Assembly (NCBI GenBank): GCA_951406725.2
Contig: OX597825.1
Span: 72,726,001 to 72,790,000, forward strand
Reading direction: 5' to 3'
DNA length: 64,000 nt
Origin: Octopus vulgaris
Taxonomy: Eukaryota
Part shown: piece by piece, positions 1-64,000 of the stretch
Numbering within the stretch: position 1 is the stretch's first letter
Layout: every line of letters starts with the position of its first letter
The notes under the pieces: generated by a model
Told to the model about the DNA's origin: nothing
The model's input: the letters and a program-made list of their open reading frames with translations, nothing else
The model's database searches: none
Made by a program: the position numbers and the translations under genes

Positions 1-177
1 TGGGGGTGGGAAATAGTCGATTACATCGACCCCAGTATTTCACTGGTACTTAATTTATCGATCCGAAAAGGACAAAAAGGCAAAGTCGACCTCAGTGGAA
101 TTTGAACTCAGAACGTAACAGCAGACCAAAAGTCCTCTAAGTATTTCGATTGTCGTGCGAACAATCTACCTTGATGG

Positions 178-216
<39 letters not shown>

Positions 217-268
217 GGAGGAGGAGGAGGAGGAGGAGGGGAGAAATAATAATAGTAATAATAATAAT

Positions 269-299
<31 letters not shown>

Positions 300-322
300 A
301 TAATAATAATAATAATAATAAT

Positions 323-366
<44 letters not shown>

Positions 367-1264
367 ACGTCAGTCAGTCCCGCTGACCCAAACAAACCCT
401 AATCCATCCCATAAACATAATTATGGGGTTATTTAAGATTAATTCTACTGGTCCAAGAAAAATTGAGAATTTTTCAAAATTTCAATTACACAAACCCCAG
501 CTGCATTAATTATGTTAGATTAATTAGTTATAAATTAGTTAGCTGCTGCTTAATTATTACTGTATTTCGTTTTTTGGGGTTTGTTTCGTATTTTTGTTAT
601 TTGCATTTATTAAATACTTTTATATTTATATTTTATTTATTTATTGCTAAATTTTCATAACCATTCTTGATTAATTAACAGAAAAAAAAAATTAATTAAT
701 TAGGGAAGGTCAGGAAGTTTATTTATAGGGTTTACTGGTTTACTTGGGAATATATTTGAGAGATAGACATGAGAAAGTGTTAAAGAAAGAATGCTAAAGA
801 AGGAATGAAAAAAGGGACGGGGGAAGAAAGTGAGAATGAAATGAAAGAAATATAGAAGGAAAGAAAGTGAAGGAAGGAAGAAGGAAAGAAAGATGGAATA
901 AGAAAAGAGTAAGAGAGAGGAAAGGAGGAATGAAAAGAATGAAAGAAGGAAAAAGCTGGATGGAATGAAAGAAAGAAAAGAAAAGAAAAACAAAGGAAAT
1001 AAAAAAGACAACCAAAGAAATGATAAAAAAAATTACACAACCTACACTATTACCATTCCCTCTCCCTTTTTCTCTCTCTCTCTCTCTCCATCAGTCAATC
1101 CTTTTTCTGTCCCTATCTATCCTTTCTTCCCTCTCTCATTCTGCCCCTCTCTATAGCTCTCTATAGCTCTATAGCTCTCTATCCTTGTCTTTGTCTTTTT
1201 TCTGTTTCTATATATATATCTCTCTCTCTGTGCCCCTTCCTTTCTCTTTCCTTCTCCCCTGCTG

Positions 1265-1341
<77 letters not shown>

Positions 1342-1502
1342 TCCTATCTCTCCATCTGTCTTTCTACTGTCTCTATCTATCCCTCCTTCTTTCACTCTCT
1401 CTCTGTCCCTCTTGTGTCTATCCTTGTCTTTGTCTCCTTTTCTTGTTTCTATCTACCTCTCCCCCTTCTTTCTCTCTCTCCATCTCTATCTCACACTCCC
1501 AT

Positions 1503-1602
<100 letters not shown>

Positions 1603-2519
1603 ATCTTCCTATCTGTCTGTGTCTATCTATCTCTTTCTCTGTTTATCTCTATCCACCTCTCAATCTGTCTCTCTCTTTCCTTCTATCTCTCTTTCTACCC
1701 AGTCTTCTCTGTCTCTCTATATCTCTATCTTTATCATTATCTCTCTCTCACTCTCTCTCTCTCTCTATCTATCTATCTCCTGTGTGTCAATCCTTCTCTC
1801 TCTCTCCTCTTTCTATCCCTTTCTGTCCCTCCTTCCCTCTCTCCCTCTGTGGTAATTAAATCCCCTTTGTAGACATAATGATGACCACAATGATGTCGTT
1901 AATGTTGTAAGCTCAGCAGCTGATTAAACACGATCTAACAGATTTGTGTCCAAAGAGTTGTTCCAGTCATGACCACCACCTCTTTTTTTTTTACAGACAT
2001 AGAGTCTAAAGGACTTTCTACAAACACCACCACCATCATCACTATCATCGTTATCACCAGTAATACTACCACCAACACCACCACCATTACCATTGCCACA
2101 ATACTATCACAAATACTACCACCGCCGGCACTACCACCACCATTACTGCCATCAAAACCACTGCCACCACCACCACTTCCACAGCCACCCCATCACTGCT
2201 ACCACCACCACCACCACAACTTCCACAGCCACCCCAACACTGTCACCACCACCACTGTCACCACCACCACTGCCACAACCACCACAGCCACTCCACCAAC
2301 ACCACCACACCAATACCACCACCACTACCACTACCACAAATACTACCACCACCACCATCCCATTAACCTCACCACCACAAACTCTACTTTCACAATACAA
2401 CCATCACTTCTCTGGTTGCTTGATCTGCTAGAAATAGCACTAAAAGCACCATATCCTGTTCAAACAATGAGACTAAGAAAGAAAGAAAAAGCAAAAGATG
2501 AAGTAGTCAGATGTGAATC

Positions 2520-2940
2520 TTATTTCTTTATTGCCCACAAGGGACTAAACAAAGAGGGGACAAACAAGGACAGACAAAGGGATTAAAGTCAATTACATCG
2601 ATCCCCAGTGCATAACTGGTACTTATTTAATCGACCCCGAAAGGATGAAAGGCAAAGTCGACCTCGGTGGAATTTGAACTCAGAACATAACAGCAGACGA
2701 AATACCTATTTTTTTATTACCCACAGGGGGCTAAACATAGAGGGGACAAACAAGGACAGACATAGGTATTAAGTCGATTATATCGACCCCAGAGCGTAAC
2801 TGGTACTTAATTTATCGACCCCGAAAGGATGAAAGGCAAAGTTGACCTCGGCGGAATTTGAACTCACAACGTAACGACAGACGAAATACCGCTAAGCATT
2901 TCGCCCGGCGTGCTAACGTTTCTGCCAGATCGCCGCCTTA
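2520..2940 (-). mobile_element. Meta-domain-like SINE with duplicated body
   Basis: ggcggcgatctggcagaaacgttagc head, with the gcctttcatcctttcggggtcgataaattaagtaccag central domain present twice. Confidence 0.7.
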
Positions 2941-3379
2941 AAAGATGTGAATCTTAATAGTAGGTCTTGTCTCGTCAGAAACAACAACAGCAACAATAAC
3001 AAGAGCAACGAAAGAAGTAACAGTAACAACAGCAACAAAAGCAACAGCAACAACAGCAGTGGCAACAACAGCAATATCAGCAACAACAATAACAAGAGCA
3101 AGAAAAGGCAGCAGCAACAACAACAATAACAAGAGCAACAAAAGTTACATCAACAACAGGAGCAGCAACAACAACAACAACAACAGCAGCAGCAGCAGCA
3201 ACAACAACAACAGCAACAGCAGCAACAACAACAACAACAACAACAACAAAAGCAACAATAGCAGCAGCAGCAGCAATAACAGCAACAGCAATATCAAAAG
3301 CAACAAAAACAGCAGCGACCAGTGGCAGCAGAAGCAACAGCAGCAATAAGAAGAAGAACAACAGCAGCAACAACAACAA

Positions 3380-3414
<35 letters not shown>

Positions 3415-3661
3415 TCAACAACAGCAGCAATAATTCCTGTTATTGTTATCTCATTCCATTCCTCTTCCCCTCCACCCTCATTCCCTCTCTACCTCCTCCT
3501 CCTCTTCCTACTCTCCCGTCTCTATTCCACCACAACCTCTCCCATCATCTCCGCTGACCTCACCTGATGTGACCTTTAACCTTTAAACACTACATCTTTC
3601 CAAACATGATCATCCAGCTGGTTCCTCTTATTTCAAGAGACAATCTTTTTACACAAGAACG

Positions 3662-3673
3662 GATGACGATGAC

Positions 3674-3735
<62 letters not shown>

Positions 3736-3831
3736 CGATGATGATGATGATGATGATGATGATGACGACGACGACGACGACGATGACGATGATGATGACA
3801 ATGATGATGATGATGATGATGATGCTGCTTC

Positions 3832-3906
<75 letters not shown>

Positions 3907-3908
3907 CA

Positions 3909-3948
<40 letters not shown>

Positions 3949-3968
3949 CGATGATGATGAAGATGATA
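3662..3968. repeat. (GAT)n trinucleotide array
   Basis: Direct inspection. Confidence 0.95.
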
Positions 3969-4284
3969 TCATTTCATTTCCCTGGATTTTAATTGGATTC
4001 AGATTATTAAAAAACACTGGTTAGTTCTTTAAGAAATACTTTAATTAGATCATTATTAGTAAATTAGATACAGCCAACATCACCACCACAGATATCTGTG
4101 AACCTCTGTGTGTGTGTGTGTGTGTGTGTTTGGGTGAATGTATATGAGATATATGTGTATGCATACATATACACATATATATAAACACACACACACACAC
4201 ACATACATATAGGCATATACATTGTGCATATGCATACACATATCTTCTACATGCTCTCTTACTTTTCTGTCTCTTTTTTTTATA

Positions 4285-4884
<600 letters not shown>

Positions 4885-4989
4885 TACATAATAGCTGATT
4901 AGTTGATTTCTCCAATCATGCTTTGCATCGTATAGAGAAACTAAAAGAGAGATGAAGAGAGATTCAAGACAAGAAGTACAACAAGAGAT

Positions 4990-5164
4990 GCAGGAGCGGC
5001 TGTGTGGTAAGTAGCTTGCTTACCAACCATATGGTTCCAGGGTTCAATCCCACTGCATGACACCTTGGGCAAGTGTCTTCTACTATAGCCTCGGGCTGAC
5101 CAAAGCCTTGTGAGTGGATTTGGTAGACAGAAACTGAAAGAAGCCCAGCGTATATATATATATG

Positions 5165-5221
<57 letters not shown>

Positions 5222-5435
5222 ATTTGTGTCTAACCCCCCCCCCCAACATCACTTGAAAACCGATGCTGGTGTGTTTACATCCCCGTAACTTAGCGGTTCT
5301 GCACAAGAGACCGATAGAACAAGTACTAGGCTTACAAAGAATAAGTCCTGCAGTTAATTTGCTCGACTGAAGGCAGTGCTCCAACATGGCTGCAGTCACA
5401 TGACTAAAACAAGTGAAAGAATAAAAGAGAAAGAA
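4990..5435 (+). mobile_element. tRNA-derived CORE-like SINE (most abundant family)
   Basis: ggctgtgtggtaagtagc...ggttcaatccc head, caccttgggcaagtg core, internal (TG)n and an (aaagag)n tail. At least 14 copies occur in the window. Confidence 0.75.
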
Positions 5436-5754
5436 TACTAGGCAAGGTGACAGGCAATGAGTAAAAGAGTGGTTGGCATTAGGAATGGCATCCAGCTGTA
5501 GAAACCATGCCTGATCAGATTGAAACCTGGTGCAGCTCCCCAGCTTACCAGTTTTCAGTCAAACCATCCAACTCATGCCAACATGGAAAACAGACACTAA
5601 ATCATGATGATGATGATGATGGCACACAGTATTCAGTTATGAGCAATTAATAGTTTCATACATTGGAGATGTATTCTGGGCAAGTTTTAATAAAATGCCT
5701 TATGTCTCCAAGCAATCTTCAGGCTCTAGACTACATCTTCCATGCATCAAACTA

Positions 5755-6681
5755 TTAAACCTTTCGATACCAACCAGCTGAAACCATCTCTGGCTCTGTA
5801 GTACAAATATCTTGTTTTCTTAAGTTTTGAATGAAAATCTTCCACCAAACCTTAGTCACAATTTATGTTCCTTACACTAGCTTAATGATAACCGAGTTAT
5901 TTTACTAAATTCTTTGTTATATTTAAAGTAATTGAAAGAAACACAGAGCATCTCAAAATAAATACAGTAACAAAAGGGTTAAATTATTAACTCTTTCGAT
6001 ACCAAACCAGCTGAAACTGCCTCTGGTCCTGTAGTACAAATGTCTTGTTTTCATAAGTTTTGAATTAAAATCTTCCACCAAACCTTAGTCAAAATTTATG
6101 TTCCTAACACTAGCTTAATGATAACCAAGTTATTTTACTAAATTCTTTGCTATATCTAAAGTAATTGAAAGAAACACAGAGCTTCTCAAAATAAATACAG
6201 TAACAAAAGGGTTAAATTATTAACTCTTTCGATACCAAACCAGCTGAAACTGCCTTTGGTCCTGTAGTACAAATGTCTTGTTTTCATAAGTTTTGAATTA
6301 AAATCTTCCACCAAACCTTAGTCAAAATTTATGTTCCTAACACTAGCTTAATGATAACCAAGTTATTTTACTAAATTCTTTGCTATATCTAAAGTAATTG
6401 AAAGAAACACAGAGCTTCTCAAAATAAATACAGTAACAAAAGGGTTAAATTATTAACTCTTTCGATACCAAACCAGCTGAAACTGCCTTTGGTCCTGTAG
6501 TACAAATGTCTTGTTTTCATAAGTTTTGAATTAAAATCTTCCACCAAACCTTAGTCAAAATTTATGTTCCTAACACTAGCTTAATGATAACCAAGTTATT
6601 TTACTAAATTCTTTGCTATATCTAAAGTAATTGAAAGAAACACAGAGCAACCCAAAATAAATACGGTAATGAAAGGGTTAA
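5755..6681. repeat. Tandem array of four 233-bp piggyBac-type MITE units
   Basis: Units start at 5755, 5987, 6220 and 6453. Each is bounded by TTAA-(c/a)(c/t)cttt...aaaggg-TTAA. A solo copy lies at ~53524-53752. Confidence 0.85.
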
Positions 6682-7704
6682 ATAGCTTATAATAGTATAC
6701 TGTTTATATTAAATAATATCTATCTCTCATTGGATGGAGTACTTTTTTTTGTTGATCTTACCTTAACAGAAAAATAAACTACACACACACACACACACAA
6801 ATACACACATATGGTTGTGTGCATGAGAATCTCCATCATACAAGTCACATCCCTTCTTTCCAATCTTCCATGAAAAAAAAGTCCGGCTGTGAAGAAATAT
6901 TATCTTGCATGGAAACAGATGATTGTTGTGTGCAACAAGAGCATCTGAACATACAGATTCTGCTTCAACTAAAATTCCATCTTCAAGTAAATTCCAACTA
7001 ATTCCATTTAATTCCAACTAAGAACCATTCAAGTGTCAAACTGTGAACACTAAACCATGATGATTATACATATATATATGCACATACATGCATACATACA
7101 TACATACATACATACATACATACATACATAGAAACAAACATACACATACATGCATACACACACACATATATATATATACAAACATAGATAGACAGATATA
7201 AATATAAATATATATTTGTACACCTATGTACATACATACATACACACACACATGCATACATACATAGAAACAAACATACACATATATGCATATAGACATA
7301 CTCACACACATATATATATATACAAACACAGATAGACAGACAGATATACATATATATATATTTATACACCTATGTACATACATACATACACACACACATA
7401 TACACATACACTCACATTCGTACATACACACACACATACGCACACATACATACAGTCAGTCATTCATTCATACATACAAACATACATACATACATACATA
7501 CACACATACATACACATGCATACATACATACACACACACACACCACACACACATACACATACATACATGTCAAAAAAGATGGAAATATGATCCAACTGTG
7601 TTAACCTTTTGTTCAAATTGTCATTAATTTAATGAACAGATTCTGTGAAAGCATTCTCAATTTGTTCAATTGCATATTTGAATATACACCATCATCACCA
7701 CCAC

Positions 7705-7751
<47 letters not shown>

Positions 7752-8155
7752 ACATCCATTTTCAATCCTGGCATGGGCTAGACGCATATATACATTCACA
7801 CACAAACAGGTATATATGATACCTAACAGACATCATATCACACGTAAACAGGTTTTCAATTATGTAATTATACAAACTGCAATAATTTAAGAAACAGTAT
7901 ATTACTACAAAAAAAATAAAAAGAAAAGAATTAGATTTGATTCCTACCCTATAAATGGTGAAAGAAGCCAAGAACCTGTAATGTCTCAGACAAAGGAAGG
8001 AAATTCAATATGACAGTGACAACCAGCAGAGGCAATAAAGTGACAAAGAAAACATATTTTACACAACTGGAGGGCTCACGTCAGCAGCTGCCTATCGAAT
8101 ATCAATGTAGTTTTCACACTTTGAAACACACCTCCTTCTCTCTCTATTATCTCTT

Positions 8156-8187
<32 letters not shown>

Positions 8188-8385
8188 GAGTGTGTGTGTA
8201 CATGTATATATATATATTATAATATTAGAATTAGAATTGTCACTAAATGTGACTAGCATGTCAGGAAACACCTACACTGCTAGAAATAAGAGCTAAACTG
8301 CTCTAATGCTGTATTTAATGCACATGAATACAAACATAAACACTAAAAGGGACCATAATTGTCTGAAAAATGCTGATCGAGAATT

Positions 8386-8434
8386 CTTAATAGTGACGTC
8401 AGTTTCAGCAATTTCCACTGCCTCATCGGTTAAG
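8386..8434 (-). ncRNA. Type-I hammerhead ribozyme motif (CCGAUGA variant)
   Basis: Minus strand reads CUUAA CCGAUGA GGCAGU ggaa AUUGCU GAA ACUGACGUCACU A UUAAG. Stem I is CUUAA/UUAAG, stem II is 6 bp, and stem III is near-palindromic with one mismatch. Confidence 0.65.
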
Positions 8435-8956
8435 CCTGCTCAATTGTTCAGCTTTTTTCACACCTGCTTTGCTGTTAGTATTTATGTAAATATATATACA
8501 TAAAGATGTATATATGTATGGATGTATATATATATATAGAGAGAGAGAGAATTCTCAAAAAAAAAAACAAAAGACAAAGACAGGTGGTGTAGACAAAAAA
8601 CAGATGTATTAGTATAATGCTCAAGAAGTGAAAAAGTGTTTAACATTTCGAGCCTACGCTCTTCCACAGAAAGGAACACAGAAAGAAACAAGAAGGGAAA
8701 ATAAAGAATGTGTAGTGGCTAGCGATCTATCATGTGTATATATATGTGTGTGTGTATATATGTATATATGATAAGGAAAGAAAAAATAGAAATGTAGATG
8801 TTACTTTATTCCAAGTTGGTACATATATCCACTATTCCTTATTATATTTTATTTATTGTACCAATATTGAATATTTAGATTTATATATATATTCTTTGCT
8901 TTGGATTGAACTGGTGAACTGGTGAACTTGGATGTTTAACATTTATCTCTTACTTT

Positions 8957-9010
<54 letters not shown>

Positions 9011-9604
9011 CAACACACATACATATATACAAACAGATGGGTTATAATGCTAGTAATACAAATGTGGGTATCACGTTTATGTGTATGTGTATCATTTGTT
9101 AAACACAAGACTTAAATGTGAGCTGCTATAAGTTTCACGTTCAGGAAGTACAATAATTGGACGTGCTTATATAGTGTGCCATGTACTATTCTGTGATCAT
9201 TCATCTCATCTGATTACTGTATTATCCAACCATGAAACTTACAGTAGTTCACTTATAAGTCCTATGTTTATTAAATGACACTTATTTCTCACTGGATGGA
9301 GTAATTTTCTTATTGATCCCACCAACAACAAAACAGTACATTATATATATATGTATAGCTAATGTTTATTTTTTGTCCTTTATACATTTTATATTTTTTA
9401 TCCTTTATAAATTTCTTATATTTATACCGTTACATTTTACTCTCCTTACACAATTTACATTTAATTTTGTACATTAATCTACATATTTACATCAGGTCTC
9501 CTGGTTTCATTTTTTGGTTAGAAGTGAATATTTTCTATATGCTATGGTTTTTTTCAAGCTTTTTCACATATTCCTATGTCCCCCTCCATATTTAAAGTCC
9601 TTAG

Positions 9605-9748
9605 TTCAGTACGAAGAGTGGACTGCACCTGAAAACCGTGTTTGTATTTCCAGACACGTGAAACTGCTAGTAGAGCCCAAAGTTATGTATTGTAGTCCTT
9701 AAGCAGAAATGTTTGACTCTCACCAGATGGAGTGCACTCTCCGTTGAA
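9605..9748 (+). mobile_element. Small element with ~25-bp imperfect terminal inverted repeats enclosing a degenerate hammerhead
   Basis: ttcagtacgaagagtggactgcacctg pairs with cagatggagtgcactctccgttgaa. Internally it reads GCAC CTGAAAA c CGTGTTTG tatttc CAGACACG t GAA ACTGCTAGT A GAGC. Confidence 0.5.
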
Positions 9749-9789
9749 TAATACCATGAACCAATATATATATATATATAAATATATAA

Positions 9790-9828
<39 letters not shown>

Positions 9829-10161
9829 GCTGTTGTTACTATTATTGTGAAGGAGTGAGGTGTAGGAGGAGGTTGGGGAAGAGGGGAAGAGGGGAGAAGG
9901 AGGAGGATGGGTGAGGAGAATGAGGTGGAGGAGGGTGAGATGGAGGAGGGTGGGTGGCGGAGGGGTGAGGTGGAGGAAGGGTGAGGCGAAGGAGGGGTGA
10001 GGAGGGAAGGGAGCAAGCAGGAGCGGGATGTGGGAGGGGGATAGGTGAGGGCAGAGGGGTGAGGGAAGAAGAGGGTCAAGAGAGGAGAAAGAATGAAAGA
10101 AAGAAAGAAAGAAAAAGAGAGAGAGAAGAGACAGCAGCAATGTGTAATGAAATGTGTTCAC

Positions 10162-10330
10162 CTTTTCAAATACTTGCTGTAATCAGTATTGAGTAACTTC
10201 CTGATTTCAATCTGCTCGTTAGTAGGAGGAAGTTGACAATTAGTTCGACTAGACACAAAGTTGGGTTTGGTTATGTAATTCAGAGATTCTGGAATGTAAT
10301 TAGAAGAAGCAACAACATGGCAGTTGACAC
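10162..10330 (-). CDS. CASZ1: Castor/CASZ1-like downstream coding exon ([10 protein letters not shown]...[10 protein letters not shown]), 169 nt
   Basis: Strong acceptor tctttctctgccttgtcttttcacAG at 10331 and donor AAAAG|GTGAAC at 10161. It starts in phase 1, matching the upstream exon, and is open throughout. The end DYSKYLKR resembles CASZ1 IYQKYIAR, which precedes the first castor zinc finger. It is a unique-sequence island between microsatellites. Confidence 0.75.
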
Positions 10331-10366
10331 CTGTGAAAAGACAAGGCAGAGAAAGATATATATATA

Positions 10367-10452
<86 letters not shown>

Positions 10453-10476
10453 ACATGAATGTGCGTGTATGTATGT

Positions 10477-10518
<42 letters not shown>

Positions 10519-11088
10519 GCACACACACACATATGTATATATATATGCATGTGTATACATATATATATACATATATATACATATACATATATAAGGTAAG
10601 TAGAGTTAGTGGTTCGAATAACCATCTAAGGGATAAGAATATTCATTATTACTACCGGTATAAATTACCTATGTTAACCCTAGGCATGGATATGCAAGCA
10701 TACTATGCTCATAGGATACAGGCAATAACAAAATAAACAAGAGTTTATCAGGAATCAAATTTAAAATAAGCAGAAAATGGAAAAACATTTGATCAACAAA
10801 TTGACTACCATTAGGTATTATTATTATCTTTTTTTAATATAAAACTTTAACGTTGCTTACCAATGTCAGTCAGTGCCACGAAAGGAAATTATGAGAATAG
10901 TATTTATCTTTTATAGCACATCCAATCTGGTACATAGAGCTTCATCAGAGTAAATACAAATGCATAAAATAGAGGAAGAGAAGAGGGAAGGGGAAAGAAC
11001 AGGGGTTCGAGATGAGGAAATAAGGCACAACAAACTAGAATCATACCATTTTGCAGTGTAAAGCTTGAAGTCGATGACCAAATGAATA

Positions 11089-11152
<64 letters not shown>

Positions 11153-11161
11153 GTATATGTG

Positions 11162-11214
<53 letters not shown>

Positions 11215-11569
11215 AAATATCTATGTATATATATTCTTTTCTTTAACCCTTTTCAAGCCTAGCCAGGCTCATGGGCCTAGTTTCCCGGTTTCTGTGGCAT
11301 ATGTGTTCCCCCCAGCTGGACGGGATGTCAGTCCATTGCAGCGTTACTCAAGAAACAGGAAGAGAGGGTGAGAGAAAGTTGGGATGAAAGAGTACAACAG
11401 GGGTCGCCACCACCCCACTGCCGGAGACTCGAGGAGCTTTTAGGTGCTTTTGCTCAATAAACACACACAATGCCCGGTCTGGAAATCAAAACCATGATCC
11501 TCTGGCCTTGAGATCGCTGCCCTAATCACTGGGCCATTGTGCCTCCACATGTATATATATATGTATATA

Positions 11570-11684
<115 letters not shown>

Positions 11685-12771
11685 CAACTTTAGCTTGGAA
11701 ACATATGTAGTTTCGATTCACCTTTGCTGTTCCTTGCATGCTTTGATTTATATTTGTATAATCAGCAATTCTGTTGCTATAGTACGAGTTGCATCATGGC
11801 AGTCATCTTATTGAAATTTCCATCTGTTTCAATAGTGTATATAAAATACACCAGTTACTATACTCCGTTGTATAATCTGCTTTTGGTCATCTGTACAAAC
11901 AGTGAACAGGCTTGATGCTCACTACCAAGATCTTTTTGCACTGCACAAAGTTATCACTCTATGTGTGCATTAGTGTGTGTAGGGGTTAGCGTGTGTGTGT
12001 GTGTACTTTTCCGGATATCACATGGTTGTTATAAACAAGCATGACCATCATACAGGCTGTTTTCTTTGTTTGTTGTCTTACATGGAAAACCTGTCTGGCG
12101 ATGGGCAAATATTACCTTGCTTGGATACAGGTGAGTGTTGGTGACAGGAAGGGCATTTGACCATAGAAAAATCTGCTTTGCCTAATTCTATTCAACCCTT
12201 GCAAACATAGAAAAGTGGATGTGGACATGATGAAAATGATGATGGTGGTGGTGGTAGTTGTTTGTTCCTTCTCGAGCCATGCCTGGCTCATGAGGGCCGG
12301 TTTCCTTGGTGTATAGGTTCCCCACCTGGACAGGACGCCGGTCCGTCGCAGGTGAGCTGCAAGATGCAGGAGGAAAGAGTGAGAGAAAGTTGTGGCGAAA
12401 GAGTCAGCAGAAGTTTGCCATTACCTTCTGACGGAGCTGCGTGGAGCTCAGGTGTTTCACTCATAAACACACACATCACCTGGTCTGAGATTCGAACCAG
12501 CGATCCCTTGACCGCGAGTCCGCTGCTCTAACTACTAGGCCACGTGCCTCCACTGGTGGTAGTGGTGGTAGTGGTGGTGTTTTTCACCATCATGATGAAA
12601 AACAAGAACAAACTAAATAAAGAATTATAGGGTTAAAAAAAAACAACAAAAAAAAACAAAAAAATAAAGTAAAAAGGAAAGAAAAAAAACATGAAGGAAA
12701 CGGCAATAAAAAGGAAAAAGATAACAGGAAGAGAATGAGAGAAAGAAAAAGAAAAAGCAGAGAAGAAAAAA

Positions 12772-12810
<39 letters not shown>

Positions 12811-13249
12811 TTACTGTAATTAATAATTGAAGTCAATAAATAACTTTATTTTTCCCCAATAATTTACAAACAGGTCATTTTAATATATTTCTTATTGGAG
12901 ATTATTTTTATATATGACGGTTTTTATTGCCTGATTTTATTAGCTTTTTTACGTGGGCTGTTGATGTTGGGTTTTTTGTTTTATTGCAGTTTTTATAAAA
13001 GTTTTTTGTGTTGATATTTATTAAAGGTATTTTTGAAATTTTTTTTACAATATTTGTAATGAAAATGGTTTCGTTTTATTGTTAATTCTTAATATTGTAC
13101 TGGATTTTATTACACTTTTTTAAGTGTATTAACCTATTTATTTTGTTTATTTTTATTGTTATCTTCTCTTTTACTTTATTAATATCTTCTCTTTACTTGT
13201 TTCAGCTTTTCGACTGTGGCCATGCTGGAGCACTACATTGAAGAGTAGG

Positions 13250-13740
13250 CAATTTCTGCTACGTAGGGGACTAAATTAGTAGTGGGAGCGGATTCACAGA
13301 GATTGTGATGCCTAGAATAGGAATCATCATCATCATCGTTTAACGTCCCTTTTCCATGCTAGCATGGGTTGGACGGTTCGACTGGGGTCTGGGAAGCCAG
13401 GAGGCTGCACCAGGCTCCAGTCTGATCTGGCAGTGTTTCTACAGCTGGATGCCCTTCCTAATGCCAACCACTCCATGAGTGTAGTGGATGCTTTTTACGT
13501 GCCAGGCGAGGCTGGCAATGGCCACGATCGGTTGGTGCTTTTTACATGCCAGAATAAGAATAGGATAGAGGAAATTCAGAGACCTGTTACCTCTGTTGAC
13601 CACGAAAGGTCTCTCTCTCCAAGTGAGAAGATTGTATGATGCATGTATACAGACAGCAATTCTATATGGTAGTGGGATGTGGGCCCTGAATGCAAAGGAC
13701 ATGTGAAATTTAGAAAATAATTAAGCTAGTATACATGCTT
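13250..13740 (+). mobile_element. RTE LINE fragment interrupted by a SINE-like insert (13322-13550)
   Basis: FCYVGD*ISSGSG...RIG, then KFRDLLPLLTTKGLSLQVRRLYDACIQTAILYGSGMWAL. The sequence agaatagga is repeated on either side of the insert. Confidence 0.65.
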
Positions 13741-15120
13741 GATAAAGTGCCAGTGTTAACAACAAACAAGATGAGGAGAAATACTCATCAAATGTAAATA
13801 ATGTACATAATTCCTCATCTCTCAAATATAGAACTGTACTGCATGCATGTTCAGCAAAAGCAGCATGAAACAGATGGTGACAGCACTTCAGTTCCTATCT
13901 GCATGAGATTCTTCCTCATCCACCATGACCATGAGGCACATCTAACTCTGAAAATCAAGCAACATGACAAAAGAGTCCATGACGACACTCCTAAATCATA
14001 CAAGTAACAGGACACGTCCCAGTTTTATGAGTAAGATCGTTGTTTGGCTGGAGGCACAATGGCCCAGTGGTTAGGGCTGCAGACTCGCTGTCGGAGGATC
14101 GCGGTTTCGAATCCCAGACCGGGCGTTGTGTGTGTTTATTGAGTGAAAACACCTAGAGCTCCACAAGGCTCCGGCAGGGGGTGGTGGTGACCCCTGTTGT
14201 ACTCTTTCACCCCAACTTTCTCTCACTCTTTCTTCCTGTTTCTTGAGAAACACTGCATTGAACTGGCATCCCGTCCAGCTGGGGAGGGGGGAACACATAC
14301 GCCACAGAAATTGGGAAACCGGGCCCATGAGCCTGGCTAGGCTTGAAAAAGGCGCATAATAATAAAATAGTTGGTTGGCTACAAAATCAGACAATGGAAT
14401 CCAATAATCTTGCAGAGCGTCCTGTTACCAAAGGATTTCAGGCAGCTCTTACAGAATTATTTCCCTTTATAGATAGCTCTGAGGATCACATCTCACTCAC
14501 ACATATACATTTCATTTGGCCTGGTTATCTTATGACAGGAAACCGTTCCTAACACCAACGACTTTACAAAGTGTACTGGATGAATTTGCGTCATCATCAC
14601 TACAGGCTTCTTGCCTCCTTTCCATCTTGGCAGAGCATGAATTAAGGGACTTTCTTTATACTAAGTTGTCTTGATTCAACCAAGACAGAGAATGGTGGAG
14701 AGGCTGATTAGATGAGTTTGGATGTAAATGGAAGAGGTTACGCAGAGTAAATAGTTGTAGGTGATGGGGTAATGTAAGAGAGACAAAGATAGGCAGCTTC
14801 ATGAGTGAATGTAACAGTGTATTTGTATGTATGCGTGTGTGTGGGCATGTGAATGCATGTGTGTGTTTCTGAGTGTAAGCATGTGAATGCGTGTGTGTGT
14901 GTGTGTGCATACAGGATGAAGTAATGGAAGAGAGACAAAGATAGGTAGCTTCGTCTGTGTCTGTGTGTGTCAGTATTTTTGTGTGAGTGTTTATATGTGC
15001 ATATGTATTAGTGTGTGCATGTATATATATTTGTGTGTGTAGAGGATGAAGTAATGGAAGATAGGCAGCTTCATCTGTGTCAATGTGTGTCACTGTGTAT
15101 GTTTATATATGCATATGTCT

Positions 15121-15164
<44 letters not shown>

Positions 15165-15499
15165 ATATGCACACACAAAGTTTGTATTCCCTTTATTTTC
15201 TGCTAAGATGATTAAGACACCATGACAAAACCACCACTGATATCACAACCACACCACCATCAGTACTAGCACCCACAGCTCCACCTCTACCAGCACCCAC
15301 AACCTCACCAGCATCCCACCACCACCAACACAGTACCACTACTAGCACCCACAATACCACACTAACATCCACCTGACATCACCACTAACACCAACACCAC
15401 TACTATCACCTACGCCACTGCCATCACTAGCACCTACATCACCACCACCACTAATACCCACATCACTAACACTAACATTCACACCACTACCAATACTAG

Positions 15500-16320
15500 C
15501 GCCCACACTACCATAAGCATAGCACCTATACCTCCACCACTAACACAACCATTTTTACCAATGTCAATGTCGCCACCACCACCACAACCACCACACTAAC
15601 ATCCAGGCCACCGACACCACCACCAGCACTACTATCACCTAAACCACCATTATCACTATTACCTACACCACCACCACCACCACCATAACTAACACTCACA
15701 TACTACCACCCACAACCACATTCACTAGCACCTATACCTCCACCACTAACACAACCACTTTTACCAATGGCAATACTGCCACCACCACCATCACCACCAC
15801 CACCACCACCACCACCACCAGCACTACTATCACCTAAACCACCATTATCACTAGTACCTACACCAACACCAAAACCACCACAACTAACACTCACATACCA
15901 TAGCATAGCACCTATACCTCCACCACTAACACAACCATTTTTACCAATGTCCATGCCGCCACCACCACCACCACCACCAGCACTATCACCTAAACCACCA
16001 TTATCACTAGTACCTACACCACCACCACCACCACCACCACAACTAACACTCACATACTAGCGCCCACAACCACTTTCACTAGCACCTATACCTCCACCAC
16101 TAACACAACCTACCATTTTTACCAATGTCAATGTCGCCACCACCACCATCACCACCACCACACTAACATCCAGGCCACCGACACCACCACCAGCACTACT
16201 ATCACCTAAACCACCATTATCACTAGTATCTACACCACCACCACCACAACTACACTCACATACTAGCGCCCACAACCACTTTTACTAGCACCTATACCTC
16301 TACCACTAACAGCAACACCA
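15500..16320. repeat. CAC-rich compound minisatellite (~175-210-bp period, ~5 units)
   Basis: tagcacctatacctccaccactaacac recurs at ~15520, 15726, 15907, 16080 and 16285. Confidence 0.7.
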
Positions 16321-16974
16321 CCACTTTTACCAAATCTCATACCATCACCACCACCACCACCACCACCACCATCACCACCACCACCACCAATACCACCACC
16401 ATCACCACCACCATCACTATCACCACCATCACCACCACCACCATCACCACCACCACCACCACCATCACCATCACCACCACCACCACCACCACCACCACCA
16501 CCACCACCACCACCACCATCACCATCACCACCACCACCATCACCACCACCACCACCACCACCACCACCACCACCACCACCACCACCACCACCACCACCAC
16601 CACCACCACCACCACTGTCTGTCAGTAATTTATCTATCTCTATTTAGAATTAAATATTACTAAATGCTATCCTTTATTTATATATTTATTCTTTCATCTA
16701 TTAAACTTTGTTTGTTTGTTTATTCACTGCTGAACTATTCTCTCTCCATTTCTTGAGCTCAATTACAAGCTCTCCCTGCCCCCCACCCCCGGACACCCAC
16801 CTCCGCTTCCACGGCTACCTTCACCCTTTGCCCTGAAATCTTTTTTTAAACATCCTTAAGTCCTTACCACAACCCCTGCCATGCACACACCATAACAGAA
16901 AAAGCAGGACCACAAATGCACTATAGGTAAGAGAAGACAATCATTCATACATACATACACACACACACACACAT

Positions 16975-17700
<726 letters not shown>

Positions 17701-18013
17701 AATTGAGAAAGAGAGAGACAGAGATAGTCTCTCTCTCTCTCTCAAACACACACACACACACACACCTAGATACACACAACACAATATTACTGCCACTTCA
17801 AGAACTCAAATAACAATTACAACAAGAACAACAATCCCGACCACCACCACCACCACCCCCACCGTCCTGTTTTATGAACGGAAACCCTAAAATTAGCGTT
17901 TACAAGTGGCATTGACTGACCTAGAGTTGGCAAAGGAATTCGAAAAGGTCACCTTTGTTAGACTTTCTTTTCTCAACCCTCCACTATCACTGTCTTCATA
18001 CACACACACACAC

Positions 18014-18048
<35 letters not shown>

Positions 18049-18535
18049 CATACATGCATATATATATACATATACATACATATATATATATATACATATA
18101 CACACATACATATATATACATACATATATATGTAAACATATATAATTATACATACATACATGTACATACATCTATACTCCACCACACACACACACATATG
18201 AATATATATATATATAAATACGTGTTTATATACATACATATGCATACATATATATACATATATACATATATATAATGTATGTATATATTTGTATAATTAT
18301 ATATGTATACACACACATATATATCTGTGTATTTATATATAACTATATAAATGTGTGCATTTCTTTATGTACATATGTATATATGTTCATACATGTAGGT
18401 ATATTTTGTGTGTGTTTATATGCATGTGTGTATGTGTATTATGTGTATGGGTTTGTAAAATCCACCTCAACAAATTCTATACCCACTCATGCTAGCATGG
18501 ATATGTGGACGTCAAAAAATTCCAATTATGATGTA

Positions 18536-18657
<122 letters not shown>

Positions 18658-18658
18658 A

Positions 18659-18748
<90 letters not shown>

Positions 18749-18750
18749 TG

Positions 18751-18797
<47 letters not shown>

Positions 18798-18844
18798 TAT
18801 ATATATGTATATGTATGTATATATATGTATATATATATATATGT

Positions 18845-18934
<90 letters not shown>

Positions 18935-20049
18935 GTTAATCCAAACATGAAAGCACAAAAAGACACAACAACGCGAGGACATGGAACAAATATAGTATTA
19001 TTGGGCACTAAGGAAAGAAGGAGGGCTTAAGGTTTCGAGCGGAGCTCTTCGTTGGAAACATAGGAGAAGGAAAGATCCAGAGAAGGGAAGACAGAGGGAA
19101 AAAAATCGCCAACAGTACACACGCGGTAGAAAGGTTTTAGCTAGTATTGGCCCAGGCCATGTCTAACTTAATTACACCAGCTGCCCCCAAAATTGCTTGA
19201 CAATCAATGCTAGTGTGTTTACATCCCTGTAACTTAGCAGTTCAGCAAAAAACATTGATAGAATAAGTACTAGGCTTACAAGGAATAAGGCCTGGGGGTT
19301 GACTTGCTCAACTAAAGGCGGTGCTCCAGCATGGCCGCAGTCAAATGACAGAAACAAGTAAAAGAATAAAAGAATATATTTATAAATGATGGACTCTCCT
19401 GTCAAAGATTCAGATTTCGATAAATGACCTGCACAAATAATTTGGTTATAACGAGCAAATATTCATGCCACACATTAGCTCACTCCTTCCATCAAATTTA
19501 TATTACCTGGACAGGTGCACTGTGTATCACACATCAGGTGTTAAAATGATCGCAGAGCAACATGAAATGAATTATTTTGCTCAAGATTACAATGCATGAA
19601 TCAGAATTGAGAGAAATTTTAATATTTCAAAGCCTAGCTGTGAGTTAAATAACAATGTAAACACATTTCTTTTATGATTTTGATGTGCAAAAAATATAAG
19701 AATCAGGTAGTTTCCTGAAGGATTGTTTCATCGTTTGCTGCATGCTCCTCAGAGAAGACATACATTGTTTTCTTCCCCCAATCAAGTCACAGAATATTCA
19801 GCCAAATATAAAGCAGTCATAAATTTGGCTAACTCCATAATGGATAGCTTGAAATGCATATCTGTGGTTATGACAACACATCATTAATAAAGCAATATAT
19901 TTTACGCACAACATGCTGAATTAGAACTGAAAGTTATGTTACAGCAGTGCATCATCATTCCAACAAAGCGTTTTCCTGTTCTCTAAAAATACGAAAACAA
20001 TCACCATAGTGAAATTCATTGTACCCAGGGAGGACATTATTGATATTTG

Positions 20050-20665
20050 AATAGGTGGTGAGCTGGCAGAAGTGTTAGCATGCTGGGCGAAATGCTTAGT
20101 GGTATTTCGTCTGTCTTTACGTTCTGAGTTCAAATTCTACTGAGGTCGATTTTGCCTTTCGTCCTTTTAGGGTCGATAAATTAAGTACCAGTTACATACT
20201 GGAGTCAATGTAATCGACTTAATCCCTTTGTCTGTCCTTGTTTGTCCCCTCTATGTTTAGCCCCTTGTGGGTAGTAAAGAAATAAGTACTTATTCTGCCG
20301 CTACGTTCTGAGTTCAAATTCCGCCGAGGTTGACTTTGCCTTTCATCCTTTCGGGGTTGATAAATTAAGTACCAGTTACGCACTGGGGTTGATGTAATCG
20401 ACTTAATCTGTGTGTCTGTCCTTGTTTGTCCCCTCTATGTTTAGCCCCTTGTGGGCAATAAAGAAATAAGAAACGTTAGTATGCTCGGCAAAAGGCTTAG
20501 TGGTATTTCATCTGTCTTTACATTCTGAGTTCAAATTCCATTGAGGTCGACTTTGTCTTTCATCCTTTTGGGGTCGATAAATTAAGTACCAGTTGCATAC
20601 TGAGGTCAATCTAATCGACTGGCCTCCTCCCCAAAAATTTCGGGCCTTATGCCTAGAGTAGAAAA
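20050..20665 (+). mobile_element. Meta-domain-like SINE, three tandem bodies
   Basis: The central domain is repeated three times. Confidence 0.7.
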
Positions 20666-20910
20666 GATTATTGATATTTTCCACCAGTGCAGGTGGCACG
20701 TAAAAAACACCATTTGAGTGTGGCCGTTGCCAGTACCGCCTGACTCGCCCTCGTGCCGGTGGCACATAAAGGCACCCAGCTGTAGAAACTCTGCCAGATC
20801 AAAGTGGAGCCTGGTGCAACCATCTGGTTCGCCAGTCCTCAGTCAAATCGTCCAACCCATGCTAGCATGGAAAGCGGACGTTAAACGATGATGATGATGA
20901 TGATGATGAT

Positions 20911-20950
<40 letters not shown>

Positions 20951-21117
20951 TACATATATACATGTATGTATATATATATGTATCATTTCCTTTTCCTTTT
21001 CCTTCCTGTTCTTCAGCCTAACTTGTACCTACCTCCAGTGTATGAGCTATTTTAGATAAGCCATAATAGCATTACCACCACTACCACCAATAGTACTACT
21101 ACTACTACTACTACTAA

Positions 21118-21171
<54 letters not shown>

Positions 21172-21986
21172 CTTTAATTTTTTTTTCCGACCCCCCAAAC
21201 CATATAATTATCTTCATGAAATCAAAATACCTAAATATTTCTGAAAACGTTGTTTTGCGGGGAACGGACTTCATTATGCATGTTGCCGGCGTCGACACCA
21301 ACCCCCCCACCCACCAACCACCACCACCAACCACTACCACCACCCATCCCCACCATATTTATACACTTTATTTATTTTTGTTTGGCTGTGTTTCATTTCG
21401 TGTGTGTTAGTGTGTAGGAGGTGAGGTGAAGAGAGTAGAAAATCTAAGAAAAGGGATTTGATATTTTTTCTTTATAGTCTCTCCCTCTCTCTCTCTCTCT
21501 CTCTCTCGTTATATCCCCACCACACACACACACCTCTTTAATTGCATACAAATTAATAAAGCGTGTGTCATTTCCAATTCGGTCACTGTACCGATCATCG
21601 AATTTTTTTTTATATATATATACAGGTATGGCTGCATGGTTAAGAAGCTCACTTTTGCAACCACCAGATGGATTTTGGTTCAGTCCCACAGCAAGGCACC
21701 TTGGGCAAGTGCTTTCTACAATATCCTCAGGCCAACCAAAGCCTTGTGAGCGGATTTGGTAAAAAGAAACTAAAAGAAGCCCACTGTGCATGTGTATAAC
21801 AGACCCTTTAAATTGATTGACAGATGGGTTTTGTGTGTGTGTGTGTGTGGTGTATGTGCTTGTCCCCCAGCACCGCTTGACAACAGGTTTTGGTTTTACA
21901 GTTCTATATTTAAGAGATGAGGAATTATGTACATTATTTACATTGTTTACATTCAACAGATATTTGTCCTCATCCTGTTTGTTGTC

Positions 21987-22032
21987 AACACAACGTTTCG
22001 GCTGATATACCCTCCAGCCTTCTTCAGGTGTC
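21987..22032 (-). ncRNA. Minimal type-I hammerhead ribozyme motif (Penelope pLTR type), apparently intact
   Basis: Minus strand reads GACAC CUGAAGA A GGCUG gaggguauau CAGCC GAA ACGU U GUGUU. Stem I is GACAC/GUGUU, the core is conserved, stem II is 5 bp, stem III is the palindrome ACGU, and the cleavage triplet is GUU. Confidence 0.75.
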
Positions 22033-22257
22033 TTGGGGAAATTTCAAACCTGGGTTCTCATTCCTAAGGTATTTTTCAATGTTGTTGTTATTATTATTAT
22101 TATTATTTATCCTGCTTTTGTACATGGACTTTTTCAAACGGACAAAACCCTTTGTAACTTTCTTCCTGTGTTTTGTCCCTTTATGTTTTAATTGATTTTT
22201 GTTAGCCCTTGTGGCCAATAAACAAATTAATTATTATTATTATTATTATTATTATTA

Positions 22258-22812
22258 TTGAGTGAGAGAGCAGTTCATGCCATCAAAGTGACACTGGGGT
22301 AAAATATACGAAGCCCAATATACCCATCATGACTACCCGTCTGATAAGGGCACACCAGGCACATGCATCACAACCATATGTGCGCGGCATGGTGATCTCA
22401 TATCAAGATAAACTGCACATGACCTTGCAGGTGGGGCCCAGTTAGAATTTTCTTCAGGTTGAGTAGCCCATCCCGCTCAAACGGTCCCTGAATAAGGGTT
22501 GTTTAAGGATGTTGAAAAACCCACCCATGTCTCCAGAGGTGAATTATTCAAACCCCAAAGAATCCCTCTCAACACATGGCTATGATGCTCCCCCACTACT
22601 TCTGCTCGTGATCAGAGATGCACATATCATCAGCCACTAAGGGACATGCTCAACTGGTTAAGGTCAAACAACTGACAAGCAAATCTGTGGCATTGAGCAG
22701 AATATTTGCTGTAGCCCATCTTTTATACCAAGACAAAACAATGTACATGATAACACTTCCAATCAGTTAAGATCAGAAGCCACGAGAGCCACTGCCTGGT
22801 ACTGCATTAGGA
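22258..22812 (-). mobile_element. ~550-bp element embedded in (TAA)n microsatellite (Dong/R4-like targeting inferred)
   Basis: A second copy lies at ~41910-42430. Both copies are flanked on both sides by (TTA)n-type repeats. No ORF is present. Confidence 0.5.
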
Positions 22813-22824
22813 TTATTATTATCA

Positions 22825-22880
<56 letters not shown>

Positions 22881-24257
22881 GTCATTGTTGTTGTTGTTCT
22901 TCAGGTCACTGCTTGGAATTGAACTCAGAATCTTGAAGAAGGCTGGAGGTTATATCAGCCAAAATGTTGTGTTAACAACAAACAAGATGAGGACAGATAC
23001 CCATCGAATGTAAATAATGTAAATAATGTAGGTTTCGGTTTGCTTATATCCTTGTAACTTAGCAGTTCAGTAAAAAGAGACTAACAGAATAAGTACCAGA
23101 TTTATTCAACAAAATCCTACAAGGCAGTGTCCCAGCTTGGGCACAGTCCAATGATTGAAACGAGTAAAAGTTATCATCATTTAATATCCACTTCCCATGC
23201 TGGCATGGGTTGGACAATTTGACAGTAACTGGTAAGGCCAGGGGGCCACACCAGTCTCCATGTATGTTCTGGTATGGTTTCCCCGACTGGATGCCCTTCC
23301 TGATGCCAACCACTTCACAGAATGTGGTGGGTGCTTTTATGTGGTATTAGCATCGGTGCTTTTAACATGGCACCGGTCATAAACAATTGGCCCCTTGCAC
23401 TTTATATCATCACTATCATCATCTAACATCCATTGTCCATGCTGGTGTGTGTTGGACGATTTGACCAGAGTTGGTAAGTTAGGCAGCTGCTATAGACACC
23501 AGTCTGATTTGGCATGGTTTCACTAATATATGTATACATACATATATATGTGTGTGTGTGTGTGTGTGTACACACATATATATATATACATACATATATA
23601 CATACATATATATATATACACATATATACATATATATCCATATACATATATACATATATACATATACACATACATATATACATATACATATATATAGAAT
23701 AAAACTTTATATATAAAGAATGTGAAATACACGAAGTGACGAACATGGAAAACAGATAAGACATTCGAATCCTTCAAACTTCAGTCAGAAACCGAATCAT
23801 CATGGCAAATTTCGGCTGTTTAATTCTGAGATTTGCTCCAACTCGGCCAGCCCCAAGGAAAAACTAAGCTGTGGGCATTAGATTTCTTGGTATCATTTTA
23901 GATAAAGGGTAAAAAATTTATTAATTTAATAATTAACAAATTTCACCAAGTAGCTTCGGTATAGAAAAAAAAACATTATGGGTAAAAACTTATACAAATA
24001 GCTTTTTTATAATTATAAATATAATTAAGGGTTTAGCAAAAAGTTCCTTCACCACATACCGAAAATTTAGAAATAGCAGTCAAAAACTGCTAATTCTTTT
24101 AACTACAATAAAACTCCACAGACCACAATACTCGTAACTCACATAAGCAAAAAGAAGAAAAACATAACGAGATCAACCAGTCTTACGATTAATCATGTAC
24201 ATGTTTCTGGATTAGAGTTTTAAAATTCATTTTCTTCAACAGCATGATATTTCAAGT

Positions 24258-24605
24258 GGAGGCGCAATGGCCCAGTGGTTAGGGCAGCGGACTCGCGGTC
24301 ATAGGATAGCGGCTTCGATTCCCAGACCGGGCGTTGTGAGTGTTTATTGAGCGTAAACACCTAAAGCTCCACGAGGCTCCGGCAGGGATGGTGGTGATCC
24401 CTGCTGTTCTCTTTCACTACAACTTTCTCTCACTCTTACTTCCTGTTTCTGTTGTACCTGTATTTCAAAGGGCCGGCCTTGTCACTCTCTGTGTCACGCT
24501 GAATATCCCCGAGAACTACATTAAGGGTACAGTTACTGTCGAAGGCTGTTCCGTTGATTTGGATCAACCGGAACCCTCGTCGTCATAACCGACGGAGTGC
24601 TTCCA
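24258..24605 (+). mobile_element. tRNA-derived SINE (third family)
   Basis: ggaggcgcaatggcccagtggttagggcagcggactcgcg...ttcgattccc head with A/B-box-like motifs. Relatives lie at 11240-11545, 12262-12553, 14050-14355, 31783-32048, 33030-33330 and 55190-55500. Confidence 0.7.
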
Positions 24606-24789
24606 TCCATTTCAAGATTATAATTATATATAAATATATATATATATAGGCACAGGCTTGGCTGTGTGATATGGAATTCACTTCCCAAACACATAGCCAC
24701 AGGTTATCCCACTGTGTGGAACCTTAGACAAGTAAGTGTCTTCTACAGTAGCCCTAATTGGATCTGGAAAGAAACCCACAAATATATAG

Positions 24790-24860
<71 letters not shown>

Positions 24861-25373
24861 TGTGTGTGTGTGTGTGAGTGTGTGTGGTTGTGTCTGCACA
24901 TATATGTGTGTGAGTGGTTGTGTCTGCACATATATGTGTGTGTGTTTTATAAACATTTGTGACTATCATGCAAGTGGTCCTCTCTGTTTCCAATCTGCCA
25001 TGAAAACATGTCTGGCCATGAGGAAATATTACCTTACATGGAAACAGGTAGGGGTTTTGTGTTAGAAAGGCCATCCAGCTGTAGAAAATCTGCCTCAACA
25101 AATTCCGTCCAACCCATGCCAGCATGGGAAAGTGGACAACGAATTTATAATGCTATGTATATATATATTATGCACACACATAGACAAACGAGAGAGAACG
25201 AGATAAAAGAGGAAGAAGAAAGGCAGAGTGTAGGATAAATAAGTATATGTGTGTTTAAGAAAATATTTCAATGTATGACATCTATTAATCTATACATGTA
25301 TACACATGCCAAAGTATACATTTTAATACCTGAAATTACACACACAACCACGTGTGTGTGTGTGTATACATAC

Positions 25374-25725
<352 letters not shown>

Positions 25726-25937
25726 TATATACATATATACATATATATACTTATATACACATACATACACAAATATATACTTATATACATCTATCTATAT
25801 ATACATACACACACATACATGGGTATGTGCTGTATGTAGTGTACAAACATAAATTATACACAACACAGGTGTGTGTATTTATGTGTGTGTATATATGCAT
25901 CTGTGTATGTATATATATATATACATACACACACATA

Positions 25938-25970
<33 letters not shown>

Positions 25971-26309
25971 CACATACATACACACACACACACATACTAA
26001 TCTGAGCATGTACATACATGTTGAAAGCTATAGGTTCTAAATATATTTAATTTATTTATATCAAATCGTTTACTCTGACTTCAATACTAATTAGTTGATT
26101 GGTATTTAGAGAGCAAATTTTACTTTCAAAGGTTTCGTTTGCTATATTTCTCCCTCCTTCTGTTTTTTTAGCTTGCTCTATATCCACATCATTTTGGGTT
26201 CAATCTCACTACAAGATGGTACCTTGGGCAACTACCTTCTACTACAGCCCTAGGTTGACCAAAGCCTTATGAGTAAATTTGATGAATAAAAAGCTGTTTA
26301 GAAACCCAT

Positions 26310-27105
26310 ATTCTTTTACTTGTTTCAGTCATGTGACTGTCGCCATGCTGGAGCACCGCCTTTAGTCGAGCAAGTCAACCCCCAGGGCTTATTCTTTGTA
26401 AGCCTAATACTTATTCTATTGGTATCTTTTGCTGAACCACTAAATTACGGGGACGTAAACACACCAGCATCAGTTTTCAAGCAATGTTGGGGGGACAAAC
26501 AGAGACACACAAACATATACATATACATATATAAGACTTCTTTCAGTTTCCCTCTACCAAATCCACTCACAAGGCTTTGGTTGGCCCAAGGCTATTGTAG
26601 AAGACACTTGCCCAAGGTCCCACACAGTGGAACTGAACCAGGAACCATGTGGTTCGTAAGCAAGCTACTTACCACACATCAACTCCTACTCCTATATATA
26701 TATATATTGGAAATACATCATGTATATGTATACTCTCTTTTACTCTCTTTTACTTGTTTCAGTCATTTGACTGCAGCCATGCTGGAGCACTGCCTTTAGT
26801 CGAGCAAATCGACACCAGGACTTATTCTATCGGTCTCTTTTGCTGAACCGCTAAGTTACGGGGACGTAAACACACCAGTATCAGTTGTCAAGCAATGCTA
26901 GGGGGACAAACACAGACACACAAACATACACACACACATATATACATATATACGACAGGCTTCTTTCAGTTTCCGTCTACCAAATCCACTCACAAGGCTT
27001 TGGTCGGCCCAAGGCTATAGTAGAAGACACTTGCCCAACATGCCACACAGTGGGACTGAACCCGGAACCATGTGGTTGGTAAGCAAGCTACTTACCACAC
27101 AGCCA
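26310..27105 (-). mobile_element. Two tandem CORE-like SINE copies
   Basis: Copies at 26310-26690 and 26735-27105. Confidence 0.75.
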
Positions 27106-27483
27106 CGGACTCTCCAATCATTAGAAAATGTATAAGGGTTCGACAATTTCTTACCAAACAACCACACAGATGATTTCTTTATAGGGATCATATGTTTTTG
27201 TAGACATAAGCTCACTCCCTCCATTCGATTGACATCACCTGTACACATGCAGGTGTTTACATCTTGAGGATGATTGCATGAATGAGTTCACATGTGCCAT
27301 ACAACCTACGCGAGGGCATTTATACATCCATATCTGTATTACATGTTTGTATCTTTTTTGCATCTGTTATTTCATTATTGATTCTCTATGTAAATGAAGC
27401 TATATGCTTTTTTTTTTCTGCTTTTCTTTACACAAACTGAGAAGAAACATTGCAGAACTGTTATTTTGATAAGTTACATCTAT

Positions 27484-27598
27484 TTAACACCTGAAGAGAC
27501 ACATCTGCACCGTCAGATGCTCCTAAATTAGTTGTTAAGTATCCCACCCATGAATGAGGCATCAATGCTAGATGGGTCGAAACAATTGTAGTGATTAA
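27484..27598 (+). ncRNA. Type-I hammerhead ribozyme motif with extended stem II
   Basis: Reads UUAACAC CUGAAGA GACACAUCUG...UAGAUGGGUC GAA ACAAUUGU A GUGAUUAA. The core is intact, stem II is ~10 bp with a large loop, stem III is the palindrome ACAAUUGU, and the triplet is GUA. AATAAA follows directly. Confidence 0.7.
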
Positions 27599-27635
27599 TA
27601 AAAATTCTCATACATTCAATCTTTGATTTCTTATT

Positions 27636-27678
<43 letters not shown>

Positions 27679-28330
27679 CTGTATATACTCAAGTGATACT
27701 TGATCTCATGTATAAAAGTCAACCCTAGTATTTTATGAACAACTTGAGTCAAGATACCATATTATCCTGTACATAGAAATAACACTATTGCAAAATTGTG
27801 TGGCTACCTCACTGTAGCCTGCTCCATAGGTAGAATGCTTGGTGCTTATAATGGTATAGTCGGTGCTCATAGTAAACTACCATTTAATAGCAAGCACTAC
27901 ACATCTGTTGAAGAGTGCTACACCACCATTACTAAAACGTATGCACAAGATATGCTGCAAGCCTGCATACATCTTCAAGGTCAATAAACAGATGCGTCAT
28001 ACACTCGTTGTTTACATGGCGAGAAACGTGTTTCACAGACAGCGCTATTGGCGAACACTGGCAAACGCCACTGTCGGAATTCATACAAAGGCATGACTTT
28101 TATTAGCCTAAAAACATTCAATTAATCGCTAGATCAGTGGTTCCCATGTGACCTTTATATTTTCCTCATCTCCAAATACAATAAACATGCGTCATTCACT
28201 CGTCTTTTTATATGGTGAGAAGCGTGTTTCGCAGACACCACTATCGGCAAACAACAGCAAGCACCACTGTATGAATTTGTACAGAGTCATGACTTTGGTA
28301 AGCCTAAAAACATTTAGTTAATCGCTAGAT

Positions 28331-28891
28331 CAGTGGTTCCCAAACGTTTTATGCTGCGGAATCCTTCAACATTATTTTGAGAAACATAGAAATCAAAATC
28401 GAAATCGATCAACATCAATGGAAATTGCAGCTGTGATACCAGTGCTGGTGGCACGTAAGCGAACCATCCGAACGTGGCCGTTGCCAGTGCCACCCCGATG
28501 GGCCCCCGTGCCGGTGGCATGTAAAAAGCACCATCCGACCATGGCCGTTTGCCAGCCTCGCCTGGCCCCCGTGCTGGTGGCACGTAAAAAGCACCATCCG
28601 ACTGTGGCTGTTTGCCAGCCCCGTCTGGCACCTGTGCCGGTGGCACATAAAAACCACCCACTACACTCATGGAGTGGTTGGTGTTAGGAAGGGCATCCAG
28701 CCGTAGAAACATTGCCAGATCAGACTGGGCCTGGTGCAGCCTTCTGGCTTCCAAGACCCCTGTTGAACCGTCCAACCCATGCTAGCATGGAAAGCGGACG
28801 CTAAATGACAATGACGATGATGATGATGATAGAACCCCTAATAACTTTCAGAGAACCCTGGGGTTTTGCAAAACACACTTAGGAATCCCTG
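28331..28891. mobile_element. hAT (Charlie-like) MITE interrupted by an RTE-tailed repeat
   Basis: Ends are cagtggttcccaaac...ttaggaatccctg. The imperfect 8-bp flanks cgctagat/ttccagat resemble NTCTAGAN. A nested insert at 28390-28830 ends in (GAT)n. Confidence 0.5.
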
Positions 28892-29684
28892 TTCCAGATT
28901 AACAACTCTACACCATATTATGGACATTTACTGGCACCGGCACATGATATTCTGCAACTTTTTTGAAACACACCAAGTAGGTATCAGCTGTATGCACCGT
29001 ATTACGGTAAGTAGTGGCATGTCGGTACCGGGTAGATATGTTACCGGTGGCAATATAACATAATAATGAGATATAAATTGATTTCACTCTGCTAGTCTGT
29101 TAAGTTCGATGGACACAAATAAAAGAGAAAGTGCAAATATTTATAAGAACTACGCAGTCTTGCTTATGGGTTTGGTTACTTACTAGGGCGTATGGTTTGA
29201 TGCACAGAATTGGTAATATTACTGCAGTTCATTGTGCTTTTGTTAGGGTTAGGGTTAGGTTTAGAGATCAGTTGGGCTTCTGCTGTTGATACGGTACTTC
29301 TGATTTTAGCTTGAATTTCAGCCCTCAAAAGTAGTATCCATGTAATAGTCAACCCCATAAATTTGACCTTAAAAAATGGTCTAAAAAATTTGACTTTTAC
29401 ACAAGTATATACAGTATTCTTTTACTTGTTTCAGTCATTTGACTGTGGCCGTGCTGGAGCACCGCCTTTAGTTGAGCAAATCGACCCCAGGACTTATTCT
29501 TTGTAAGCCTAGTACTTATTCTGTCGGTCCCTTTTGCCGAACCGCTACTGTGTGTAACCTTGGTGAGTGTCTTCTACTATAGTTTCAGACAAACCAAAGC
29601 CTTGGGAGTGAATTTGATCTAATAAAAATATATATACATACACACACACACATGCACCAGTATACATATGTACATGTATGTGTG

Positions 29685-30005
29685 AGGGCGTGTGGCTTAG
29701 TGGTTAGGGCATTCAGCTCATGATCGTAAGGTTGTAAGTTTGATTCCCGGCGACGTGTTGTGTCCTTGAGCAAGACACTTTATTTCACGTTGCTCCAGTC
29801 CACTCAGCTGGCAAAAATGAGTTGTACCTGTATTTCAAAAGGGCCAGCCTTGTCACACCCTGTGTCACGCTGAATCTCCTTGCGAACTACGTTAAGGGTA
29901 CACATGCCTGTGGAATGCTCAGCCATTTGCACGTTAATTTCAAGAGCAGGCTATTCCGTTGATCATATCAGCTGGGACCCTTGTCGTCGTAACCGACGGA
30001 GTGCT
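29685..30005 (+). mobile_element. tRNA-derived SINE sharing its 3' tail with 24258-24605
   Basis: ggcgtgtggcttagtggttagggcattc head and gtgtccttgagcaagacact core. A related head lies at 47665-48000 (-). Confidence 0.65.
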
Positions 30006-30111
30006 CCTACATGCATGTATATATGTGTGTCTGTGTGAGTATGTGTGTGTGTATGTGTACATGTGTGTATATATGTGTGTATTTGTGCCCCTGTGCGTGA
30101 ATGTGTTAATG

Positions 30112-30154
<43 letters not shown>

Positions 30155-30157
30155 ATA

Positions 30158-30218
<61 letters not shown>

Positions 30219-30219
30219 A

Positions 30220-30269
<50 letters not shown>

Positions 30270-30859
30270 CATGTAAGTTATCATTTGATGTACATGGAAA
30301 GTACTGGTGAACTGTTACCACCATAAGTTGGAATGCTTGTAAAAGAGAGGTGAGGGGTTCAAGTTGAAGTCCAAGACAACCAGAAACACACTGCCGCCAT
30401 GTCATCTCATCTTTCTCTCTCCCTCTCTCCTGCCCCCCCCTCGACAGCTGTTTAAATTCCCACCACACACACAAATAACCATTGAATATTGATTTATAAG
30501 ATGCTTGTATTTTATTACAGTATATTTTATATAAATACATTTCTTCTGTTGTTTCGTGGGAGAGGGAAGTGGGGGAGTGAGGGGTCCCCCCTCTCATTTT
30601 CTGCTTTTTTTTTTTTGGTTTGGGTAAATACTTTTTATTTTGTTTTATTTTATTTTATTACCAAGATAATTAAAAAGGTATCACAGGAAAATGTCCAGTA
30701 AAACAAACACAGGACTTGAAGGGTGATGGTGGTGGTGGTGGTGACAATGGTAATGATGATAAAACTAAATGCCTTAAATGTAAAAGATAGGAAACATGAA
30801 ATAAAATCAAAAATTTATTACCAAATGAAATTACTACTACCACCACCACCACCATCACC

Positions 30860-30895
<36 letters not shown>

Positions 30896-30970
30896 TATAC
30901 TACTACTACTACTACTAATAATAATAATAATAATAATAATAATAGTAGTAGTAGCAGCAGCAGTAGTAGC

Positions 30971-31001
<31 letters not shown>

Positions 31002-31009
31002 GTAGTAGT

Positions 31010-31042
<33 letters not shown>

Positions 31043-31146
31043 TACTAATAATAACAATAATGATAATAATAATTCAATATTCAATTTATTTTTTTTAAAT
31101 ATATATATATACATATGTATATATATATGGATATACATACACACAT

Positions 31147-31212
<66 letters not shown>

Positions 31213-31745
31213 ATATACACACACACATATACACACATATATATATATTATTACATTTGTGGTGTTTGTATATGCAGGTGTGGTGAAGTCTGACTGATCT
31301 CAGTTGAAAGTATTTTTTGATGTTTAATTCTATAAAGTTTTATCAATTGAGGACTTCCTCTTACCTGTGTTGGACAGGTGACAAATCCTGCAGGTGCTTT
31401 ATTAATCAACTAAATCTCTTAGAAAAATCTGACAGAGTGGAAAATAAAAGTGTTCTCTAAATCTCTACCACTACTACTACTACTACTATCACTGCCATCA
31501 CCGTCACAACCATCACCACTACTATTACTATTACTAGTCTGTGTAACAGAAGAATGGGTGTAGGTGTGTATAACTGCGCATATATAGGCACAGACATGGG
31601 TGTTTAGTAACAAGCTTGCTTTCCCTGCCACATGGTTCCAGGTTCAGTCCCACTGCGTGGCACCTTGGGCAAGTGTCTTCTGCTATAGCCTCAGGGCAAC
31701 CAAAGCCTTGAAATTGGATATAGCAGATGAAAACTGAAAGGAGTT

Positions 31746-31784
<39 letters not shown>

Positions 31785-32049
31785 ATCACGTGACCGACCA
31801 GTCCATCAGATGTAGTTACACATCGCTGGTCACAATGCTTTCGCATTATTTTAGCCTTCGAATGACGCCACTCCGCTGGCTAAGCAAGCAGGCCAACAGA
31901 AGAAAGAGTGGGAGAAGAGTGCCGGAGCCTCGTGGAGCTTTTAAGTGTTTTCGCTCAATAAACACTCACAACGCCCGGTCTGGGAATCGAAACCGCAATC
32001 CTACGACTGCGCGTCTGCAGCCCTAACCACTGGGCCATTGCGCCTCCAT

Positions 32050-32137
<88 letters not shown>

Positions 32138-34487
32138 TTCTATATATATATATATAAATATATATATAATAAATTAATAATAATAAATTTTTCTTTATTT
32201 GACTTGTAGAATAGGTATGAGGGGCTGTATCCATCCAGTTTCACCATAAAAGAGGTAGAATATTTGGGCCAAATATGGACAAATTAAATGCTAAAGCATC
32301 AGAACAAGAAATTTGTCTCCTTAAATCAAGGGCAGCCTCTTAGTTTAGTATCAAATGGGTAGGGTTGAATTTAGATTCCTTTAAAATAGGAAGTATCAGA
32401 GAACCAAGGATGGTCAGTATTTAAAGGGTTAACATGGAATTTTGAAGGAAGGCGTTAATATATATCACCTTGCAACAGGAAGTTTAAATCATACAATCAG
32501 GGATGGTCTCAGATTGTTTGGCATCAAAAGAATCAAAATGAAATTTTCACGGCAAGTTTTAGCTTGAGCAGTCTCAGGTGCATTTGTAAAAAGGTTAACA
32601 TGAAATTCTGATTTTTAATTTGGATCACCTTAAAACAGGAAGCTTGTACCCTAGAACCAAGGAAGGGGTGGTATCTCAAAAGCGATAAAATGAGATTTTG
32701 ATGAAAGTATTAAATTTAGATCACTTTAAAGCAAGAAGCTTGTATCATAGAATCAGGGTTCTGTCACAAGTGGGTTTGTATGATCACTTTAAAGCAGTCA
32801 GTCAGCAGCGGTTTGGCATCAAAAGATTTAACATGCTTATGGTTATTACATCTGGAAGCACTTCCCTACAGACCATCAACCACCTTATACTTGGGACAAA
32901 GTGCAGGCAGTGTACGGTACCACTTGCAATAGAGAAAATATCTTCTAGGGATAAATTGATCCTTCTGTAAATAGAACCTCCAGATTATTAGAAAGGGGAA
33001 CCCTTGATGATTGCAGCAGGTGATGAGTAGAGGCACATGGCCTAGTGGTTAGAGCAGCGAATTCGCGGTCGAAGGATTGTGGGTTAGAATCTCAAACTGG
33101 GCGATGTTTGTGTTTATGAGTGAAATACCTAAGCTCCACGAGGCCCTGGCAGAAGGTAAAGGTGAACTTCTGCTGACTCTTTCGCCATACCTTTCTCTCA
33201 CTTTTTTCCTCCTGCATCTTGCAGCTCACCTGTGATGGACCGGTGTCCCATCCAGGTGGGGAACCTATACACCAATGCAACTGGGAAACCGGCCCTTACG
33301 AGCCAGGCATGGCTTGAGAAGGAACAAACAACAAACAGCAGGTGATGGGGTTTGTAATGGTAAATGGAGGCAAGGTTTGCAGTGGTGGAGTGATGCTGCT
33401 ACCATGGCACTCAGTGAGATATTTGGGTAAACAAGGGTGTTTTATTCTTATTTCTGTATTGCCCACTTGGGGCTAAACATAGAGGGGACAAACAAGGACA
33501 AAGGGGTTAAGTTTATTACATCAACCCCAGTGCATAACTGGTACTTAATTTATCAACCCCAAAAAGATGAAAGGCAAAGTTGACCTTGGCGGAATTTGAA
33601 CTCAGAACATAACGGCAGACGAAATACCGCTAACATTTCACCTGGTGTGCTAACGTTTCTGCCAGCTCGCCGCCTTATTTTTTATTCTGTTGGTGTCCAA
33701 GCTAATAGAATACAGGGGACCGGGCCTACATTGTGGAATGGATTATGAGAGCGGAAGGAATATGGTGTTCACATTTATCAGTCAGTGGGGTGGATGTGTT
33801 GATGGGTAGAGGTATTTCTTGTCAGGGTAGATGGTAAATATGAAGACAGATGTAATGAGAGAACAAGAGACTAGTGGGAGGGATAGACTGAGAGAGGGAG
33901 ACAGAGAGACACACAGACAGACAGAGAGATACAGACAGACAGGGAGATAAACAGAGATAGACAGACAGAAACAATGATAGAAATGAGAAAGTGAGCGATG
34001 AGTGATAAGAGAGAAAGAATGATAGAAAAGAGAGTGAGGAGAAAGGAACAGAGAGTGAGATAGAATAGAGAGAGAGAGAGAGATAGAAGGGAGAGAATTA
34101 GGAGAGCAATAGTCATAGAAGAGAGAGAGGGAGTGATAGAAAAGAGAGAAAGAGTGATAGGAGAAAGAATGATGGAAAAAGAGAATGAAAGAGATATTTA
34201 ATATATGGCCACTTGTACGATGGTGACCTTACACACAATCCATTCTGTTACAAACATTGAAATCAAAACCAGGGGTTTCTTTTCACTTTGTTTTGTTTGC
34301 TTGGGGGGGGGGTGAGGAGGGGGGTTCAGATATTGATCTGCAGATGATCAATGACAGCAATCAAAAGTTTTGTGTGGAGAGGGTCTGCAAAAATCATGGA
34401 TACCGATTTAATTTAACGACAACTTAATATTTCCACCAATTAATGTATTGATGCAACTTACCAACATATGTGTGTGTGTGTGTGTGA

Positions 34488-34538
<51 letters not shown>

Positions 34539-34560
34539 GTGTGTGTGTGTATATATATAT

Positions 34561-34622
<62 letters not shown>

Positions 34623-34883
34623 CTATATATACCTATATATAAGAGACCCTAAGAAACTACTGAGTCCCGGCAGCAATTTATCCCCATTTCTTCCCCCCAC
34701 CCCCTTAAGAGACTGTGTATACATAAGGGAGTGCTGAAAAGTTCCAGGTTTTGAGCAAATGGGAATACAAGAGGATCGGTTAATTATGATTTTATAGAAC
34801 ATTGTATTTTCTAGGTGCAATCCCATGTCATGACTGAAGGGGGTCTTTCCCCTTTTATAAATATATATGTTTATGTATGTATG

Positions 34884-35104
34884 TATGAGGAGCTGCTGAA
34901 AGGTTCCTGGCATTGGGTTAATGAAAATACCGGAGGATCTGTTAATTATGATTTTATTGAATGTATCCCCTTCTCAGATTCACACACTTATTGCAGCAGT
35001 CCTTCAGTTTTTCTAAGCCCTGTAAAAGAACTTGGAAGATTGGATCTCCAACCAGGCCTTTCACGATACCCTTGAAACCAGGAACTTTTCAGCACCACCC
35101 CATA
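34884..35104. mobile_element. Tc1/mariner-type MITE
   Basis: TIRs tatgaggagctgctgaaaggttcctgg / ccaggaacttttcagcaccaccccata with TA ends. A truncated related left end lies at ~34722-34800. Confidence 0.65.
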
Positions 35105-35182
35105 CACAACTGAAAAGATACATAGAAACAATATTTCCAAATAAAGATATGTAAAACAAAAACAAGAGCAAGTAATTCATAC

Positions 35183-36626
35183 CTTCTGGAATGAGCTTTG
35201 GTGTATCCGCAAGGACCATATCCTGGTTTGGAAGTTCCTGGTTCTCATCTGGACCAGTCAATGGTAGATTCGGCTTGATGTCCACTGTATCTTCGTTCTC
35301 TGGAATCGGACCAACTGGGACGGTTTTATCGGATATCTCACAAGCAGATGTATCAGTAGCGTCTAACGACCCCTCAGTCGTGTCGTCATTGCCAAGCATG
35401 GATGAAGTTGTTACATCGGGACTGGCTGACAAAGAACTACGCTCCATGTTAAGTGCACTGCAGGCGCCGACCACCAAGGGTCGGTGTGAAGCCATTTTTG
35501 TTGGATGGTGTTCCAAACCACCGTTTGCAAGACCATACATAGTCAACACTTCGTTCATTGTACTTTCGGCATACTCTTTCAACAATACGTTTCGACCATT
35601 TCTTTGCTGCTGTCTCTGCCGCTGCTGCTGCTGATGATGATTATGATGATGCTGGTGTTGATGCTGTTGATGATGAGAATGATGATGGTGATGATGATGA
35701 TGATGATGTGGGGGATGGTGATGATCATGATCATGATGATGATGATGTTGATATTGTTGTTTCTGCTGCTGCTGCTGTTGCTGCTGTTGAGGAGTGGACA
35801 CAGGTGGTATTATTTGGTTTGCTGGTCCCTTATGCACTAGTGTTAGGGGCCCAGGCGCAACAGCAGGAGCCGACTGACAAGGCACATCAGAACATTGCGA
35901 TTCGGTGCAAGATGAAAACGACGACGAAGAAGCGGAGGAAGAATTCGAAGAAGAATTTTCAAGAATGTTCGTGGACGGAGAATGTCTGTGTTCCATATTG
36001 CTGTCTTTGGATTTGTTCACAGTTAAATCTAAGGGCACAAACTCACTAAAACTACTACTATTACTCCTTAAATTAGGACTCCCATCTCTTTTATCACAGG
36101 TTTCCGTGCTGGCTTTATGCAAACGACACTCGGTTAACACTGAGTCGTCATTTACAAAATCACTGCTTTCATTGGGAGGCAAAAAACTCTGATCGTTACA
36201 GTACTCCTGGGTTTGGCTGAAACAAGAGTATTCTTCTTGTAGAGGTGTGCTATAACGTTCATTCTTCGATTCCTCATCCATTTCTCTGCCATCAGCCCTC
36301 AGCCAGTCTTCATTTTCTTCTTCTTTCTCGTCCTTCTCTCTGTCAGATATGTCCTGACCCTCAGAAATTTTCCACAAATGGAATATGTTACAAGGCCTCC
36401 TGGATTTTCTTCGTTTGCGTTGAGTACTGCAAGACCAGTGCTGTGTAGTACAATCTTCGGCAGAGTATCTACTCCCATTCCCTGGAGTGTTGTTATTATT
36501 CCTCGGCGCATTGTCCAAATTTTTGCCAGCAATGGTTTTACTTGATACAGGAATGGCATTGCTACAGCTGGTCTTAAGTTTGGCACAGATAGCATCGATC
36601 CTTCTATGGGCTGAAGAATTGTTCAT
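35183..36626 (-). CDS. CASZ1: Castor/CASZ1-like zinc-finger transcription factor, first coding exon (481 codons + 1 nt)
   Basis: This is the only long, mostly non-repetitive ORF in the window. N-terminal RRIDAICAKLK resembles vertebrate CASZ1 KLNAICAKL, and EYAESTMNEVLTMYG resembles CASZ1 DYAASTMTEFLGMFG (both recalled, not aligned by tool). It also has a basic RKRRKSRRP segment and a PLDLT motif. The acceptor ttttgttttactttcAG places the exon start at 36651, with an in-frame TGA 24 nt before the ATG. The donor is GAAG|GTATGA at 35183/35182 (phase 1). Confidence 0.85.
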
Positions 36627-36714
36627 GTTTTTAATCTCTGTGTGGTTTCAGCTGAAAGTAAAACAAAAAATAAAAGATTATGAAAATATAAATTAGGACA
36701 AAAATGTACAAAAA

Positions 36715-36870
36715 TAACATCGAAAAATATGTTAGGAATGAGAAACCTGGTTCAAAATTTCCCCAAGACACCTGAAGAAGGCTGGAGGATATATCAGCTG
36801 AAACATTGTGTTAACAACAAACAAGATGAGGACAAATATCCATCGAATGTAAGTAATATAAATACTGTAT
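36715..36870 (+). mobile_element. Penelope-like pLTR fragment with decayed hammerhead (same family as 21897-22085)
   Basis: Close match to the reverse complement of ~21935-22085. The hammerhead at 36767-36812 reads GACAC CTGAAGA A GGCTG..CAGCT GAA ACAT T GTGTT, with CpG-type substitutions. Confidence 0.65.
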
Positions 36871-36894
36871 ATACATGTGTATGAATGCATACCT

Positions 36895-37125
36895 ATTTCT
36901 TTACTACCACAAGGGGCTAAACACAGAGGGGAAAAACAAGGACAGACAAACAGATTAAGTTAATTATATTGACCCCAGTGCGTAACTGGTACTTAATTTA
37001 TCGACCCCGAAAGGATGAAAGGCAAAGTCAACCTCGGCGAAATTTGAACTCAGAACGTAGCAGCAGACGAAATACCATTAAGCATTTCGCCCGGCGTGCT
37101 AATGTTTCTGCCAGCTCGCCGCCTT
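36895..37125 (-). mobile_element. Meta-domain-like SINE
   Basis: Family match. Further copies lie at ~15-165, 33445-33676, 48603-48812, 50510-50775, 51225-51420 and 58785-58990. Confidence 0.7.
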
Positions 37126-37438
37126 ACCTGTTGTGCTTCACATAGAAGCATTGACCAACACCTTGTGAGTGGACCTGGTAAATGAAAAATGAAAGAAACC
37201 CACCATGTGTGTGTTTGATTTGGCATCATGTGATAATTGTAAATGAATGTTATTCATTTCCACATGTCACTTACTTCTTTGAGAATATGTAGTTGCTATG
37301 GAGAAATATTACCTCGCCTGGAAACAGGTAAAGGTTATTGACAGGAAATGCATCCAGCCACAGATATTCTGCCTCAGTAAACTCCATCTAATGCAGGCAA
37401 GTATGGAAAAGTGAATGCTTAAAACAATAATAATAATG

Positions 37439-37485
<47 letters not shown>

Positions 37486-38894
37486 GAATGAAGAACCTTC
37501 TTCACAAATGCTCAATTTTTCTATTTTTATATATTTTTTGTTTACTTATGATCACAAAACTGTCAGACTAATATTTCCCAGGAGGCCACTGAGTATACGG
37601 TGCCCCGAATCTGAATATTTATATATAAAATTACTTTATTTTTTTATTCTTTTTCTCATCGGTCTTGAGTTAACAAGTTGAAATTAAATTTCTTCTCATA
37701 TTTCATTTTAAACTTTTCTTTTCTATAAAAAAAGGGAAAAAAACCTCAAAGCTTTCTTTAAGTCTAATGACTAAACACAAAATTTTTTGTGAGGAAGTTT
37801 TTTTTTCTTTTTTAAATCTTTTTTTTTTATGAAATCTGAGAAAATTAAAACTTAATTGAAAGCAGAAAATACTGTAAAAGCCCCTTAATCTAATACAACT
37901 TTAACATGTGTGAAACAGATATTCTAAATAGTTATGTTCATTCAGTAGGGATCATTATTATTATTAGTAGTAGTAGTAGTAGTAGCAGCACCATCGTTAT
38001 TATTATTATTATTATTTAGTCCTTAATAGCTATGGTTCAACGGGGTTGTGTAGTGTGTGTGGGAGGAGGTTATAACTAGCTTTAACTTCGTTTAGTTTAA
38101 TATTAAATAATTCTTATGTTGAGAAATATGTTAAATTTTGTCACAAAGAAAATGGAGAAAGCTAATGTTTCAGAGCTGAACACTGCATTTAGATTGTAGG
38201 TGGTGGTTGGGGGGGGGGGGGTGATCCTTATGGTTTAGTTGTAACAGTGTGTTGTGGTACAAGTGGTGGTGGCCGTAGTAGTAGTAGTAGCAGCAGCAGT
38301 AGTAGTCAGTGGTACTAGTGGAAATAGTAGAGGTAGTTTGAGTGTTGGTGTAGCAGACATATCATAGAGAGGACAGTCATGGCTGGAGTGTCTTTCACCA
38401 TAGATCAGCTGGATCAAGGATGACCAAGGGCTAAATAATTTACATGATGATGATTGACAGAAACTAAGGAAACACATATTGTGTGTGTGTGTTTGTGTTT
38501 GACCCCCCCCCAACACTGCTTGAGAACCGATGTTGGTGTGTATACGTCCCCGTCACTTAGCGGCTCGGCAAGAGAGACCGATAAAATACGTACTAGGCTT
38601 ACAAATAATAAGTCCTGGGGGTCGATTTGCTTGACTAAAGGCAGTGCTCCAGCATGGCCACAATCAAATGATTGAAACAAATAAAAGAATAAAAGAATGT
38701 GAATGTTTGTATCTGTGATTATTTCATACCTTATTTATATATAAAATACTACAATTAGCCGTCAATTTTGACGGCACAGAGCCAGGTAGTATTAAATATT
38801 CTAAGTTTTGTAGAATGATACATTAAGGTGCTTTTTTTATGAGTATTACTGGATTACATGAATCCATACATTGTGACTTAAATTTATATACACA

Positions 38895-39435
38895 CAATCA
38901 AAATCAAATTCGATGACTGGCATCCGTGCTAGCAGGGTGCAAAGAGCACCATCTGAGCGTGATCGTTGACAGAGCAGCTAACTGGCTTCCGTACCAGTGA
39001 CACATAAAAGGCACCATTCAAGTGTGATTGTTACCAGCATCACCTTACTGGCACTTGTGCCCCATGCTAGTAGGGTGCTAAGAGCACCATCTGAGCGTGA
39101 TCGTTGACAGAGCAGCTAACTGGCTTCCATGCCGGTGGCACATAAAAGGCACCATTTGAGCGTGATCATTACCAGCGTCGCCTTACTGGCTCCTGTGCCG
39201 GTGGCATGTGTAAAAAGATTCGAGCGAGGCCGTTGCCAGTATTGCCTGACTGGCCCCCATGGTGGTGGTACGTAAAAAGCACCTACTACACTCTCTGAGG
39301 GGGTTGGCGTTAGGAAGGGCATCCAACTGTAGAAATTCTGCCAGATCAAGATTGGAGCCTAGTGCAGGCATCTGGTTTGCAGGCCCTTAGTCAAAATCGT
39401 TCAACCCATGCTAGCATGGAAAGCAGACGTTAAAC

Positions 39436-39475
<40 letters not shown>

Positions 39476-39505
39476 TTGATGATGATGATGATGATGATGA
39501 TGATG
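38895..39505 (+). mobile_element. RTE-tailed short repeat with internal tandem subrepeats
   Basis: Repeated gtggcacataaaaggcacc units, then ggcgttaggaagggcatcc...ccaacccatgctagcatggaaagc and a (GAT)n tail. Relatives lie at 13322-13550, 20683-20910, 28390-28830, 47503-47650 and 56117-56220. Confidence 0.65.
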
Positions 39506-40230
39506 ACACATGCATGTATGTATAAGAATGTGTGTTTATGTGATGTCAGTATCTTCCCTCACATCTACACATGCTCGACGATTGTAAACAAAAGCTTGAC
39601 TGTTCGTAGAGTTTGCGTCATTTGTTTGGAGTCAGCCGCAAAGGTATGTCCATGCTTCCTGACATGACTAGACATATTGCACAACCTTTTTGAATGTCAA
39701 GTTCAGTATTCATATGCACAGTGTGGCTTGTTTCCAGTTCTTAGTGTATTCATCTCTATGCTGTTCATTGTTTGATAAATTTGGTGTGGGTGGTGGGTCA
39801 TCCACTCCCAGCTACCTCGCTTGGAAACAGTGAACACTGGCTTGAAGAAGGGCATCCACCTATGAAAAAAAGAAACTCTGCCCCAATGTAGTCTTGTTTG
39901 AATTATGCAAGCATAGAAAAACAATGATGGTGATACAATTCTATATTTATGAGATGAGGTGCTTATATTATATATACAGGTGTCCTCATTTTGATTGCTG
40001 ATTTCACTCTGTTTTGGCTGTTATAGAAGACACCTGCACAAGGTGCCATGCATTGAGAATGAACCCAGAACCATGTGGTTGAGGAGAAAACTTCTTACCA
40101 CACAAAGTTTTTTTTTTACTTATTGGTATTTGGTACATTTCTCTATAATTCTGGTTTTTACTTTCACCTTTACCATTTTATCTTTTTCAGCAATCAATGA
40201 TACCATTCTTTCTTCTTATTCTTTATGCCT

Positions 40231-40584
40231 TTAACCCTCCATCGCGGTGTATAGGCCACTTATAGTTCAATTCCATGTCACATAATTTTTCGCTTCTGTA
40301 CTTATATTCTGCCATGAATGTCCCCCTTTCTCTAGTTCCTTTTGTGTTGATCTCCACCACGAGTTCTTAGGCCTACCTATCTTTCTATATCCATCCGGTT
40401 TCCACTGTAAAGCACTTTTCGCTACATTTGGTGTGTCTTTTCTAATTGTGCTACCAATCCACTTTCACTTCCACTTAAATATTTGCTCCTTAATCGAAAC
40501 TTCATTTGTTCTTTGCCATAGCTCCATATTGCATATGTGTTCGGGCCATCTAATTTTACGTATACTATGCAAGCATCTGTTGAT
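40231..40584 (-). mobile_element. RTE-clade LINE 3' fragment (degenerate ORF C-terminus)
   Basis: Translates INRCLHSIRKIRWPEHICNMELWQRT...WK*KWIGSTIRK...ALQWKPDGYRKIGRPKNSW, typical of the RTE post-RT region, with in-frame stops. Confidence 0.8.
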
Positions 40585-41174
40585 GATCAATGATACAAAC
40601 ACCAACTAAACACTGTCAGCCATATTATCACCTGTGCACCCCTTCTCCCAACCACCAAACGTTTGTGACAGTCGGTCAGTTTTAGAAAATCATTATCACA
40701 CCACGAAATAATAAATTTATCAATAAGTAAAGTTTGTTTGTTAATTGTAGCAACATTTCAGTGAAAATTAAAAGTCAACATATGAAATATTTACAAAATA
40801 TAAAGAAAAACCTTTTCTAACATGCAAACACACATCTGTCAATTCAGGTTTTTAAAATTTCATTTTTCTTTTTTTCTTTTTTTCTAGACAGCTAATTACC
40901 TTGCGCTCCAAATGGAGCATAGAACAAACAAAAGATACGTTATATATTGTAAGCTGTACACTACATATCAGCAACACTTTGAAGATATTTGTATTTGCAA
41001 TATGTAAAATTCACAGACAAAACAAATATATATACATGCATATATACCTGACAGAATGCATGACAATTTGAAGATTTAAACTATTCGATTTCTTGAATTT
41101 TCTGTACTTTGAAATTTAGATGAATATAAATATACACTATTACAAGAGCATGCAGATATAGGCAACTATATATA

Positions 41175-41396
41175 CTCTTTACTCTTTTACTTGTTTCAGT
41201 CATTTGACTGTGGCCATGCTGGAGCACCGCCTTTAGTCGAGCGAATCGACCCCTGGGACTTATTCTTTGTTAGCCTAGTATTTATTCTATCGGTCTCTTT
41301 TGCCAAACCACTAAATTACAGCGACGTAAGCACACCAGCATCGGTTGTTAAGCGATGTTGGGGAGACAAACACAGACACACAAACATATACACACA

Positions 41397-41434
<38 letters not shown>

Positions 41435-41597
41435 TATATACAACAGGCTTCTTTCAGTTTTCGTCTACCAAATCCACTCACAAGGCTTTGGTCGACCCAA
41501 GGCTATAGTAGTAGACAATTGCCCAAGGTGTCACGCAGTGGGACTGAACCTGGAACCATGTGGTTGGTAAACAAGCTACTTACCACACAGCCACTCT
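41175..41597 (-). mobile_element. CORE-like SINE
   Basis: Full-length family match. Confidence 0.75.
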
Positions 41598-41847
41598 AAC
41601 ACAAGTATACAATGATATTTAAACACACAGCAATGTCAGTCTCTATCAACCTTTTAACAAACTCAAATATGGAACGAAATCAAAGACATAATCAAAATCT
41701 TTTACATTCTGACATAATGCTGTAAAGATTTATAAAATTATGTATAAAGAGGGAAATAAGAACATTTACCAAACCTGGAATTTCTATGTGTCCTATTACT
41801 GTAATTGTTCCCTTTATTATTGTTGTTGGTGTTGTTGTTGTTGTTGT

Positions 41848-41885
<38 letters not shown>

Positions 41886-41909
41886 ATATTGTTATTATTA
41901 TTGAATGAA

Positions 41910-42430
41910 AAAGCTGTGCATGCCATCACGGTTACCCTAGAGTACAAATTTACGAAGTCCAATATACCCATCATGAATACCCATCTGATAAGGGTACAAC
42001 TGGTACATGCACCACAACCATATGTGTAAAAACATGATAACCTCATATCAAGATAAACAGTGCATGATTCTGTAGGTGGGGCCCATTTAGAATTTTCTTC
42101 AGGTCGAGTAGCCAATCCCACTCAAAAGGTCCCTGAATGAGGGGAATTTAAGAATGATGAATGAAACACCCATGTTTTCCAGATAATCCCTCTCAGCACA
42201 TAGCTATGATGCTCAACCCCTAATCCTGCTCCAGATCAGAGATGCACATACACATATCATCAGCCTCCAAGGGACATGCTCAACCGGTTATGGTCAAACA
42301 ACTAACAAGCAAATCTGTGGTATTGAGCAGAATATTTGCTGTAGCACATCTTTTATACCAAAGCAAAACATGTACATGATAACACTCATAATCAGTTAGG
42401 ATCAGAAGCCATGAGAGCCACTGCTTCAGA
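41910..42430 (-). mobile_element. Second, diverged copy of the (TAA)n-embedded element
   Basis: Colinear with 22270-22800. Confidence 0.55.
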
Positions 42431-42433
42431 GCA

Positions 42434-42480
<47 letters not shown>

Positions 42481-43350
42481 GACCATCATCATCATTATTA
42501 TTACTATTTACACAAGAAACATTAAGTATATAATGGATGTTTAGAGAGATAGATTTTTAAAAAGAATGGACTATTAGAGCAGGTAATAAATGGAAGATGA
42601 GGAGAGGTGGTGGCAGGACACAAGGTCATTAGCAGTTATAAAGCTAACGAGCCTTAAAGCACCAAAGTCGATTTAAAATGGCTGACACTGTCTAAACAGA
42701 CTGCAATTAATTAATAGAATAAGAGGAACAACAAGGACACAAAAGTCCACTCAGTTCAATTTGATATTTGTCTATTCATTGCGGAGCCTTTTGGTAGCAA
42801 TGCAAACACAGTAAATATATATATATATATATACACACGCATATATACATATACATAGATATACATATATACATATATATACACATACGTATATACATAT
42901 ATATATATATACATATGTATATACATATATATATACATATGTATATACATACATATATATACATAAATATATACACACATATATATGTATACATATGTAT
43001 ATACACATATATACATATGTATATACATATATATATATATATATACATATGTATATATATATACATGTGTATGTATATATATATATATATACATACACAT
43101 GTGTGTGTGTATATATATATATATGTGCATGTATATACATACATATATGTATATATATATATATATACATGCATATATACATACATATATGTATATATAT
43201 ATATATACATGCATATATACATATTTATACATGTATATATACATATATACATGTATATACATATATACATGTATATACAGATATATATATATATACATAC
43301 ATATATACATATATATATATGTATATACATATATATCCATATATATATCC

Positions 43351-43444
<94 letters not shown>

Positions 43445-43797
43445 ATATATACACCTTCATCATCATCATCACCATTATCATCATTTAACATCCACTTTCC
43501 ATGCTGGCATGTGTTGGACAGTTACATGTATATCAATTTAGCCTGAAGAGTGGTTATATTTATATTGAAGTGATTTTACTACTACTACTAATATTTTTAC
43601 TATTATCATTTCTTAAATATAGCTACGAAACACATGTCATTATTCTACCAAATATATACATTTTATTTATTATTTTGTACATCACTTAATCATTGTTATA
43701 TGTTTTATCTTATATTTAATCTTTCTATATGTAATTTTTCTAAATGGTATAATTTAATTTTTCATTATTGAATTGATAAAAGGTGTTTTTTTTCTAA

Positions 43798-43840
<43 letters not shown>

Positions 43841-43849
43841 CTCCTTTAA

Positions 43850-44165
43850 GTTGTTTGTCATCTGACTGCGGCCATGCTGGAGCACCACCTTTAACTGAAC
43901 AAATCAACCACAGGACTTATATTTTGTAAGCCTAGTACTTATTCTATCAATCTCACCTGCTAAACACACCAACATCGGTTGTCAAACACAGACACACAAA
44001 TACATACATGACAGGCTTTTTTCAGTTTCCATCTACCAAATCCACTCACAAGGCTTTGGTCGGCCCGAGGCTAGAGTAGAAGACACTTGCCCAAAGTGCC
44101 ACAGAGTGGGACTGAACCCGGAACCATGTGGTCGGTAAGCAAGCTACTTACCACACAGCCACTCT
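43850..44165 (-). mobile_element. CORE-like SINE with internal deletions
   Basis: Family match. Confidence 0.7.
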
Positions 44166-44844
44166 TGCACACATGATGGGTTTCCACACTGCTTCTATCT
44201 ACCAAGTTCACTCACAAGGCATTGGTAAACCTGGAGGTTTAACAGAAGACACTTTCCCAATATGCCCACAAAAAGGAACCTGGGATTGAACCCAAAACAA
44301 TATGATTGCAAAGTGAGCTCCAAAACCACACAACTATACTTTACTCCTTAGTTTCATTTCTCTTATAACATGGAATACTCCAGAAAACAGCTTCATCTGG
44401 AAAACATTCACCATTTTTCAACATTTTTAAAAATATTTAATACCTTGATTTTTTTTTCTGTGTCACTTATTAATTTCTATCGTTAAGTTTCCTTGCATAT
44501 TTTCGTTTAGTTTCACATAATTAATTGTATACATTACCATATTATGTAGATTATTTATGTCAAGAAGCCATTGTTGTATTTTTGCAAATATAATAATATA
44601 TTTAACAATAAAAGGAATTACCTACATACCTAGCAAGCTCTCTCTATCTGTTTGTTTAAGTATCTTATATCAAGTCTTATGGCAACACTGCCTTTATTCG
44701 CCAATTACTGCTAATTATCACTTACTACTTTCTAGGTTTATCACCAAAAATGGGCATTTATACATGTACATATATGTAGATATATATATATATATATATA
44801 TAATGATAAATCTCAGAGCGAGTTATAAACAGTAGTGGTAACAC

Positions 44845-45221
44845 ATCGTGACGCATATTTGCCATTTGAATATGGCTAACCCCTAAGGGTGGATGCTACT
44901 GTAGTTTGTAGCCCCAGGAAGATATCTCCTCCAGCTGGCTATAGACACACCATCTGTGTCCTCTCAGTATTTGTGAAGGGAAGTCATCCTCCCCGTCTTC
45001 AACTCATGATACACACGGACCCGATGAAAGGTAAACACCTTGAAACTTGGGTCCGTGTGTATCATGAGTTGAAGACGGAGAGGATGACTTCCCTTCACAA
45101 ATACTGAGAAAACACAGAAAGTGTGTCTATAGGCAGCTGGAGGAGATATCTTCCTGGGGCTACAAACTACAGTAGCATCCACCCTTAGGGTTAGCCATAT
45201 TCAAATGGCAAATATGCGTCA

Positions 45222-45225
<4 letters not shown>
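44845..45225. repeat. Long inverted repeat (~178-bp arms) with a hammerhead-like core in the 26-nt loop
   Basis: 44845-45022 is a near-perfect reverse complement of 45049-45225, also visible as mirror ORFs [11 protein letters not shown] on both strands. The apex reads CCGATGA AAGGT aaac ACCTT GAAAC. Confidence 0.9.
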
Positions 45226-45258
<33 letters not shown>

Positions 45259-45368
45259 TATGTATAAGTGTGTGTGTATATGTGTATGTGTGTATTTGTG
45301 TGTGTGTATATATACACACATATATACATACATATATACATATATAAGTATATGTATATATGTGTGTG

Positions 45369-45441
<73 letters not shown>

Positions 45442-45456
45442 TTATCTATCTATATT

Positions 45457-45848
45457 ACTCTTTTACTTGTTTTAGCCATTTGACGGTGGCCATGTTGGAG
45501 CATCACCTTTAGTCGAGCAAATTGACCCCAGGACTTATTCTTTGTAAACCTAGTACTTATTCTATTGTTCTCTTTTACCAAACCGCTAGGTGACGGAGAC
45601 ATGAACACATCAATATCGGTTGTCAAGCGATGTTGGGGAGACAAACATACATACAAACATATACACACACATATCCATATATATACATATACGACGGGCT
45701 TCTTCCTGTTTCTATCTACCAAATCCACTCACAAGGTTTTGGTCAGCCCAATGCTATAGCAGAAGACACTTGCCAAAGGTGCCATGCAGTGGGACTGAAT
45801 CTGAAACCATGAGGTCGGGAAGTGAACTTCTTAACCACCCAGCCATAC
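45457..45848 (-). mobile_element. CORE-like SINE
   Basis: Family match. Confidence 0.7.
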
Positions 45849-48800
45849 TTACAGAGAGAAATTAATAGGAGATGGAGAGAACAAGAGCGAAACAGGAGAC
45901 AGAATAAAGCACAAGAAGATGAAGAAAGCTAGAGAAGACACACAATGGAAAATAGACGGAATGGAAAAGTGTTAGATTTTTCTAGCAGAACCAGTGAAAA
46001 ATCAGGTGTGAAATAAAAAGAATCAAGCAATTTTATTGAAGCTAATCCAGTTTTAAACAGTCCAGTTGTTTGATCTTTCTAATCAGCTACTTATCTATGA
46101 CAACTAATCAAAGATTCAGGTTAGAGCTTAAAATTTGACAAGGATGTGTAGTTTCTATTTTTTTTTGTTTTGTTTTTTGTATTTTATTTTTATTTTATTT
46201 TATTTTAACATCAATGAGCCTCTTTTATAACCTACACCTCCACTGCTTTCACCAACATCCCCAGTAGAAGCAGTTAGCTTCAGTGGCAGCAGATAGTCAA
46301 GTCGTTACAGATATGAATGAGCCTCATTACAACAGACAACACCACCAGTAACAGTAACTACAACAATACCAACAACTACCACAACAAGAGCAGTAAATAG
46401 TTAAGTTGTTACAATATAAAGGAGGCTAATTTAGGTAAAACAAACATTTAGTAATAAAAGTGTGATGGCGAAGTTGGAACTAGAAAGCATGGAGCAGTCA
46501 TGGCCAAAGGTTTATAAGTTTACTTCCAAACCACAAGATTTTGGTTTCAATCCCAGTGTGTACTACCACAAGAACTTGCAGTGGAATTCACCTACAATGG
46601 GTCAAGCTGGTTCCAGCCAATGAGTTCACCAAGTACCTCATGAATGTTGACTAAGTCTGATAGTATGGATGCTGTAACCATGATCATCATTTGTTGTTGA
46701 GGTGTAGAGTTCATGTTCAGAGTTCCAGTAGAAATACAAGTTCACATGTGGGCTTCGGTCGCATGTGGTCCCTGGTCACACATGGTCCCTAGACACATGC
46801 GGGTCCCAATCGCATGTGGTCCTTGGTCATATGTGGTCCCTGGTTGCATGTGGTCCTTGGTCACTTTGGGATAGTGTGATCCATAGCAGCTCATCTTGCC
46901 ATCAAATTTTGACACAATATTACAAATAAACATTAATGGTCTTTGCACATTTCTGAATGGCTAATTTTTATCTTCCATACTGCAATCATTTCATGAAACT
47001 TAATTTCACAGTTAGAGTTAGACAAGATTTATATACAGAAAATAGTTGATTAAAGCATAGTAGACTATCAGTAGATACCACTGATAGGGTCTAACATGGT
47101 TGCAATGCATCTGGTATTCTCAGTAATCACTACTGGGACACTTTTACATCCCCCTCTGATATGTATTGTGTTTTTAAACATAGCACATCCATATGAAGTG
47201 TTATTTCTGAATGAATACCACAGCAAATTGCCTTTCAACGATGTATTTGCATTAAGTATGATACACAGATAGCCATTTTTATCTGTATATGAAGTGCATT
47301 CATGTATATATGAAGTGCATACATATTTGTAATTCAACCATTCATATAACTTGTAATTATTGTATATCTGTAATTCATGACCCAGAGTGCATATGAGCAT
47401 ATGAATGCACATGTGTACATTCATCTATGTATATATGGTAGAAAATTTCTCTAATTTTTCTACCCTATATATATATATTTTTCTCAATATATATATATAT
47501 ATTGGCGTTAGGAAGGGCATCCAGCCGTAGAAACACTGCCAGATCAGACTAGGCCTGATGTAGCCTTCTGGCTTCACAGACCCCAGTTGAACCATCCAAC
47601 CCATGCTAGCATAGAAAGCGGACGCTAAATGATGATGATGATGATGATGATATATATATATATGCTGAGAGCCCCTTTGGTCGTGACTGACCATGGGATT
47701 GCACCTAGAAAGTTACCCTCCCAGGCACAAGTCCGGGCAAGGTTGTTTATGGAAGACCAGCAGTCGCCCATGCATACCGACCTCCCCTCTCCATGACACC
47801 AGTGTTATCCAAGGGAAAGGCAAAGGCCAATACAGCTTGGCACCTGTGATGTCGCAACTCATTTTTACAGCTGAGTGAACTGGAGCAACACGAAATAAAG
47901 TGTCTTGCTCAAGAACACAACACGCAGTCTGGTCCATGATTCGAATTCACAACCTCCACGATCATAAGCTCGACACTCTAACCCCTGAGCCATGCACTTT
48001 CATTATATATATATATATATATAAAATCTCAGCGTATGCATGCTGCAACACTCATGCCAAGATTTAGCCTATAACTGACCTCACATCCTACCAAATTTGA
48101 AATGCAAAACAATAGCATTTAGAGACATTCAAGTTTCACTACAAGACATGACATTCAAGAACACAACCATTGCCACCACCACCACCACCATCATCACCAC
48201 AACAACAACCACTGCTGTTGCCACCACCACCACCACCACTCTCCTCTACACAAAGACGAACAATCGCTATTTTAAGCAGAAATAAATAGATAATAAAGTT
48301 AAATATGGTATATTTACAATAAAATAATTATTTATATCATCAATTATTAAGCTTGTTACACAATAATATGAGGCACTTTAGCATGAATTCCACACATATT
48401 TTTCGCTATTGTTAACGAAAACAACCTTAACAACCAAACTGGATTAGAATAACAAATATTTAACCTTTTTCATACTAACTGGCCTGAAACTGCACTCAAA
48501 TGATCTAAATTTAAAAGGATTTCTTTCAAAATTTCACTTTAATTTAAATTACAAACACCAGATTAATAATGGCAGTTATATTAATAGATTCTTCATTATT
48601 TTGTGAGCTGGTAGAATCGTTAGTGTGTCAGGCGAAATGCTTAGCAATATTTCGTCTGTCTCTACATTCTGAGTTCAAATTCTGAGATTGACTATGCCTT
48701 TTATATTTACGGGGTTGATAAATTAAGTACCAGTTGCATACTGGGGTCGATCTAATCGACTGCTACCCCGCACCACAAAAATTTCGGGCCTTGTGCCTAG

Positions 48801-48969
48801 AGTAGAAAAGAATATTAAATGAAACAAATGCAGTATATTTGTGTCTCTGTAGTAAGAAGTCTGTTTCCCAAACACATGCTTCCAGGTTCAATTCCACTGC
48901 ATGGTACCTTGGGCCAAGTGTTTTCTACCAAAGTCTTATGAGTAGATTTGGTAGATGGAAACTAAAAGT

Positions 48970-49005
<36 letters not shown>

Positions 49006-49712
49006 TTAGAGAAGGGGTGCGTATTATACACAAGGTTTAGGTTTCTCAGAGGTACAGCCCCCTAAAAATCCCCTGTGTATTATACTCAAGGGCGGATTAA
49101 CGGTATATATAGACATAGAGACAGATGGATGTAAATATATATTTATATACACACAGTCACATATACACACAAGCATAAACATGCATCTATTTGTATTCAC
49201 TAACCTACTTGTTGCTAATTAAACCACATGGTTGATAACAGTTGCTATAGTGATTGCATAAGTTGTATTACTTACAAACACATAAACACAAACATATACA
49301 CACACAAATAAATGCACACATTTGCATAAATACATATTGTCAGATATCACACACACACACACACACACACACATACATGGCTGTGTGGTTAAATGACTTG
49401 GCTTCCAACTACATGGCTTTGGGTTCAACCCCACAGCAAGATACCTTGAGTATTTCCTTTTTTTTTGTTGTTGTTATATAACAATATCTGACATACCCTT
49501 TATTAGGAGTAAAAGAAAGACTAAATACAAACATTCACTTCTACCTTATTCAGCCCTTAATTCCACCATATTTTCTTTGAAAATCTCAGTTTTACCACAT
49601 CTACCCCTAAGTACATCCATATTATCACTGAAAAATTCAATTCTATCCCATCCACACCTAAATACCATTATATTGTCACAGAGAAAATATCTCATTATTA
49701 TTATCATTAATT

Positions 49713-49767
<55 letters not shown>

Positions 49768-50149
49768 TGTTATTATTCAATTGGGTGCAATAAAAACAGT
49801 TATTTTATCTGTCTGTGTGACTGTATATGTTAACCGTTATTGTGTCTGGGTGAGGTATGTATGTGTGTGTGTGTGCATGCACACATATGTGTGTGTGTGT
49901 GGATGGGTGTTCTATGCGGTGGTTTGTTTTTACTGCTATTTTTTATTATTATTCTAAGATCAAGCTTCTTACAACAATCACCACCACTAACACTGCCACC
50001 ACTACCACCACCACCACCACCACCATGCCGATATCTATCCACCGCCCCTCCCCCTCCAGCACCTCCGGTTTTCTTACTGCACTTGTATTCATGTTCTCAC
50101 TTTACACTGAACTGCTAAAACCTGTTCAATGAATTTATAATGATAATAA

Positions 50150-50209
<60 letters not shown>

Positions 50210-50789
50210 CATCATAATAATAATAATAATTTAGTGGTGGTGGTAGCAATCGCTTTCATCTGACACAGACAAAATGGCCAAGTGGTTAAGAAGTTTGTTT
50301 TGTAGTCATTCATGTCCCAGGTTCAAATCTAATGCGTGTCCTTCTTTCATGATTGCCTTGTCCTCAGGTCGACCATGAATCTTATAACTAAGAAGCCCAT
50401 TAATGAGATTGGGTCGGGCCTATATTTAATTAGTGGGGAAGAAGGGGGTCAGGTTCGTCACATGGTTTGGAAGCCAGAGGATTGTGTTAAGAGAGTATAT
50501 GTCTACAGAAGGCGGCGAGCTGGCAGAAACGTTAGCACGTATTGTGAAATGCTTAGCGGTATTTCGTCTGGCGCTACATTCTGAGTTCAAATCCCACCGA
50601 GGTCGACGTTGCCTTTCATCCTTTTGGGGTCGATTAAATAAGTACCAGTTACGCACTGGGTTAATATAATTGACTTAATCCGTTTGTCTGTCTTTGTTTG
50701 TCCCCTCTGTGTTTAGCCCCTTTGGGTAATAAATAAATAGGTATTTCATCTGCCGGTATGTTCAGGGTTCAAATTCATATATATATATA

Positions 50790-51077
50790 TATATATGAAT
50801 AAATAAATGAATGGAGTTGAACGAAGATGTTAACAAAATTCCTTTACTCTCGACATATGTTTCGAAGACAACATGGTTTCATTCCAAAGGAATAAACGGT
50901 GCATCTTGCACCATTTTACACTGAACTGCTAAAACCTGTTAAAACCTGAACTGCGGTGCATCTTGCACCATTTATTCCTTTGGAATGAAACCATGTTGTC
51001 TTCGAAACATATGTCGAGAGTAAAGGAATTTTGTTAACATCTTCGTTCAACTCCATTCATTTATTTATTCATATATA
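50790..51077. repeat. Inverted repeat (~110-bp arms) of a pLTR-like 3' segment carrying half a hammerhead
   Basis: 50790-50903 pairs with 50964-51077. Each arm carries gtcttc GAA ACATATGT C gagagt (GAAA, palindromic stem III, GUC triplet). Confidence 0.85.
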
Positions 51078-51430
51078 ACACACAAATTTCTGCACATGAA
51101 CCCGGAGTTTCTACCCTTGGACAGGTCGCTTCAACCATGTTTCTGACATGAATTTGCTACCCTGGTATCGGTTCATCGATTTTCCATGTTGACGGTAAAC
51201 ATAGGATAATTCATTCACCTATATGTTTCTTTATTGCCCACAAGGGGCTAAACATAGAGGGGACAAACAAGGACAGACAAACGGATTAAGACGATTACAT
51301 CGACCCCAGTGCTTAACTGGTACTTAATTTATCGACCCCGAAAGGATGAAAAGCAAAGTCGACCTCGGCAGAATTTGAACTCAGAACGTAGCGGCAGACA
51401 AAATACGGCTACGCATTTCACCTATATATA

Positions 51431-51466
<36 letters not shown>

Positions 51467-51777
51467 TGTATGTATGCATGTATGTATAAATATAATCAAA
51501 TATTTGTTCTTGCAATAGAAACATCAAAAATGTGTAGTTTACGATACATGGTTGTTCCATAAAGATAAAGTATTTAGTGTCTAAATTCAGTAGTTAATTT
51601 GGTGGTGGGCAGTTTAGCTTAATGGTAAAGCACTTAGCTGGAGTCTTTGAGGGATATGTGTTCGAGTCACATGGCCAGTTGTTGACAAATTTTTCCACCT
51701 TGTATGGGTAATTTACCCAGGATTTCTGCTGTTCTAACGGCAACTCTGCATTCGAAAAATATCATCGTTTTATTTGT

Positions 51778-51817
<40 letters not shown>

Positions 51818-51919
51818 GTGTGTGTGTTTGAATATATATACATTATATATATATGGACAAACATACATACACATATAAAAGATTGTGTGTGCATGTGTGC
51901 ATTGTATATATAATATATA

Positions 51920-52322
51920 GGCGTAGTAGTGGCTGTGTGGTAAGTAGCTTGCTTACGAACCACATGGTTCCGGGTTCAGTCCCACTGCATGGCATCTTGG
52001 GTGTCTTCTACTATAGCCTTGGGCCAACCAAAGCCTTGTGAGTGGATTTGGTAGATGAAAACTGAAAGAAGCCTGTCGTATATATATATATGTATGTGTG
52101 TGTGTATATGTTTGTGTGTCTGTGTTTGTCCCCCCAACATCGCTTGAAAACTGATACTGGTGTGTTTACGTCCCCGTAACTTAGCGGTTTGGCAAAAGAC
52201 ACTGATAGAATAAGTACTAGGCTTACAAAGAGTAAGTCCTGGGGTCGATTTGCTCGACTATAAGGCAGTGCTCCAGCATGGCCACAGTCAAATGATTGAA
52301 ACAAGTAAAAGAGTAAAAGAGT
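51920..52322 (+). mobile_element. CORE-like SINE
   Basis: Full-length family match. Confidence 0.75.
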
Positions 52323-52352
52323 ATATCAAATAGGCATTCACACACACACACA

Positions 52353-52388
<36 letters not shown>

Positions 52389-53523
52389 AGCACCTACACA
52401 GACATGTAAGGACCCAAACACTCAAAAACCGCACATCTTACTCCTTCCCCGCCTCCCACAATATAAACCCCCCACCTATGCACAAAAGAATCCTTACCCA
52501 CCCAGCTCCTACCTTCCCATCCACCCCACCACCCCCACAAAAAAAAACTACCCGGCCTCCCCCCACCCCACCCAACTTAAATCTACTCGCTTACCCACCT
52601 GTACTCCCTCTAAAACCAGGAAATTTCAATCAGAAACCAAACAGTTGTTTGTGTTTGAAAATCACCATTGTTTCATGTTTGTCCCTTTATTTTTACCCTT
52701 GCATATTATGCGCACCCACCCCGCTGTGCATTGTGCTGCACTAACTGCACTATGTAAGGGGAGCACTGTAACACTAGGAGTCGTTAGGGCAATATATAAA
52801 CTAAACTGCATCTAAATTCTGCTTTCATCTCTTCTTAATAATTTCTCCCCACTCACTGCCATCTTGGGGGTTGGGGTGAGAGAGAGAGAGAAAGAGGGAG
52901 AGAGGGAGAGAGTGGGAGAAAGAAGGGAGAGGGGAAGAAAGAGGGAGAGAAAGAGAGAGAAAGAGGGAGAAGGGGAGAGGGGGGAGAGGGAGAGAAATAG
53001 GGAGAGAGAAAGAGGGAGAGAGAGGGGGAGAGAAAGAGGGAGAGAGGGAGAGAAAGAGGGTGAGAGAGATGGAGAGAAAAAGGGAGAGGGGGAGAGACGG
53101 GGAGAGAAAGAGGGAGAGAGAGGGGGAGAGAAAGCGAGAGACAGGGAGAGAAAGAGGGAGAGAGAGAGAAAACATGTGTGACTGTGTGTGTGTGTGTGTG
53201 TGAATATAGGTGAAGATATCGCTGTGTGGTAAGAAATTTGCTTCCCAAGCACGTGGTTCTAGGTTCAACCCCACCACATATACCTCAGGAAAGTGTCTTC
53301 TACTATAGCCCCGAGCTGACTAATGCCTTATGGATGAATTAAGTGGACAGCAACTGTGAGGAAGGCTGTTGTGTATGTGTATGTATGTGTTTCTATGTAT
53401 CTATGTATGTATATGTATGTCTTCTTGTGTAAACTGCCCTCACCACCTCCACCACTAGTTCATTGCTTGGCAAGTGTAACTTAGCAGTTTGGTAAAAGAG
53501 ATCAATAAAATAAGTACCAGACT

Positions 53524-53752
53524 TTATCCCTTTCATTACCAACCCGGCTGAAACCAGCTCTGGCTCTGATTACAAATGTCTTGTTTCCATAAGTTTTGAA
53601 TTACAATTGTCCACCAAACCTTAGACACAATTTATGTTCCTAACACCAGCTTAATGATAACTAAGTTATTTTACTAAATTCTTGGTTATATTTAAAATTA
53701 ATTGAAAGAAACACAGAGCATCTCAAAATAAATACAGCAACGAAAGGGTTAA
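53524..53752. mobile_element. piggyBac-type MITE, solo copy of the 5755-6681 unit, inserted in a SINE
   Basis: ttatccctttc...gaaagggttaa, with internal sequence matching the tandem unit. Confidence 0.75.
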
Positions 53753-53952
53753 AAATAAAAAAAGTATTGGGGTCGAATTGCTTGGTTATTGGCTAAACAC
53801 TTCAAGGCAGTGCCCCAGCATGGCCACATTCCACTAATGTGTTTCCACAAAGTCAAATACAAAAAGATATAAATATGTATGTGTGCATATGTGTGTGCAT
53901 GTATTACATATATATTTGTGTGTGTGTGCATGTGTGTGTGTGTGTGCATGTG

Positions 53953-54028
<76 letters not shown>

Positions 54029-54673
54029 TGTGTGTGTAATCTGGCTTGCCAGCTCCTGTCAAACAGTACAACCCATGCCGGCAAGAAAAACAGACATAAG
54101 ACGATGCCACCATCGCCACCACCGACAATGATGATGGCTGCCCTTCATGCCCAACAAGCACAAGGAAGTGCAGCCTAGATGCAGAGTTGAAGCTGCAACT
54201 GCCAGTACTATCCGGTTCCTGTTGTTTTCGTCTCTTCTCCCTCGTTGCAGGGCTTTTCTTCCAGCCTGCATTTAGCAATCTTAAAGTGAGGGTCAATCCA
54301 TGCAATCTGGCTCCACCCTTTAGACTTAGAGGTCAGACCACAGTGGCTCAGCTACTGGGCACTCTCCTGGGTGAATTGCTTCACAGGGCTGCAGAGCCCC
54401 ACCTACTATGTTGCTGCCAGAAAGGTGTCAAAGAGGCCACAAGACTATCTGAGATGACTTCATTCCTTTTATTTTGTTCTCAAGGCTGATCCTCTAACAT
54501 TTTGTTTCTCAAGGCACTCACAATATAGTGGCAGTTTGTGCTTAGGGTTTCAACATAACAAAGCTAATTAACCCACAGCTGGGATCCTGACAGGTGCTAC
54601 TACTAAGGGCTAGAGTTGTACTGGAAACAATAAAAGCTAAGAGGTGGTTCCACACGGTAATTAGCCATGGAGA

Positions 54674-55084
54674 GAGGGTGGCGAGCTGGCAGAATCGTTA
54701 GCATGTCGGGCGAAATGCTTAGTGGTATTTCGTCTGCCGTTACGTTCTGAGTTAAAATTCTGCTGAGGTCGACTTTGCTTTTCATCCTTTCGGGGTCGAT
54801 TAAATAAGTACCAGTTATGCACTGGGGTCAATATAATCAACTTAATCCATTTGTCTGTCCTTGTTTGTCCTCTCTGTGTTTAGCCCCTTGTGGGTAGTAA
54901 AGAAATAGGTATTTCGTCTGTCGTTACGTTCTGAGTTCAAATTCCGCTGAGGTCGACTTTGCCTTTCATCCTTTCAGGGTCGATTAAACAAGTACCAGTT
55001 ATGCACTGGGGTCGATGTAATTGACTTAAAAACCCTTTGTTTGTCACCTCTATTTTAGCCCCCTGTGGGCAATAAAGAATTAAG
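54674..55084 (+). mobile_element. Meta-domain-like SINE dimer with 13-bp target-site duplication
   Basis: ttagccatggaga occurs at 54661-54673 and 55085-55097. Confidence 0.75.
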
Positions 55085-57138
55085 TTAGCCATGGAGACAG
55101 GGGTTATGAAAGCACTGTAACCAGAATACTATGAGCCATAAGTTTCTGACATACAAATCATCATTGTACATAGTATGGTGGTGGCAAAATTAATGTGCAA
55201 GTGGCTGAGCACTCCACAGACACATGTACCCTTAACGTAATTCTCGGGAAGATTCGGTGCGACACAGTGTGACAAGGCTGGCCCTTTGAAATACAGGTAC
55301 AAGAGAAACAGGAAGAAAGAGTGAGAGAAAGTTGTGGTGAAAGAGTACAGTAGAGTTCGCCACCCCACCCTCCTGCTGGAGCCTTTTGGAGCTTTAATTG
55401 TCTTCGCTCAATAAATACTCTGAACACCCGGTCTTGGAATCAAAACTGCGATCCTATGACCGGGAGTCCTCTGCCCTAACCATTGGGCCATTGCACCTCC
55501 ACTCTATATAGTATAAACATGTAGTGTAAATATTCAAACAACATCATTATCTTTCCGAATCTTGCAACATTTTACGTGGAATTTTGGGTTCTCTAAAGTC
55601 ATCTATGTGTACAATTTAACATTTCTTCTTTGGCTGTAAATTTTAGTCAGAAATTTTGACTTGTATGTTGGAAAATACAGTAGTAGAAGAATAGAGTGGA
55701 AAAAAGTTCTATAAGCTATTAACTCTGTTGTTCATAACAAAGGGTTTTTTCTGTTAGGATGGAAAGTAATTTCTAAGACATTTGTGAGCAGTGTGAAGCT
55801 GCCATGGTAGAGAGATGTTGGTACCGAATGTGGAAGACGTGTGAGATAAAAAGAAATGAAGTGACAATGCTTCACTGGATGATGAACCTTTTGTCACTTA
55901 AAATGGCCAAATCTGGCCCAAAGGTCCTACCTGTTTTATCTTCAAAGCAGCAAGATTTGGCTTCTCATGCATACCCTACAACAGACAGGTTGATAGGTAG
56001 GTAGGTAGGTAGGTATGTAGGTAGGTGGGTAGGTAGGTAGGTAGGTAAGTAGGTAGGTAGGTAAGTAGGTAAGTAGGTAGGTAGATGGATGGATGAATGG
56101 ATGGATAGAAAGATAAGAAACTCTGCCAGATCAAGATTGGAGCCTGGTGCAGCCATCTGGTTCACCAGTCCTCAGTCAAATTGCCCAACCCATGCCAGCA
56201 TGGAAAGCAGACGTTAAACGGTGGTGGTGGTAGTAGATGAATGGATGGATGGATGGATGGATGGATGGATGGATGGATGGATGGATGGATGGACTGACTG
56301 ACTGACTGACAGATAGACAGGTTTATAGACAGGTAAGTAGGTACAGAGAGGTAGAGATGTAGATAGATAGATAGATTGATACATATATACATAGAAAGAT
56401 GGACTTATGGAAGGACAGACAGACTAACAAAAAGGTATATAGATAGCTAGATCAAAAGATAGGTCAGAATATAAATAGACAGACACCTAAAACTTTCATA
56501 ATCGTTCATCAACGATTATGTCATCTAGTTTGAAACGGTAAAAGGCAGAGACTATGTCCCCTCTCTAGCTCGTTAACAGAGCAGTCATTACAGGTAGAAA
56601 GACAAAATAAGCTGAAACCAAAATACCTCACCTGGAGATCAAACCTGTATTAATGGGGTCGATTTTGTCAGCTTAACCGACAACACTGCATGTCCACACG
56701 CACATGCATATGCTCACAAGCAACTACCGTCGCCACCACCACCACCACCACCACCACTTCCCGTAACACACACCCACACCATACCGTTGCCGTTTTCCAC
56801 CATCACCATTGCCACCAATATCACTGCCGCCAGTGCCACCCCTTCCACCATCACCACCACCACCACTGCCACTGCCACCGTTATTTTAATGTATTAGTCA
56901 TTGGAGATGTTTGGGTCAAATAAGAACATTTACAACCACTGCCACCACTACCACTGCCACTACTACCACCACTACCTCCACCACCACTACCACCACCACC
57001 ACCACCCCTATGCTACCCAATACTTAAATGCTATTTCAAGATGGACACAAATTCAGAATAGAATATGAAATATTAATTTGTGTTCATTCAGTAGTGGCAG
57101 TGGTGGTGGTGGTGGTGGTGGTGGTGGTGGTGGTGGTG

Positions 57139-57174
<36 letters not shown>

Positions 57175-57635
57175 GGCATGTGTCATTAAAGGCCCCTTTC
57201 CTCGCTGCTTTGTCCGTTCCCTCCCTCCCTCCCTTCCAACCTACTCCTCATTGCAGCTCTGTCTACCCTGTCCCCACCCATATATCAATGTCAGCTGTGG
57301 GGGGACACAGGAGGGGGTACACGTCGGAGAAGAGACACACAGGGACAGAGAGAGAAAGAGAGAGATAGAAAGAAGGAGAGAGGGGGTTAGAAAGATGGAC
57401 ATAAGTTTCCCTTCCCCGCCACCTCCTCTGCAGGTTGGGTGCAAGCTATGCAGCAAGTGGTGGAGGGGGAGGTGGGCATAAAGAATAAGTGTGATAGAGT
57501 TAGTGAAGGAGGGAGGGAGGGAGGGAGAGAAAGAGAGAGAGAGAGTGAAGGAATGAGGGGAAAGGTAATATGTTGGCAGCTAAACTTCCTTTTCTATGGT
57601 AATTTATTAAGGTGCATAAAAACAGTTTTATTTTC

Positions 57636-57672
<37 letters not shown>

Positions 57673-59411
57673 GTGTGTCTCGAAAAAATTAGAATATCAA
57701 GAGGAAAATGAGTATTCATCATTATCATCACCATTATCATCATCATCATCATCATCATCATCTGTCTGTTTCCCGTACTGCCATGTTTTGGATGGGTCGA
57801 CAAATAGCCAATGTGACAGAGGACACTCATCCACCATCCTACCTTGCTCCAATGTCTCAAGTTTTGGCATGGTTTCTAATGACAGGATGTCCCCCTAATA
57901 CCAACCATGTTACAGAGTGTACCGGGTGCATTTTTTTTTCAATGCACCAGCACTACAGAGTCTACCTTGCTTCCAGCAATGACTAAATAAAACCTCGCTC
58001 AAGCCAAGCCTTGTTGCTGGATCAAATCAACTAACAGACTACTTACCATGGAGATGGGGGTTATGAAAGCACTGTAACCAGAATACTATGAACCTTGATG
58101 TATTTCCACAAAGTCAAATACAAAAAGATATGTATATGTATGTGTGCGTATTTGTGTGCATATATTACATGTATATATTTATTTGTGTGTGTGTATGTGT
58201 GTGTAATCTGGTTTGCCAGCTCCTGTCAAACAGTACAACCCATGCCAGCAAGGAAAACAGACATAAGACGATGCCACTGTGTTCTGAGTGCATTTTTGTG
58301 ACACCAGCACTAGTTGGGTTGCCTTGTATTTTGCAAGGTGAAAGTAATAATTCTTTCTCATTTTGATATACAGCCAATAATATTTTAAGAAGAGGTAGGT
58401 TGATTACTTCCACCCCAGTACTTATTTTATGGAGTCTAAAAGGATGAAATACAAAGCTGACCCCTCAACAGCATTTGAACTGTAAAGATGTAAAGACCCA
58501 GAAGAAGTGCCACAAAGTGTTTTGTCAGTGGGCTAACAATTCTGTTGGCTCAGCACTTTAACTCTTTAACATTAACTTTACTCCGTCAAATATAAAGCTT
58601 ATTTATTCACATTGTTTTGAACTAGTCATGCATTATCTCATGGGTTTAAGATTTCAATGATGTGATTGTTATTTTTTGAATGACATTGTATGTTAAGTGT
58701 GAGAGGCCACATCTGGCCAGTAAAACAGGTAGAATATTTGGGGCAGAAATAGCCAGTTTAAATGCTAAAGGGTTCATAATAATGGCTTCAAATTTTGGCA
58801 CAAGGCCAGTAATTTAGAGGGAGGGGATAGGTCAGTTACATCGACTCCAATATTTAAATGGTACTTATTTTATCAACCCCAAAAGGATGAAAGACAAAGT
58901 CAACGTTGGCAGAATTTGAACTCAGAATGTAAAGACAGATAAAATGCTGCTAAGCATTTTGCCCACCTTGCTAATGATTCTGCCAGCTTACCATCTTATA
59001 ATGCATTAATAATAATAATGATATCAATAATAGCAATGATAATAAATGGGGAGAAGGAAATGGAAAAGCTGGTGAAATGCAATAAAAGTATACACAGTAT
59101 ACAAAGTGCGGAATAATAAGGATGATGCTGTTCTCCTGATTCAGGAGAAACTCTAGCTAGGGCCAATCAAGGAACTACACAGATCTAGGATTACCCTGGC
59201 CATCAAAGGCATGAGATCTCTCTCTCATGCTCTCCAATCTGCAGGCACTTACTTACAATAGAGCCATTCACTCTAAACATTTTTGCCAGTCACCCATCCT
59301 TTCAAAAATTCACTGGGAAGTGGCACTTCTCTCTCTCCATCTTCACTTCCCTTTCCAAGTGGAACTTAAAAAAAGTCAGTGAGAGTTTGACCAAAAGGAA
59401 AGCGTATTTCT

Positions 59412-59639
59412 TTAACCCTTTAGTGTTTAAACCGGCCATACCAGGCCAAAATTGTCTTTCTGTTTTATGCTCAAACCTGCCAGCTCTGACCTCTCACACC
59501 TACCCTACAAAGTCATTCTAAAAATAAACAGGGACATCGTCAAAATCTCGGAGTTACAAGATGCTGTACAATTAATTTAAAACAATGTAATTAAACAGGC
59601 TTTACATTTGACAGATTAATCTGAGTACTAAAGGGTTAA
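59412..59639. mobile_element. piggyBac-type MITE (second family)
   Basis: Terminal inverted repeats TTAACCCTTTAGT...ACTAAAGGGTTAA with TTAA ends. A diverged, oppositely oriented copy lies at ~58558-58776. Confidence 0.7.
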
Positions 59640-59754
59640 TTCTTTTAGACTCATCCACCACATAACTTCTTTCACCACAGCCACTAGACAGAGGAACACC
59701 TCTTGCCCTGCCTTGCTAAAGGTGGGTGGTGGTAGGGCATGAAAAATTCTATGA

Positions 59755-60170
59755 TCACTCTTTACTCTTTTACTCTTTTACTTGCTTCAGTCATTTGACT
59801 GTGGCCATGCTGGAGCACCGCCTTCAGTCGAGCAAATCGACCCCAAGACTTATTCTTTGTAAGCCTAGTACTTATTCTATCGGTCTCTCTTGCCGAACCG
59901 CTAAGTTACGGGGACGTAAACACACCAGCATCAGTTGTCAAGCAATGTTGGGGGGGACAAACACAGACACACAAACATATACACACACATACATATATAT
60001 ACATATACATATACGACGGGGTTCTTTCAGTTTCTGTCTACCAAATCCACTCAGAAGGCTTTGGTCGGCCCGAGGCTATAGTAGAAGACACTTGCCCAAG
60101 GTGCCATGTAGTGGGACTGAACCCGGAACTATGTGGTTCGTTAGCAAGCTACTTACCACACAGCCACTCC
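59755..60170 (-). mobile_element. CORE-like SINE
   Basis: Full-length family match. Confidence 0.75.
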
Positions 60171-60814
60171 AATGCCTATCAATGAATTTTGTTTTGGGAG
60201 TTGTTTTTTTTTGGCTAGCAAGAAAAAAAAAGGGTAAAAACCAAATACCTCATATTGCAACAAAACCAAAAATGACAAAAAAAAATAATCATAAAAAAAT
60301 CTTTTAACGGAAGTGAGATTGTTAGAAAAAATGAAATTTGGAAAAGCAAAATTAAAACAAAAAAATAATGAAAAAGAAAGAACACTCGTCAAAATAACTA
60401 ACGAAGTGCTTGTTGCTTGCATGTGTGTTCATGGGGATGTGTTCATGTAGTATACATGTGTGCTGCATGTGTTTGCATACATGTGTTTGTGGGTATATTT
60501 GTGAGATTGCATGTGTGTATGTATGAGTGTATGTATATTTGTGCAAGTGTTTGTGTGTGCATATGGTTGAGTATATATGTGTGTGTGTCTGTGTCTGTGA
60601 GTGCATATAATTCATGTGATTCAATAAAAGAAATTTAAGAAATTTAGAAACTTAGGAACCATACCATTGATTCTTACGCAACAATGTATTTCACATTTGT
60701 GACCGAACTTGGCAGTGTGTGTGACAAATGTATTTGTGTACATGTGTGGGTATTTTTGACTATACATATGCTTATGCATACATGTATATATATATGTACA
60801 AATATACATTATAT

Positions 60815-60881
<67 letters not shown>

Positions 60882-60979
60882 ACATACTTGCATACATATA
60901 CATGTTTATGTATGTGTGTATGTGTGTGTATGTGTGTATGTGTGTGTGTGTGTATGTGTGTGTATGTGAGTGTGTATGT

Positions 60980-61070
<91 letters not shown>

Positions 61071-61507
61071 CACCCACAGCCTTTGTTTTCTTAATCAACT
61101 TCTGATTACTTTCATATTAAAGCTTAATATATTTTCTATTATAATCTGTTTTATATTGCTTTTTTTTGTTATTGTTACTGTAATTTGTTCTTTTTTTATC
61201 TTTTATTTTATTTTTTTTTACATCATTTTTAAACTGTTTTTCCATTTTCCTCCCCCACCCCAACTCTCAGCTGCTGCTGGTCTTTAAATCAAGATATCTT
61301 AACACTACAAATAACAACAAAGTTTTCAACACAAAGTATGGTATATATATATATATATATATATTTTTTATTGTGAATGTATAACTATTTATGTTTGTGA
61401 GTGCATGTGTGTCAAATTATTTTTTTAAGGAGGGCATCCAAACAATATCAGTTTAATAATGAGTATAGGTGTAAATTTGTTAGACTGCATACAGACACAC
61501 ACAACAC

Positions 61508-61544
<37 letters not shown>

Positions 61545-61667
61545 TACATACACACACATATACACGCACACATATTACACACATAAATATATACACCTAT
61601 ATAGATTTATATACATATATATATATCCATATATATACATACAAATTACATATGTATATACAAATGC

Positions 61668-61713
<46 letters not shown>

Positions 61714-62294
61714 AATATATATTTACACATAACTATAATATATATATATAAAATCTACAACATATATATATAAATCTATAATATATATATATATATAGAT
61801 ATAAATATATCTATAATATATATATACATACATGCATAGTCTGCACACATATACACACACCTGCAATCATACATTTACATGTCAAATATATATATATATA
61901 TAATATACCTACATACATATATGCTCACTCACACATCCACAGACACACACCTACACCTACACACACCTACACCCACACACAGAAATTATAGATAGATGTT
62001 CCACAGAAATTTGAACCACTTCAGAAGTGTTTTCTATCCTTATTGACAGGAATGTAAATAGTGAAATTAATTGAATCTAACAAAACCCCAGCAAACTTGG
62101 TAAGAAGATTAGCATACAACATGTGAAGACAAGACCAAGGTTAGAAATAAGCTGAAAATTATGTTAAGGAAGGAAAAAAAAAAAAAAAACTAACTTAAAC
62201 CAGGTAATTTTTCCCATGATGCTTCATTTATTTCAGTAATGACTCATTTTTTTTTTTTATTTTCTGTTACTGAAAATTATGATCTCTCTCTCTC

Positions 62295-62516
62295 TCTTTA
62301 CTCTCTTTTACTCTTTTACTTGTTTCGGTCATTTGACTGTGGCCATGCTGGAGCACCGCCTTTTAGTGGAGCAAATCGACCCCCAGGACTTGTTCTTTGT
62401 AAGCCTAGTACTTATTCTATCGGTCTCTCTTTTTGCTGAACTGCTAAGTTACGGGGACGTAAACACACCAGCATCGGTTGTCAAGCAATGTTGGGGGGAC
62501 AAACACAGACACACAA

Positions 62517-62613
<97 letters not shown>

Positions 62614-63374
62614 TGTATGTATATATATATATATATATATATGACGGGCTTCTTTCAGTTTCTGTCTACCAAATTCACTCACAAGTCTTTGGTCAGCCTG
62701 GGGTTATAGTAGAAGACACTTGCCCAAGGTGCTATGCAGTGGTACTGAACCTGGAACCATGTGGTTGGTAAGCAAGCTACTTACCAAACACCCACGCCTA
62801 CGACTATATGAAAAGTATATATAAAAAACATGGCTGCGCAAATGTAGGCATGGCTGTATGGAAATGTGTTTGCTTCTAAATTACATGGCTCTGGGTCTAA
62901 TCTCAACAAGTGACACTTCGGGTTAGTATCTTCTCTCATAGCCTTATATATAGAAAAATTCTTTTACTTGCTTCAGTCATTTGACTGTGGCCAAACTGGA
63001 GCACCACCTTGAAGGGTTTTGGTAGGACAAATCAATCGTAAGACTTTTTTTTTTAAGACTAGTACTTATTCTGTCAGCCTCTTTTGCTGAACTGCTAAGT
63101 TACAAGAATGTAAACAAACCAACATCAGGAACCATACCATTGATTCTTACATATAGTATGTTGCTTGATGGGGAAACAAAGACAGACACAAAGACACACA
63201 TACACACATACATATATAAATAGTATATATATATATTATATACACATACATACATATACATACATATATATATATGTATATATATACATATACATACATA
63301 TATATCATCATCATCATCATCATCGTTTAACGTCCGCTTTCCATGCTAGCATGGGTTGGAATATATATATACAT

Positions 63375-63417
<43 letters not shown>

Positions 63418-63418
63418 T

Positions 63419-63460
<42 letters not shown>

Positions 63461-63610
63461 GGGGGTTTGATTCAGTTTCCTTCAACCAAATCTACCCGCA
63501 AGGCTTTGGTCGGCCCAAGGCTATAGCAAAAGACACTTGCCTAAGGTTCCACACAGTGGGACTGAACCCGGGACCATGTGGTTGGGATGCAAGCATTTTG
63601 CCACACACCC
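62295..63610 (-). mobile_element. Two CORE-like SINE copies
   Basis: Copies at 62295-62780 and 62958-63610. Confidence 0.7.
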
Positions 63611-63613
63611 ATT

Positions 63614-63663
<50 letters not shown>

Positions 63664-63786
63664 TAGTTTGTAAAGGCTTTTTTTGCTTTGGTCCATACTC
63701 CAAAGGATGGTTCAGTGATTGGTTCTATTGATTTAAAAAATAATAACAAAAGCAAACAATATTTGTGCGCTGCAGGTCATTCACAA

Positions 63787-63820
<34 letters not shown>

Positions 63821-64000
63821 TAATTGATTGATTGGAGGGAGGGATGAGGTGGATGGGGTAGATGGATGGATAAGTGGGTGGGTGTGGATGTGTGTGTGTG
63901 TGTGTGGATATGTGTGTGGATGGATGGACACACACACACACACACACAGAGTACTACACATATGTACTTATACGTAAATAAAAACAATCTTTCATCTAGA

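Follow-up and report, generated by a model that had tools for sequence, protein, structure and literature searches.

Insertions of EN+ Penelope-like elements have a recognizable architecture, in which an inverted, 5′-truncated copy lies adjacent to the element, a tail of 30–40 bp is present at one end only and the target is biased towards microsatellites (Craig et al. 2021, PMC8557442). Head-to-head junctions of such elements can carry palindromes, and their pLTRs include the first codons of the ORF; the Adineta pLTR holds the first 12 codons, or 22 when the tail is counted, and self-priming has been proposed for the head-to-head junctions of that genus (Arkhipova et al. 2013, PMC3846280). The protein of PAc, a Poseidon element of the lizard Anolis carolinensis, cuts and extends both target strands, prefers AT-rich DNA and accepts unprocessed RNA as its dominant substrate, and its reverse transcription starts at two sites between which the tail lies (Frangieh et al. 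2024, PMC11167929). The type I hammerheads of metazoan Penelope-like elements and non-LTR retrozymes share a short self-complementary helix III (PMC4209133; PMC7229834; bioRxiv 10.64898/2026.07.22.740005), and in the minimal hammerheads of Penelope-like elements pair 10.1–11.1 is typically G-C (PMC4209133). In Octopus vulgaris, 31 recently active Penelope-like families have been reported (PMC13282606).

Against this background, we analysed a hairpin in a 64-kb stretch of O. vulgaris DNA (hereafter, the window). We consider it, with a probability of about 80%, to be a single insertion of a high-copy Penelope-like retroelement into (TA)n, consisting of two short 3′-end copies placed head to head, the join of which probably removed the front of the hammerhead and left a ribozyme predicted not to cut. 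The left arm (44845–45022, minus strand, 178 nt) is an inverted, 5′-truncated copy of the 3′ end of the element and extends 5 nt past the predicted cleavage site on the upstream side, whereas the right arm (45049–45225, plus strand, 177 nt) is a direct copy of the same end; the polarity of both copies, and hence their head-to-head arrangement with the inverted copy 5′-truncated, was assigned from the plus-strand hammerhead. The arms differ by six substitutions and one 1-nt gap, and the 26-nt spacer between them (45023–45048) contains most of the hammerhead core. Folded as RNA, the segment 44800–45280 reaches −365 kcal/mol (z = −40.9), a stability matched by none of 100 shuffles. Arm alignment and fold energy both confirm the hairpin of ~380 nt with near-perfect arms of ~178 bp that had been proposed in the original prediction, in which a 42-nt extension on the left had been overlooked. 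This tail (44803–44844, minus strand) belongs to the family sequence; it prolongs the inverted copy, whereas the direct copy lacks it. Both flanks are (TA)n runs, the left one (44780–44802), the apparent insertion target, being separated from the arm by the 42 non-repetitive bases of the tail, and the right one (45226–45255) passing into a longer TA/TG microsatellite. No target-site duplication is readable inside these (TA)n flanks, and the arm has no second copy within the window.

The link to Penelope-like elements that had been suggested earlier is supported by four structural features: the inverted 5′-truncated copy is joined head to head with the direct one, a tail is present at one end only, albeit slightly longer (42 nt) than the published 30–40, a hammerhead lies in the pLTR, as a remnant at this locus and with a canonical core and stem I in one contig, and the target is AT-rich microsatellite DNA, with (TA)n on both sides. 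A further likeness to the EN+ units is a possible set of first ORF codons running into the tail. This candidate ORF start (44803–44865, minus strand), recognized by translation, begins with an ATG at 44865 (45205 in the right arm) and comprises 7 codons in the arm and 14 in the tail, 21 altogether, remaining open through the tail end; a 31-aa candidate stretch, a short query, matched nothing in Pfam or among 1.84 billion representatives. By contrast with complete EN+ units, the locus has no ORF body and both of its copies are truncated inside the hammerhead. No RT or GIY-YIG ORF is present at the locus, and none was evident by eye in the ORF list of the window. With PAc, the locus shares two ends separated by a tail and an AT-rich target, and its structure fits the copying of uncleaved RNA with extension from both nicked strands; however, in the published account of PAc the ORF begins within the hammerhead (PMC11167929), whereas at our locus the frame opened by the ATG of GATGA has only 27 codons, and the candidate ORF start follows the cut site at a distance of ~150 nt. 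By structure the locus therefore behaves as a Penelope-type insertion, and since no RT or endonuclease was linked to the family we assign it to no named clade. The insertion architecture is known for Penelope-like elements, and the family is a member of which the papers searched hold no description; it may already be catalogued.

That the arm and the tail belong to a dispersed repeat is evident from sequencing runs, 20 of the 24 listed containing part of the stretch and together representing four organisms and 10 studies. Four runs were compared over positions 44790–45095 at 85% likeness: X1 (organism A), X5 (organism C), X6 (organism D) and X11 (organism A), the last of which is only presumed to be an RNA run; the contigs show neither expression nor strand. 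The numbers of matching contigs were 3765, 3287, 1355 and 104 in the four runs, and the summed depth exceeded 10^6 at its peak in X1 and X5, compared with ~25–85 for single long pieces; summed contig depth marks a high-copy repeat and is not a copy number. Arm and tail belong to a single high-copy family, the two ends of which are separated by 42 nt and which abounds in at least three organisms. Contigs cross from tail to arm in X1 (record 1, 44802–44907), X11 (record 9, 44802–44898) and X5 (record 17, 44815–44930), and, among the 24 of 418 loose ends listed, those that pile up at 44802 have mixed flanks, while those at 44845/44848 enter TA repeats in all three DNA-type runs. Consistently, the depth of the tail is 0.51–0.60 of that of the first 33 nt of the arm in all four runs. 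Depth at 44900–44910 is 21–35 times that of the loop, so that the family thins from its 3′ end towards the hammerhead, a gradient expected of 5′ truncation to which subfamily divergence also contributes. Further loose ends at 44892–44896 and 44919 (X1, X5 and X11; among the same 24 of 418) belong to related repeats that have the middle of the arm with a different 3′ end, pointing to sister families. Exact matches were absent for the apex 24-mer in metagenome and viral contigs and for an arm 21-mer in metagenome, viral and prokaryote genome contigs.

The apex of the hairpin carries the remnant of a type I hammerhead (45021–45053, plus strand). Its letters read as given in the original prediction: CCGATGA (45021–45027, with G5 to A9 at 45023–45027) is followed by a 5-bp stem II (45028–45041) with the loop AAAC, GAAA (45042–45045) and GTC (45051–45053), with a short stem III at 45045–45052 and a predicted cut after C 45053. 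The hammerhead origin of these letters is supported by the canonical core in a family contig and by the rarity of the relaxed core-plus-stem-II pattern, which mononucleotide shuffling of the 31-nt apex produced in 3 of 200,000 trials. The core is indeed at the apex, but not wholly in the loop: the CC of CCGATGA (45021–45022), which supplies positions 3 and 4, is the end of the inverted arm and the complement of the GG in GGGTC, and GGGTC as far as the cleavage site is also inside an arm, so that the core straddles the arm ends. As in the metazoan Penelope-like hammerheads and retrozymes, stem III is short and, with G-U pairs included, complementary to itself (−4.2 kcal/mol for the self-duplex), resembling in this respect the hammerheads that depend on dimers (PMC4209133); the locus differs from this group in that U4 is replaced by C (CCGAUGA, not CUGANGA), helix I is out of register and the arrangement is not tandem, and its pair 10.1–11.1 is A-U rather than the typical G-C. 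A non-LTR retrozyme was considered and rejected for this locus, which has a single inverted pair, no head-to-tail tandem and no second copy in the window (compare PMC7229834 and bioRxiv 10.64898/2026.07.22.740005).

Stem II, GAAA and the NUH triplet (GUC) conform to what a hammerhead requires, whereas stem I does not. The arms had been envisaged as a hugely extended stem I, a notion contradicted by their being out of register by 3 nt: no pair forms flush with the core at the GUC site, 15 pairs form only with three extra unpaired bases before C3, and the active fold lies +20 kcal/mol above the plain hairpin. Nor did the hammerhead models of Rfam, the check that had been proposed, recover the motif, giving no match over the whole window at the gathering threshold and none among the 73 matches obtained at E ≤ 10 over 44700–45400, all of which are miRNA or low-complexity hits below their gathering scores. 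We predict that the ribozyme of this locus is dead, the canonical CUGAUGA and the flush stem I having probably been lost at the inversion join, in agreement with the earlier suspicion that this copy may be inactive; U4C reduces hammerhead activity in vitro (PMC3088659). In a transcript of the locus, the cleavage site is predicted to be buried in a long duplex.

The family itself is likely to have a real hammerhead. In a contig of X6, found among the 24 of 418 loose ends listed, the sequence before 45023 is replaced by 25 different letters that end in CACACG followed by CT, restoring the canonical CUGAUGA together with a 6-bp stem I flush with CGTGTG at 45054–45059; two further 5-bp blocks, judged by eye, pair with 45061–45071. 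The native form thus appears to have a helix I of the canonical 6 bp and the CUGANGA/GAAA/GUC core of the metazoan group, a specific fit provided by one contig from another organism (D). Judging from this contig, the locus is likely to have lost the 5′ strand of stem I and U4 at the inversion join. Family pieces on the left arm reach 45024 (X1 record 8 and X11 record 15, among the 32 of 8548 pieces listed), which implies that those copies have TCGG, not TTGG, in loop III and that a GA microhomology of 2 nt (45023–45024) would overlap at the join.

The observed starting point for any account of the insertion is a pair of near-identical, opposite copies, one of which is longer by 42 nt, set between (TA)n runs, and a family whose contigs have two ends 42 nt apart and thin from the 3′ end towards the hammerhead. 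By analogy with PAc, a GIY-YIG endonuclease would nick AT-rich DNA on both strands, and reverse transcription would start at two adjacent sites on the RNA, the stretch between which becomes the tail. Two outward-facing 3′ ends, one of them tailed, would follow because a PAc-type protein extends both strands from two RNA sites. Copying would then enter the structured hammerhead of an uncleaved RNA and halt, one strand ending at G5 and the other in loop III, and GA/TC microhomology would join the two; these could be a pair of cDNAs, each primed from one end of the target, or parts of a single cDNA that folded back. An uncleaved template is likely because the inverted arm has 5 nt upstream of the cut site and the direct copy has everything from G5 onwards. 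Thus, the original prediction was right in placing the join near the ribozyme, both breakpoints falling within its 33 nt, but the fold-back could hardly have begun at the cleavage site, given those 5 upstream nucleotides and the presence of most of the core in the direct copy, nor at stem I, which would have preserved C3–U4 and the register, as in the family contig described above. The arms are identical at 16 of 17 polymorphic places, and one of five substitutions hits a family variant (P = 0.17–0.31); these alleles do not discriminate between one template and two, and a two-template origin gains no support from them.

Three other explanations of the hairpin have to be weighed against this reading. 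The original prediction had raised a non-autonomous, hammerhead-capped element, that is, a hairpin with a fixed apex moving as a unit, at least as a subfamily, and had asked whether other copies share the inversion point. Both breakpoints of the locus do fall within the ribozyme, and one of seven joints found in the contigs, 44929–45042, is present in two runs from different organisms. Yet in five of the seven, which have depths of 23–113, the direct hammerhead part is joined to the inverted arm at 44884 (twice), 44897, 44929 or 44941, places other than the apex of our locus (of the remaining two, one skips 32 nt and the other changes strand within the arm). Their sides measure only 22–25 nt (the caution level being 30), they were found at 85% likeness, and in four of the five the intervening letters are unknown; their direct-side landing points (45023 twice, 45028, and 45042 twice) are not counted as clustering, a landing at 45023–45042 being partly built in by a reference with the direct orientation only from 45023. 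Depth points the same way: the ratio of the junction bin, which includes some spill-over from the arm ends, to the summed adjacent arm bins is 0.13, 0.16, 0.09 and 0.30 in the four runs, and that of the loop bin to the arm bins beside the apex is 0.11–0.26, as against the 0.5 expected for a fixed apex. None of the 32 pieces listed out of 8548 (the eight longest per run) crosses the apex, and the pieces end at 45020–45024; palindromes assemble poorly from short reads, so apex-spanning contigs could have been missed. With no second copy in the 64-kb window and a ribozyme out of register, we regard a mobile hairpin with a fixed apex, even as a minority subfamily, as very improbable, and the joints elsewhere do not support a shared inversion point.

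Alternatively, the native stem I could first have folded back into a hairpin that kept its ribozyme intact, after which quasi-palindrome correction, a template switch from one arm to the other, could have added a few bases to the left arm at the expense of C3–U4. Such a history would require only a small change, and the native stem I would have offered a natural inverted repeat of ~16 bp (by eye) at the very spot, but it invokes two events where one is enough, and no variant listed beyond 44991 has an intact-apex allele, in a table to which rare alleles are invisible; we consider it improbable. Finally, fold-back MITEs at TA are short, almost fully palindromic, TA-flanked and non-coding, and the locus resembles them in its shortness, its nearly whole-length palindrome and the TA on both sides. 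If the locus were an ordinary MITE with a spacer that is hammerhead-like by chance, the absence of an Rfam hammerhead match would be natural. The asymmetric ends, with a family extension of 42 nt on one side only, the variable joins, the retro-type 3′-to-5′ truncation gradient, the family contig with canonical core and stem I and the scarcity of the core pattern among shuffles all speak against it, and we take the MITE reading as largely refuted and scarcely credible.

The preferred reading, a single Penelope-like insertion joined within the ribozyme, invites a more speculative extension that we hold to be unlikely on present evidence, namely, that the hammerhead is a preferred hinge of Penelope inversions, both copies in this family stalling in the ribozyme and joining through the self-complementarity of the core CUGA and the loop III UCGG. 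If true, the motif would shape insertions as a folding signal with no need of cleavage, and it could seed hairpin subfamilies sharing an apex. The papers searched contain no account of joins inside a hammerhead.

Other repeats in the window also carry hammerhead-like motifs. A second repeat family with a minimal hammerhead is represented by four copies that are 83–89% alike (22027, minus strand; 36772, 22934–23030 and 13753–13835, plus strand). The copy at 22027 has CTGAAGA with a bulged A, a stem II closed by G-C, GAAAC-GTT with a palindromic ACGT and an in-register stem I of 5 bp, while the copy at 13753 starts exactly at the predicted cleavage site and the match at 22934 starts at the core. 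A hammerhead-like core at 8429 (minus strand; CCGATGA, a 6-bp stem II and GAAAC-TGAC-GTC, without a stem I in register) has a single copy in the window except for microsatellite matches. An unrelated fold-back at 50790–51077, beside a (TA)n run, has arms of 123 nt that are 97% complementary and 42 nt apart; its join carries a direct repeat of 20 nt, its arms contain GAAAC-ATAT-GTC, which resembles the 3′ half of a hammerhead, and it is flanked by inverted copies of another repeat (50544–50722 and 51242–51421). A 335-nt dispersed repeat has three copies that are 88–90% alike (2603–2938, 20053–20388 and 54677–55011), and a weak Rfam tRNA match (51608–51677, plus strand; 33.3 bits) with a broken acceptor stem is possibly a SINE head or a pseudogene. 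A 528-aa ORF with His/Gln/Ser-rich tracts (35061–36647, minus strand) is probably a host exon; no Pfam family scored over the cut-off, and its Atlas matches were weak (<0.9).

As it stands, the locus is genomic debris of a known shape, and its value is modest: it is a natural record of Penelope retrotransposition that fits the copying of uncleaved RNA from two start sites, as observed in vitro for the lizard element. Given the abundance of the family in at least three organisms, a map of its joins would bear on whether inversions prefer the hammerhead, a motif whose function in Penelope-like elements is described as still open (PMC8557442). If transcribed, the octopus hairpin, with its 178-bp duplex, would lend itself to A-to-I editing or to processing into small RNAs.
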